Shown one piece after another: positions 1 through 49,825 of a DNA stretch of 49,825 bases. Location: the NCBI GenBank assembly GCA_964248365.1, contig CAXTYC010000037.1:1-49825 (forward strand), read 5' to 3'. The stretch comes from an uncultured Chroococcidiopsis sp. GTDB taxonomy: Bacteria; Cyanobacteriota; Cyanobacteriia; Cyanobacteriales; Chroococcidiopsidaceae. The notes under the pieces are model-generated. The model searched no databases. It was not told the DNA's origin and saw only the letters and a program-made list of their open reading frames with translations. Numbering within the stretch: the stretch's first letter is position 1; the number at the start of each line of letters is the position of its first letter. The position numbers were made by a program, and so were the translations under genes.

Positions 1-689
1 AAAGTTTTGGACTATCCCTCTGCCTGCCTAAATCATGACTTAATTGTGCAACGCCAAAAAATCGCCACAACTCAAACAAGTAAATCAGAATCTGTTGAAG
101 GCGATTCAACCAGAAGGAGTAGAAGTAGAAATCCGACTGGTCGAAGAAGTCCTGGAAGGAATTGAAGAATCACAATTGGATGAAATGTGGAGCTATGTAG
201 GTAAGAAAACGAATCAGCGCTGGCTCTGGCACGCGATTGATAGAATTACAGGGCAAGTTTTAGCTTACACTTTTGGACAACGAAAAGATGAAGTGTTTCT
301 CCAACTCAAAAAGTTATTAAGTAGGTCGTCTGAAATAAACAGCGAACCGTGTGTTGGCGTTTCTTTTCGGCAGCAAGGGTTATCTATGTTGACGGTTCGC
401 TGTTTATTTATGACGAGTGTACTTAGAGCCATTTGGTATTCAGAAATATTGCACGGATGGTTGGGGAGCTTACTCGCGCCATCTATCTCCAGAAAACCAC
501 TGTGTAGGGAAAAGAAAAACGCACAGAATTGAACGGAAGCATTTGGGATTGAGAACAAGAATCAAACGACTAGTTAGAAAGACAATTTGCTTTTCCAAGT
601 CTGAGGAAATGCACGATCTAGTTATTGGATTATTTATTAACCGCTACGAGTTTGGTCTAAATGTTTAACAACATTTTGATAACAGTACC
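1..689 (+). mobile_element. IS1-family element (left part outside window); insB interrupted by MITE-A
   Basis: InsB motifs DEMWSYVGKK, WLWHAID and IERKHLGLRTRIKRLVRKTICFSK. Removing 320-425 restores KKLLEPFG. Right end ...ATAACAGTACC at 689 resembles the GGTAGTGTT end of the IS1 at 40732. Confidence 0.9.
320..423 (+). mobile_element. MITE family A, copy 1 (104 bp, TA duplication)
   Basis: AGTAGGTCGTC...GACGAGTGTACT with about 32-bp imperfect inverted arms, flanked by TA at 318-319 and 424-425. Excision restores the IS1 frame. Confidence 0.92.
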
Positions 690-812
690 TGTTGCTGCTA
701 TTATCGGGTTAATTGTTACAGTTATTAGTTTTTTTCATGGTTCGATTGTAGTCAGTTATACTCAAGGAGCTAGTGTTGCAGTGGTTTCTTAATTAACGAT
801 CCATCACTTGAA

Positions 813-1283
813 ATGCTGGCAACCCCTAACTTGAATAAAAAGGAAAAATCCTACCTAGAGAATAAAATTAGTTGCTATAGAGATCAAATTCAGACACAGC
901 CTAAAGATGCGGTAGCTTACACCAATATTGGCGAAGCCGAGCGACGCTTGAATAATCTGGCGGTTGCGCGAAAAGCTCATCACAAAGCAATAGAATTACA
1001 ACCGAGTTTACAAGAAGCCCAGATAGGGTTGGCTTTAGTTGAACAAGATATGGGAGAAGGGATAACAGCAAACAAACTGATTCAAGCAGCGTTAGCTTTG
1101 AAGCATAGTAAAATTGCTTATTTATATCAAGGGATCGTTCTACATAAGCAAAATGACTTAAAACAAGCACAAGTAGCCTGGCAATTAGCAGATCAAGTAG
1201 ACCCGAAGGCAGGTATGCAAACTAAAACTTGGAAGTTGTTCAATCTCAAACCCAACTGGAAGTTTTTTGTCCGCTCCATTTAG
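813..1283 (+). CDS. TPR-repeat protein (possibly N-terminally truncated)
   Basis: TPR-like helices AYTNIGEA..A..A...AIELQP and AYLYQGIVL...A...A.QVDP. Confidence 0.7.
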   Translation: MLATPNLNKKEKSYLENKISCYRDQIQTQPKDAVAYTNIGEAERRLNNLAVARKAHHKAIELQPSLQEAQIGLALVEQDMGEGITANKLIQAALALKHSKIAYLYQGIVLHKQNDLKQAQVAWQLADQVDPKAGMQTKTWKLFNLKPNWKFFVRSI

Positions 1284-1713
1284 TACAGCTGAAGAGTAAT
1301 TTTTATGCCAGCATGATAACTGCGATATTTTCATAACAGTATTGGCAGGACGGATTTAAAGCTGGAATAGGATAATACTGCTTAAAAATTCTTTGAATAT
1401 CTAATTTTGAGAATTTACCATAGATGTCTATTGCAGGAAAACTATTGCAATAGACCGGATATTAAATAGAAAAGCTTTAACCTTATAACCTAAGAGCAGA
1501 ATAAAAATTAGATCTCTGGAAGAATATGTACATCCACTTCCAGAGATTTATGATGGCAAGACCACAAGAACTGGAACAAGCCATATTTTAGCACTACCTA
1601 AAGTGAGTGACAAAACTCATCTGAAATATAGTTGACTTGACAGTGATTTGGAAATATGTCGTGTCCAGCTTGCATATAATAGTTTGGCACGTAAATACTT
1701 TATTGACGTTGCA

Positions 1714-3189
1714 TTAGCTGGCTACCCGATTGCGTTGATATACCCATATTGCTAGAAGACTAGCAACACAGGTAGTCCAAGTTAGCCATTCTAGATTTAT
1801 GGCTAAATAGCCATCGTAAATTCCTGCTACTGTCATATGCCCAACTTGCATTACGAGTTGAGCGTAGTGGTAAAAAGGTGAGAAAGGAATTAAATTCTGC
1901 AACCACTCTGGCATTCCAGGTAATGATATGCTACCAGAACTAAATCCAGCCAAGCCGATTATAAATGCACTGACTAAAGAAATACTATTTGCATCCATCG
2001 CGTAACCAATAACAAAACCAAGAATTGCAAAGGGAACAATTCCTAGAATTAAGCTGAAGAATAGTATTACCCAGTTTAACAGAGGTAAGCTAATTCCTAC
2101 TTTGAATGCACCTAAACTCAACATTAAACTTATACCCAAAATAGAGATGAAAAAAGCGATAACAACCTTTGAAGTTAAGTATATCCATGCGGGTAAAGGA
2201 GTAACTCGAAGCAATTTTACCCAACCTTGTTTCCGCTCAGTCGCAATTTGTATGCTAAGTGTTTGAATTGCAACTATCAACAGGTTGATGATAGCAAGGC
2301 CTGTCATGTAAGAGATAGCATCAGGCAGATGTTTCCGGAAAAATGCCACAACGCTATACAATGCCAATATACTTAGTAGAATGATAGGTTGCCGGATTAA
2401 TTTCAGCAGCTCAACCTTTGTTTGTCCAACTAGCATAGAAAACAAAATTTCTAGCTTGAGAGCAGGTTTTTCAAAGTGAGGGCGATCGCCTTTGTTCTTT
2501 AACAAAGGTTCTTGAAGCTGTTCAAACTTATCAGTACGGACTTCTTGAATCTTACCCTGACTAAGGGTTAATGTTCGAGTTGCTAAATCAGATATTGCAT
2601 CTGCATCTGATTCAATATGGCTAACTATGAGAATAGTTTTTCCTTCATTCGCAAAGTCTCGAATTTGCTGTAAAACCCTGTTTCTTGCTTGCGGATCTAA
2701 ACCTGTAGTTGGCTCGTCTAGAATTAACAATTCGGGATTACCTGCAATTGCTAATGCAAAATAGAGCGATCGCTCCTCTCCTCCGCACAACTTGTCAGAA
2801 GAAGCCCAACTATAGCGTTTCTGCTCTAACTTGCTTCTTGTTAGTAACTCTTCTGTGGAATATGATTCTGAGTAGAAACTACGAATGAGATTGATCGTCT
2901 CTTCAACTTTGAGATTTCCTGGCGCTCTCGTTTTCTGTAACATCAAACCGAGCTTAAGTTTTGATTCTGGTTGTTCTGGCGAGTAACCAAAAACTTTGAC
3001 TGTACCTGAATCAGGTATTTGTAAACCTAATAGCAGATTAATCAAGGTCGTTTTACCGGCTCCCATTTCACCTTTGAGGATAATAAATTCACCTGCTTGG
3101 ATAGTCAGGTTAATATTATCTAGAACGTTGCGTTCTTGCCTATCTTCCTTAAAAGACTTAGTAACATTCTTGAGTTCAACAATATTCAT
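1714..3189 (-). CDS. ABC exporter: ATPase fused to ABC-2-type permease
   Basis: Walker A GEMGAGKTT, atypical signature LCGGE, Walker B LILDEPT and H-loop VSH, followed by a multi-pass permease (ATERKQGWVKLLRVTP...FSPFYH). Confidence 0.9.
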   Translation of the reverse strand: MNIVELKNVTKSFKEDRQERNVLDNINLTIQAGEFIILKGEMGAGKTTLINLLLGLQIPDSGTVKVFGYSPEQPESKLKLGLMLQKTRAPGNLKVEETINLIRSFYSESYSTEELLTRSKLEQKRYSWASSDKLCGGEERSLYFALAIAGNPELLILDEPTTGLDPQARNRVLQQIRDFANEGKTILIVSHIESDADAISDLATRTLTLSQGKIQEVRTDKFEQLQEPLLKNKGDRPHFEKPALKLEILFSMLVGQTKVELLKLIRQPIILLSILALYSVVAFFRKHLPDAISYMTGLAIINLLIVAIQTLSIQIATERKQGWVKLLRVTPLPAWIYLTSKVVIAFFISILGISLMLSLGAFKVGISLPLLNWVILFFSLILGIVPFAILGFVIGYAMDANSISLVSAFIIGLAGFSSGSISLPGMPEWLQNLIPFSPFYHYAQLVMQVGHMTVAGIYDGYLAINLEWLTWTTCVASLLAIWVYQRNRVAS

Positions 3190-3210
3190 GAGTAATTCCC
3201 TGAAAGCTTA

Positions 3211-3513
3211 CTATAGCCAAAATCTTAGGGCAAGCCAAGCAAGTACGCCGACAACTGCCGCTGGAGCCAAAGGAGTAGACAAGACTCCTGTAAGACAAAC
3301 AGCCGTCAAAAAGCCAACGAGAACTGTTGAGAGTTCGTATCCAACTCTATGGTTGCCAGGATGACAGGAGATACTAAACCAGCAATCAGAATGAGAACTA
3401 ATTAAGTAGATAATACTAGCCGCTAAGGCTAGTATGATGATAATTCTGACTAATTCTATTGGAATAAGAGACCCTAACTGTGAATTTTGGTTTGAATCGT
3501 TTTGAGAGTTCAT
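3211..3513 (-). CDS. Small membrane protein
   Basis: 100 aa with 2-3 hydrophobic segments, GGAG RBS, co-oriented and closely spaced between the Ig protein and the ABC gene. Confidence 0.7.
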   Translation of the reverse strand: MNSQNDSNQNSQLGSLIPIELVRIIIILALAASIIYLISSHSDCWFSISCHPGNHRVGYELSTVLVGFLTAVCLTGVLSTPLAPAAVVGVLAWLALRFWL

Positions 3514-3573
3514 AATTGCATCTCCATATAATGTGGAATTTAAGAACTCAAGAAAAAGTTGAGCAGTCCTTCT

Positions 3574-4968
3574 CTAGTTACAATAAAATGGAATTACTGC
3601 TTGCCAATTATGTATTCCTGTTGCTGTTGCTGCACCTAAAGCTATTGCGGCTGGTAAGGGTACGCCAACAACTGTTGCTCCCGCTGCAATAATTGACGCA
3701 GCACCAATTGCAAACCAGTTTATTTCTCTAGGAATCTTGACTTTAGCAGTTGCATACTTCTCTGAATTCTGTTTTGAAGTAGCAACAATTTGTACTTCAC
3801 CTTTCGATCTTGCCGTTACAATCCCGTTGCTATCAACAGTTGCTACTTGGTCATTATCGGAAGACCAATATATAGTTTGATCGATTGAGCCTATACCTTC
3901 AACCGTCGAACACAATTTAGTCTGGTTATTGATATCAAGCTCAATTTGCTCAGGCTGCACAGCGATCTGAGTAACGATAGGTGGCAAAATTTCTAATTGA
4001 ACAGTTCCTTGTTTATTCTTGTCCTGATTAGATGTTGCTGTAATCGTCACGCTACCCGCTGATATTGCATTTAGTTGAACTGTGTGTCCCTGACCAATTA
4101 TTTCTACATTTGAATTGCTGGAAGACCAAGTAATATCATCACTATTAGCTCCTAAGCCTTCAACTATTGCTGTTATTGCTTTAACTTCTCCTAATTTTAA
4201 ATTCTCAATCGCCTCATTATGATTGATAGTTACTTGCTCGATAATGACACTACGAGAAACTGTAACTTTAACAGTTGCATTCTTATGGCTATCTTGTTTA
4301 GCAGTGGCTTGAAGGCTAGTTTCGCCTGGTGCAATAGCTTTAACTAAGCCCTTTTTATCGACGGTTGCAATCTCGTTGTTAGCTGATGACCAGTTAACAT
4401 CAGTGCTAAAGTTACCAAATTTATTAACTTTAGATATTAAAGTTCGAGATTCTCCTACCTCAATTGCAAGGTTTTTAGGTTGAATTTCAACACTGGCAAT
4501 ACCTGCTACCAAGAAGTCAACAGTATCACTTTTGGTTTTGTCCTTACGAGATGTAGCTGTAATCTTTACCGAACCAGGAGTGACTGCAACAACTTGGCCT
4601 TGAGCATTAACTGTAGCAATTTTTTCGTTACTTGAAACCCAGCGTACTCCTCGATCTACTGAGCTTGTATTCTTGACTTTATCCTTTACTCGAACATCAG
4701 TTTTAAGTTGCTGCGACTTTCCTACTTGAACTACTAGGTTCCTGGAACTAACGGTTACTCTTTCAATTGGACAGCGATCGCTTCCCCAATTTACTAGAGG
4801 AAAACAAGAGTGCTGCACATTCCAGGTTTGAAGCATGATTAGGGGGGTCCACAGCAACACTAGAACTAGCAACAGATGCCGTGACAAAAACTTGATAACG
4901 CTGTTTGTAGCCGTTTTTGCATCCTGTTGCTTAACCAGGTCTATAAAATTGGTATGGAAAGCACTCAT
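3574..4968 (-). CDS. Membrane-anchored protein with four bacterial Ig-like (Big_2) repeats
   Basis: Four repeats of V.W.SSN..IATV...G.V.A...G...ITATS; N-terminal TM segment and hydrophobic Gly/Ala-rich C-terminus. ATG at 4968 preferred over TTG at 5019. Confidence 0.85.
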   Translation of the reverse strand: MSAFHTNFIDLVKQQDAKTATNSVIKFLSRHLLLVLVLLWTPLIMLQTWNVQHSCFPLVNWGSDRCPIERVTVSSRNLVVQVGKSQQLKTDVRVKDKVKNTSSVDRGVRWVSSNEKIATVNAQGQVVAVTPGSVKITATSRKDKTKSDTVDFLVAGIASVEIQPKNLAIEVGESRTLISKVNKFGNFSTDVNWSSANNEIATVDKKGLVKAIAPGETSLQATAKQDSHKNATVKVTVSRSVIIEQVTINHNEAIENLKLGEVKAITAIVEGLGANSDDITWSSSNSNVEIIGQGHTVQLNAISAGSVTITATSNQDKNKQGTVQLEILPPIVTQIAVQPEQIELDINNQTKLCSTVEGIGSIDQTIYWSSDNDQVATVDSNGIVTARSKGEVQIVATSKQNSEKYATAKVKIPREINWFAIGAASIIAAGATVVGVPLPAAIALGAATATGIHNWQAVIPFYCN

Positions 4969-5070
4969 GAGAATTTCAATAGTGAAGTGAGTTGATGCTT
5001 GCCTTCTTATATTGCCCAAGCTGAACTTATCGCTAACACAAAAATCATGTATTGGGTGAAAGAATGTAAC

Positions 5071-6056
5071 GTAAGGATTCAGGTCAGGGGTATTGACAAG
5101 TGTGACATCTGAGGCGGAATATCACAATTATGGAAAAAGACCTGCCTCTGAAAGTAGACCGTGAAACTCTTCTCCAGTTGGCTGCCGAACAACTGGTGGA
5201 CATCATTGCCGAGCAGGCGATCGCTATAGATAAACTAAACAAGAAAATTTTAGAATTAGAGCAAGAAGTACAAAAACTCAAGGTTAGTAGAGATTTAGAT
5301 AGTTCTACATCATCGAAGCCGCCATCTGGGGATATCCTAAAAAAATCAGAAAATCAAGAAGAAGTAGGGGATGGGAACAGCGAGACTCCAAAACGGAAGC
5401 CAGGAGGACAACCAGGACATCCAGGTAAAACTAGAAAGGGGTTTGGTCGAGTAGATAGATTTGAGATTTTACGCCCCCAATTGTGTCGTTGCTGTGGTCA
5501 GACGGACTTTGTTTCAGAACCGATAAAAATCGAAACACAGCAAGTAGCGCAGCTGGCAGAGCGACCAATAGAAATAGTTGAATATCATCGACACACATGC
5601 ATTTGCTCTCGGTGTGGTGAAGCACAAACAGCAGACTGGTCGCCAGATATAGTCCCAGGACAAGATATAGGAATCAAACTGCAAGCTTTTTTGGGATGGA
5701 TAAATAATTATGGACATTTACCCTATGAAAAACAACAAGAACTGTTGTGGGAACTGGGTCAGATAGAAATCGGGGTGGGAACCCTAGTAACTACGAATCA
5801 AAGAATAGATGCTGCTGTTGATAAAAGCGTTAGTGAACTGAAAGATTGGATAGAGCAAACACAGCCAAATATTCATTCGGATGAGACACCTTGGGTTGTG
5901 AAGGGCGTGAAGGAATGGTTGTGGATTTTTGCGAATACAGACTTTGGTCTGTTTCATGCCGCAGATACTCGCAAAGAGTGCACAATTAGAAACCATCCTT
6001 GGTTTGAGCTACAGTGGTGTACTTAGCTCAGACGATTATTGCGTTTATAACGGCTA
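5071..6056 (+). mobile_element. IS66-family element, truncated
   Basis: Left end GTAAGGATTCAGG. TnpC motifs SSKPPSGD, PGGQPGHPG, zinc finger and HSDETPW. Frameshift near 5975; homology ends at the MITE-A copy. Confidence 0.88.
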
Positions 6057-6162
6057 AGTACACTCGTCATAAAAAAATGCGCGAACCGTCAACATAGATA
6101 ACCCTTGCTGCCGAAAAGAAACGCCAACACACGGTTCGCACATTTTTTTCAGACGACCTACT
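6057..6162 (-). mobile_element. MITE family A, copy 2
   Basis: Reverse complement of copy 1 with B-type arms on both sides; TA on both flanks. Confidence 0.9.
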
Positions 6163-6195
6163 TATTGCAGTCTGAGGTAGTTCATCCCTTGCTCC

Positions 6196-7296
6196 TTAGT
6201 CAGGCATTTCCTCAATACTGCGCGGTTCAATTTTTGGCTGCTGATTCATCTGATGGCGATATCGACTGGAGGCTTCATATACCTGCATTCGTACACGCTG
6301 AATGGAACCGAGCGGTCGATGCTCCGCAATACAGTGCCAAGCATTGAACGATAACACTTCATCCACATACACCCGCCGCGCCGGACTATACGCCTCCTGC
6401 ACTGGAATAGTCAGTTTGGCGATTGTCTGGTAGGGACTTTCCTGCTCTGACCACTCTACAGAAGCATCCTCGATCGGCATTGTTTCCAAGTTAGTGCAAA
6501 GCTGGGCGCGCAGTTCATACTCGGCAGCGTGCTGGCAGAAAAACTGGACGACTAGATCGCGCAGACCCGAAGGATTATCTGTTGAAACCGTTTTACCCAC
6601 TAGCGGCTGAAGACTAGCGGAAACGGGAACTGCGCTGAGCTTGGCAATGTAATCTCCATAACGTAGGGCTGCCGTTGTGTAGTAGGTTTCTCCCAGGATG
6701 TGCGTTGAGGGTAGCGTAATGCCCAGAGCGGTCGGGTAAAGCTCGATTCCTACCTTTTGAGTGACTGCATTCACAGTTCGTAGGGCAGTCGTTAGTAGTT
6801 GTTGTGCTTCTTCAGGGGCAGTGACGACGACCTTTTCTTGAAGCAGCTGCTCATTGAGGTAGCGACCAACATTACCTGCTGGAAAAACTGGACGGTTAAT
6901 CATCAAAAAATCTTGAGTGAGCGCGTCGGGTTCAGCCTTTAACAGCTTTGGACCTTCTACACCAATGACCTTAATTGCCATTCCCCGAAATGAAGACACA
7001 CCGTCCGGCATAATGTCACCAGGAGCTGTTGAGAAGCGAATCATGACAGGATAAGTTCGGGATGCACGGAACAGCCCTTGGGCGAGCGGTGCAGGCAGAT
7101 TATCGTAAATTGTTAGCTCCCCTTTGAGTCCACCATGTCCTTTCGCATGAGCACCGCGCATAGCATGACGATGCTTGTCAAACACCTTTTGTCCCATCCG
7201 AGCAACTGAGTCGAGGGTTTCGCGCACGAGCCTATCCTCCTCGGGCTGCTTGACTTCTACCTCATCCGTATAGCAAATGTAGGATAGGTTTGGCAT
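6196..7296 (-). CDS. Catalase-family (catalase-related heme) protein
   Basis: RGAHAKGHG distal-His motif, IRFS, RGMAIK, QDFLMIN and HRPLGSIQRVRMQVY proximal region. Confidence 0.88.
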   Translation of the reverse strand: MPNLSYICYTDEVEVKQPEEDRLVRETLDSVARMGQKVFDKHRHAMRGAHAKGHGGLKGELTIYDNLPAPLAQGLFRASRTYPVMIRFSTAPGDIMPDGVSSFRGMAIKVIGVEGPKLLKAEPDALTQDFLMINRPVFPAGNVGRYLNEQLLQEKVVVTAPEEAQQLLTTALRTVNAVTQKVGIELYPTALGITLPSTHILGETYYTTAALRYGDYIAKLSAVPVSASLQPLVGKTVSTDNPSGLRDLVVQFFCQHAAEYELRAQLCTNLETMPIEDASVEWSEQESPYQTIAKLTIPVQEAYSPARRVYVDEVLSFNAWHCIAEHRPLGSIQRVRMQVYEASSRYRHQMNQQPKIEPRSIEEMPD

Positions 7297-7371
7297 AAAA
7301 ACTCCTGTCGGGTTAAGGTTCACTGGCAACAGTCGTAGTGTAACAATCTCAACCTAAATTTGCTTTTAATA

Positions 7372-7472
7372 GCGTTTTTCTGACAAATGGGTGAAACCTT
7401 CATTAACATAACTGTGTGTATATTGGACTATTCGAGAGGACAAAAAGGTTTCACACGTTACGAAAACAGGTG
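7372..7472 (+). mobile_element. MITE family B, copy 1 (101 bp)
   Basis: Near-identical to 30952-31052 (reverse) and 37160-37260; internal IR GTGAAACCTT/AAGGTTTCAC. Confidence 0.85.
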
Positions 7473-7531
7473 TCAACGTACCAAGAGATATTCTTGCAAC
7501 ATTCCCAATCCCGCATTAGGTGAATCTTGGC

Positions 7532-8375
7532 GGTTGTGTTGCAAAAACTGGCTCAAGTCTGGGAAAAGTAGTAATTATATTTACGGTTTCTCGCCCAACC
7601 CACCTCGTTCATGAACCCCAAGCACCCTTTCAAGTGGCGTCATTTCCAATCGGACATCATTCTGCTGTGTGTCCGGTGGTACCTGCGTTATCCGCTCAGT
7701 TACCGCAACCTGGAAGAGATGATGTTAGAGCGGGGTCTGACGGTGGATCATTCAACGGTATATTGATGGGTTGAGGCTTATGCTCCCGAACTTTCCAAGC
7801 GATGCAGACCATACTTGAAACTAACCAATGATTCTTGGAGGGTTGACGAAACATATATTGAAGTCAAGGGCGAATGGAAGTATTTGTACCGAGCAGTGGA
7901 TTCACAAGGTAATACCCTGGACTTCATGTTGAGCGCCTTCCGCGATGCACGAGCGGTAGAACGGTTCTTCCGCAAGGCTCTGAAGTCGTCTCATAACCAA
8001 GCGCCGCGAGTCATAAATGTGGATAAGAACGCTGCTTACCTCCCGGCAATCGACAAACTCAAAGCAGATCAAACTCTTCCCAAAACTACTGAACTGCGAA
8101 GAGTTAAGTACCTCAACAACATGGTGGAACAAGACCATCGGTTCATCAAACGATTGGTTAATCCTGGGATGGGGTTTGGCTCATTCAATACGGCGAGGCG
8201 AACCTTGAAGGGTTACGAGGCAATGAACATGATACGAAAAGGACAAATTTAAGGCATCAAAAAAGGTGACATTTTAAGTCAAGTAGAATTCGTGTATCAA
8301 ATTTTCGGAGTTGCTGCTTAAGACAAGCTAATTGATACACCTCGTTTGTCCAAAATCAGTTTTTGCAACACAACC
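7532..8375 (+). mobile_element. IS6-family element, full length with inactivated transposase
   Basis: Perfect 19-bp TIR GGTTGTGTTGCAAAAACTG. Transposase from ATG 7611 (FKWRHF, VDETY, NNMVEQDHR) with in-frame stops near 7765 and at 8250. No target duplication seen. Confidence 0.93.
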
Positions 8376-9001
8376 CACTCAAGTATGCCGCCAGAGGAGT
8401 CAATGGTGCAACATTTGAACTCGAACGACGTGCTTTCAAGGGTGAACTCGAAGCCTGTCACGCTCTGACTAATTCTATTGCAGCTAAACCAAAGAACGAT
8501 TTATTCCATTGTTTAGGAGTGTTTTGTTTCACTACAAAAGCCGAATTAGTTGGCGAAAAGCAAAACAAGTCTTGGTGCTGTCGCGTTGTCAGCCATGAAA
8601 AACCAACCGTCGAGAATTGGACGAGTTATTTCATCGGCTATACTCATCTGAAAGACTACACTTGGGCTGCACTCGAACCTGGGCAGAAGATCGATATTTT
8701 GTCGGTTGGAGCAATTGCGGGGAGTGAAGATATGGCTGCTCTACCCTCTGGTATACGAGAAGAAACCCATGACTATGTAGAAAACGATTCAGCCAGAACC
8801 AGCTTGTTTGCGCCTGAGCCAATCAAGTCTGCTACCCCTGTCTGTTTCCCATCACACGAAGTTGTGTTGTCAGCCCCAGTTTCCCCCACGCATACTACAC
8901 GCACTATAAATACTAATACTGGTGGCGATGGCAGCGATAGCGCAGATATCCCTTTTAGCGATCGCAGTAGCTTGTCTTCTGCGAGGACTGATGCATTTTG
9001 A
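8376..9001 (+). pseudogene. C-terminal remnant of a hypothetical protein cut by IS6
   Basis: Long open frame beginning at the IS6 right end with no start codon of its own. Confidence 0.55.
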
Positions 9002-9007
9002 ATTTAG

Positions 9008-9180
9008 CCCTCTTTTGTCACTCTGAGTCAGGAAAAAACGAACTAAAACTTGAAAAAGCCTGTAATCTATATCTTTTACCCTTTATTTTCTAACATCGGA
9101 CTGCATTGGCAGCCGTTTTGCCAAAATCCTTATCTAAAGCAGGTTACAGATTTTACTCTTCTGAAAGTGACACAAGAGGG
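9008..9180. mobile_element. 173-bp MITE with IS701-like ends, copy 1
   Basis: CCCTCTTTTGTCACT...AGTGACACAAGAGGG matches the IS701 end at 11765-11783 and the copy at 29399-29571. Confidence 0.8.
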
Positions 9181-9261
9181 ATAACCTATATTAGTTTGCC
9201 AGAAAGGTAACAACCAGATACGACAGGCCCATACTAAACACGGTAGTACTCAAACAGCTTC

Positions 9262-9819
9262 TCAAAAGCGAATTTGGCTCTCATGAATCCAACCACCGCC
9301 ACAAGCGGTGGTTGAGTACCAACCGTTTTGAGGCTCGACATAAACTTGGATTGTTTGCCTGCGTGCAATCGTGCATTTCACGCTGCCATTGGGAGATGTC
9401 CGAATCTTGGAAGGTGGATCGAAAACACGGACGCTCGTGAAGTCGAAAGAATCATCGACACCAGCACCACCACAAGTCAAGTAGTTAGAATTAACCCAGC
9501 CTTTCAAACCATTTATCCTTACGTTGGAACCACTTAGGACGCGAATATAGCGCCAAACTCCAGGGCCTGCTCGAAGTAATTCCACAGTATTACCGTTATC
9601 CAGACCAGCTCTCGATTCACCGTTAGGGGAAAAGCGTAGAGCTAGTTGACCAGTGCGAATATTAACTACACTACAATTGATGTTTTGAGCCATTAGTAGT
9701 GGTGTCGTATTGGTAATTTTGCCGACTGCCGGACTTGCAGTGGCTGAAGTCAAAAGTGAACTAACTATAGAGATTGATAGTAGGGGCATCGAGAGTAGTA
9801 AAAGAGCGAGGCTTTTCAT
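9262..9819 (-). CDS. Secreted protein with two bacterial SH3-like domains
   Basis: Signal peptide; LALRFSP...W..I.....GWVNSNYL and IRTSPNG...GWY...GGWIHESQI. Confidence 0.8.
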   Translation of the reverse strand: MKSLALLLLSMPLLSISIVSSLLTSATASPAVGKITNTTPLLMAQNINCSVVNIRTGQLALRFSPNGESRAGLDNGNTVELLRAGPGVWRYIRVLSGSNVRINGLKGWVNSNYLTCGGAGVDDSFDFTSVRVFDPPSKIRTSPNGSVKCTIARRQTIQVYVEPQNGWYSTTACGGGWIHESQIRF

Positions 9820-9936
9820 CTTTGTATATATTCTGATTACTGATAGGAAAGATTTATTAGGAAAGCGTGCTGCTCAATCGGGCTAAATACTTGTATAGCC
9901 AGTGATGCTGGCAATCGCTTCTGGAGTGCAGTCGCT

Positions 9937-10296
9937 TCAACTTTGACATGGGTGAATCTGCCAATAGGGGCGCTCCCTTAAATATTTGCTGGTTATAAAA
10001 AGTGGATGCGTACTGCTTTCTGGAACGATAAAGCAAATTATATCTCCTTGTTGAAGGTGTGTGAGTTCGTAAGGTTTATTGAGTAAGCGCCCTGTAAACA
10101 CATTGCCGTCTAAACCTGTAATAGTTACCCAGACTAACTCAGGCTGCTTGCTAGTAAGGTATGGGCTACCTTCATGAATAAGCACTTGTAAGTCCGTAGG
10201 GTACTTAGGATGAATGTAACTCTTGAGACGAGGATGATTTTGCCAATCTTTAGTCATACGCTTCTTACATTTAAATTGCCTTTTGCTTGCTGTCAA
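9937..10296 (-). CDS. Hypothetical protein, DUF2314-like, probably truncated
   Basis: PELVWV.I...DGNVFTGRLLNKP......GD.I motif. Confidence 0.5.
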   Translation of the reverse strand: MTASKRQFKCKKRMTKDWQNHPRLKSYIHPKYPTDLQVLIHEGSPYLTSKQPELVWVTITGLDGNVFTGRLLNKPYELTHLQQGDIICFIVPESSTHPLFITSKYLRERPYWQIHPCQS

Positions 10297-10406
10297 TTAG
10301 CTATAATAGCTAGAGATTTACTAACGCTATCATGCCACTAATTATTATTGTGAATTAAGTAGTTGCTTACTGCTCTATCATTCCTCTTATGTCAGCTAAT
10401 ACCAAA

Positions 10407-10709
10407 TTAACTTAGTGAAAGTTTGGTTTTGAGTTCTTCATATTTTTTTAATTTGTCAGGAGCTGTAAAGGTTGCTACACCATTTCTTTTGAGAAAATCT
10501 ATGCAAGCTAAATTAAAATCATCGTTATCCATTGATATCCATATTTTTCCATTCCACCAGTAGTGAATTAGTCCTTCCGAAGTTTTTGGAGTAGATAATA
10601 ATATGAAGTAATCTTCAATCTTTTTTCCATTGGCAGTCAAGATATGATATATATACTCGTCTGAAAACTTTATTTTTGCCTTTTTCAGTGCTTGTTTCTG
10701 TTTACTCAT
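10407..10709 (-). CDS. Hypothetical protein
   Basis: About 100-codon AT-rich ORF with GAG RBS before ATG 10709. Confidence 0.5.
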   Translation of the reverse strand: MSKQKQALKKAKIKFSDEYIYHILTANGKKIEDYFILLSTPKTSEGLIHYWWNGKIWISMDNDDFNLACIDFLKRNGVATFTAPDKLKKYEELKTKLSLS

Positions 10710-10881
10710 CGTTCTCAATTTACTAATTAAGTGACTCAATCTAAAAAAACTTTCTACCTTTCAACAAGGGATGCGAAGGTTTTTAGTGTCAACTATCTGT
10801 ATTTTCAGCATACACTTAGGTCATTAAACTCTGCGCCTACAGATTTAAGACTATGGGGGATCAATACCTGTGGCTCGAAAT

Positions 10882-11091
10882 GGTTGTGTTGCAAAAACTG
10901 GTGGTAGTCTGGTAAAAGTAGTATTTGTGCTTACTGCTCTGGGCCACCGACACCCCCGATCGATGAACCACTCGCAACCCTTCAAGTGGCGTCATTTTCA
11001 ATCCGACATCATTGTGTTGTGTGTGCGGTGGTATCTGCGCTACCTGCTCTCCTACCGCAATTTGTCGGAGATGATGCGGTCACAGGGCTGA
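10882..11091 (+). mobile_element. IS6-family left-end fragment
   Basis: Same TIR as 7532; MNHSQPFKWRHFQSDIIVLCVRWYLRY, then truncated. Confidence 0.88.
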
Positions 11092-11219
11092 CGGGGTGAC
11101 AGAGAGCCTACAATGTAGACTGGATCAGAGTCATAGCACGTAGACCCTGCTGAAAATAGGGTAGTTTATTCGGCTTAGTTCGCATTAACTCAATAGCCAA
11201 ATCCGCCCATTGCTCCATA

Positions 11220-11324
11220 AGTAGGTCGTCTGAAATAAACAGCGAACCGTGTGTTGGCGTTTCTTTTCGGCAGCAAGGGTTATCTATGTTGACGGTTCGC
11301 GCATTTTTTTATGACGAGTGTACT
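11220..11324 (+). mobile_element. MITE family A, copy 3
   Basis: Near-identical to copy 1; TA flanks; sits at the break point of the IS701 transposase. Confidence 0.9.
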
Positions 11325-11326
11325 TA

Positions 11327-11783
11327 CCACAATTCCATTTTCAGTTTTTCCCAGGTTTCCTATATACTGTCGTTTCACATAATCTGTTTTGTCTCCTTTC
11401 TTTTTATCTCCTGTTTCATCAATAATTAAAATAATTGGTCGCTCTTTTAGCACTTGTAAAATTAGTTCTAATCGCAAAGCTCTTAACCGTTCTATTTCCC
11501 AAGGTGATGTAGTTAAGAAATGATGTAGGGATTGATGGTTATCTAATCCTACAATTTTTGCTATTTCTGGTAGGGTTTTACGTTTTAATTGGGAAATACA
11601 TCCTATATGTAGGTACTTAAATGCCTCAAAGCTCCTAACATCTGAAAACAGGTTTTTATACCACCTGCAATATTCGTCCACGAATTTGACTGTTGGTACG
11701 GGTGGACGAGGCTCTACCATGCTCTGTGTCTTCGTTCTAGAGTTTGCCCGTTATTATACCACTGCCAGAGTGACAAAATAGGG
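11327..11783 (-). mobile_element. IS701-family fragment (left end and N-terminal transposase)
   Basis: LIIDETGDKKKG..TDYVKRQYIGNLGKTENGIV; end CCCTATTTTGTCACTCTG on the minus strand. Confidence 0.88.
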
Positions 11784-11787
11784 TTAA

Positions 11788-12007
11788 CCGGATCGTTAAA
11801 GCTGCTGCATTGCGAGTGCTTGGGCTAGAACCAGAAGTAGCTGCATCAGTATCACCTCATTGGTTACGTCATGCTCATGCAAGTCATACAATGGATCGTG
11901 GCGCTCTAGTTCACAAGCGTTAAGGACACCTTGGGTCACGCTAATATTGCTACCACTGAGTATTACCTTCATGCGCGACCAAAAAATAGTTTTAGTTCAT
12001 ATATTAG
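11788..12007 (+). pseudogene. Tyrosine recombinase/integrase C-terminal remnant
   Basis: VSPHWLRHAHASH.MDRGA...DTLGHANIATTEYYLHARP readable across frameshifts. Confidence 0.8.
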
Positions 12008-12038
12008 TCAAATTGCTTTAGTATCTCTTAAAGCCTCT

Positions 12039-12149
12039 GTTCCAATTGTCATCTAGCCCGAAGGTTGAATACTACCTGGTTGGGACACTAGATTTGATAG
12101 ACCTACAAATAAGTTCTAATCCTCATCCAGCCCGAAGGCTGAATGCAAC
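12039..12149 (-). CRISPR. Orphan CRISPR-like mini-array (two 37-bp repeats, one 37-bp spacer)
   Basis: Repeats 12039-12075 and 12113-12149 are 30/37 identical. The minus-strand repeat GTTGCATTCAGCCTTCGGGCTGGATGAGGATTAGAAC has a CAGCC-TTCG-GGCTG hairpin and an ATTGAAAC-like end. No cas genes in the window. Confidence 0.72.
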
Positions 12150-12300
12150 CAAATCTTGCTGTAGCGATCCAAACTTGCGTAAATATGACTAAAGAACTAA
12201 AATTGACTCGAATTAAGGGTTTTGCGGTTAGGTAATCTCTGCGGTGTATTACTTTTCTGTGATTGTCCAACATAGTGAACGAGACTTTTTTTTGATGATA

Positions 12301-12405
12301 AGTACACTCGTCATAAAAAAATGCGCGAACCGTCAACATAGATAACCTTTGCTGCCGAAAAGAAACGCCAACACACGGTTCGCTGTTTATTTCAGACGAC
12401 CTACT
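12301..12405 (-). mobile_element. MITE family A, copy 4
   Basis: Reverse complement of copy 3 with one substitution; TA flanks. Confidence 0.9.
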
Positions 12406-12690
12406 TATTGGGTGCATCCTTTCTGTTCCAGTTTTTCGTCTAAACTCTAGTTTAGGGCTTACGCACTGTAAAAAAACTAAAGTCTGCTTCAACGCCCATT
12501 ACGTTTTTGTGTGCTGTTGGTGTAATCAGCGTCACTTTTATAGCAGTAGACAGCGCAATGCCTACAGTGAAACTGCTGAACTAGGCATTGGTATCATCGT
12601 TAAGATTGGGTAATTTTACTGTAGTTCACAAATTGACGATTAGGTAAAAACTTAATAGACAAAATAAAGGACTTTATAAAGTTTGAGTCG

Positions 12691-12981
12691 ATGCCTTTCC
12701 ATCAGGATTATCTTGGTATTGAACAACCAGCTGTGGGTCAATTAATTCGGGAGATCCGGCAAACCCTTAAGCTGACACAAGAGAGGTTTGCGGCGCAACT
12801 AGGTGTCACGTTTCCAACGATCAATCGTTGGGAAAACGGACACGCGACTCCTTCTCCTTTGGCACTTAAGCAAATTGACACTCTGCTAAACCAATTGTCT
12901 GATTCACCCGATGTCAGCTTACGTAAACGCACTCAGACAATTCAAGAAAAATACTTTCCGACAAAGGCTCCCAAAGCATGA
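12691..12981 (+). CDS. XRE-family HTH regulator
   Basis: IREIRQTLKLTQERFAAQLGVTFPTINRWENG; ATGA overlap with the next gene. Confidence 0.9.
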   Translation: MPFHQDYLGIEQPAVGQLIREIRQTLKLTQERFAAQLGVTFPTINRWENGHATPSPLALKQIDTLLNQLSDSPDVSLRKRTQTIQEKYFPTKAPKA

Positions 12982-15275
12982 AGGCAGAGTCACACAAGGT
13001 AAAGGCTGAAAACCTCTTTGTTGGTGGCGGCGAGATAGGTGTATTAGTAAGATCGCACGATTGGTCGCAAACGCCGCTAGGGGCTGTCGAAACCTGGTCG
13101 GAAAGCCTAAAAACGGCTGTGCAGATCCTGTTAACAGAACTTGAGCGCGTAAATCCGCCAGAAAAGACTCAGCTAGAAGCCAATCTGCCGCCGTCGCGCC
13201 CATCAACAGATGCCTTGCGTCAAGCTGCCCAAGCTGATGCGTTTCGAGTCAAGCTCACCAATGCGCTACGCCCGCTGACTGACGCTAATCAGATTCAGGC
13301 GATTGCTGCCCGCATACTGGGTGAGTCTTTAAACGCAAGCCGCGTTATTTATATTGAAGTGTTACCAGGCGAAAAGCAGGTGATCGTTCACAAAAACTAC
13401 ACGAACGGCGTTGCCTGTTTGAGCGGGCTGTACCATCTGGAAGACTTTGGGCGCAACCTGATGGACGATCATCGTGCGGGGCGAACGTTGATCGTTCCCG
13501 ATGTGGCAAACTACTCTAAATACACAGCCAGCGACAAGGCAAGGTATCGTTCGCTCGATATTGCCGCACATATTGATGTGCCGCTGATCAAGAACGAACA
13601 ATTTGTTGCGTTGCTGGCGGTGCATCAGGCAAACCCTCATGGGTGGACCCAAGAAGAGGTGAGACGAGTCGAGGAAACGGCAGAGCAGACGTGGGCAGCC
13701 GTCGAACGCGCAAAGGCCCAATCCGCTTTGCGTCAGAGCGAGGCGCAGTTTCGCACTCTGATTAGTGCTAGTTCTAATGTGCTGTATCGCATGAGTGCTG
13801 ATTGGAGCAAGATGTACGAGCTTCAGGGCAGCGATTTCATCGCAGACACATCCGAGCCAATCTTTGACTGGATGCAAAAATATATTCACCCAGACGACCA
13901 AACTCGCGTATTGGAGGCAATTGAGGTAGCCATCCAGAACAAGTGTTTGTTCGAGCTAGAACATCGCGTTCGTCAAGTTGATGGCACACTGGGCTGGACT
14001 TACTCACGCGCTGTGCCTTTACTCGATAGTGCTGGTGAAATTATTGAATGGTTTGGCGAGGCAAGTGATATTAGCGATCGCAAGCGCATCGAGCAAGAGC
14101 GCGAACAACTGCTGCACCACGAACAAGCCGCACGGGAAGCTGCCGAATCTGCCAACCGAATCAAAGATGAGTTTCTTGCCGTACTGTCCCATGAATTGCG
14201 ATCGCCCCTCAATCCCATTTTGGGCTGGACGCGCTTACTACAAAACGGCAAACTGAGCGAAGCCCGTAAAGCCGAAGCCTTGAAAACTATCGAGCGCAAT
14301 GTCAAACTACAGACGCAACTAATCGAAGACTTGCTCGACATCTCCCGCATCATGCAAGGCAAACTAAGCTTAACAGTTGCTCCGGTCAGTTTGACCTTTG
14401 TAGTTTCTGCCGCCGTTGATACAGTGCGTTTGGCAGCAGAAGCAAAAAATATCAGCATCGCCCTCGATCTTGACTTTGAGATCGCTGCGGTTTCTGGCGA
14501 TGCAGCCCGCTTGCAACAAGTAATGTGGAATTTGCTTACCAATGCGGTTAAGTTTACACCCAATAGTGGACAAGTAACCGTTGAACTGCGCTCTTTCGAT
14601 GGGCTAGCTCAGATTCGGGTAATCGACACTGGTAAGGGCATCAATCCGCAGTTTTTGCCCCATGTATTTGAGTATTTTCGCCAAGAAGACAGTTCAACGA
14701 CACGCAAATTTGGCGGGTTGGGATTGGGACTAGCGATCGTGCGGCAAATTGTCGAAATGCACGGGGGTAAGGTAAAGGCAGAAAGCCTAGGTGAGAATCA
14801 AGGCGCAACCTTCATCGTGCAATTGCCCCTGATGCAACAGGCAAACAAGATTGCATCCGAGCCAATCCACACACCCATAGAAGCCTCAGTGCCTTTAGAG
14901 GGCGTTCAAATTTTGCTGGTTGATGATCAGCCAGATACCCGCGAGTTTCAGTCATTTGTGCTAGAACAGAGCGGTGCAAATGTAACAGCCGTCGCTTCTG
15001 GCGTTGAAGCTTTGCAAGCTCTAGATTTGTTTACTTTTGACGTGCTAGTGAGTGACATAGGCATGGCACAGATGGACGGCTATATGCTAATGCAGCAGAT
15101 TCGTGATCGCCCAACCAATCAAGGAGGAAGTATTCGAGCGATCGCACTGACCGCTTATGCCGCAGAATTTGACCAACAAAGAGCACTTCAGGTAGGTTTT
15201 CAAACTCACATTACAAAACCTATAGAGCCAGAGGCGTTAGTAGGGGCAATTGTAAACTTGTTAGATGGCAACTAA
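12978..15275 (+). CDS. Hybrid sensor histidine kinase (GAF-PAS-HisKA-HATPase-REC)
   Basis: LSHELRSPL H-box, NAVKFT, DTGKGI, GGLGLGL; receiver VDD...DIGM...K; PAS motif IHPDD. Confidence 0.95.
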   Translation: MKAESHKVKAENLFVGGGEIGVLVRSHDWSQTPLGAVETWSESLKTAVQILLTELERVNPPEKTQLEANLPPSRPSTDALRQAAQADAFRVKLTNALRPLTDANQIQAIAARILGESLNASRVIYIEVLPGEKQVIVHKNYTNGVACLSGLYHLEDFGRNLMDDHRAGRTLIVPDVANYSKYTASDKARYRSLDIAAHIDVPLIKNEQFVALLAVHQANPHGWTQEEVRRVEETAEQTWAAVERAKAQSALRQSEAQFRTLISASSNVLYRMSADWSKMYELQGSDFIADTSEPIFDWMQKYIHPDDQTRVLEAIEVAIQNKCLFELEHRVRQVDGTLGWTYSRAVPLLDSAGEIIEWFGEASDISDRKRIEQEREQLLHHEQAAREAAESANRIKDEFLAVLSHELRSPLNPILGWTRLLQNGKLSEARKAEALKTIERNVKLQTQLIEDLLDISRIMQGKLSLTVAPVSLTFVVSAAVDTVRLAAEAKNISIALDLDFEIAAVSGDAARLQQVMWNLLTNAVKFTPNSGQVTVELRSFDGLAQIRVIDTGKGINPQFLPHVFEYFRQEDSSTTRKFGGLGLGLAIVRQIVEMHGGKVKAESLGENQGATFIVQLPLMQQANKIASEPIHTPIEASVPLEGVQILLVDDQPDTREFQSFVLEQSGANVTAVASGVEALQALDLFTFDVLVSDIGMAQMDGYMLMQQIRDRPTNQGGSIRAIALTAYAAEFDQQRALQVGFQTHITKPIEPEALVGAIVNLLDGN

Positions 15276-15765
15276 TTTTTTGCTAGGCAAGCTGTACTCA
15301 TCGAAAAAAGGTTTTTAGGTGAACATACTCGCCCCGCTCATTCACAATTTCCCCTCCTTGCTGATAGCCTAGTGCGTAGGCAAGATACCAGCGAACACGT
15401 AGTAGAATGATTTCGCACTTCTATGTGAAGCCAGTTGAACGGATTTGATTTAAGTATAGAGGCAGGAACAAACTTACGTAATCTCCCACTCTACCATTTA
15501 CCGCTGCGGTTTTTGCATCATAACAAAGCGAGAGCGGTTCGCTGTTCTCGTGCATATACTGCTGTCCAAGTGTGTGGTTCCCGCCAAGAATAGCTTGCAG
15601 CACAAGAGCGTTGCCGTCAGTAAAATCATCTGGATGCAAATTATTGGGCTAACAATTATAAATTAAGCCACTTTAAAGTAGATGCTGTAATACCGAACTA
15701 GAAAATTGATAGGAGCATGTATGATCCTAAGAAGGCATAATTCTGAATATCTACAGTTTCAATTA

Positions 15766-15907
15766 GACCTATCCGTAAATTAGGAACAGCCCTCTTGGTG
15801 GATCTATTTGTCATCACGTATACTCGTGAGGCATCTTTAAAGGAAGAATTATTCGCACCCTATATGCCGTGTTGTTTATCCAGCTGTTCCTAATTTTAGG
15901 ATGACTC
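15766..15907 (+). mobile_element. MITE family C, long copy
   Basis: GACCTATCCGTAAATTAGGAACAGC...GCTGTTCCTAATTTTAGGATGACTC, homologous to the insert at 22959-23062. Confidence 0.75.
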
Positions 15908-16447
15908 TATTACAAGAACTGCTTGGTCGTCAGCTAGGGAAAGAAGTTTGAAGGACAATTTAACTCCTGTCGCTTGGGTTAATGCCAGTCAGTTAGATTG
16001 GCTTGACAACTGACTCACTGGCATTAATGGCAGTTTGCCGAATCTTCCTATTTAGCTAATATTGTGTTTATGCTAATACTTTGGACTATAAAAGCAATAA
16101 TAAAAGTATATGCACCAATGAATTAGTAGCAAAGCTTAAGCGTCGCTACACTCTTTTTTTTACAATTCATAAAGAAATACAAAAATTAAGTTTTAAAATA
16201 TTTATAAAATTGAATAGAGGTTGAGCAATTGGAGATTAAATATATTCCTTTCGAGCCTTTATTTTTCAACGCCTGGTTACAATAATTAACAGATGAAAAA
16301 CTATTATTTATATTGTATAATCAAGAATAAGTTTTGAAAATTTCATTTCTTAGATTACTCTATGTGACCTGTAAAGAGTTTAGTTGTAACTTGTTACAGG
16401 TTGAATCATAGCTAATCCTACCAAACTTCAAGCATCATCCAGCTACT

Positions 16448-16639
16448 ATGGAATCTGAAGAATATAAAGGTTATACAATTGAGTACTTAATTTATCAAGC
16501 TAGTGCGTCTAAAGTATATTATCAATACATAGTTTTAGACAAGTCGGGATACGAAATTTGTAATGGAGTAACTGAAATAGATTTCAACGGGGCAAGAATT
16601 GAAGCAAAGCGTGAAATTGATTATCTTTCAAAGCTTTAG
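16448..16639 (+). CDS. Small hypothetical protein
   Basis: 63-aa ATG ORF in an AT-rich region. Confidence 0.45.
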   Translation: MESEEYKGYTIEYLIYQASASKVYYQYIVLDKSGYEICNGVTEIDFNGARIEAKREIDYLSKL

Positions 16640-16891
16640 GTAACTAAACTTTAACTGTCTGTTTACCCCTAGCTAGTTAAAAAACATTAGTTAGGCTTGT
16701 GTGTTGCAAAGCGGAACACAGTATTTTGTAACTCTTAATCACGTTCAAGGTTTTATTCAATGCTTTCTAAAAATCAGTAACTATTTAGTTAATCAATAAT
16801 CCTCTTACAAGAGTGCTTTTACTTTAGGTGAGGGTGGGTATTACCCCATAGGCGGATTATAGAAAAGCGAAAACGGGAAAAAAACAATATT

Positions 16892-17230
16892 ATGATTGAT
16901 GAAATTTTTCACTACAAAGTAAAGGCAAATAGCTTCCCAGCGAAGTGTCGCGTGAGGATTAACAGCAACACCGTTGTTGCAACTGAACTTCTAAATAATC
17001 AGGGAATGTCCATCACCAATGCATTTGAAGAAGTAGCAATGCTTGTGTGCCAATTTTATGAGATTCCAATAGCTCAATTAGTTTGGATCGAACACTACCC
17101 ACAAAGGGCAGACATAGATGAGACGTTTGACACGGTTGAATTTCAAACTGTACATAATTGCCTCGCTAACCCAATCTGGAAACCTGTATCTCGTATAAGG
17201 GTAGAGGAGCTAGTCGGTTGTTTACTGTAG
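16892..17230 (+). CDS. Hypothetical protein
   Basis: 112-aa ORF with motifs TEL..N.GMSITNA.E and LVWIEHYP. Confidence 0.65.
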   Translation: MIDEIFHYKVKANSFPAKCRVRINSNTVVATELLNNQGMSITNAFEEVAMLVCQFYEIPIAQLVWIEHYPQRADIDETFDTVEFQTVHNCLANPIWKPVSRIRVEELVGCLL

Positions 17231-17240
17231 TTGGCTGTAA

Positions 17241-17300
17241 ATGTTGCGTCATGCTCATGCCTCTGGTGCGATAAGATCGTGGCGCTCATTTTCACCTGAT
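17241..17300 (+). pseudogene. Short tyrosine recombinase remnant
   Basis: LRHAHAS...DRGA; nucleotide similarity to 11865-11905. Confidence 0.55.
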
Positions 17301-17305
17301 TTTTG

Positions 17306-18772
17306 TCAACGAACGACTTTAAGGGCATCGTACAGTAAACTGTATCGCTTGAACGCTGCTTCATATACAGGATTTGCTTGTGGCTGTACTACAATGCTTT
17401 CAATAGGCAGCATCCCCAATGCAGCTTCTAAATTCGGGAGCGCACCAATCCCCACCATTGCCAGAATTGCTGCTCCCAAAGCCGCTCCTTCATAATACGA
17501 GGGAGTAATAAGTTCTGTTTGCAAAACATCTGCCAAAATTCGTAACCAAACGCTCGATCGCGCTCCTCCACCTGTTGCCAAGAGTTGATGAATGGGAGTC
17601 ATCTTGCCCATTACCTCCAACGCTGTCCGCAAGCTAAATGCAACGCCCTCTAGTACAGCCCGAATCAGATCTGCCTGCGTGTGAGCCAAAGATAGATTAA
17701 CCCAAGCGCCACGAGTATCCCGATCGAGGTGTGGACTGCGTTCTCCTGATAGGTGAGCAAGAAATAGAACGCCTCTGCTACCTGGTAGCGAGCGATTAGC
17801 CATGTCTATTAGATCGGTGTAAGAATGGTTCGGCGCAAATGTATCTCGATACCAACGTAAAGAGCTACCTGCCGCTAATGTCACTCCCAGCAAATAATAT
17901 CCACCATCCACATGAGAGAACAAATGCACCCGACCTTTTGGATCGCCAGTTGGGTGAGCTATGGGTATAAAGATGACTCCTGATGTACCGATACCTAGAC
18001 TGCCTCGGTTTAGATTACTCGATGAAATACCCAGACTGATCGCCGCTGCCGCACTGTCGCTGCCTCCCGCAACTATGGGTAATCGGGCAGGCAGTCCCAC
18101 ACGGGCTGCTATTTCTGATTTCAGCCTTCCAGCGATCGCAGTAGACTTAACGAGCGAGGGGAACAAAGCTGGACTGATATTAAGGGCATTGAGAATATCT
18201 GTATCCCATTGTCGTGAAGCTATATTCAAACACCCCACGCCACAGGCAACAGATGGGTCTGTCACTGCTTCCCCAGTAAGCACGTATCCTATATAATCCT
18301 TTGGCAAAAGACAATGCCGCAACTGAGCATACGCCAGCGGTTCTTGGGTTCGTAGCCATATTAACTTCGGAAGTTGAAACCCTGTAACTATACGATTTCC
18401 CGTCCGCGCAATCAACTCTTGACGAGAAATGGCGGCTTCAATTGTATCAACGGCTTTACCTGTACGCTGGTCATTCCACAAAATTGCTGGTCTGATAACT
18501 CTGCCTTCTGCATCGAGGGGAATCATACCGTGCATTTGTCCAGACAAACCCAGGGCGATCACTCGATGTCCATCTAGCTGTTGAGCAACATTAGATAGCG
18601 CACTAAGACTGGCTTCGACCCAATCCGATGGGTTCTGCTCCGTCCAACCCGGCTGCGGGGTTAACAAGGGATAGCTTCTTGTCGAAGAAGCAATAATTTG
18701 TCCTCGCAAGTCAACAGCAAGTACCCGCACTCCTCCTGTACCCAGATCTAAGCCGATTACAACGTCAGCCAA
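17306..18772 (-). CDS. xylB: Xylulokinase (FGGY carbohydrate kinase)
   Basis: [38 protein letters not shown] and GGGARS motifs. Confidence 0.85.
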
Positions 18773-19795
18773 TCGCCTCAGCCCAATTTTACAAATTCAA
18801 CTTTAGCTATTTTAGAATCCTGCTCGTTTTCAATGCAAAATTTTAGTAAAGTTGTGACGGTAAAAAGATACATGATCGATAGATCAAAAAGTTTTTTCTC
18901 ACAGACACTTATTATTCTTTTATTGGCGAGAAAGTCCTCTACAGGGCTGCTCGCTACTTATTCCGATGCCTCTATACAGACAGCATAACAAACTGCTCAT
19001 TGCCCCATACCCCTGCTCTGTGCTGCCCCGCTTGAGCTTCCGCCTGCTCTACCGCGGCGGCAGTTGGGCAATTGTTGAGGACTACTCTTCGGTTAATGTA
19101 GATTGATATGTTAGGAGAGGTGGAATGAAGATGTGGCTCTTAACCCTGCTGTTGACTTCAAGAATCGCCTTCGACCTGGGGCTGCCGCTATGGTTGAAAA
19201 GGCAATAGTAGGAGCAGGCAACCCTGTTGTGCTTGAAGCCTTGTTAGATGCCTGCATTCTTTTAGAAGATAGCTCGAAGAGTGATGCGCCCAAGGTAGCG
19301 ATTGAACGAGATGCCAGTACCGACATAGGGACTTACCACTTGTTTGTGCGGCGACTAAGCACTAGTATTGCTAGTGGTAAATTTCAAATTTTGATCGTTC
19401 GTGAACTTGCGTCCGGCTTAATCTATTAAACGTATAACGTATATGGAGTAGGTAAAAAACTTTTGAACAGATACCAGTGATAGCGGGGAAAAAGCTGAAG
19501 CAGATGCGGCTACAATATTTACGCAACCAAGAGCGCATCAGTACTGGTTAGTAGGGTTTACAAACCGCCTCCAATTGGTTTGAGCTACTGGAAATAAAGC
19601 AATGTCGAGGGCTGCTGGCATCGTGACTTAGAGCGCTTTTGACTTTAGCTAAGCTTGGGGGACAGCGTAAATAATTGTTCCGCACTGAAAATTTCAACAA
19701 TTTCAACAAGTAAGTCTTGGCTTCAGTCTCAGTTGACTACCGCACACTTTTGATCGCAAGCTAAAGCTAGGCGCGAGTACTTGATTGAAATCTAT

Positions 19796-20107
19796 TTAAC
19801 TGGTACGAAACTGTTCAACCTCTTCGGTGTAACGAATGGGCAGAACGTACTCCAGATTTTGATCAGGACGAGCAATAACGTGAGTAGACAAAATTTTCCC
19901 ATTATCGACGCGATTGGCTGCTGCAACCCCGCTGGCAATTGCCGCTTGCACCTCTGCAACATCGCCTCGTATAATTACTGTTACGCGACCACTACCAATT
20001 TTTTCATAGCCAACTAATGTAACGCTGGCAGCTTTGACCATTGAGTCTGCCGCTTCCACTAATGCGGGAAACCCAAGCGTCTCAATCATTCCAATTGCAA
20101 TTGACAT
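19796..20107 (-). CDS. ccmK: BMC-H carboxysome shell protein, CcmK2-like, outside a ccm operon
   Basis: [26 protein letters not shown], pore motif KIGS and C-terminal [14 protein letters not shown]. Confidence 0.93.
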
Positions 20108-20141
20108 ACTTTATTTTTTCAACTAATAACTGTAGTTTAGA

Positions 20142-20466
20142 CTACCCTCGCAATAAAAAGCGCCAAGCTGTGGTGATCTGATTGCTTTTTAGTGAATATT
20201 CAACAAGAGAAGAAAGTACACTCGCCCTTGTTTTATCTAAACTCAATGCCCAATTCCTTACCGCTGATTCAACTGCAAGAGCGTGTATTTGCGGATTTGG
20301 GAGCAACCCCGACTGCCTCACCGTCGCCAACCCCGCCTGGGCGATCGCGCTTTTGACTCTAGCCAGCCCAGAGGGAACGTTATGCCAGAACGAGCGGATT
20401 GCACTCTTTACCTGGGGATTAATGCTGATGTCAGGAGATAAACGGCGTAGTTGTATGCAAACCTCT
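20142..20466 (-). CDS. 3' exon of the twintron host gene (HTH Rep-like protein)
   Basis: Joining 25398 to 20466 gives in-frame DEPTDEEVK-EVCIQLRRLSPDISINPQVK..., open to the stop at 20142. Confidence 0.7.
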
Positions 20467-22407
20467 GTTAGGGTCGAGGGAGGTTATTAGACCTCGCCCC
20501 TCCCTGTTAGATCCGGACGTGCGAGATTTCCCCGCATCCGGCTCCCGACGTTCTTAGTCGTGACTTTTGCTCATGTGGTGGTAATCGTGGCAGCTTTCGT
20601 GGACGGCTGAAAGGTTTTTAGGCTTCCAGTTGTTATGGTTACCATCTACATGATGTAGGTGTACCCTTTCGTCACTTAGCGTTTTTAATCCACAATATCC
20701 ACAGGTATGGTTTTGCCTTTTCAGGACTTGTGAGGTTAATCCGTCATAGAGTTTGCTGTTACGCGCACTCCAGTAGGTTAAGTCGCCATCGTAGGGCGAT
20801 TTGTCTTCCTTGACATTGACGAATCTATTTTCGGAGTAAGGAACGTATGGGAACGCTTTATTCAGTAGTATCTTACTGGTGTGGCGGTTCTGCTTCTTTT
20901 CCTTATTGAATACCTTGAACGCTCTTTTCTGAATGAAATACAGCGAATTTCTCGCTCCATCCATCTTGCAGTAGCGGTGGTAATTTCTCCAACCTCTTAC
21001 TATGGGGGCTAATTTCATAGCCTTGATCTTTGCACCATAATTCGAGTTCTTGACGATTTCTTTTACCTTCTGACGGAAAGCCTTGAAGTTGTCCACTGAT
21101 GGAACACATCTAAACTTTCCGTTGGTTTGCACTTTGAAATGCCACCCAAGGAAATCAAATCCATCTGTCGCTGCGGTTAGCTTTGTTTTCTTTTCACTGA
21201 CATTCATTCCTCTGTGGGCGAGAAACTGGCTGATTTTGTCAAGTATTGCCTTTGCGTCATCTTGGGGTCTTAGTATGAGTCGGGTAGGGCGGGGGCATTG
21301 CTGCCCCTTTCCCCCCTAGAAACCGGACTTACAAGTTTCCAAGTATCCGGCTTGAGCAATCTACAAGGCTATTTCTTCCCATGAGCCTGCTGGTGGCAAT
21401 AAAGGTGCAATAGGCGAAGGTTATTGTAGGTGTCCTTACCACCTTCGCTTTTTGGTTTGACATGATGTAGATGTAGTTCTTCCCCGTTGTATAGGGATTC
21501 ACCACACGTCGGGCATTGGTGGTTTTGATTTTTGGCTATCGTTTGTCGGGATTTGTTTCTCAGGTTTTTCACCTTCTTCATTTCCCTGTCGCTCCAATAG
21601 TCCCTTAAGTCGGGGTCGTCGGAAGAGGATGAGCCTTTAACTAGGGTGTGCCGTTCGATGTCGAACCAACTGAATTTCAGTATATGCGCTCCCAGGCTTT
21701 TATCACCAAATACCCATTTGTCAGGACGGTGAAGATTTAAACTGCCGAAATAGCGTTTTTGTCTCCACTTCCAACCTTTTTTGGGGTGCATTCTCCTGGT
21801 GTGTCGTCTTTCTGTGATAAACATCCACCGATCTAGACCAGAGAAGGTTTCTTTGGAAACTCCAGTACGGAAATAGTTAGCCCATCCCCGAATTACCGAA
21901 TTTAGTTTTCCGAGTAGTTCTGGTAGTCTGAATCTGACAGGAGATAGCCAAATATCCCTAAGTTTTGCCCGTACCTTCTGCACTGACTTGGTACTAGGTT
22001 TTATGAGTAGTTTCCAACCTGTAGCAGTATTGGAGTCTCGATAGTGCCTAATATTAAAACCGAGGAAATCAAAGCCAGCCGTAAGATGTTTTATGCTGGT
22101 TTTTTCAGAGGAAATATTAAGTCCCCTTTGTGCCAGCCATCCTTTTATGACTTCTACGCATATGAGTGCGTCTTCTTTGGTTTCGCAGAACACGCAAAAG
22201 TCGTGGGCGTAGCGCACAACTTGGCGTTTGCCGATAGACTGTCCTCGCAAGTCGTATGTGACTCCAAGGGCTTGTTCCATTCCGTGTAGTGCAATATTAG
22301 CCAAGAGGGGGCTGATATTGCCGCCTTGTGGCGTACCGCTGTCGGTTTCGTGAAAAACCCCTTTATCCATTACTCCTGCTTTGAGCCATTGGTGAATCAA
22401 CTTCCTA

Positions 22408-22511
22408 AGTAGGTCGTCTGAAATAAACAGCGAACCGTGTGTTGGCGGATCTGATCAGCAGCAAGGGTTATCTATGTTGACGGTTCGCGCATTTTTTTAT
22501 GACTTTGTACT
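22408..22511 (+). mobile_element. MITE family A, copy 5
   Basis: TA duplication at 22406-22407 and 22512-22513; excision restores the RT frame. Confidence 0.92.
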
Positions 22512-22958
22512 TAGCTGGGAAGTTGCCAATGCTTTTCATCAGGTAGTCATGGTCGATATTATCAAAACACCCTTGAATGTCAGCGTCTATCACCCATTTT
22601 TTCCGCTTATTAGGGCGGCATATACCATAGATTTTCTCTATGGCATCATGGGCGCTTCTGCCAGGACGAAAACCGTAGCTCGTCCCTTCAAAAAGGGCTG
22701 ACCAGCTTGGCTCCAAAGCATTCTTAACGATTGCCTGTAGGCATCTATCAATTATGCTAGGTATTCCGAGAAGTCGTTTCTTACCGTTTGGCTTAGGAAT
22801 TTCGACACGTTTTGATGGTAGTGGTTTCCAGGGAATAAATTTTCCCAGGGCATCTACTAACACACCTCTTGCTTCCGGTGTAAGTACCAGAAGTTTGTCC
22901 ACCCCAGGCGTGTGCTTGCCAGAGTTCTGCTGTGTTACCCTTCTTACTGCTATCAGTA

Positions 22959-23062
22959 TATTGGAGTCATCCTAAAACTAAGCCCAGCTAGATAAACAAC
23001 AAGCGTATACATAGGAATAAACAGCTCCGCCAAGAGGGCTGGGCTTAATTTACGGATAGGTC
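22959..23062 (-). mobile_element. MITE family C, short copy (net 104-bp insertion)
   Basis: TATTGGAGT repeated at 22959 and 23063; arms TAAGCCCAGC/GCTGGGCTTA; removal restores the RT frame. Confidence 0.85.
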
Positions 23063-23475
23063 TATTGGAGTAGCAACGCATTAGCAGCTTTTGCAGGCTG
23101 CGAACTTTTTTCCAGTTTGACTCACGGGTAGCTCTGAAGATTCTTTGTCTTAGATTTCTCACTACACGGTTGGAGTCGCGCCAGTTGACGCGGCTCCATT
23201 CGGTAGTTTCCTTGGTTACGTTTGCAGTTGCCTGCATCTAACTTTTCCTTTTGGTTTCGATTTCTTTACAAAAGAATTTCAGAAAGATCACCTGCTGCAC
23301 GTCAGCACCCTTTCAGGTTAGGCATCTACCTTATCCGTCAGGTTATGTTTTTTTTCCCTTTGCCTTTCGGCGTGACGGCATTCGCTTCTTGCAGCTTCCT
23401 TATCCCGCTAGGGAATTCGGGTTGCCTTGCGGCTTCCTTACTGAGTGCAAATGCATTCAGTCCCTATCGGGGTTA

Positions 23476-23579
23476 TATGGAATCCTAAAAATAATGAAAC
23501 AGCCTTATTTAAAAATCTCTCGTACACAGCAGGTATTCGCACTTGAAGGCTGTTTCATTATTTTGAGGAAACGTTATTA
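23476..23579. mobile_element. MITE family D in the inner intron RNA (net 104 bp)
   Basis: Perfect 19-bp IR AAAATAATGAAACAGCCTT/AAGGCTGTTTCATTATTTT with TTA repeated at both ends. Confidence 0.75.
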
Positions 23580-25397
23580 CTTCGTTCCGCATGGATTGAG
23601 ATCCGATCTGGGTTGGGTTCCTTTCTTTACTCCGGGGCGAGGTGTCCGCACATTCATGTAGTAAAGCATGGATGCCAGTTGCCCATCCTGCCGTATAAGT
23701 CACTTCCGACAGTTGGATGTCACGAAGCTTAAAAAAGGTTCACTGTACGTTAACCCGTCCACTTCTTCCCCTCGCCTCCCTTTCAAGATGTGACTACCTA
23801 CCGGGGTTCGGCTTTTCCTCTAGCTTTGAGACAACCGGATTACTCCTATTGCCCCTTTGGATGGGGACGGCTTTGTTGGACACTTAGCCGGAGAGTTGTT
23901 CCTATGAGGCTCTCACTCAAACCATGCGACATCGAGTCGCACCTACCATGTCATCCGCATAGCGGATTGTGGGTTCTACTAATTTCCCATCTCTGTATCT
24001 ATGGATACTTTCGATGCCATTTAATGCAATGTTAGCTAACAAGGGACTCACCACGCCCCCTTGAGGTGTACCCACATCGGGGTATTCACAGGTTGACTCC
24101 TGATTTGAGACAGCGGAAAATCCCTGTCTTGATGCCCCTTGGGACGATGAGTCGTTCCATTATGGATGTGTGGCTTATCCTATCGAAGCATTTTTCGATG
24201 TCCAGTTCGAGGACTCGTTTTCCTTTTCCGCCCCTATCGGAGCGTAGGTTTAATTGCAGGAGTTTTTGAGCGTCATGCGTTGAACGTCCTGGTCTAAACC
24301 CATAGCTACGTGCCTGAAAGGTTGCTTCGTGTGCTGGTTCCATTGCGAATTTTACGAGGCAAAGACACGCTCTATCCGCGATGGTTGGGACTTTTAGGAT
24401 TCGGGTTTTCCCGTCCTTTTTTGGGATTGGGATTTCCCTTAACTTCTGGTGTTGCCAGTTGTTATAGTGGTTCCTGAGCCAAAGACTCAGGTTTAGCCTC
24501 TCATAGAAGGTTAGGGAGGCTTTGCCATCTACTCCTGCTGTCCGTTTTCCAGCGTTTAGCTGCGTTACTTGACGTACTGCCAACATTCTCGCCGCATAGG
24601 ATTTCAGTATCAGCTTTTGAAGGGACGCGCGCTTTGCGCTTGTCACCTGCTCGAATAGCTTTCCACACTCGCACTTGTAGGCGGAATAGACTGCGCTGGA
24701 GTTTCTTCCAGTCTGTCTTTTTCCAAAGTTCACTAGCTTTTGGGCTGTATCTAACCATGCTCTGTTTGTGTTTGTGTGTTCGCAAGCGCCTTGCAGCAAT
24801 TACGCTGCATCCTACCCACATCGAGGATTTCCGCTGCTCGTCCAGCCGAAGAGGTTCGACCTTTCCCAAGACCTCTAATGTGTTTTTATTCGTTCGCTCG
24901 GTCAGATTGTTACGTTCTTTTAGGTGTAGCCAGTTCAACTATTGGGTTCCCTTGACTCTTGCCGCTTACAGTAAAATTTTGCGGCGGGAATGTTTCTCCT
25001 TTTTCTTGGGAGTTTTTCCCCAATGGGGTCGGGGGTTTTATGTTGCGCCCCGCTGCGAAGTAAGTTGCTTTTTTTTAGGCTCTTTTTCACCGTGAGAACT
25101 CCCCATTAGCATGAGAGATTTGGGGGAGAATAATTCTTCCCCAAACTCTCTCGCCAGTGTCACCCCGCCACGGATGTCTGATTGCGCCCTGTTCCCAGCT
25201 TCGCTCTGCCGATTTCCCTTGCGGTACTCCAAGTCGGTTCGGCGTGGGCAGGTAGGGATTTACGCCTGAGTCTGGCGAGTGGGGTTTTCACCCACATACA
25301 ACCAAGAGTTCAACCTTTAGTGACAGTAATCTGCTGTCGGGTTGGGTAGCTTATGCTTCGGACTGATTACCGAGATTCGGCTACCAACGAATCGCAA

Positions 25398-25940
25398 TTT
25401 ACTTCTTCGTCTGTCGGCTCATCCTGTTTTTCCCCTTCTTCCTCTACTTCGCCAACAGCAGCAGGCTCTGCTTGTGGTTGAGCATAAGAAAGACTTGAGT
25501 TAGAACCTATGTTATTGTCCCGATTTTGGACTGTCGATGTCCTAGCTTCAGACTCTCGATGTTCTGATTTATCGCATTCAACAGTCTGCAAATCGCATAA
25601 GTCAATATACTGGGATAGCTTCTGGGAAACGATACGGTACTTCCAGGCGCGATCTGTCGCCCAACGCTTTGCTCGTTGCCTCTCAATCACTCCCAACTCT
25701 AATAACCGTTGGAGGTGGCGAAAAATAGTATCTTTACAATATCCTAATTCGGCAGCTTTCGTCAGATAATACCAGCCAAATCCAATCTGACTGCGCTTCT
25801 TTACGTTTAGTTCGAGTCCAATTATCTAGCCAAGAAAGAATCGCTGCCTGACACTTGTTTCCAAAGGCAGCCAAATATTCTTGCAAAATATTGATTGGAT
25901 GCTGCACCCCGCCAAGAAATGCAGATGTGAAGTGTGACAT
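25398..25940 (-). pseudogene. 5' exon of the host gene: winged-HTH, replication-initiator-like protein with a frameshift near 25760
   Basis: QAAILSWLDNW...WIWL, then in a shifted frame AAELGYCKDTIFRHLQRLLELGVIER (HTH). Confidence 0.6.
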
Positions 25941-26416
25941 TTTTCTCGCCTCATGTGCGAATAATTGAAATAAAGCAGGTGCTTTCTGTCGCGCTACAAA
26001 GGTATCAAGCGGGTGACGTGCAAGGCTGAGCGATTGCTTGATTCTGAAACAGGTTGTGGGTAGCCCTCGAAAAGCTGGCTGCGTAGGAATTAGAGTTATT
26101 AGGTACTTTCATTTCCAAGCAGCTATTACCTGCCGCCTATCCGCTGCGTAAGCGTTGCTTAAACGTTGTTATCGCAATTCCTGAAATACCAGCGTTTTTA
26201 CAACAGGACGATAATTACCTAGCTTTGGGGTTGCTTTCAATTGAGTGCCAGCAATTGTTTCCCTCACTTTTTGTAGTTCTGCTGCCAGCAGCTTTTGGTA
26301 TTGCTCGTCGTCTGGTTGGCGATCGCCTGCACTCATCAGTCTTCCCCCTTCAATCTGCCTGTTGTTGCACCAGGGCTGAAGGCTGCTTGTGACAAGGAAT
26401 GTACAAATAGATTCGG

Positions 26417-27184
26417 CTATGTCTCCCCTTCTACAACCTCATCGAGTAGTGCTTTCAACACCAGATCATATGCTTCATCTTCTAATACTGGATATGAGCG
26501 CAAGTATGAAGCGGTAGACCACCGTTGCATTTTGTCGTAGTCGAAACCAACACATTTCAAAATTTTCTTGACGCGGTTGCGATCGCGCGTTGATTTGGGA
26601 TTTAGCCCAGCATCCGCAATCAGTTGGGTGAGACTTCGCCCTTTTGTACTATTGATTTCTCTTCCGGCAGAATCGAGGAAACGATCACGGTACACAAGCT
26701 CTTTTGGTGGGGGCGCTTCACCGCGCAGCCACCGCAACAATGCGGCACTGGTCGAAAGTTGAATAGCATACCCCGTATCCTGATAGTGCTGTTTGGCTCG
26801 GATTAGCTCAAGTTCCAGCTTCATTCGCTCTATTTCTGCGTTTTGGGCAGGAATGGCTTGTTTGATTACTTGTTTGGCTTGGGAAAAGGCTTGTACTAGG
26901 GCAACCTTGCAGTCCACCACTTGAGGAGTATTTCGGGAAAAGCTCATTAGCAGAGTAGATTGGTCTTCAGTTAGATAAGCCACGCGCTCAGGACGACCGC
27001 CTTTACTGCCTTTGAGGGGTTTCTCCGTTTCAAACCGCACAACCCCAAATGCTGCTTCTATGCGATGAAGGTAATTATCTAAGGTTTCAAGCAGACTTTT
27101 GTGTGTGATCCCTAAATCTTGAGCAATCAAGCGCGAATCAACAACTAGAACGTTATCACGTGAGGTAACTGTTAAATTAGACAT
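26417..27184 (-). CDS. Rha-family phage regulatory protein
   Basis: VVDSRLIA..LG..HKSLL, GGRP...AYLTEDQSTLLM and K.ALVQAF. Confidence 0.85.
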   Translation of the reverse strand: MSNLTVTSRDNVLVVDSRLIAQDLGITHKSLLETLDNYLHRIEAAFGVVRFETEKPLKGSKGGRPERVAYLTEDQSTLLMSFSRNTPQVVDCKVALVQAFSQAKQVIKQAIPAQNAEIERMKLELELIRAKQHYQDTGYAIQLSTSAALLRWLRGEAPPPKELVYRDRFLDSAGREINSTKGRSLTQLIADAGLNPKSTRDRNRVKKILKCVGFDYDKMQRWSTASYLRSYPVLEDEAYDLVLKALLDEVVEGET

Positions 27185-27278
27185 TACTGTGTACCTACTA
27201 ATACTTTGGGTTGCAGCACCTCTCTAGTAGTAAGCCTCGAAAACTGATACTAGGGAGGTTTGATTTCTTAACTTTCTT

Positions 27279-27509
27279 TCAATTGGTGTGATAAGCAGTA
27301 ATTACAATTTTTGTGTCAGGGCTATAAATCACCTCTAACCGACGATAAGTAGGATGTGTCCACCAGGTTTTGATCCGATTTCCTTGTGCTGGAGCAGTAC
27401 CAATCTTGGTATAACCTGTATCAAGCAATAGCTGCTCAAAAGTGAGTGTTGGCAATGTTTTAGCTGTAATTTTGCCAATTCCATCGAATTGATGTTTATC
27501 AAGGGTCAT
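27279..27509 (-). CDS. Small hypothetical protein
   Basis: 76 aa, overlaps the upstream gene, ends VITAYH. Confidence 0.65.
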   Translation of the reverse strand: MTLDKHQFDGIGKITAKTLPTLTFEQLLLDTGYTKIGTAPAQGNRIKTWWTHPTYRRLEVIYSPDTKIVITAYHTN

Positions 27510-27738
27510 AACTACCTTGATAGGTACTCCAAATGCGGAAGCCTGGTAATACTAAGGCAATACCAGCAGGACTATGGATAGTACCTGGATAGCCTTCTTC
27601 TGGGTCACTACCGCCAATTCTAATTTTGACCAAACCAAGCCAAATATATAACCCTGGAATCAAAGTATCCATGCTGTACGCGATCGCTCTCACGCCTGCT
27701 GGGGAATAATCAGCTTTATTCTTTGGATTTGCAGTCAT
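27499..27738 (-). CDS. Small hypothetical protein
   Basis: 79 aa with AAGGAA RBS. Confidence 0.65.
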   Translation of the reverse strand: MTANPKNKADYSPAGVRAIAYSMDTLIPGLYIWLGLVKIRIGGSDPEEGYPGTIHSPAGIALVLPGFRIWSTYQGSYDP

Positions 27739-27835
27739 AGTATTTCCTTTATTCCAACTTGTAATTAATGTCTAGTTTGTTCCTTAAACCGAAGCTGCTT
27801 GGAAGAAAATAGCTTGAGGATAAAAGAAAACGATT

Positions 27836-28240
27836 TTAAGCAGACTCTGGTACTTCAGGAACAATAATTAGTACACAAAAGGATTTAGGATTATCGATTG
27901 GTTTAGACCCAGCGTTTTTATTTGTATATTTTTCCTTGGCTAATCCTGTTGTAGTTAATACGTTTTCCTCATCACCTGGTTCGTAATCACGGGTATAGTC
28001 AATTAAAGTTATTGGCGTAATCTCCCCATCCAAATTTAGACCTAATTTATTTAAAGCGTTGCAAAGCTTATTTAATGAGTCCCCATCCAAACGCGGCATA
28101 GTATCGCTCTTTCGCAAGTTTGAAATAGCATTTGCACTTATTCCCATTTCCTTAGCCAGGTCAACAGCTTTGATATGGTATCTCGCCATGACCTCGCGTA
28201 ATCGCCATCTAATCAAAGTCTGATTCATAGAACTCAACAT
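27836..28240 (-). CDS. XRE/Cro-C1-type HTH repressor
   Basis: WRLREVMA...IKAVDLAKEMGISANAISNLR...L.KLCNAL. Confidence 0.85.
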   Translation of the reverse strand: MLSSMNQTLIRWRLREVMARYHIKAVDLAKEMGISANAISNLRKSDTMPRLDGDSLNKLCNALNKLGLNLDGEITPITLIDYTRDYEPGDEENVLTTTGLAKEKYTNKNAGSKPIDNPKSFCVLIIVPEVPESA

Positions 28241-28312
28241 CTCAAATTTACTTCTGTTTGAAATTTAAGACAAATATAAAGGTCTTGCATGTAATAATAA
28301 CACTGAAATTTT

Positions 28313-28361
28313 ATAAATCAAAGTCTAGACTATTGATAAATCCAAGTCTAACCTGTATATT
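28313..28361 (+). promoter_or_regulatory. Sigma70-type promoter overlapped by direct-repeat operator candidates
   Basis: TTGATA (28333)-17 nt-TATATT (28356); ATAAATC[A/C]AAGTCTA occurs twice in tandem; divergent from the repressor. Confidence 0.55.
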
Positions 28362-28834
28362 AGTAATATAGGCAAAGGGAAACAGAGACAGCCCCCACCA
28401 ACAAACGGAATAAAAAGTCTCAATCTGTAATAGCTACAGACGCAATATAAAAGTTAAACAACTCTTCTGGGGTTGTTTACCACAAGCCAAGACTTTGAAA
28501 ACTAAATAACCCCCCCTGCTTCCAGAAACTAACGTGGCAGCCCTATTTTAGGTGCGTTGAACGAGGAGCAATGACAGGGAATTTAAGATCCGAAACTCAC
28601 ACATCCCCAGCTAGTGCTTTGCTTTTCTTAACTGGGGTAACACTTCAATAATCCAAAAACTACAAAGCCTGAGCGTTCAACTTGTCCAGAGCGATCGCTA
28701 CAGGCTTTGTTTCCTATCAATAGGTAATTCAAATGGTAACGTAACAAAAAGTACAATCACAAGCTCAAGTTCCCCAAACCTGGAACAACCCCACAACACA
28801 CGCTCGTGTTGGCGACTATATCCGTGAACCGTTT

Positions 28835-29407
28835 ATGCCGATAATAGTGGTAGTAGACAAAGATTTACTACCAGATGGCAGGGTTTGGTTGCTAGTAAAA
28901 CCATTATCTGGTGGGGCAGAGGAAGAATGGATTATCGACCCAGAGCCAGCCGCAGAGTCATCAGCACCAACCACCCACCTGCAAGACACACCAGTAGAGC
29001 AGCCAGTTTTAGATTTCCCTAGCTGTAAATGGCAGCCAGCGTGGTTAGGGCAGCAAGAGTACGAAAGAGGGACATGGTGGGGTAAACATGATGCAAATAC
29101 TCGAAGGAAGCCGTTGTATACAAAAGCTAGTTGCCCACATTCAACAGGGTATCTAGATGCTTATAACCAATTCACGCAGATTAACCAAACGTCCAAACAG
29201 CAGCCAGAAACAAAAAAACCGACCCAGTGGCGAGTTGTCTATGCTCCTGATTGGGACTGGGACTGGTATATAACTTGGGTAGAAGGCGAGTACATCGGTA
29301 AGTATTGCTCTTGCGAAGAGGCTGAATCTGCTGCTCAAAAGTACATTGCGGCTGAGCAAGCACGGCTAGAACACAGAGAATTGATGTTAGCAGCTTACCC
29401 CTCTTAA
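28835..29407 (+). CDS. Hypothetical protein; stop codon supplied by the MITE
   Basis: 190-aa ORF running into the 173-bp MITE. Confidence 0.6.
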   Translation: MPIIVVVDKDLLPDGRVWLLVKPLSGGAEEEWIIDPEPAAESSAPTTHLQDTPVEQPVLDFPSCKWQPAWLGQQEYERGTWWGKHDANTRRKPLYTKASCPHSTGYLDAYNQFTQINQTSKQQPETKKPTQWRVVYAPDWDWDWYITWVEGEYIGKYCSCEEAESAAQKYIAAEQARLEHRELMLAAYPS

Positions 29408-29571
29408 ATCACTTTGGCGATAGTAAATTCTGGAACCTGCTTTAGATAAAGATTTTGATAAAGCTCCTACAAATGAAGGAAAGTGTTAGGAAATAAAGAA
29501 TAAAAGCTTTACACAGCAGGCGTTTTCAAGTTTTAGTAAGATTTTTAATTGCCTAGAGTGATATGAGAGGG
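29399..29571. mobile_element. 173-bp MITE with IS701-like ends, copy 2
   Basis: CCCTCT...AGAGGG ends and a 4-bp TTAC duplication; diverged reverse-complement homolog of 9008-9180. Confidence 0.82.
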
Positions 29572-29667
29572 TTACGGTGAAAAACGATAGGCAACCACAA
29601 CGCATTACACAAAAGGGACGCTGCTATCACTACAAAGCAGCGCCCTTATTTACTTGAGGGGTTTATC

Positions 29668-29988
29668 ATGAGCGCAATTGCAGAACTTAATGACCGATTT
29701 CGCAAGGGTGATATGAGCTTGGGGCAGTACAACATGACAACTGGAGTGAACGCACTAGAACCAGAGAAAAGGCAGCAACTGATTCAACTGGTGCGAGACT
29801 TTGACTCTTTCAACCCTGATAATGACCCATACGAGGAAAGGGACTTTGGCAAAGTTGCACTAGACGATGAAAACTATTTTTTCAAGATCGACTATTACGA
29901 CCCTACACTGAATCATCACTCACTCGACCCAGCTAGTGTATGTGCAACGCGGCGGGTTATGACGTTGATGTGTAGCGACGAGTATTAA
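29668..29988 (+). CDS. DUF3768-family protein
   Basis: IAELNDRFR, FNPDNDPYEERDFG, FKIDYYD and RVMTLM..EY. Confidence 0.85.
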   Translation: MSAIAELNDRFRKGDMSLGQYNMTTGVNALEPEKRQQLIQLVRDFDSFNPDNDPYEERDFGKVALDDENYFFKIDYYDPTLNHHSLDPASVCATRRVMTLMCSDEY

Positions 29989-30066
29989 ATCGTTTTTTTG
30001 TACCAACAGGACGTTTGCACGATGACAGGCAAGCGTCCTTTTTCAATTAAAGACTTTAACCAAATA

Positions 30067-30450
30067 ATGCCACTAATTACCATCACATTCAATTACCCTC
30101 ATGCGCCTCTACCCAAATTCAAGTTTGGAGATCGAGTTGCCCTTAGCGATGACTGTCCCCCTTGTGACTGGTTGACAGGGAAAGTCGTAGGTTTGACCTT
30201 AGACGAAAGTTATGATCCTACCTGGTACTACAGCGTCAAGCTTGATGCGCCTTCTGGACTAACAGAAGAGTATCTAGAGTGTGCTCTTGTACCAGAAAAA
30301 GAAATCCCAGTCCTACAAGCAGGGTGGAAATCCGTTGTTTCCCTAACCCAAAAGGACGAATTCAAACCAAGCCCGTTTGACAACTGTGATTACGATATAC
30401 ATACCGCCGATGCGGTATGGGCTAAAGAGACATTGGGTGAGAGCTACTGA
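30067..30450 (+). CDS. Hypothetical protein (SH3/KOW-like; DUF1392-like)
   Basis: PKFKFGDRV...GKVVGL...WYYSV. Confidence 0.5.
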   Translation: MPLITITFNYPHAPLPKFKFGDRVALSDDCPPCDWLTGKVVGLTLDESYDPTWYYSVKLDAPSGLTEEYLECALVPEKEIPVLQAGWKSVVSLTQKDEFKPSPFDNCDYDIHTADAVWAKETLGESY

Positions 30451-30526
30451 TTTAAATAAAGGGCTTTGGTGACACATCCTTAGCCTAACAAAGTTTTTGC
30501 AAGCAAATACCCAATGGAGGTTATTA

Positions 30527-31310
30527 ATGAGTATAAATGCAATTCCAGTTGCCAGAGGTTGCGCTCCTCGCAAGTCAGGTGGAGTTTATTTCGAGTGCGG
30601 GTTTTCCCCATCCGGTCAGCCAGTCGAGCATTTCCTATGCGATCCACCTGTATTAGTGGATGATTGGCATCTGTCACCTGTTGGGGTGCAGTTGATTGAA
30701 CGCAATGGAGTCACCCACATTGTTGACTGGGTAGGGTCGATGCACTACCCGAATGTAGCTGATTTTATTGAAGAAGTACGCCGATTTGGTTTGTCGCGGC
30801 GCTTATCAAGCAAGCTGGACTTTTCACGCATTACTCCCCAAACACGGATTTTATTGGTGCATCAACGTGCTTACGTTGACAATTTTGAAGAATATCAAAC
30901 TTGGTCTTGTCCCAAGCATCTACCAGGTCATGCTGTTGATGTGTTGCCTCACACCCGTTTTCGTAACGTGTGAAACCTTTTTGTCCTCTCGAATAGTCCA
31001 GTATACACACAGTTATGTTAATGAAGGTTTCACCCATTTGTCAGAAAAACGCTATCATGAACCCCCGCACGATCGCGGATGTGTGCAGGGGTCTGGTGGC
31101 GTGATGTTGAGGGGGGAATTGAACCCAAGACGAGGCGCTTTGATGGTGAGTATGACGAACGTGACGTAGAACGGGTAATGCCTTCCTTCTCGTATCTGGC
31201 TCGACGCAAACCAGATATCGTCAAACCCACGTACAAGAATGCAATTTTTGCCTCTTTCCCTTGTAGCCGCTGGCGTTGTGGTTAAGGGCAACCATGAGAA
31301 AAATTTAGAA
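30527..31310 (+). pseudogene. Hypothetical gene interrupted by MITE-B
   Basis: ORF pieces 30497-30973 and 31079-31285 flank the MITE. Confidence 0.6.
30952..31052 (-). mobile_element. MITE family B, copy 2
   Basis: Reverse complement of 37160-37260 with one substitution. Confidence 0.88.
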
Positions 31311-31351
31311 AAAGCAAAGGCTGCGCTCATTACAGTTGAGGAGGTTGAAAG

Positions 31352-32106
31352 ATGAGTAACACTCAACTAAAACTGCTACCGGATAAACCTGTTGCGCCGA
31401 AGTTTGCTTATGTTAGTCTATCAGAATTACCCCAAATTCTTCCAGGCAGCTACCCAGACAAAGCTTTTATTCAGTCAGTCGAGAAGTTTGGTGTTTTGCA
31501 GCCCATAGGACTAATTGAATCGGATCAAGGCTACCTGGTGGCATTTGGTAGACAGCGGATTCTAGCCACCAGAAAACTTGGTTTAATTTCGATTCCGGCA
31601 CAAATTTATCCGGCTCATTGGACACCTGGGGAAATCTTAACACTAGTAGAGAATCAGCTCTGCGCCTACAAGCCACACCATCCGAAATCTGTGCCGCTGT
31701 TGGAATTACTAAAGCCGAACTATACAAAGCCCTCAAGCTGATTAATGGTTTAATTCCAGAACTACGACTTGCACTTTCACAAGGCAGGATTTCATCTAGT
31801 TCTGCCCGTAATGCTATCAAGCTGGCACAAAAGCAGCAACAAAGATTGGCACAGCTATCACTGATTCGAGCAAAAGATGTTGACCAGCAGCTGAGGGTAA
31901 ATACATCAAGTAGAGTCAGTGATTTGCCAAAAACACTATTTGAGGAAGTGCCACAGGTTTGTTGGCGGACTAAAGCTCTTCAACTGATTGAGCAGCTGCT
32001 CATAACAGTGCCACACGACTATCATGCCCAGGTCGAGCAGTTAGCCCACGCCATTAAGGGAAAGCAAAATAAGGCTCATTCATTCAAGGTTGTCAAAGCA
32101 GTTTAG
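31352..32106 (+). pseudogene. ParB/Spo0J-like protein, frameshifted
   Basis: SVEKFGVLQPI...LVAFGRQR..A..LG...IPA...LVEN, then an HTH in another frame (PSEICAAVGITK). Confidence 0.75.
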
Positions 32107-32472
32107 TTTATGTTATGGAGTAATACTTTGAAATCAATTAGTAGCAAACAATCTGCATAACTGAATTCCCTTAAGTTTGACCTACAACAAAAGCAAGAAA
32201 ATGTCTCGTTGGCGATCGCCGACTTTAATGCCAAAGTACAAGAGTTGTTAAAGAACTTGTTGCAGATAGCATTGATGAGTACAACTTGACCGTTCTTGCA
32301 GCGCAATACGAGGTAGACCAAACGCTAGAGGAGATCCAAACCTACGCTCGACGAAAGTAGCGATAGTTGGCAAAAGAGCAATCGCGGCACATCGTTTAAT
32401 GAGTGGATTGATCAATGGGATATCAGCTTAGAAGAGATCGATATAGATTCTCCAGATAAAGCCGATGTACCT

Positions 32473-32577
32473 ACATTTTCCGTCCTAAAAAACAAGACAG
32501 CCTTCAAAATCGATCCCCCATCCTGGCAACGAGTAACCCTAAAACAAGGCTGTCTTGTTTTTTAGAGGTACACCGGA
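32473..32577. mobile_element. MITE related to family D
   Basis: Perfect 20-bp IR CTAAAAAACAAGACAGCCTT/AAGGCTGTCTTGTTTTTTAG; TACCT repeated at 32468 and 32578. Confidence 0.75.
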
Positions 32578-33902
32578 TACCTGATTTTGAAGCAGTGGGG
32601 CAGCTTGAGGAATTAGTTGAAGAACCAGACTAAGCCTCCTGAATATTTCATTAGGTACGCAATAATGCCTGTTTTAATGGTGAATAACCAATAAAGCAGG
32701 CTAACTTTTTAAGTGTTACAATTGTTTGCATAAGTTATGCAACCCTTAGAATATTTGCTAAATTTTCTAATTACAGAGATTGGTATAGAGGCTACTTTCC
32801 AAGTAGTATACGAAGCTGTTAGTCAAGATAGCTCATCTGAGCAAGCCGACCAACTATACTCAGCTTTTCGCGTTGTAATAGATGTGCAAAAACAACGACA
32901 CTTGCTATAGCGATCATGTGGCGTGAAACTCAGAAGGATTGGACAAAGTAATTCTTCAGTTAGGTTAGAGGATGTTTCTACTGCTGCCCCGAAACAAATA
33001 TTCTTTTTCCAATTAGCTAAACTCTACCCAACATTTGGTGGCGTTCGAGTACAAGTGTTGGGCATTGGTGGGAATTGTTGTTCACCCATCACCAGAAAAA
33101 TATGGTATCCATTAAAGACAAGATTGCCAAAATGTTGTTACTGGCAAATGGAGAATTAGTCCGCCATCGTCATGCAGTTGAGGCAGGGCTATTTGTAGAA
33201 GATAAAAACACCTCGCATTTGAGCACAAAGAAAAAGATTAAGCAAATCTAAATGATTAATACCTAAAAGCCAATGAGCAGGTAATAGTGAAAAGCTTAAA
33301 CTAACTAATACTAGGTAGTATAAAGGTAGTTGAAGCTTAACACTACTTTTGTTGATAGTTAGTAGAGGTATTCAAAGTAGATGCCTCTGCTAACGAGAAA
33401 AATATTTTGCATTTGTTCATTGTGCATTACTCTTAGTTTCAGTAGTAACCCTTAATCCAAGGTGACTAATGATATTAATGTCAACAGAATTCACAACGGC
33501 GACAAAAGAAATAGTACAGCCAAAAACTCTTGAACAGCCCGCGTACTACAAGGCGCATTACCAGCGCATTTACTTTAAAGCTAAGCTCGCAAGTTAAGCC
33601 TACTTTACTCAAACATCTTAGTTAGATCAGCACACAAATAAGGCAAATTCAAGGCGATTCATTAACTATTCACTAATTGCTGAAATTCTGGATTAGGGTA
33701 AGTTCTGTCTTTTAAGGACAAAATGATGTTTTAGCGAACGGGGAATTAGTATGCCATTGCCGTACAGTAAAAATAGAAATTTTTGAAATCCGATCTGAAG
33801 CAAAATCCTAGTCTGAAAAAGCAAAGGCAATACCCAACAAAGCAAGTAACCGTAGCAAACGAACATTTCATTACTTCAAATTTGACTACCAGGAAATCAA
33901 CC

Positions 33903-34949
33903 ATGTTCAAAAAAGCAACAAAAACACGGATTCGGCTTCGCCTAGCTTTATGCGGACCATCAGGTTCGGGTAAAACTATGTCCTCATTAGCAATCGCCTC
34001 ACACTTGGGGCAGCGTATCGCCGTTATCGACACCGAAAGGGGCAGTGCTTCTCGTTATGCAGACGATTTCGAGTTTGACGTAGTAGAGCTTGAAAGTTTT
34101 CATCCGACAAAATATATTCAGGCGATTAAAGCTGCTTCACAAGCTGGTTATGACGTATTGATCATTGATTCCCTTTCTCATGCATGGATAGGAAAAGACG
34201 GTGAACTAGACCTGGTAGAACGAGGTAAAAACTCCTTCACAGCTTGGAAAGATGTCAGACCATTAGAAAGAGCCTTGATTGATGCAATGTTAGGGTGCAA
34301 ATGCCACCTGATTGCCACGATGAGGACGAAAACTGAATGGGTGGTAGAACAGAACGAAAGGGGTAAAGCGGAACCACGACGGGTAGGTACTGCTCCAATT
34401 CAAACTCACAATATTGAATATGAATTTGATTTGGCAGGAGAGTTAAACTTGCACAATACCTTAACAATTACTAAGTCGAGGTGTCCAGCTTTGAGTGGAC
34501 AGATGTTTGTCCAACCAGGAAAACAAATAGCAGATGCTCTCAAAGTCTGGCTGGACAGTGGATTACCAGCACAAGCAGTTAACCCAAGCTTGCAACCGAG
34601 TGAGGTTTTTGCGGGTGGTACGAGCAAGGTAGAAAGTTCTAGTGAAATGGGTGAAAAGCCACAAGACAACCCGAATCGGGAATTGCTTAAACGAATTGGT
34701 CAAATCACCGGACACTCTAGCAAACAGATTGCACAGATACTGGAAACAAACTTCCCAGGCAGAACAAGTGGCTCTCTTAATGACCTAGAAGTCAGATCCA
34801 TAGTTGATGCCATGTGCGTTCTGGCAGCCACAAATGCTATGGATGAAGACGTGGCACAAACAGCGTTTAACACATGGTCTAACCATGTGCCGCCAGAAAC
34901 GGCTTATGAAGAACTGGCGCGAGGCTGGATGGAACAAGTCTCGTTCTGA
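33903..34949 (+). CDS. AAA_24 / Sak4-like phage-type ATPase
   Basis: KATK..RLRLALCGPSGSGKT, IDTERGS, IIDSLSHAW and EYEFD; AGGA RBS before ATG 33903. Confidence 0.85.
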   Translation: MFKKATKTRIRLRLALCGPSGSGKTMSSLAIASHLGQRIAVIDTERGSASRYADDFEFDVVELESFHPTKYIQAIKAASQAGYDVLIIDSLSHAWIGKDGELDLVERGKNSFTAWKDVRPLERALIDAMLGCKCHLIATMRTKTEWVVEQNERGKAEPRRVGTAPIQTHNIEYEFDLAGELNLHNTLTITKSRCPALSGQMFVQPGKQIADALKVWLDSGLPAQAVNPSLQPSEVFAGGTSKVESSSEMGEKPQDNPNRELLKRIGQITGHSSKQIAQILETNFPGRTSGSLNDLEVRSIVDAMCVLAATNAMDEDVAQTAFNTWSNHVPPETAYEELARGWMEQVSF

Positions 34950-35177
34950 GAGGTCATTTGTGCGTCCTCGCGTTACCCTCATCGATCCGTCGCCAGTGTC
35001 AAATAGAAGATCTGTGTGGTTATTAGGGTGGGGCTTACTTTATAAATCAGCACTGAAAATAGTATTGACCTTTTTTGAATTCCCCGAAGGGGTTGGCTTC
35101 ACTACTAGGCGAAAAGCAAAAACGAGGACTAGAAAGTTAATTTTTAGTCCTCGTTCTTTTAATCAGGAGATAAAACA

Positions 35178-35378
35178 ATGTCAAAAATAATCGAACAATT
35201 GCAAAACTACCTAGAGCATTACCAAGCTAATTATCCAAAAGCAAATAGGATGGGTAAAGCTATCATTCGCGCTCATGTTAATAAGTTAAAGCGTCAGATT
35301 AACCGCTTGAGAATAAATAATGATAAGCAAACCACCGTTCAAGTAATTGTCAACAAAGAGTTCGCACATCAGACCTGA
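35178..35378 (+). CDS. Small basic hypothetical protein
   Basis: Strong AGGAG RBS; 66 aa. Confidence 0.6.
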   Translation: MSKIIEQLQNYLEHYQANYPKANRMGKAIIRAHVNKLKRQINRLRINNDKQTTVQVIVNKEFAHQT

Positions 35379-35693
35379 AAGAACCAGATAGTAATTCGCT
35401 GTGAAAAAGTTTGATTTAGGCGTTGAATTTGAGTGTAAACAATACTTCTTGAAGAACAAGAGTAGTGTATTAGTGGTTGTGCCGTAGCTAATTCGGCTCA
35501 AAGTTAGAGGCATATTTAGTAGCAACTCCAAAGGGACTATCTGAGCTTTTTGATGTAGTAGAACTCGCTAAGCTCCAGCGTTGAAATCCGAACGACAGTG
35601 CAAATAGCAACGCAGTCGCGGACGGGACTTTATACTACACATCATCTGCCAAGCATAAGTTACTAGCATTTCATATTTTATCAGGTATCAGTC

Positions 35694-35994
35694 ATGAAAG
35701 TTTACGAAGTAATAAAAACACTAAAAAGTTCTGGTTGGCGTTTGGAACGGACGACGGGCAGCCACCGCCAATTCAAACACCCTGTTATGCCACAGCTAGT
35801 TACTTTACCTGGAAAACTTTCGCGCATAAGTAGGTCGTCTGAAAAAAATGTGCGAACCGTGTGTTGGCGGATCTGTTATTGCCGCTAGGGTTATCTATGT
35901 TGACGGTTCGCTGTTTATTTATGACGAGTGTACTTACATTCCCATTGGTACACTTCATAAAATTAAGAAAATCGCGTGTCTAAGGATTAAATAA
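35694..35994 (+). pseudogene. hicA: HicA toxin gene interrupted by MITE-A
   Basis: GW...RTTGSHRQFKHP...VTLPG before the MITE and IPIGTLHKI after it. Exact frame is not restored by TA excision. No hicB adjacent. Confidence 0.82.
35829..35934 (+). mobile_element. MITE family A, copy 6
   Basis: TA flanks; B-type left arm and A-type right arm. Confidence 0.9.
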
Positions 35995-35996
35995 CA

Positions 35997-36185
35997 ATGA
36001 ATTTAACTAAACGTCAAACAGCAACAGTACTAGCTGCTTTGAGGTTTTTCCAAGCAAACTTCAACAATTTAGATGAAATGAGAGAAGAAATGTCTTTTCA
36101 TTTTCAAGACAATGAACCACTTGACTATGAGGAAATTGACGATTTGTGCAAACTAATTAACTGCGGATTAATTAAAACCGAATGA
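35997..36185 (+). CDS. Small hypothetical protein
   Basis: 62 aa; ATGA overlap with the next gene. Confidence 0.6.
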   Translation: MNLTKRQTATVLAALRFFQANFNNLDEMREEMSFHFQDNEPLDYEEIDDLCKLINCGLIKTE

Positions 36186-36514
36186 AATTTTTGCTCGTAT
36201 TCCCCCCTTACGGATGGCTGATACTATCTGCTTTGTTTTACGCTCAAGGAGAGTATTTGTCTAAACTCTGGGCTATAAATCCAAGTATTCGTATTTCTCT
36301 GTTAGTGATTTTGTCCTACTCAATGGCAGCATTGACATGGTTGCCTGCACTTCTGCATAAAAACCAAATTACAATTATGGGTGCGGCCTGGCTTCTGCTA
36401 GCTACTGCGGCCACAGTAGTTATTGGTTGTTTCATTTTTAACGAGGATTTGACTTCCTTGCAACTGGTTGGACTGGGGTTGGCTTGCACGGCAATGATAT
36501 TATTAAGTTACTAG
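36182..36514 (+). CDS. Small 4-TM DMT/SMR-like membrane protein
   Basis: 110 aa with four hydrophobic helices and G.FIFNE.LT..Q.VG motif. Confidence 0.7.
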   Translation: MKFLLVFPPYGWLILSALFYAQGEYLSKLWAINPSIRISLLVILSYSMAALTWLPALLHKNQITIMGAAWLLLATAATVVIGCFIFNEDLTSLQLVGLGLACTAMILLSY

Positions 36515-37051
36515 CCACTAGTAGCAATTGTGATCGCGCTGTCACTACAAAACACCCAATAACTAGCACTTCACTTTACTTTTGGATAGGCTCTGAAGTG
36601 GAACAAGAATTAAAGCCTGATAAAATTCCCTGTATTTGGCAATGCTGTGGGGAATATGAAATTATGGCTTGTAGTTTAACTGATGCCATTGCTTTAGCTG
36701 AAGGAAAAGGGGTTTAAATAAGTAAAAATCACTAGAGGCAATCGTACAAGTTTAAAAGTGAGTTGCAAGTAATGTAGACTTTAAAAGCAAAACATCAAGA
36801 GTAGGTGACAGCTTTTACCAAAATTAGGAGAATAAGTAATTACCAGCCTTTTCAAGAGTATTTGTCCGCATTGGTAGTGATTTGACAATGCGATCGCTCA
36901 CTTGCCTGAACTTTTTATAACTCTGTGAGAATTTTTAAAATCCTCGCTCCTCTTACCAAAAATGCGATTGCTCTCATCCAAGACTGAATAAATTATGAAG
37001 CAAAAAACAGTTGCCGCTTTGTTGCAAGCTTACAGGCGATTGCAACAGATA

Positions 37052-37157
37052 AGTAGGTCGTCTGAAATAAACAGCGAACCGTGTGTTGGCGGATCTGTTA
37101 TTGCCGCTAGGGTTATCTATGTTGACGGTTCGCACATTTTTTTATGACGAGTGTACT
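37052..37157 (+). mobile_element. MITE family A, copy 7
   Basis: TA flanks; shares the TA at 37158-37159 with MITE-B. Confidence 0.9.
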
Positions 37158-37159
37158 TA

Positions 37160-37260
37160 GCGTTTTTCTGACAAATTGGTGAAACCTTCATTAACATAAC
37201 TGTGTGTATACTGGACTATTCGAGAGGACAAAAAGGTTTCACACGTTACGAAAACGGGTG
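37160..37260 (+). mobile_element. MITE family B, copy 3
   Basis: TA on both sides; near-identical to the other two copies. Confidence 0.88.
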
Positions 37261-37625
37261 TAAAGTAGTCATCAAAGAGTATTGACGGCTATCATGCCTC
37301 AGATCAGCACTGAGGCATGATAAGTGATGCTTTTGTTGGCTGCTTATTCCTAAGTATCCCGATCATCAGTTATCAAGTTAAAGGCTATGCAACAGACTTA
37401 CTACCTATGCCTGCTGCTGAATAGGTAACGCTCTGGCTTGCTACGGCTTACAACTTTTGCACAAGGCTATCGAGATTTTACGGGTGATAAAGCGGAACAG
37501 ATGTTCAAGTAACCAACTAGTTTTGACCACACCCGCTTATCTTATATGGTTTAACTATGGCGTTAAACTAACGTTAAAATATTTTGTTGAGGTGAGGTTA
37601 TGAGTATCCTTAAGCTACCAAAAAG

Positions 37626-37856
37626 ATGGAATCTACAGTAAGCCTTGTTGTTCATGCAGATGAAACTAGTTCTCAAGTTACTACAAAAGCAGGTCAAGTA
37701 CTCAAAGAGTTTACAGATTCTGATGATTACCAGGCTAACCTCAAAGCTGCGGAATCATGGCTAGCCGAACACGGGTTTGTTCATGTGGGTCAGAATGATT
37801 ATGCGAAGTATGACCCATTAATAACTGGTGACACATCCCAGAGTAAATACGAGTAG
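37626..37856 (+). CDS. Small hypothetical protein
   Basis: 76-aa ORF upstream of the sigma factor. Confidence 0.5.
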   Translation: MESTVSLVVHADETSSQVTTKAGQVLKEFTDSDDYQANLKAAESWLAEHGFVHVGQNDYAKYDPLITGDTSQSKYE

Positions 37857-37957
37857 AAGGATTAAGGGTTAAAGACTATCAAAGTCCTTTCAAGATATTA
37901 AGAAATATTAGTCTTCTGGCATTAACATAGTCAGACCTAATCTATTGTTGGGTTGAT

Positions 37958-38914
37958 GTGACAGCTGGGAATATGGATTTAGTTCAAATATATCTCAACG
38001 AAATCGGGCGGATACCATTGCTAACTCATGATCTTGAAGTAGCCTATGGCAGGCAAGTGCAGCAGATGATGCACTTGCTAGAGGCGAAAAAGTCTTTGAG
38101 CGAGAAATTATCTCGTGAGCCAACAGTTTCTGAGTGGGCAGGGGCAGTTTCGCAGTCTGGGTCAGAACTAAATCAAACCATACGCGCTGGGCAACGAGCT
38201 AGACAAAAGATGGTGAGTGCGAACCTACGTTTGGTAGTAGCAATTGCCAAGAAGTATCAGCATCGAGGACTAGAATTACTAGATTTGATACAAGAAGGAA
38301 CAATTGGGTTACAGCGGGGAGTAGAGAAGTTTGACCCAAGCATTGGATACAGACTTTCGACCTACTGCTACTGGTGGATTAAACAGGCAATTAGCCGTGC
38401 AATCATGGATCAGTCTCGCACTATCCGTATGCCGATACATCTGACGGAAAAGCTGAACAAAATTAAGAAATCTGCGCGGATTTTATCGCAAAAGCTAGGA
38501 CGAATGCCAAAAATCTTGGAACTAGCAACCCATGCTGGAATGAGCCAGTCGCAAGTGCTACAGTTACTCGAATACAAGCACAACGCGGCAATATCTTTAG
38601 ACATACTTATAAATGAAGGGCAAGACACTACCCTGGGGGAGCTATTGGAGGATGACAATGCTGCCGCCGCTATGGAAAGTTATGTACTCTACTCTTCAAT
38701 GCGCAATGACATCGATCAACTGATGTTAGAGCGCCTTACACCTCAAGAGCAGCAAGTCTTGTCACTGCGGTTTGGACTAATTGGTGTTGAAGGCGATTTA
38801 TCGCTTGCTAAGGTTGGTGAGCAGATGAATTTGACGCGAGAGCGGATTCGTCAAGTAGAGAAAAAAGGCTTGAACAAACTGCGGCGGCACTGTGATGTGT
38901 TGGAGGGGTATTAA
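37958..38914 (+). CDS. RNA polymerase sigma70 factor, cyanobacterial group-2-like
   Basis: YLNEIGRIPLL, ANLRLVVAIAKKY, DLIQEG, STYCYWWIKQAI and TRERIRQ. Confidence 0.93.
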   Translation: MTAGNMDLVQIYLNEIGRIPLLTHDLEVAYGRQVQQMMHLLEAKKSLSEKLSREPTVSEWAGAVSQSGSELNQTIRAGQRARQKMVSANLRLVVAIAKKYQHRGLELLDLIQEGTIGLQRGVEKFDPSIGYRLSTYCYWWIKQAISRAIMDQSRTIRMPIHLTEKLNKIKKSARILSQKLGRMPKILELATHAGMSQSQVLQLLEYKHNAAISLDILINEGQDTTLGELLEDDNAAAAMESYVLYSSMRNDIDQLMLERLTPQEQQVLSLRFGLIGVEGDLSLAKVGEQMNLTRERIRQVEKKGLNKLRRHCDVLEGY

Positions 38915-39307
38915 ATTGACTAGCACAGTCTCACTTTAGCTAAAATAGTAAATACAAATGTACTAATAAAAATGCATATCCTCTGGTTTCGACGGGATTT
39001 GCGGCTGCGTGACAATGAAATGGTAGCTCTAGCATCTGCTAATAATGCCTCGGTTTTACCTTGTTTTATTATCGATCCTTGGTTTTACCAGCAGCCAGAT
39101 GTAGGTAAGGCAAGGGTAAAGTTTTTATTTGAGTCTCTAGAAAATCTGAACTCTAATCTTTTGAGCCTGGGTAGCCAGTTATATATATTTGAGGGCGAGA
39201 GCATAGCTATCCTTCAAGCTCTTACTAGAGAGCTACTAGAGCAATCTTTCCGTCCTAAGCTGTTCTTCAACCGCGATGTACAGGTAGGGTATGGTATCGA
39301 CCGCGAT

Positions 39308-39328
39308 AACTTCGTTCAGCTTCGCTAA
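39308..39328 (-). mobile_element. 21-nt small dispersed element inserted in HIP1 (SDR5-like)
   Basis: GCGAT-AACTTCGTTCAGCTTCGCTAA-CGC; removal regenerates GCGATCGC. Confidence 0.88.
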
Positions 39329-39815
39329 CGCGCTATTGTTGATTTCTACCGCCAACAAAATCTGGGCTATCACTTGGGTTTAAATAACTTCGTCCAAGTT
39401 GATAGCGATCGCCGTGACGAATGGTTTAATGAGTACTACACCTATCAACGGCAACCGCTGCATCCAACACCCACACAGATTAATACGCCCCAGCTAGCCC
39501 TTAACCTGCCGCAACTTACATTTGATCAGTTGAAGCAAAAATATAGTCAGTTTTGGCAGATAAATACTGGGTATTTTACAGGTGGCGAAACTAATGCTGT
39601 CGCCACATTAGAATCGTTTCTCGAACATCGATTTTCTGGATACCACTGGAAAGTATCTCGTCCAATGTTAGCGCAGCAAGGTGCAACATCTCACCTTTCG
39701 CCGCACCTAACTTTTGGCACAATATCAACTCGCACTGTCTATCAAAGCACAAAAGCAAGAGTAGCCCAATTAGCTCTTCAACCAAAGGCTGAGTTTTCAC
39801 TTAAAGCCTTCCGCG

Positions 39816-39836
39816 TTAGCGAAGCTTAACGAAGTT
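39816..39836 (+). mobile_element. 21-nt small dispersed element inserted in HIP1 (SDR5-like)
   Basis: GCG-TTAGCGAAGCTTAACGAAGTT-ATCGC; 20/21 identical to the reverse complement of the other copy. Removal gives FRDRLRWHD. Confidence 0.9.
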
Positions 39837-40731
39837 ATCGCTTGCGTTGGCACGATAGCTTTACTCAAAGGCTATATCATTATCCAGAATTAGTGCATCA
39901 AAATCGTTACCCAGAGTTTGACGAGTACTATAACTTAGAGCCATTAACCGAACAAAAGCAAGAATTACTGGCTGCTTGGAAGGAAGGAGAAACAGGTTTT
40001 CCATTAGTTGATGCTTCTATGCGGCAGTTAAAGACGATGGGGTGGATGAACTTTAGAACTAGAGCAATGTGCGCCACATTTTTGTGTATCAACTGCGGTA
40101 TTTCTTGGCATCACGGTGGACAGCACTATATGCAGTACCTAGTTGACGGCGACCTGGCAATAGACCACTGGCAGTGGCAAATGCAAGCTGGAATCACTAA
40201 TTCCTTATCCGACACCTTCCGCATTTACAATCCTAACAAGAATATCGAAGATAGGGACTCGGATCTAAAGTTCATTTATCATTGGGTTCCAGAATTACAC
40301 GGGTATAGCTTGCCAGAAATTCTGAATGGGGTTTACACAGGTGAAAGCCCCTATCCTGCACCAGTGTTGGATTGGGCGCAAACAAGGAAAGTTAACGGTA
40401 AGATCGTCTCGGACTTGAGGAGAAAAGTGAAGCAGCGGTTGATTGAGTCGGGTGGTGATGAATACTCGCAAGCTACCAAAGCCAAAATTACTGTAGATAA
40501 GTATTGGGCTGTTAAAGATAAGCAGTACAAAGAGTATCAATGCCAGAAACAGAACTTGGAATTAAAATCAACAGTAAATTTCTAGCTGTTAGGAGAATTG
40601 CTTTTATATATTTAAAGTAGGTTTAATAAAAAACCGCGCTTGAGTAAAACTAGCGGTAAACAGAAGAAGCTTGGAGGATTGGCTTTATGAGAAAGCGGAT
40701 TAAATTAACTTGTTAATGCGTTGATTTTATT

Positions 40732-41565
40732 GGTAGTGTTTTAGATTTGTTAAACAGAGATCTGGAGAAGTCAGATAAAGGCTAGAGTTTAATCAGTAGC
40801 TTGATGAGAAATCATGACTGTTTGGCTAGCCGTTCATTGTCCTCACTGCCAAAGGAAAGATGTGAAGAAGCTAGGCACATCTTCCAATGGTAAACGACGC
40901 TATCGCTGCCTAAATTCCGAGTGTCCGCACTCTACTTTCAGCTTGAATTTAGATGACCCAGGTCGCAAACGGGAGGTCAAGCAGCAAATCGTGGAAATGA
41001 CCCTCAATGGTAGCGCAGTTAGAGATATCGCCCGCGTGCTGCATATTAGCACAGCTACTGTCATTCAAGAACTAAAAGAAAACTCCACACTGGTAAAGTG
41101 TCAATCAGAAATTGTTGAGCCAGCTACAACTGGAGCAAGTGGAGGTCGTCATTGAGCTTGTGTTGGCAGATGAACAGACTGTGGTTGAAGAGTCCGAACT
41201 TGACCAGATGTGGAGTTATGTAGGTAAGAAGACGAATCCAAGATGGTTATGGCACGCAATTGACCGGAAGACAGGACAAGTACTGGCTTATGTTTTTGGG
41301 AGAAGAAAAGATGAAGTATTTCTTCAACTTAAGACACTGTTAGAACCGTTTGGAATCAAGCGCTATTGTACAGACGGATGGAGAGCATATGAACGCCATT
41401 TACCAGTCGAACTGCATCAGGTAGGGAAGCGAAATACCTAAAGAATCGAGCGTAAGCATCTAAGTTTAAGAACGAGAATTAAGCGATTAGTACGCAAGAC
41501 AATCTGCTTTTCCAAGACAGAATTGATGCACGATCTAGTAATTGGACTATTTATAAATCGCTACG
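40732..41565 (+). mobile_element. IS1-family element, insA plus degraded insB, right end missing
   Basis: InsA zinc finger CPHC...RYRC...C and HTH; InsB with D(E>Q) change and a premature stop at 41441. Confidence 0.88.
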
Positions 41566-41809
41566 TACGCATCAATAATTTTCTGACGCAGGTCTACAGA
41601 GTATGCTTTCATTTAGCTTCCGTCCAAGTTTCCCCCTTAAGTGTATCTTATTCAACTAAGAACCGCTGTATCTTTCACTACACGTTAAGCAATTCTCATT
41701 TCTCTGTTTTCCAGATTTTTTAGCTGGAAACGTTTATCAGTCTCTCATTATGCATCTATGAGATGCGTTTGCCCTGGGCAGAAAGGTTGATCAGATGGCT
41801 TTGAAGACA

Positions 41810-42865
41810 TTAATCATTAGGATCAACGCCATCCTGACACTGATTTCTACTATTTTTATTTGGGAAGGCTGTAATAATGGCACCATCGGATATCCTGATA
41901 ATCACTGTAACAGTTTTAGTATCCTTTAGCCTTGGATAGTTCTCATTCAGCTCTCTGAGATATATCTCCCGTGAGAAGCATATCTTTCTTCTATCAATTA
42001 TTCCAGTCTTCTTATCTTTTCCATATGACGTTTCATCTGGACTAGATAGTACTCCTCGAATCCCTATATCCGCGACATCTGTCCAATCTCCTTCACCAAA
42101 CGGGAATAGTGCCTCTTCGACCAAAGCCGTCCACTCTTTTTTATGTTTCTCCTCAATATGTAGAAAACCGTAACCTTCGTCACCGCCTTTACCACACAAA
42201 AGTTGACTAACACCGTTTGGATATTCGGGGTAATAGATTTCTGTGCGAAAAAAATCTCTTATAGGTTTGTTCTCATTAGCATTAGCATTCTTACAATTTC
42301 CCCAAGTCTCTCCCACTCCATTATCCAGTGGCGGTGGAACTCGATCGTGAATACCTGATGCCCAGATAACCTTATTATTTCTATCATAAGTTACTACATT
42401 GCCATCATTTTGTACTTCAAGACGATAAGGTGAAGTACCTATTCTATCCCTAAAAGCCCGAACTGCATTGCTAGAATTTAAACTAAATCTAGAATAAAGG
42501 ACAAAATTTCCATCTGCCTGCATAACAGCCCAATATACGGTTTTACCATTAGTCCTTGATGACCAAATAGACTGACGATTAATATTTTTAACATCATATT
42601 TATAAAGTACAAGATTGCCATCAGTCTGCATATCTAAAACATAACGCTTATTAGGCGAATTTAAGTGGTAGCCCGCACGCAAGGCCTGATCTTGTCTCAA
42701 TATATTGTTATCAGATCTATAGAATTCAGGACTTGTATCTGATATACCTACTATAGTAATTTGATTTTGAGCAAAAGACTTATTAATTTGAACCCCTCCT
42801 ACAGTAAATAATGTGGTAAATAGGGAAAAAGTAGTAAGCAAGCGACCAATTTTTGTAATATTCAC
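41810..42865 (-). CDS. Secreted bulb-type (B-) lectin protein with an uncharacterised C-terminal domain
   Basis: Signal peptide; three QxDxNxVxY motifs (QTDGNLVLY, QADGNFVLY, QNDGNVVTY); C-domain GYGFLHIEEKH...IITAFP. Confidence 0.85.
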   Translation of the reverse strand: MNITKIGRLLTTFSLFTTLFTVGGVQINKSFAQNQITIVGISDTSPEFYRSDNNILRQDQALRAGYHLNSPNKRYVLDMQTDGNLVLYKYDVKNINRQSIWSSRTNGKTVYWAVMQADGNFVLYSRFSLNSSNAVRAFRDRIGTSPYRLEVQNDGNVVTYDRNNKVIWASGIHDRVPPPLDNGVGETWGNCKNANANENKPIRDFFRTEIYYPEYPNGVSQLLCGKGGDEGYGFLHIEEKHKKEWTALVEEALFPFGEGDWTDVADIGIRGVLSSPDETSYGKDKKTGIIDRRKICFSREIYLRELNENYPRLKDTKTVTVIIRISDGAIITAFPNKNSRNQCQDGVDPND

Positions 42866-43062
42866 TGTTTTTTCCTTACTGTTGAGTGTGACAACGGTAA
42901 ATCTTTTTTCTTTATCATGTATAGTCTCATAAAATCAACTAATTATTGTACAAACCTCTATAAATCGTTATAAAAGTTTGAAATTTAGCTAATAGGGGAA
43001 TGACACTGAGACAAGACAAACCCTTTATTTGATAAGGGTTTGGAGCAATAAAACACAATAAT

Positions 43063-43830
43063 CCCGCATTTCTCACACAAGCGGAAAAATGAGTTATGAA
43101 ATCGGCTAAAATGTACTCATAGCAAGATTTTCAGCGTTTTAACCTCATGACTCCTTGTGCCACACAGTGTATCCCGCATCAATTCAATTTGGGAAATCTC
43201 CAAGGTAAACAGATAATTGCCAATTTTGAGGGAGGAAGAATTACCTCAGATGCTGGAATTGTGTTGATGGCAGAGTTAGATAAAAAACTGGGACTGACAG
43301 CTCGGTTTGCCAAATGTTTTCGGGATTATCGCCATTCATCATATGTAGATTATTCAGTATATGAGTTATTAGCACAACGAGTTTATGGCATCGTCTTAGG
43401 ATATGAAGATGTCAATGACCACGAGAAGTTGCGCTATGACCCATCCTTGGCACTGGCCTTGGGAAGACTCAATTTCATTGAATTGAATGCTGCGTTGTTA
43501 GCAGGAAAAAGCACAATAAATCGACTACAGTATTGCCCAGAAACAGTAGTAGACCAGAAAGAAAGTCGCTATCATAGAATCGAGCATCAACCCAAAGAGA
43601 TTGAAAAAGCTTTTGTAGAAATATTTTTAGAATCGTATAAGAAACCTCCAAGGGCAATCGTATTAGATATGGATGTAACGGATGACCAGGTGCATGGGAG
43701 GCAATAGGGAGCGTTCTTTAATACTTACTATAATGGGGTCTGCTATGCGCCTTTATATATTTTCTGTGGTCGTCATCTCTTAGCAGCTAAGTTGCGACCA
43801 TCCAATGTAGACCCAGCAGCAGGAGCCTTA
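43063..43830 (+). mobile_element. IS1380-family fragment
   Basis: FEGGRITSDAG, GYEDVNDH and LDMDVTDD.VHG.Q, then a stop, then FFNTYY...CYAPL; end CCCGCATTTCTCAC. Confidence 0.85.
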
Positions 43831-43849
43831 GTACTACAACCAACTACTT

Positions 43850-44489
43850 TTGACCGCACCCAATTGCCTGTGCATTGCAGCTAACCCCAGATGAGAGAGC
43901 GCATTTATTCATGCTGGCACTACAGCAGTTGCCACCAGATACTTACCCTCAGAAGGAAGCACTTAGCCCTGCTATTGTGCGTATAGTTAATAGTTTTGAG
44001 GCTGGTCCAGCTTATGTTACTGGGTATCAATTCGATGTTCTAGCTTGGAATCAAGCTGCGTGCGTTCTATTTGGCAATTACAACCTTATGACCTCCAGGG
44101 AGCGCAACTTTGTTTGGTATTTTTTTACCAACACATCTCATCGTCGTATGCTGGTGGACTGGGAGGGACATTCGCAGCTAGTGCTGGCTAAGTTTCGCAG
44201 TGTCTGTGGTCGTTACATAGGAGACGAGAAGCTAGCTCAACTAGCAGAGGATTTGCAAAGGGTTAGCCCAGAGTTTAAGCAATGGTGGTCTAGGCATGAT
44301 GTACAAGGTAAACCAGAAGGACTAAAAGAGTATGAGCATCCAATTGTAGGAAGGTTAGTTTTTGAGTACACCCTTTTTCAAGTAACTGAGACACCAGAGT
44401 TGACACTTGCTGTGTACATTCCATTACCTGAAACAGAAACTTACAATAAATTTCAGAAATTAATGGCGCATATGGGTTTTGAACCCTAG
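43850..44489 (+). pseudogene. MmyB-like regulator (ligand-binding domain), N-terminal HTH lost
   Basis: L.LTPDERAHLF.LA, PAYV....DVLAWN, SPEF..WW and HP.VG.L. Confidence 0.8.
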
Positions 44490-44560
44490 CATTACCAGCA
44501 TTTGAAGGTCTCTTTAGCAAATAGTCTAGATGCATTACTAATCCCGTATCTAAATCCAAC

Positions 44561-45951
44561 TAGTGCATCAGGGCAGGAATAGCTAGTCAGCTAGAATTAA
44601 AAGTACAGACCGAAAATTAGACAAGAACGGTCAGGTTACCAAGGTCACTCAATAGATAACTTTAGCTCTAATGCCCAGTACCCACGCCTTAACGATAAAT
44701 GTATCTCAAAGACAGCAACAACTTTTACAGCAAATCACGCGGTGCAAGATCAATTCTTATCGTCTAGTCCAACGGGCACAACTGGTGTTGCTTGCTGCTG
44801 CTGGGATGAAAAACATTATGATTGGGGAGCAGTTACAGTTGTCCCGGACTTCTGTGAGACAATGGCGACAACGCTGGCTTGAAGCAGTAGAGAAATTACA
44901 AACGGATCAAGCAAAAGGAATCAGTGATTCACAGTTAATGCAAAAGCTTGTAGCTGTGCTGACTGATGGACAGCGCCCAGGTGGGCCAGCTAAGTTTAGT
45001 CTGGAGCAGATTGTACAGATTGTAGCGGTAGCGTGTGAGCTACCGGAGAGTAGTGGACGACCTATTAGTCATTGGACACCAAGGGAGCTAGCTTTTGAGG
45101 TAGTAAAACGCGGCATTGTGCAGGAAATTTCCCCACGTAGTGTGGGGCGTTTTTTAAAACGAGGCCACATTGCAACCTCATCGTAACCGTTATTGGCTCA
45201 ATGCTCAGCCGGATGACCCAGATCAGTTTAAGCAACAAGTTAATCAAGTGTGTCAGCTGTACAAAGAAGCACAAAAGTTACAAGCAATAGGAGTACATAT
45301 AGTTAGTTGTGATGAGATGACAGGCATTCAAGCAATAGAACGCTCTTACCCAACCGAGACCATGACAATGGGGCAGGTTGAGCGGGCTGAATTTGAATAC
45401 ATTCGTCATGGCACGCTCAGTTTGATCGCCAATTGGGATGTGGCCGTTGGGCAAGTGCTAAGTTCCTCGATAGGTGCGACTCGTAATAGCAGCGATGGGT
45501 GCAACTCACATCGCTAACACAATTTCATCCGACCCACAAGCAAAGTGGATTTTCCTTGTAGATAAACTAAATACGCATAAGTCTGAAGCTTTAGTCCGAT
45601 TAGTCGCAAAGCATTGTCAACTTGATACTCACTTAGGAATAAAAGGCAAAGAAGGAATTCTACAATCGATGGAAACGCGAGCTACTTTTTTAAGTGACTC
45701 AACACATCTGATTGAGTTTGTTTACTTACCTAAGCACACCTCATGGCTGAATCAAATTGAGTGTTGGTTCAGCATTCTGGTACGTCGGCTGCTCAAACGC
45801 GGTAACTTTACTTCCACTGCTGATTTAAAGCAACAAATCTTAAGCTTTATTGCCTACTTCAATCGCACATTAGCAAAACCATTTAAGTGGAAGTTTAACG
45901 GTTACAAAGATATCATCTCAACTGGTTAATTTTTCCTGACAGCCTGCACTA
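44561..45951 (+). mobile_element. IS630-family element
   Basis: CTAG at both ends with imperfect TIR (TAGTGCA...TGCACTA). HTH ORF, TTTTTTAAAA slippery site, then DDE motifs DEMTG, EYIRHGT and SWLNQIE. Extra frameshift near 45490. Confidence 0.88.
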
Positions 45952-46465
45952 GCTGGAAAAAGATTTGATTAGATGCTGGGACTAGGAAAGGTCTGTGTAT
46001 AAAATTTTGGGCTATTATTTATTTGCAAAAATAACTCTCCCAAGCTTTGGTTGTTGTTAGAAACAACGCTCAATTTTGTTCTGAACCACATCGATGCAAG
46101 CCCCTTCTACAGCAACTCCTCTGTTTGTATTAAACCCGCTCCTCAAGATTTGAAACCTAAATTTTAACCGAAGATAGAATGAGAGTAACTGTTAGCTCAA
46201 AAGTCCAGCCTACTCCGTAAAGAGCCACTGTTTGCGTCAAAACTCTCTGCAAGTTAGCTCAAAAGAGATGGTCGTCGTCCCGATCTGCTGGTGGTGGATC
46301 GGAATGTTTGGAAGCGCAATACTAAAATCGAGCGATCGCTGCTGGCGCGTAGCAGAAAACATGGCATTATTCTGTCAAAGGCGCTCTAAGTTCATGTCGA
46401 TGTCAACTACGATGAATAAGGCAGACCAGGTAAGGATCTACAAAAGAACAAGGAACACGTAGCGC

Positions 46466-48397
46466 ATGATTAAACCACAGCAAGCAGCATTAGGATCTTG
46501 GCGATCGCCTATCACAGCAGACTTGATTACTTCAAGCACTGTCGGGCTAGGGCAGATTGCCCTAGATGGTGATGATATCTACTGGAGTGAGTCGCGGCCT
46601 TGGGAGCAAGGTCGAAGTGTGGTTGTCAAACAAAGTGCAAATCATCCTCTTGAAGATGTCACGCCTGCTGGCTTTAATGTGCGTACCCGCGTCCATGAGT
46701 ATGGCGGTGGCTCTTTCCTCGTCGCAGATCGCACTGTTTACTTTTCCAATTTTGCCGATCAACGCCTCTATCGTCAGGATGTCGATAAACAGCCGCAACC
46801 GATTACGCCCCAGGCAGCGATGCGCTACGGGGATGGTGTTTTTGATAGCCAACACCAGCGGATTATTTGCGTGTGTGAGGATCATACTGTTGCTTTCCGT
46901 GAGCCTTACAACACACTTGTCAGTGTTGGGCTGGAGGGGAATGGAAATCCTCAGCTACTGGTCTACGGGAACGACTTTTATGCATCACCTCGGCTTAGCC
47001 CTGATAGTTCTCACTTAGCTTGGATCGCTTGGAACCACCCAAATATGCCTTGGGATGGCACAGAACTATGGGTAGGGGAACTGAAAGCAGATGGCTCTGT
47101 GGGACACACTGAAAAAGTGGCGGGTGGATTAGATGAATCGATCTTCCAACCGCAGTGGTCGCCAGATGGTACTTTATACTTTATTTCAGACAAAACAGGT
47201 TGGTGGAATCTCTATCGCTGGCGCGATCGAGGTGTGGAAGGGCTGACTAATATGAAAGCTGAGTTTGGCTTGCCCCAATGGCTCTTGGGGATGTCCACTT
47301 ATGCTTTCTCCTCAGCTAGCCGCATCATTTGTACTTATAACCAGCAAGGTATTTGGTATTTGGCAAGCCTAGACATGACAACAGGTGAACACAAAACGCT
47401 GGCAACACCATACACAGAATTTAATTCGCTTCAAGCATCCTCTAAACGAGTGGTGTTCCGTGCTAGTTCTCCTACACAGTCAACAGCTATTGTTCAGTTA
47501 GATTTGACTACTAATGAACTTTCCATCCTGCGCCGTTCTAGTGAGGTGGCAATTGAGCCTGGTTATCTTTCGTCACCTGAAACAATTGAGTTTCCAACAG
47601 CCGATGGGCAGAAAGCGTATGCTCTGTTCTATGCGCCGCAAAACCAAGATTACACTGCTTTCCCTGGCCAGAAACCACCCCTGCTAGTCAAAAGTCACGG
47701 TGGTCCAACAGCAGCTGCTTCGAGTAGCCTAAACTTGGGAATTCAATACTGGACTAGCCGAGGAATAGCAGTTCTTGATGTGAATTACGGCGGCAGTACT
47801 GGTTACGGACGAGAGTATCGGCAGCGGCTGGATGGTCAGTGGGGAATTGTGGATGTCGATGATTGCGTCTTTGGGGCGCGTTATCTGGTAGAACGGGGGG
47901 AGGTTGACGGCGACGCTCTAGCAATTTCGGGCGGTAGTGCTGGTGGTTATACGACTCTGTGTGCGCTAACTTTCCGAAATACGTTTAAGGCGGGAGCAAG
48001 CTATTATGGAGTAAGCGATCTAGAAGCCCTAGCGCGGGATACGCACAAGTTCGAGTCGCGTTATTTGGATCGTCTGGTTGGTGCTTACCCACAGCAGCGT
48101 CAGCTTTATCAAGAGCGATCTCCCATCCACTTTACCGACCGTCTTGCCTGTCCGGTAATCTTCTTTCAAGGATTAGAAGATCGGGTTGTCCCGCCTGACC
48201 AGACTGAAGCAATGGTCAAAGTCCTACGTGCTAAAGGTTTGCCTGTGGCATATGTTCCCTTTGCAGGAGAACAGCATGGCTTCCGCAGCGCTCAAAATAT
48301 CAAACGCTCTCTGGAAGGCGAACTCTACTTCTACTCACGAGTTTTCGGCTTTGAACTGACCCAACCAGTTGAACGGGTGGAAATTGAAAACATTTAG
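46466..48397 (+). CDS. S9-family (prolyl oligopeptidase / acyl-peptide hydrolase-like) peptidase
   Basis: [20 protein letters not shown] nucleophile, QGLED.VV and EQHGF. Confidence 0.95.
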
Positions 48398-48947
48398 GCA
48401 ATTTTACCTCAAACATTAAGAAGCTATCCCAAAGCTGCGTGAGCGATCTGTGGGATGGGTGTCTGGCTCGTACCAAGCGCAGCTATATGACTTTCTCTTA
48501 TTCATGCAACAAAGCCCTGTAGAGATATATTATCTATTTTAGCAAAAGACAGGGATTACACAATAATTTTGTTAACAATGATTGATAGTTTACTTTTTAA
48601 ATCTTAAATCTACACTATCATAAAAACTCGCTTTCAATTTTAAGCGTTTTTCTAAAACAATTGCCAGGCGGACATAATTATACTTGGTAAATTAAAGATA
48701 TCAGTTAACTTAACCCTTTTGGAAAAGAACAGAGATAAACTATTAATGAATAAACTAATTAATCTCGTTACATTTGGCTTATAATACTTGTTAAAAAGTT
48801 TTGTCTGGTAAGTATTTATGACAGGATAATCATACCTTATGTTAGTTGCTAGCAATATTACTTTGTCCAAGCGTTACTGTACAAACACTTGCTGCTAGGT
48901 ATTGAGCCTCAATTTTTTAGTTTAAAGTTTTTTAGTACTTAAATTCA

Positions 48948-49471
48948 ATGTCAAACTTAACCCATACCTGCCTTTTAGGTTTTGACTGCAAAAGCATGAC
49001 GGGTTTTGAGAGCGATGATTGCCCAAATTTCCATGTCTGCGGCTCTTCTGCACGACGGCGCAGGGCGAATGACCAGGTAGCTGCTAGAGAATCAATTCCT
49101 TACTATGTTGATCTTAGAAATAATGCGTTAACCGTTAATCGTTTCTTGTCCCCAACTGCTTTACACTTAGCGCAAAAAATAAAAGTTTGACCGTCACACC
49201 TAGATCTTTACTACTAGTCCAATAAACTTAATACACGGTCAAACTTTTATTTTCAAGCTTCATTAAAAGAAGCAGGCTGGCACGTTGCCTCATCACTTCC
49301 TTATAGGTATGAAAACGATTGCTTGATAGTTGATGCAATTGATTACTACAACAACAGTGAGTCAACAATTATTGAACTTGAAGAAAAGGGATGGCAACCA
49401 CCTAAACTAGTGCCTTGGAAAATTGTTGATAGCTACTTGTTGGTCGTCCAAGATTTATTTGAAGCAGGATG
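48948..49471 (+). pseudogene. Degraded hypothetical gene ending at IS66
   Basis: Cys-rich 80-aa ORF with further coding-like frames up to the IS66 end. Confidence 0.4.
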
Positions 49472-49790
49472 GTAAGGATTCAGGTCAGAGGGTATTGACA
49501 AGGGTGACATCCGAGGCGGACTATCACAGTAATGGAAAAAAACCTGCCTCTTAAACTAGAGCGTGAAACCCTTAGACAGTTGGCTTTGGAACAACTGGTG
49601 GAGATCATTATCTCGCAGGCGATCGCAACAGAGAAATTAAACTCCAGAATTTTAGAACTAGAGCAAGAAGTACAAAAACTAAAGGTTAGTCGAGATTTAG
49701 ATAGTACTACATCATCGAAGCCACCATCTGGGGATATCCTAAAAAAATCAGAAAATCAAGAACAGCCAGGGGGTAATCCTGAATAAGTAA
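49472..49790 (+). mobile_element. IS66-family element, short (apparently internally deleted) copy
   Basis: Left end and first approximately 75 codons match the element at 5071; then CCTGAAT, resembling the inverted end. Confidence 0.75.
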
Positions 49791-49825
49791 GGATAGATAG
49801 CTCTAAAGCCGTAGCAATTCATTGT

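Follow-up and report, generated by a model that had tools for sequence, protein, structure and literature searches.

An orphan repeat-spacer-repeat unit of the type I-C CRISPR family in an uncultured Chroococcidiopsis

A contig from an uncultured Chroococcidiopsis sp. carries one repeat-spacer-repeat unit (positions 12039-12149, minus strand) that is a real piece of CRISPR rather than a chance pair of similar sequences, and whose repeat, judged by its sequence, belongs to the type I-C (DR9-like) family. The window, meaning the whole stretch of DNA that was analysed, is this entire 49.8-kb contig, and the genome assembly to which it belongs comprises 5.58 Mb in 102 contigs at 99.97% completeness. 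Because its repeats belong to a Cas-linked family while no cas genes lie near it, the unit is an orphan CRISPR array, a known sort of feature. The original prediction had left open whether it is a mini-array that exploits host Cas proteins or the remnant of a deleted locus, and the second option fits best: the repeat family is I-C, there are no cognate cas genes and no leader, the neighbouring genes are broken and both repeats are off-consensus. We conclude that the unit is probably a decaying orphan fragment of a type I-C array, inert in its present host. The features of the region are as follows.

318-425, 6055-6165, 11217-11329, 12296-12408, 22406-22513, 35826-35937 and 37049-37159: copies of a MITE, the one at 12296 inverted relative to the one at 11217
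11280-11787, minus strand: IS701-family transposase fragment and IS end, truncating the integrase and itself cut by the MITE copy at 11217-11329
11788-12007, plus strand: remnant of a tyrosine recombinase (C-terminal part, frameshifted) that stops about 30 bp short of R1
12039-12075, minus strand: R1, the distal repeat, with seven differences from R2, a broken hairpin and an intact 3' end
12076-12112, minus strand: the single 37-nt spacer, with no target found
12113-12149, minus strand: R2, the proximal type I-C repeat, with its 9-bp hairpin and 11-nt 3' tail intact
12150-12295, no strand: upstream DNA, with no I-C leader homology and no promoter-like site towards the repeats
12296-12408, minus strand: MITE-like insertion of about 110 bp, one of seven copies on the contig, with a probable TA target duplication
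12409-12690, no strand: remaining upstream non-coding DNA, reaching the divergent HTH gene and joined to 12150-12292 in MITE-free alleles
12691-15275, plus strand: XRE-type HTH gene and GAF/PAS hybrid histidine kinase, neighbours outside the CRISPR unit

The repeats and their family

The 37-37-37 geometry that had been predicted is exact, and R1 and R2 are identical at 30 of 37 positions. An ungapped scan of the 5.58-Mb genome found no further copy of either repeat at up to 11 mismatches, and no third repeat lies within 12150-12295. As a control for chance, 100 block-shuffled windows searched at 15 lags yielded no comparable repeat pair; 131 regions of the real genome pass the same loose pair test, the R1/R2 pair being the sole one on the contig. 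The hairpin that had been proposed for the minus strand is present in only one of the two repeats: R2 forms a hairpin of 9 bp that leaves 11 bases unpaired behind it (-14.5 kcal/mol, z -3.5, 0 of 200 shuffles as good), whereas R1 has no fold (-2.4 kcal/mol, z +1.0).

The closest array to R2, at three mismatches, consists of 28 identical repeats beside cas genes in a cyanobacterial locus (L029). R2 has four mismatches to the repeat of a second cyanobacterial locus (L063), whose operon contains seven genes above NCBIfam cut-offs: cas3, I-C cas5c, cas8c, cas7, cas4, cas1c and cas2. The CRISPR origin is thereby upheld. Every cas-linked array of this repeat family that was examined is I-C. Among 4227 Rfam families, the minus strand of R2 matched only CRISPR-DR9 (RF01322), at 20.3 bits (E 0.31), below the gathering score of 45. 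When the exact degenerate repeat pattern was sought across 185,579 genomes, six loci were found, and in three distinct loci among them the repeats follow ORFs that look by eye like cas8c/cas7/cas4/cas1. Allowing two mismatches, the pattern occurred in 2 of 400 other genomes of the phylum, and a looser version in 16 of 400 genomes of the order and in 0 of 27 of the host's family. The repeat had no matches in IMG/VR or the JGI metagenomes and only chance-level matches in phages, and among plasmids the search returned one real array. In the I-C loci compared, leader and cas2 are found towards what would be higher coordinates here, so the minus-strand orientation that had been assigned is right.

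Compared with type I-C arrays carrying DR9-like repeats (L029, L030 and L063), the unit has the same 37-nt repeat, the same 9-bp hairpin with a 4-nt loop, the same 11-nt 3' tail, and a like spacer length (37 nt, in a family range of 31-43) and orientation. It differs in having two repeats only, both off-consensus, in lacking a leader as well as I-C cas genes in the contig or the genome, and in an Rfam score that does not reach the gathering threshold.

Both repeats carry changes at conserved positions. At positions 8 and 33, which are otherwise invariant columns, R2 has letters absent from all 15 family repeats; the change at position 8 leaves a G-U pair in the stem, and position 33 falls in the future 5' handle. 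R1 has four letters never seen in the 15 family repeats, plus two rare ones, and its hairpin is broken, so the more degenerate repeat is indeed the distal one. Counting private changes, R2 has one and R1 six, a difference that is not significant (two-sided binomial test, approximately 0.13). Two features of the repeats go against reading the unit as a remnant. R2 is less changed than R1 and keeps its hairpin, which is the pattern expected from selection on R2. In addition, R1 is unlike the 3'-truncated terminal repeats of two other loci (L006 and L129), and its status as an old trailer repeat is therefore unsupported.

Host Cas content and upstream DNA

As predicted, no cas genes accompany the unit (none among the 56 window ORFs scanned). 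The host genome has two cas1 genes, one in a type I-D operon and one in a type I-B (Myxan) operon, both operons with cas6, and it contains three other kinds of repeat, in arrays or array ends; a short array of the third kind lies on another host contig (C99:1350-1606). Searches of the host with tblastn found no I-C Cas5, Cas7 or Cas8c at E<=1, and for I-C Cas3 only a 48-residue match at E 0.42. PF05107 had no match in the host genome, although two controls did match; PF09709 likewise had none in 28 family genomes, but no control matched and this result is not counted. At E<=1e-60 an I-C Cas3 matched 39 of 401 genomes from the order, but neither the host nor any of 27 genomes of the same family. 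No complete type I-C system (cas3, cas5c, cas8c and cas7) was thus found in cis or genome-wide.

Type I-C repeats are reported to be cut by Cas5 (PMC10651486). With Cas5c (the I-C repeat cutter), Cas7c, Cas8c and I-C Cas3 all missing, the unit is expected to go unused in this host. The suggestion that it uses host Cas proteins therefore fails for the present host, the repeat being type I-C, the I-C Cascade lacking and the host I-D repeat differing from R2 at 20 of 37 positions. Comparison with host arrays and with repeat databases, which had been proposed as a check, thus places the repeat in the I-C family and far from the I-D repeat of the host.

It is nevertheless conceivable, if quite improbable, that RNA from the unit is processed by the I-D or I-B Cas6 of the host, or that it belongs to a TnpB-derived type V effector encoded elsewhere in the genome. 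The cas6 genes of both operons and five Cas12f1/TnpB-like matches in the host genome speak for this, as does the I-D repeat, whose first four letters and much of whose last nine are common to R2. Against it stand the 20 differing positions, the absence of any of the five TnpB-like matches from the unit's contig, the uniformly I-C character of the cas-linked arrays examined, and the placement of the hairpin: Cas6 acts on repeats with 8 nt between hairpin and repeat end, and the R2 hairpin ends 11 nt before it.

The stretch at 12150-12300 had been described as non-coding and leader-like. It does look non-coding, but it is not an I-C leader: local alignment of the DNA upstream of R2 with eight canonical I-C leaders gave z <=2.3, compared with z 7.5-27.6 for five cyanobacterial I-C leaders among themselves, and from 12296 onwards the sequence is MITE. 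A promoter scan of 11700-12750 found three sites where 2.0 were expected, none of them within 12150-12295. A promoter-like site at 12472-12444 scores 9/12, no better than chance. No terminator was found in the same interval.

The MITE has imperfect terminal repeats and is present in seven copies on the contig and fewer elsewhere. The copy at 12296 lies 146 bp upstream of the unit; four metagenomes contain this allele without it, which means that it moved recently. Among the metagenome runs listed, 19 from 10 studies contain some of 11790-12295, and seven contain half or more of its sequence words; five RNA or presumed-RNA runs contain 4-7% of those words. Four runs (X1, X4, X6 and X7), one each from surface, rock, air and dust studies, were compared in detail. 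The unit is covered in all four at 99-100% identity, and the broken neighbourhood is equally so. X6 shows no differences over 11931-12196 and X7 none in two pieces; X1 shows four over 11860-12292 and X4 six over 11854-12298, these differences being counted over the whole span rather than placed in repeats or spacer, with 40 of 250 variant places listed. The alleles are too close for a selection test. All four read straight from about 12292 to 12406, and it follows that these relatives, too, have no cas genes or further repeats on that side.

The upstream DNA also bears on a further reading, in which an array-targeting Tn7-like transposon with its left end at the TGT at 12160 cut off the distal end of an array. 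Such transposons are reported in cyanobacteria to insert in spacers 43-48 bp from the conserved end of a repeat, often near the last repeats (PMC11837452), and the TGT does stand at the right distance, on the plus strand 47 bp away from where R2 starts. However, the conserved 8-bp end of the family is absent from 12100-12300, no TniQ scores above cut-off in the genome, and there is no convincing partner end, since none of three ACA-plus-duplication candidates is similar. The tns genes (tnsAB-C-D) and the other, upstream half of the array are also missing, and this family is described as carrying no cargo (PMC11837452). We therefore reject a transposon end at 12160 and regard this reading as very improbable.

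The spacer and possible functions of the unit

The absence of a spacer match that had been noted for the window extends to the whole host genome, in which an ungapped scan found none at up to 12 mismatches. PLSDB and INPHARED each gave one chance-level match (E 5-6), the JGI metagenomes none by exact 25-mer, and 28 family genomes only the spacer itself (23-mer with three mismatches). In IMG/VR, a 17-mer search gave three matches that extend to only 21-25 of 37 positions and have no TTC. Against I-C cas loci (237 kb), the best alignment was 24/37, equal to shuffles. Across PLSDB, INPHARED, the JGI metagenomes, IMG/VR and the family genomes, databases that are thin for the host lineage, no mobile-element target with the right PAM was found. 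The proposed search of genome, plasmids and phages thus yielded no target and no supported TTC match, and the suggested roles in inter-element competition or regulation find no backing in these or in the I-C loci.

For comparison with known regulatory units, we used the cas3-cas5 regions of 33 I-C loci, some of which are the same operon. These contain seven distinct single degenerate repeats with the handle kept, between cas3 and cas5; an eighth candidate, located where cas5 of L075 begins, was set aside as a chance hit. Of the seven, six match their own locus over 8-16 positions, about 60-150 bp downstream, with a TTC PAM, which makes TTC the PAM of this I-C subfamily; a TTC PAM is reported in other I-C systems as well (PMC5602111). 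A CreR-like layout, of the autorepression kind, occurs in L065, L073, L079, L080 (= L029), L081 and L082, and L083 has the repeat without a TTC match. With their TTC-PAM promoter matches, such units in several cyanobacterial I-C loci are ready test cases for I-C autoregulation.

The unit might be a Cracr or a delocalised CreR, in which case its crRNA-like product would bring I-C Cascade to a cas promoter by a short match next to the PAM and thereby repress it. Such units do exist in the I-C subfamily, as the six controls show, I-C Cracrs are reported on mobile elements (10.1101/2024.10.29.618823), and since seeds differ between loci an unsampled target is possible. The two-repeat layout with a degenerate distal repeat is also as described for CreR and Cracr units (10.1101/2023.03.10.532045; 10.1101/2024.10.29.618823; 10.1101/2023.03.03.530964). 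Yet the spacer has no TTC-PAM match of at least seven positions in the cas3-cas5 regions of the 33 loci or upstream of cas3 in 31 loci; its best seed match in I-C loci covers eight positions and is flanked by TTT. A nine-position match 88 bp upstream of the L030 cas3 was rejected, its PAM being ATA. In the host genome only two nine-position TTC seed matches occur, within the range of 30 shuffled spacers. The at least nine PAM-proximal matches to a cas or toxin promoter that characterise CreR and Cracr units were not found. In CreR-like units the handle is conserved and the hairpin altered, the opposite of the situation in R2. We consider a regulatory role of this kind improbable.

The main rival to the remnant reading, owing to the intact hairpin of R2, is a mobile-element mini-array or a Racr-like decoy kept for hosts that have I-C: Cas5c of such a host would cut R2, and the RNA would guide Cascade to a rival plasmid or phage, or soak up Cas5 and Cas7. 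An intact proximal hairpin with a degenerate distal repeat is the layout reported for many stand-alone mini-arrays (10.1101/2023.03.03.530964), an I-C Racr is experimentally known (PMC10651486), and the spacer length falls within the family range. Like RacrIC1, the unit has an I-C repeat whose hairpin is intact, and it lies on mobile DNA at a distance from cas genes; however, Racrs are described as solitary transcribed repeats, often beside acr genes (PMC10651486), and the unit has two repeats, one with a hairpin, no promoter above chance and no recognised acr-like neighbour. Further points against this reading are the lack of promoter and terminator, when a solitary I-C repeat in another genome (G646) has an 11/12 promoter and a terminator; the handle mutation, in a column that does not vary among the 15 family repeats; the absence of I-C Cas3 from the 28 genomes of the host family; and the missing protospacer. 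Nor was any repeat found at up to 14 mismatches in 15 integrase-homologue loci, not all of them independent, or in the 8 loci covered out of 15 HTH/kinase-homologue loci, so that neither a conserved integrase-plus-repeat nor an HTH-plus-repeat module is seen. On balance we judge such a function unlikely.

One contig of the rock metagenome (X4) runs in its integrase match to 12002 and then, after unknown letters, into 29 nt of R2-like repeat at 12118. This joint is a weak hint of a sibling element or else chance, such joints often coming from other organisms. A bolder version of the decoy reading would have a plasmid-like element of rock, dust and surface cyanobacteria carry an I-C crRNA-like unit behind its integrase, as a pre-emptive decoy or weapon for the I-C systems of other families; this is rather doubtful, and equally doubtful is that the unit is a member of an integrase-linked family to which the X4 sibling contig and an array on the plasmid pDEIPR01 would point. 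Were the unit expressed and active, RNA-based anti-CRISPRs or inter-plasmid mini-arrays would extend to cyanobacterial I-C, and the element would be armed against a system that its current host lacks.

Origin, neighbourhood and related orphan repeats

Returning to the remnant reading, we infer that a spacer unit of an I-C array arrived in the lineage on mobile DNA from an I-C-bearing cyanobacterium, and that the leader, the cas genes and any further repeats were then lost. What remains would now be gathering point mutations amid an IS-rich stretch of broken genes, probably doing nothing in the present host. Should a read-through RNA meet an I-C Cascade, cleavage of R2 may still be possible and would yield a spacer preceded by a mutated handle and followed by a tail left untrimmed; R1 could presumably not define the other RNA end. 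No parent locus was found in our searches, the deletion itself was not observed, and in literature coverage that mostly excludes subscription journals neither this unit nor any cyanobacterial orphan I-C mini-array was found described. As a remnant, the unit would be of little importance beyond marking a past transfer of I-C DNA into a family that has no I-C in 28 genomes.

The surroundings agree with this origin. The integrase remnant that had been noted beside the unit is what is left of a tyrosine recombinase, frameshifted and truncated. Fragments of IS elements and group II introns are plentiful on the contig, which also carries ParB-like and Rha pieces and by appearance looks like a plasmid or island; its region 26001-33900 has only two short plasmid matches. 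Elsewhere in the window (20554-24938), several broken pieces of group II intron reverse transcriptase occur, one of them interrupted by the MITE.

Leftovers of this kind recur: five further cyanobacterial genomes in which I-C Cas3 found no match (G122, G451, G464, G594 and G630) contain single orphan repeats of the family, which speaks for the remnant reading. Orphan arrays are also reported to be common, and short, on plasmids (PMC9071438), and the unit resembles these in having no cas genes nearby and in its mobile-DNA setting.

Several related loci deserve mention in their own right. Single orphan repeats of the family lie between ordinary genes in six cyanobacterial genomes, five of them without I-C Cas3 (L035, L036, L037, L044, L045 and L046); three of the five Cas3-less ones follow a gene that, by eye, is like one inside the I-C operons L030 and L063. 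Deinococcus proteolyticus pDEIPR01 (L129:8846-11182) has a cas-less array of 18 repeats; a tyrosine integrase precedes it by 70 bp, and no gene up to 10 kb away is annotated as cas. That array is of the same repeat family, position and orientation as the unit, but has 17 identical repeats and, by eye, leader-type motifs, neither of which the unit has; the integrase adjacency of both may be coincidence in a single case. About 500 bp from a relative of the window's HTH gene lies a 37-nt stretch whose end resembles a CRISPR repeat handle (L104:929-965).

The solitary I-C repeat of G646 (L062:7651-7877) has three mismatches to R2 and shares its letter at position 8. Besides its promoter and terminator it has an upstream hairpin, and it stands far from the I-C operon of its genome, an operon with just two repeats and without an internal unit; no target of the solitary unit was found in that operon, and its first eight downstream letters equal those of the L065 unit. 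In another genome, which has a full I-C array on a different contig, three perfect repeats abut an apparent recombinase fragment (L001:1915-2096).

Follow-up and report, generated by a model that had tools for sequence, protein, structure and literature searches.

Architecture of the locus

The window, the whole 49,825-nt stretch of uncultured Chroococcidiopsis sp. DNA that we analyzed, carries a twintron in which an inner group II intron is nested in the reverse transcriptase (RT) gene of an outer one, both on the minus strand (Table 1). Both introns have a domain V with an AGC triad and a domain VI at their 3′ ends, and these domains fold in both. In each, the match to Rfam RF00029 exceeds the gathering score of 40 and ends at the 3′ end of the intron. 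Excising 21279-23942 rejoins the outer RT reading frame, and a public contig of an outer-intron relative from run X2 joins 21276 to 23945 without the inner intron. Excising 20467-25397 yields the in-frame host junction ...DEEVK/EVCIQL..., and three intron-free host homologues (L251, L252 and L253; 82-87% identical) are colinear across exactly AAA/A. On the Rfam matches and the empty-site homologues, the twintron is real and all four of its boundaries are exact. These are the ends, the rebuilt RT and the host junction that the earlier note had proposed; its twintron call is right, with the correction that copy and host are both pseudogenised, so that no working element in an intact gene is present. 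Minimum free energy folding recovered local stems, with domains I-IV recovered in part, and the whole-ribozyme prediction is not a curated model.

Table 1 Features of the twintron and its host gene
Feature	Coordinates	Strand	Remarks
Host gene 5′ exon, winged-HTH, replication-initiator-like	25398..25940	-	frameshift near 25760
Host gene remnant 3′ exon	20334..20466	-	homology ends near 20335, ~residue 221 of 305
Outer group II intron, IIB2/CL2-type	20467..25397	-	pieces 23943-25397 and 20467-21278
Hairpin insert, 42 nt, outer domain I	25112..25153	-	identical in four divergent introns of the genome
Outer EBS1 UUUACU	24970..24975	-	complement of exon end AGUAAA; weak upper stem
Outer RT/maturase ORF	20554..24758	-	split by inner intron; +1 frameshifts near 24627 and 24088
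Outer RT YADD codons	23950..23961	-	inner intron starts 7 nt later
Outer domains V-VI	20467..20546	-	RF00029 52.2 bits; fold z -3.41
Inner group II intron, IIB1/CL1-type	21279..23942	-	2664 nt
Inner EBS2a and EBS2	23715..23721	-	EBS2a is G 23721; EBS2 is CAUCC 23715-23719
Inner EBS1 UUACUA	23659..23664	-	pairs exon -6..-1
Inner RT-X-HNH ORF	21369..23237	-	552 codons without inserts; two inserts shift the frame
Inner RT active site YAHD	22200..22211	-	YADD in both intact sisters
Inner domains V-VI	21279..21355	-	RF00029 48.4 bits
MITE-like insert 1, 104 bp, domain I of inner intron	23473..23576	-	3-nt ambiguity at the ends
MITE-like insert 2, 104 bp, inner ORF	22959..23062	-	9-nt ambiguity at the ends
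MITE-like insert 3, 106 bp, inner ORF	22406..22511	-	TA at both ends; 7 copies in contig

Without the inner intron, the outer intron measures 2267 nt. Class CL2/IIB2 is marked by a 5′ GUGCGAUUC, two additional stem-loops at domain I's base, and a cyanobacterial distribution; here we found UUGCGAUUC and two stem-loops within the first 75 nt (z -1.4), and the best 12 of 1647 plasmid records were all cyanobacterial. On these features, the outer intron is a candidate member of CL2/IIB2. It begins with UUGCG, where all five relatives listed have GUGCG. The proposed EBS1 loop is complementary to the exon end, as previously suggested, with a stem whose upper part fails to fold. Contigs from three sequencing runs, representing relatives, have one base fewer at 24627-24630.

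The inner intron begins with GUGCG and is 2350 nt long once three inserts are subtracted, close to the 2346-2348 nt of its intact sisters. Removing the inserts leaves its reading frame open, and the intron-encoded protein (IEP) has the Pfam domains RVT_N, RVT_1, GIIM and HNH (PF01844). Among solved structures, the T. elongatus maturase 6ME0 scores highest against it (377 bits, the next one 164). On the domains and this match, the intron is predicted to be of the CL1/IIB1 type. Domain V is atypical, with an AA bulge and two U-U pairs that both intact sisters share.

The codons read by the inner RNA guides are the most conserved ones in RT motif C. EBS1, the sole UUACUA hexamer in the first 620 nt, lies in a stem loop and forms 6 of 6 pairs with UGGUAG, as the earlier note had it; it covers the two hydrophobic codons after YADD. 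Using EBS2a and EBS2 positions as defined in PMC8643678, we found the C in the Ala codon (-15) paired to EBS2a, and the Ala wobble base and the Asp codons (-14..-10) paired to EBS2. The arrangement is U-G-A-CAUCC, with EBS2a, which has an A on its 3′ side, two nucleotides upstream of a 5-bp EBS2, and the pairing lies one nucleotide further out than in the usual register. An EBS3 could not be located.

Decay of the copy in the window

Judged from its reading frames, the twintron is a dead relic: inner ORF, outer ORF and host gene are all broken. The earlier note had not registered the three inserts, the YAHD change, the outer frameshifts, the UUGCG start or the damage to the host gene. The three inserts are MITE-like, being 104-106 bp long and non-coding, with long, imperfect inverted repeats, TA(A) at either end and dispersed copies in the genome; insert 1 has an identical copy on contig C41 and insert 2 an 88% copy on contig C77. 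An IS630/Tc1-like affiliation is our tentative label. A search of G000 for an autonomous transposase with the inserts' ends found none, and the long versions proved to be other IS elements nested with the repeat. The four sequencing runs consulted supplied contigs of relatives, not of this strain; the breaks are thus absent in relatives, and an assembly error in the window is still possible.

It is unlikely that the copy is alive, with the inner ribozyme splicing by means of a maturase provided in trans, for example from a 65%-identical paralogue on C8. IEPs are usually cognate-specific, domain I carries a 104-bp insert, and with its own ORFs and the host gene broken, nothing selects for splicing. 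On the other side, EBS1, EBS2 and EBS2a pair fully, domains V and VI are the same as in the intact sisters, the C8 paralogue is one unbroken match over residues 5-549, and trans-acting IEPs are described for T. elongatus (PMC2882425).

Repeated insertion at YADD codons

The close family of the inner intron (85-97% nucleotide identity) comprises three genomes and one metagenome contig only. All seven readable 5′ junctions lie at YADD+7 of other introns' RTs: the window, three in G003, two in G004 and one on a run X23 contig (a loose end, read by hand). In 5 of 5 cases the RT frame runs on into the 3′ exon; for relative L229 (83% amino acid identity) and the fragment on G024:C91 the junctions were unreadable. 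EBS1 differs between genomes (UUACUA in the window, UGACUA in G003, UUAUGA in G004), as does EBS2 (CAUCC, CGUCU and CGUCG, respectively). Across the 14 introns that we found at YADD sites, EBS1 averages 5.6 of 6 pairs with its own target and 4.0 with those of the others, EBS2 averages 4.6 of 5 with its own target, and EBS2a is Watson-Crick paired in all 14.

The host RTs differ between sites, indicating separate insertions. Chance is therefore an extremely improbable explanation, and so is one ancestral twintron that was passed on or transferred en bloc: most close relatives do come from one cyanobacterial family, as block inheritance would have it, but the host RT differs at each site, hosts of different classes are included, and the guides track their targets. 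Both the proposal that the inner intron targets conserved RT active-site codons and the expectation that other copies would sit after the same codons are thereby borne out in the close family.

Five empty sites in G003 form 5-6 of 6 pairs with the G003 EBS1, so targeting is not saturating. A compatible empty site also exists on G000:C68. We rejected the reading of this site as proof that the window copy is dead, since the active G003 leaves compatible sites empty too. Nor do we claim self-avoidance: in 11 of 14 introns EBS1 pairs better with the target than with the intron's own YADD site, in 2 equally well and in 1 less well, but the mean own-site pairing (4.1) equals the non-cognate background (4.0), and only the window clade is clearly low (2-3 of 6).

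The YADD habit in the wider subgroup

Among 63 readable 5′ junctions in the wider CL1/IIB1 subgroup, 14 lie at the YADD site and 49 in non-RT DNA, so that the proposed YADD specialisation holds for the close family and does not extend to the whole subgroup, where the habit is labile. These counts leave out L200, whose 5′ end is uncertain, and take L049 and L050 once, being the same DNA as L002 and L035. The insertion lies at +7 in 13 of the 14 YADD rows and at +6 in one (L051). Beyond the close family, two more branches insert at this site, in RTs 36–58% identical to their own; its users include a second cyanobacterial branch (L255-L257, L041), G508 and a Ktedonobacteria/soil branch. L137, at a non-RT site, is sister to L148, at a YADD site, on branches of 0.02 and 0.013. 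A scan of viral contigs for YADD+7 returned 12 matches, all 12 without an intron protein nearby and treated as chance, and a scan of viral contigs for +1 junctions returned none.

How this distribution arose can be read in two ways. YADD+7 may be the ancestral state of the subgroup or, failing that, of its branch on the Ktedonobacteria side, the non-RT members having been retargeted with a vestigial Tyr-Ala TAYG upstream of IBS2; we put this reading tentatively, at nearly an even chance. Inside a 32-row node there are 16 distinct non-RT target sites, and 9 of them have TAYG at -19/-18; shuffles average 0.30 such sites and none of 5000 reached 9, a statistic in which kin are not independent. 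L172 retains a YADD-type EBS2a/EBS2, the two deepest soil-branch rows (L133 and L199) use YADD, and the +7 register is shared across three branches. Against common ancestry, the tree requires 7 changes for the 38 rows whose state is known, and TAYG is present in 0 of 5 non-RT sites outside the node, the window clade's nearer relatives included.

It is also quite possible, at somewhat less than an even chance, that YADD+7 was arrived at separately in the three branches, with the IEP in part of the subgroup reading TAYG at -19/-18, supplied by the Tyr-Ala codons, while only the EBS guides drifted. The starred branches of the tree separate the YADD groups, 0% of 200 bootstrap trees unite them (counting rows of unknown site as non-YADD), EBS sequences change rapidly, and one member, L051, sits at +6. 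However, TAYG is equally readable as a vestige, its recognition by the IEP is deduced from target conservation alone, and such recognition fails for the neighbours of the window clade, for which we rejected a universal TAYG pre-adaptation (0 of 5).

Relation to known intron-in-intron systems

The comparisons in this section are to published systems as excerpts of the cited papers describe them. B.th.I3, M.a.I5, UA.I3 and P.l.I2 home into the RYADD codons of RT genes; they are 1.8 kb long and endonuclease-less, their quoted 5′ target ends one base past the YADD codons, and the lineage is held together by 58-67% identity over length (PMC2504315). The inner intron is like them in targeting the catalytic codons of RTs, mostly those of other group II introns, to give twintrons. 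It is very unlikely to belong to that lineage: the target motif is the same, but its family is 2346-2350 nt long and HNH-positive with a CL1-like IEP, occurs in cyanobacteria and Ktedonobacteria, and inserts at +7 (once +6), as opposed to an apparent +1 that we infer from the quoted target. Length, endonuclease domain and site thus contradict membership, a separation made on the published description of those introns. In our set, L116 has a +1 junction with another 5′ end.

Reportedly, Dai and Zimmerly (2003) found nested introns in Methanosarcina acetivorans with repeated site-specific homing into group II introns; those arrays differ in having up to five introns without coding flanks and in belonging to another lineage. 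In T. elongatus, as here, an IIB1/CL1 intron occupies a conserved site inside another group II intron (TeI3/TeI4; PMC2882425). That system also has a 5′ U variant, as in our outer intron, and the closest solved IEP, 6ME0, comes from the same organism; its inner intron differs in being ORF-less and in sitting in a related intron after the first ATG and before the second, not at motif C. The Trichodesmium Tery_4732 twintron (PMC4649490) likewise has an IIB1 intron with an atypical domain V inside an IIB2 intron inside a coding gene. There, however, the inner intron is in domain I, both introns splice in vivo and the host is intact, whereas here the inner intron is in the RT ORF and everything is pseudogenised.

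Homing into RYADD codons of other introns' RTs is thus not a new strategy, having been published before (PMC2504315). The CL1, endonuclease-positive lineage and its +7 site look undescribed. We found no CL1 or +7 YADD-homing intron in the literature searched; Dai and Zimmerly (2003), the Zimmerly intron database and the supplements of PMC8643678 and PMC2504315 may list such introns. The lineage may have gone unrecorded because published surveys drop or miss twintrons (PMC4028801, PMC8919778).

Proposed history and meaning

The sequence makes it highly probable that this decayed twintron was made by site-specific retrohoming at RT active-site codons. A CL2/IIB2 intron would have entered a replication-initiator-like gene of a mobile element, after which a CL1/IIB1 intron carrying RT, maturase and HNH endonuclease functions would have homed into the outer RT at YADD+7, presumably by reverse splicing, HNH cleavage and target-primed reverse transcription as in known IIB1 retrohoming. 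Each incoming RT-bearing intron would be a possible new, non-essential target, and the invader could remove itself by splicing, which may leave production of the host RT possible. Lastly, three MITE-like inserts and point changes would have disabled the inner protein, the outer protein and the host gene.

Whether the family is an undescribed CL1/IIB1, endonuclease-bearing lineage of cyanobacteria and Ktedonobacteria, specialised on the RT active-site codons of several group II classes independently of the published +1 lineage, we consider evenly balanced. YADD would then be an evolutionary hub at which the IEP-read TAYG stays fixed and the EBS guides drift, with descendants switching host intron class or moving to non-RT DNA. 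If so, RT motif C would be a convergent hot spot of intron-on-intron parasitism and these introns would be natural RT-knockout targetrons.

The locus in the window, as a dead relic, is expected to have no effect on the cell. At least one further intron lineage has evolved homing into RT catalytic codons, and at another position, so that it looks like a recurring survival strategy and not a one-off. The family is a natural source of covariation data on EBS1, EBS2 and EBS2a, which pair with a target under protein constraint; with its fixed protein-read bases and drifting RNA guides it provides a direct route to asking how group II introns gain targets.

Boundaries, classes and decay of the twintron

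Two group II domain V/domain VI modules lie on the minus strand of the window, which takes in all of contig G000:C37, and Rfam matches both, with ends at 20467 and 21279. Deleting the inner intron (21279-23942) rebuilds RYADDMV-VILRP in the outer reverse transcriptase (RT), and deleting the outer intron (20467-25397) rebuilds EEVK-EVCIQL in the host gene. At the outer junction, three host homologues that lack the intron stay colinear, and the empty inner site is crossed by one public contig. Because the Rfam ends, both rejoined frames and the colinear empty sites agree, all four intron boundaries are exact; 20467-25397 is a genuine twintron, with the boundaries proposed in the earlier note.

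The inner intron fits class CL1/IIB1, a label based on similarity and class motifs rather than a tree with named references: the protein of an intact sister has RVT_N, RVT_1, GIIM and HNH domains, and among solved structures the T. elongatus maturase matches it best (377 bits). The outer intron, again by similarity and class motifs, fits IIB2/CL2 in three respects: 5' sequence, a pair of basal stem-loops and relatives in cyanobacteria.

Judged from its sequence, the window twintron appears to be a relic, a dead copy. Compared with intact sisters from two relatives' genomes, G003 (89% nucleotide identity) and G004 (86%), the inner intron is interrupted once in domain I and twice in the ORF by three inserts (104, 104 and 106 bp), each with long imperfect inverted repeats and other genomic copies. 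The inner ORF is open for 552 codons once these are taken out, and its RT active site reads YAHD. The outer ORF carries +1 bases near 24627 and 24088, the former absent from contigs of three runs. The host gene is frameshifted near 25760, and its homology stops after about residue 221 of 305; its product has a winged-HTH region and weak matches to replication initiators of phages (PHROG, best E 1e-6), and a Rha-like gene lies nearby. In contrast, the Trichodesmium twintron is spliced (PMC4649490). An AA bulge and two U-U pairs mark inner domain V; these are identical in intact multicopy sisters and are thus a lineage trait, not decay.

Repeats and neighbouring genes

Features in and around the twintron
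Feature	Position in window	Remark
MITE-like family, ~108 bp	318-426, 6053-6164, 11218-11326, 12299-12407, 22406-22511, 35827-35936, 37050-37161	22406-22511 is insert 3
Inner domain V	21316-21355	
42-nt hairpin insert	25112-25153	outer intron, domain I
BMC shell gene	19796-20107	directly past truncated host gene
FGGY kinase	17306-18772	directly past truncated host gene
Rha-like phage regulator	26417-27184	other side of host gene

The arrangement of the BMC shell and FGGY kinase genes on one side and the Rha-like regulator on the other suggests that an integrated element, now decayed, had its edge here. Seven of about 11 close copies of the insert 3 family lie on the window contig, and the family occurs in just one of 20 relatives, at 75%; a search for an autonomous partner found none. 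Two copies lie in or beside what we take to be an IS701-like transposase remnant, and a presumed ISAs1-like transposase element is nested in a MITE 3 copy on another contig (G000:C18:108975-110421).

The 42-nt hairpin occupies the same domain I spot in introns on contigs C28, C67 and C95 of this genome (G000). It sits inside a 61-nt block perfectly common to the four CL2-type introns, which diverge otherwise (~73-80%), and is missing from all 27 other family genomes, from eight G003/G004 introns and from one near-identical public contig. The pattern points to gene conversion among divergent introns, or else to a tiny element with site specificity.

Insertion sites of the inner intron's relatives

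In a set of 28 genomes from the family, G003 and G004 carry close relatives of the inner intron. There, 5/5 readable 5' junctions lie 7 nt past RYADD (+7), and the RT frame carries on across 3/3 3' junctions; a sequencing-run contig (X23) adds one hand-read junction of each kind. With the window included, the close family is consistent at 7/7 5' and 5/5 3' junctions in differing host RTs, on thin sampling, bearing out the earlier note's inference that the inner intron targets RT active-site codons. A paralogue on contig C8 (73% identical) is not inside an RT.

Wider relatives came from collections of genomes and metagenomes, scanned with the best 80 of 201 loci and the best 80 of 530 retained, from a pattern search that covered 401 of the order's genomes (5 were positive, and a control pattern hit 2 genomes) and from plasmid records, giving a census of at least 108 loci with proteins at least 55% identical. 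Leaving out one locus (L200), 14 of 63 readable 5' junctions are at YADD and 49 elsewhere. Thirteen of the YADD-site introns are at +7 and one, L051, at +6, a register that its 3' frame confirms. A truncated intron in genome G508 also lies at +7 (63% identical in domain I). The invaded RTs, which share 36-58% identity with the protein of the intron that entered them (13 of 14 alignable), are of CL2-, CL1- and ML-like types, labelled by similarity and class motifs and not by a tree with named references; in none is the target self. Three cases stand apart: the Ktedonobacter intron L051 (position 3407) has guides shifted to match YADD+6; a different intron 5' end lies at YADD+1 in L116 (4760); and a sister clade from soil metagenome (L176-L206) inserts repeatedly after codons roughly FFKLQLVMFFEDI, probably in one conserved transposase-like gene.

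Target reading and origin of the YADD habit

Guide positions follow PMC8643678. The EBS2a G pairs with C-15, in the Ala codon, in 14/14 YADD-site introns; EBS2 pairs at 4.6 of 5 positions with the Ala-wobble and Asp codons; and EBS1 pairs at 5.6 of 6 positions in its cognate target and at 4.0 in the targets of other introns. Moreover, guides co-change with host codons across the window, G003 and G004, and T is the first base of every readable +7 3' exon; EBS3 could not be placed. Guide-compatible empty sites remain in G003, however, which counts against this targeting reading. We looked for self-avoidance by guides among YADD-site introns and found no support. By analogy with known IIB1 retrohoming, insertion would proceed through reverse splicing, HNH cleavage and target-primed reverse transcription.

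Twintrons at different positions are known from T. elongatus, Methanosarcina and Porphyridium. The RYADD homing strategy is also already known: B.th.I3, M.a.I5, UA.I3 and P.l.I2, as described by Tourasse and Kolsto (2008; PMC2504315), are 1.8 kb introns without endonuclease that insert into RT genes at the RYADD motif. That lineage would insert at +1, as the quoted target stops one base past the motif. Compared by description, the inner intron differs from these four in two defining features, length with endonuclease domain, and site. The literature searched (the intron database, supplements and Dai and Zimmerly 2003 lay outside its scope) yielded no CL1 or +7 YADD-homing intron.

In an IQ-TREE phylogeny (LG+G4, 54 proteins), YADD users fall at three places: the window clade (support 100/100), a second cyanobacterial clade (100/98) and a Ktedonobacteria/soil clade (100/100), where YADD and non-RT users interleave. 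Target state requires 7 changes over 38 rows of known state. The YADD target may be ancestral, with non-RT members retargeted later, or the protein's preference may have been pre-adapted to Tyr-Ala codons. Within a 32-row node, 9 of the 16 distinct non-RT sites have TAYG at -19/-18 (shuffle mean 0.30), but beyond it 0 of 5 do. The pattern fits either account; related rows are not independent, and we do not rank the two. Overall, RT active-site codons appear to be a genuine speciality of the inner intron's lineage.

Follow-up and report, generated by a model that had tools for sequence, protein, structure and literature searches.

A photolyase/cryptochrome-family gene of the window (the whole stretch of DNA analysed, 49,825 nucleotides) is interrupted by two copies of a 21-nt element, each set exactly within the cyanobacterial palindrome GCGATCGC (HIP1) at GCG^ATCGC, and the same two sites are filled by the same 21-mer, in the same orientation, in several other lineages of homologs. 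The explanation favoured here, with a confidence somewhat better than even, is de novo insertion that happened repeatedly: an activity supplied in trans would nick HIP1 in single-stranded form and join the element into it, the gene affected being dispensable and its targets conserved. The kind of element has been known since 2008; the recurrent, orientation-fixed filling of homologous sites appears to be the new part, and may already be contained in the 2008 paper. The genome of the window DNA (5.58 Mb) is referred to as G000; other G numbers denote genomes of relatives, L numbers loci and P numbers proteins, and features are located in Table 1.

Table 1. Position of the two inserts, their HIP1 targets, the interrupted gene and its upstream neighbour within the window
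Feature	Position	Strand	Remarks
HIP1 site 1, split by insert 1	39303..39331	-	GCGAT + 21 nt + CGC; on the - strand GCG + 21 nt + ATCGC
Insert 1, 21 nt, G-linker variant	39308..39328	-	TAA at 39326-39328 on the sense strand
HIP1 site 2, split by insert 2	39813..39841	+	GCG + 21 nt + ATCGC
Insert 2, 21 nt, commonest variant	39816..39836	+	TAA at 39827-39829
Interrupted photolyase/cryptochrome-family gene	38972..40585	+	523 aa without inserts
Third HIP1 site of the photolyase-like gene, unfilled	39405..39412	.	
Sigma-70 family gene, 57 bp upstream of the photolyase-like gene	37958..38914	+	Neighbour common to the empty sister allele L014

A sequence-only reading of this DNA had described one 21-mer inserted in opposite orientations at equivalent points of two HIP1 sites, with a single mismatch and without target duplication, and the sequence bears this out: the inserts differ at 1 of 21 positions, both have unambiguous ends, and target duplication is absent. 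The frame running from the ATG at 38972 to the stop at 40585 comprises 538 codons with two internal TAA, one per insert, and removal of both inserts in silico gives 523 aa with zero internal stops, as that reading had also stated; the intact 523-aa homolog P0078 matches this product at 478 of 523 positions (91%), with two 7-residue gaps exactly at the inserts. Pfam domain PF00875 is found on the first piece of the interrupted gene and PF03441 on the last, and with site 1 as the only filled site the frame of the FAD domain stays open downstream of a possible restart. The G-linker variant is single-copy in G000 and an established variant in G001-G004 and G006, while the variant of insert 2 has five exact copies in G000, the window copy counted. 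The two sites correspond to codons R111-D112-R113 and R274-D275-R276, where homologs carry empty HIP1; among 43 intact homologs R111, D112 and D275 are invariant and R274 and R276 nearly so, and the HIP1 targets are held in place because these R-D-R residues are conserved. Arrival in the window allele, previously described as very recent, is probably fairly recent, with the intact relative at the protein identity given above and several relatives' contigs, at ~88-93% DNA identity, empty at the sites. These contigs come from four sequencing runs, in which relatives alone represent the region; the best run shared 0.20 of the words of the window, and RNA runs were absent from the listing. Positions 39303-39332 and 39812-39841 form a 30-nt inverted repeat with a spacing of 479 nt, and inversion between its arms would leave the frame unrestored.

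HIP1 occurs at 5556 sites in G000, where 11 copies of the element lie within 3 mismatches, 8/11 between perfect and 3/11 between near-HIP1 halves; given these copies and a reversed-pattern control with 0 matches in all 41 genomes searched, the match between the two inserts is not due to chance. A genome-wide copy search and a check for homologs with empty HIP1 returned further copies and, at both codon sets, empty sites, upholding the earlier claim of HIP1-targeted mobility. Sister forms of 21-27 nt are also present in G000, and a structure-based detector (reversed-sequence control 4; recall 13/15 on alignment-proven inserts) identified 47 inserts there, or 61 in union with the motif search; the length spectrum of GCG-N(k)-ATCGC in G000 has no peak at 21, the copies being too few. 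The near-exact 29-mer was found in 20/41 relatives, and in 6/6 of the genus, and a looser pattern anchored on the first hairpin in 157/401 genomes of the order, with sporadic single control matches. Among the matches listed, the exact variant occupies at least 117 loci, with carriers in Nostoc, Calothrix, Scytonema, Chroococcidiopsis, Pleurocapsa, Myxosarcina, Stenomitos, Phormidium, Microcoleus and Nodosilinea, and a one-mismatch copy lies inside HIP1 on Nostoc punctiforme plasmid pNPUN01. No master or autonomous copy was found among the half-matches of G000, all of which are short HIP1 inserts, repeat-embedded variants or isolated partial matches; viral contigs gave 13 matches and no clusters, about half of the matches falling in high-GC non-cyanobacterial DNA and probably reflecting chance.

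Further HIP1 inserts were observed beside this family. The window holds a third, a 22-nt sister variant at 26146..26175 (+), outside the photolyase-like gene, and across the window contig 3 HIP1 sites are filled and 20 empty. At C3:103443-104685 of G000, between toxin-antitoxin and Uma2-like genes, another family contributes five 24-nt HIP1 inserts that share a single strand and lie partly within duplicated segments. Clusters of two and three 22-nt inserts at C11:131850-132231 and C14:89566-90739 each frameshift a single gene, in the first case an unknown one close to a ParB-like gene and in the second one with HEAT repeats, and at C11:111404-111432 an in-frame 21-nt insert adds seven residues to a gene presumed to be of the PspA/Vipp1-like family. 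A 7-copy cluster in G272, considered in the search for a master copy, is a duplicated HIP1 tandem array; L170, L177 and L360 are likewise tandem arrays of HIP1-containing repeats, with several units filled, partly via array duplication.

The insert had been read as two GAA mini-hairpins, and this structure is backed by covariation and not by folding energies. The twin hairpin is not the best structure in nearest-neighbour folding of either DNA or RNA (z -0.65 to +0.13), a lack of signal that is to be expected because conventional models fail on mini-hairpins: according to the available text of PMC13037366, mini-hairpin stability is not explained by such models, and DNA mini-hairpins form with GNA loops only. 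Among 40 distinct 21-mers, selected by hairpin 1 only, hairpin 2 retains its middle pair in 39/40 (A-T 21, C-G 13, T-A 4), against a mean of 18.5 and a maximum of 29 in shuffles, a figure that is not a probability since the variants are related to each other. The outer pair of hairpin 2 is kept in 34/40 and the loop is GNA in 36/40, while one pair of a competing long stem is kept in only 15/40. On the strength of this covariation the insert would consist of two C(GNA)G mini-hairpins and, C-G-closed GNA triloops being a DNA feature, its substrate may well be single-stranded DNA.

The element equals seven codons, and its effect on a gene depends on the frame of the target, HIP1 in the Ala-Ile-Ala frame leaving it open in both orientations and the other two HIP1 frames giving stops in both. 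From the 103 independent site clusters, the 40 located well within long ORFs were counted and the 63 others set aside; open-frame sites account for 35/40, compared with 49% expected from HIP1 frame use in G000 (p=3e-7), an approximate figure, as dead genes leave the long-ORF class and frame use varies among genomes. Five clusters are stop-phase, two of them sites 1 and 2 of the photolyase-like gene. This distribution indicates that the element is normally translated as seven added residues and is eliminated where its stop falls in a gene that is needed; since both photolyase-like sites read Arg-Asp-Arg, the gene would, on the favoured explanation, be off for good.

The designation of the host gene as a photolyase holds for the superfamily fold and domains, and fails for the residues of CPD repair. 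Alignment of L034 to 1dnp places Arg and Phe at the E. coli E274 and N341 columns, Arg being nearly invariant and Phe invariant across 43 homologs, and the equivalents of these class I CPD photolyase lesion-binding residues are absent from the host protein. Identity to class I enzymes is ~30%, the protein falls below every cut-off of the NCBIfam photolyase/cryptochrome models, and an alignment-based structure model (pLDDT 70.7) confirms the superfamily and nothing finer. The gene thus appears cryptochrome-like rather than a proven photolyase, and because the CPD-repair residues are missing, the idea of a UV switch loses its basis. It is present in 37/401 genomes, in varied, non-syntenic neighbourhoods, and transposons or nonsense codons often disrupt it; full-length homologs that are conserved number at least 120. 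Its closest named fragments are from Chroococcidiopsis. Owing to this sparse, non-syntenic and often broken occurrence, and to another photolyase-family gene on C13 of G000, it is best read as dispensable mobile cargo.

The window contig is IS-rich and HIP1-poor, and carries phage-type genes, a Rha regulator and an AAA_24 ATPase (26417-27184 and 33783-34949), together suggesting a plasmid or island. A ~100-nt repeat occurs at least seven times in the window (313-415, 6055-6148, 11213-11329, 12296-12408, 22401-22503, 35843-35920 and 37065-37142), with internal inverted arms and some inverted pairs, resembling insertion sequence ends or miniature forms, and 20554-24799 contains fragmented reading frames of a group II intron reverse transcriptase/maturase/HNH. 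Rfam gave no match within 36000-42000, and the promoter scan stayed at chance level.

Within the genus, three of five gene copies carry the same 21-mer at both sites in matching orientations (the window allele, L015 in G004 and L016 in G006), and L014 and L034, both from G005, are empty at the sites. L015 has an additional TGA unrelated to the inserts, with other breaks among the alleles of its clade, and L016 a third insert at an open-frame site. The filled copies are non-syntenic and do not form a clade, the window allele grouping with L014 against a second clade of L034 and the trio of L015, L016 and the empty L157; between the clades, synonymous changes have reached saturation while the 21-mers differ by one base at most. 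L015 and L016, with both inserts in common, differ at a dS of 1.0 with a dN/dS of 0.07 (pairwise values). Overall, the same 21-mer occurs in constant orientation at site 1 in 4-5 lineages and at site 2 in 3-4, interspersed among empty alleles. Four clusters among 77 short homologs end in the site-1 signature RDNFV(K/Q)LR (P0001, 6 members; P0002, 4 members; P0003; P0004), making five site-1 lineages with the window allele, none of them closer to another filled lineage than to an intact homolog, or four if one event is common to P0002 and P0003, which tie at 0.88. The site-2 signature terminates four of 36 middle fragments, and site 1 is empty in two of the four (P0217, P0218); around site 2 the P0002 lineage has a near-identical counterpart in P0254, where both sites are empty. 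The opposite orientation was found at neither site among protein fragments, and in 0/162 flank pairs. Synonymous differences occur directly beside the junctions, and alleles are mosaic, indicating recombination.

Other insert families use the same positions, at site 1 in L155, L167, P0012, P0013, P0025, P0135 and P0139 and at site 2 in L162, L167, P0127 and P0174, and inserts at further sites of homologs occur in L136, L159, L161 and L024; at least four other insert sequences, in-frame ones included, were found at site 1 or 2. The 27-nt insert of L155 lies at site 1 in the opposite orientation, and the 97.7% identical L166 carries there a HIP1 with one base changed exactly as a slippage deletion of the 27-nt insert would leave; in G000 this footprint is not in excess (1 case, the rarest of 16 dinucleotides). 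Filled genes have about one change each at invariant columns, compared with 57 in 42 intact genes, and hence no excess. In L035, P0111 and P0137 the linker of photolyase-like homologs harbours a palindromic, non-HIP1 insertion of 48-51 nt, in frame.

Among family homologs 9/46 HIP1 sites are filled (10 were detected, one of them false), a count that includes the window gene, itself chosen for having inserts, and in the five genus copies 7/13. Core sigma-factor loci of the same family have 0/120 filled (vs 9/46, p=5e-6), and across G000 filling amounts to 29/984 non-coding and 32/4626 coding HIP1. HIP1 near other elements is filled in only 2-3 of ~200 cases in four genus genomes, 20 loci from other families contain no detected inserts (0/37 HIP1), and homolog loci of two other island genes, a small sample, have 0/18 filled. 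The flanks of the photolyase loci are enriched as well (3/31), the comparison of gene (10/46 detected) with flanks being non-significant (p=0.22), and part of the filling excess is therefore regional. Among 120 full-length protein clusters four in-frame inserts were found, placing the family-wide rate nearer neutral and the excess in the genus, and low local HIP1 density, as a mark of foreign DNA, is not predictive of filling in G000.

Before HIP1, T is favoured and G avoided, and a leave-one-out flank matrix gave the correct orientation in 71-75 of 103 site clusters. All 12 of 12 orientations were correct for a second recurrent site, one codon of a multi-copy short-chain dehydrogenase family that is filled in 12 distinct flank contexts, in several genera and in a single orientation, with 2/30 sampled loci of the family filled. 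At the photolyase sites the matrix scores are middling, explaining the orientation at site 2 (3/3) and not at site 1 (1/3). Recurrent sites sit in multi-copy or mobile genes. The dehydrogenase codon, R-A-T-A^I-A, takes the element in frame in L069, L168, L169, L176, L185, L212, L216, L217, L231, L238, L242, L270, L277 and L322, and several of the carrier genes appear decayed; a pair in G003, considered as a photolyase double hit, was rejected, the gene being a short-chain dehydrogenase.

Under repeated de novo insertion, the two inserts would be independent copies of a non-autonomous, SDR5-type micro-element that some activity supplied in trans inserts at the GCG^ATCGC point of HIP1; the substrate would most likely be single-stranded DNA, in which the element forms its pair of C(GNA)G mini-hairpins. 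Orientation would follow from a weak and asymmetric bias in the bases that flank the target, the gene would be knocked out permanently and not reversibly, and the two HIP1 sites would be recurrent hot spots in the genus and beyond. The insertions are taken to be independent events because filled alleles are interspersed among empty ones in DNA and protein trees, because site-2-only alleles (P0217, P0218) exist alongside the near-identical, both-empty P0254, and because flanking synonymous bases differ and at least four other insert sequences use the same sites. Several results count against this explanation: the rate exceeds plain neutral accumulation (9/46 and 7/13 against 2-3 of ~200 and 29/984); with no excess decay of filled genes and a dS of 1.0 between L015 and L016, several recent parallel events would be needed; and the flank matrix is middling, with site 1 unexplained and the gene not significantly above its flanks. 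No mobiliser was found on examination of RAYT co-occurrence, G000 half-matches and viral-contig matches.

An unlikely alternative to such insertion is homing, in which a filled site spreads its insert to empty homologous alleles that pair with incoming single-stranded DNA, the hairpin loop being copied or escaping repair while flank mismatches are corrected to the recipient, such that site and orientation are remembered without co-conversion. Homing would account for the constancy of site and orientation in every lineage with the 21-mer (0/162 opposite flank pairs) and for three lineages filled at both sites together, and is helped by the recombination that mosaic alleles show and by the multi-copy or mobile nature of genes with recurrent sites; however, identity between donor and recipient would amount to only 72-78%, the nearest differences lying one to five bases away from the junction, different insert families occupy the same sites (L155 in the other orientation), the insert 1 variant of the window differs from that of L015 and L016, and orientation in the dehydrogenase cluster is predicted by flanks alone. 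Single ancient insertions, one per site, inherited and then precisely lost many times, would explain the identical 21-mers, codons and orientation in L013, L015 and L016, yet the 21-mers are identical or one base apart despite synonymous saturation between clades, the losses needed far outnumber gains and other families occupy the same sites, making this the least credible account, with hardly any weight given to it.

The sequence-only reading had itself raised reversibility, and a switch in which precise DNA removal in some chromosomes or cells, or bypass in RNA, turns expression on and off would fit the recurrent filling of the same sites, the low dN/dS between filled alleles without excess decay, and the possible one-base-footprint loss of a 27-nt sister element (L155 filled, L166 with changed HIP1). 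Such a switch is nevertheless quite improbable: stop-phase inserts are depleted genome-wide, pointing to an element normally read through within its gene, neither splicing nor a simple switch accords with two stops in series and inserts that face opposite ways, L015 carries an extra nonsense codon with further breaks in its clade, and the slippage footprint is not in excess in G000. On the same grounds the data do not support loss of the inserts from RNA or their precise excision as a routine event, the opposite orientations standing in one transcript and the nonsense codon lying in the G004 copy. About equally improbable is selection for loss, with the product or each half costly and first and second knock-outs favoured at an ordinary insertion rate. 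Breaks by transposons or nonsense codons are frequent among homologs, and a second insert could be selected because filling of site 1 by itself does not close the FAD domain if translation restarts; set against this are other insert families that occupy these sites in frame, an insertion background (0.6-3%) that is slow compared with ordinary mutation, and conservation of at least 120 full-length homologs. The absence of excess decay and the footprint-like pair L155/L166 are the reason that both of these accounts retain some small weight. A broader proposal, doubtful at present, is one of site memory, whereby SDR5-type elements home between divergent homologs, or cycle at fixed sites, as bare 21-nt hairpin loops without co-converting flanks, and mobile genes such as this cryptochrome-like gene are repeatedly switched off across lineages by a HIP1-directed process.

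How SDR5 moves, and how HIP1 is cut and joined, has been a question since 2008, as the available text of two sources indicates (PMC4390886, PMC13756078), and this gene offers a natural test site. With sites that are filled repeatedly in a fixed orientation, and with an all-or-none stop read-out, it is a ready reporter of either insertion or excision; concrete substrates for mutation come from the flank bias, the frame rule and the covariation of the C(GNA)G hairpins. The 21-nt inserts also emerge as a routine source of 7-residue insertions and pseudogenes well beyond the Nostocaceae.

Among known systems, the host protein recalls NewCRY, defined in the available text of PMC7736829 by the lack of E274 and N341 equivalents: it is a two-domain bacterial protein annotated as CPD photolyase, lacks E274 (Arg) and N341 (Phe), and occurs beside another photolyase-family gene, a likeness of features and not of network cluster as used in that source. 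A point of difference is its position below all NCBIfam photolyase/cryptochrome cut-offs. The element itself resembles REP/REPIN sequences with RAYT (TnpA-REP), and IS200/IS605, in being very short non-autonomous DNA read as single-stranded hairpins, as set out in the available text of PMC3116915 and PMC6006769, and differs from REPs in having no GTAG/GTGG 5' foot and no doublet, in its strict HIP1 target and in inserting within genes. G000 does contain a RAYT gene with an apparent 5' frameshift (L302, C39:38471-39037), flanked by REPs that include a GAA mini-hairpin common to the second arm of the element, with five such REPs in the genome; RAYT was rejected as mobiliser, the L302 subfamily occurring in only 4/28 family genomes and 0/5 element-rich genus genomes, and no inserts were detected at the five Y1-transposase loci of G000.

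The closest counterpart is SDR5, which Elhai et al. (2008, Genome Res 18:1484) reportedly encountered only within HIP1, its secondary structure said to be conserved with compensatory changes. In the available text of later sources, SDR5 is small dispersed repeat 5 of Nostoc punctiforme and relatives, 21 nt in length (PMC13756078), inserted between HIP1 positions 3 and 4 (PMC4390886). The window element has the same length, is cut between HIP1 bases 3 and 4 without duplication, and is dispersed, with 11/11 copies of G000 in HIP1 (8) or near-HIP1 (3), compensatory changes in the middle pair of hairpin 2 (39/40) and a one-mismatch copy in HIP1 on N. punctiforme pNPUN01. The resemblance to SDR5 already suspected is thereby strengthened, and the element is assigned as probably SDR5-type by length, target and structure, not by a published consensus sequence. 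Two differences stand out. HetR has no match in G000 and matches in two control genomes of the order, which together with the Chroococcidiopsis gene fragments most likely places the window genome outside the Nostocaceae; SDR5-like repeats are stated not to have been found beyond that family in the available text of PMC5861425, in contrast to carriers in Chroococcidiopsis, Pleurocapsa, Myxosarcina, Phormidium, Microcoleus and Nodosilinea, a difference of range and not of structural feature. A literature search returned no report of recurrent SDR5 target sites, of which Elhai et al. 2008 or its supplements may list cases, and the available text of PMC4390886, PMC5861425 and PMC13756078 makes no mention of what distinguishes the present element: recurrent filling of homologous genes at the same site and in the same orientation.
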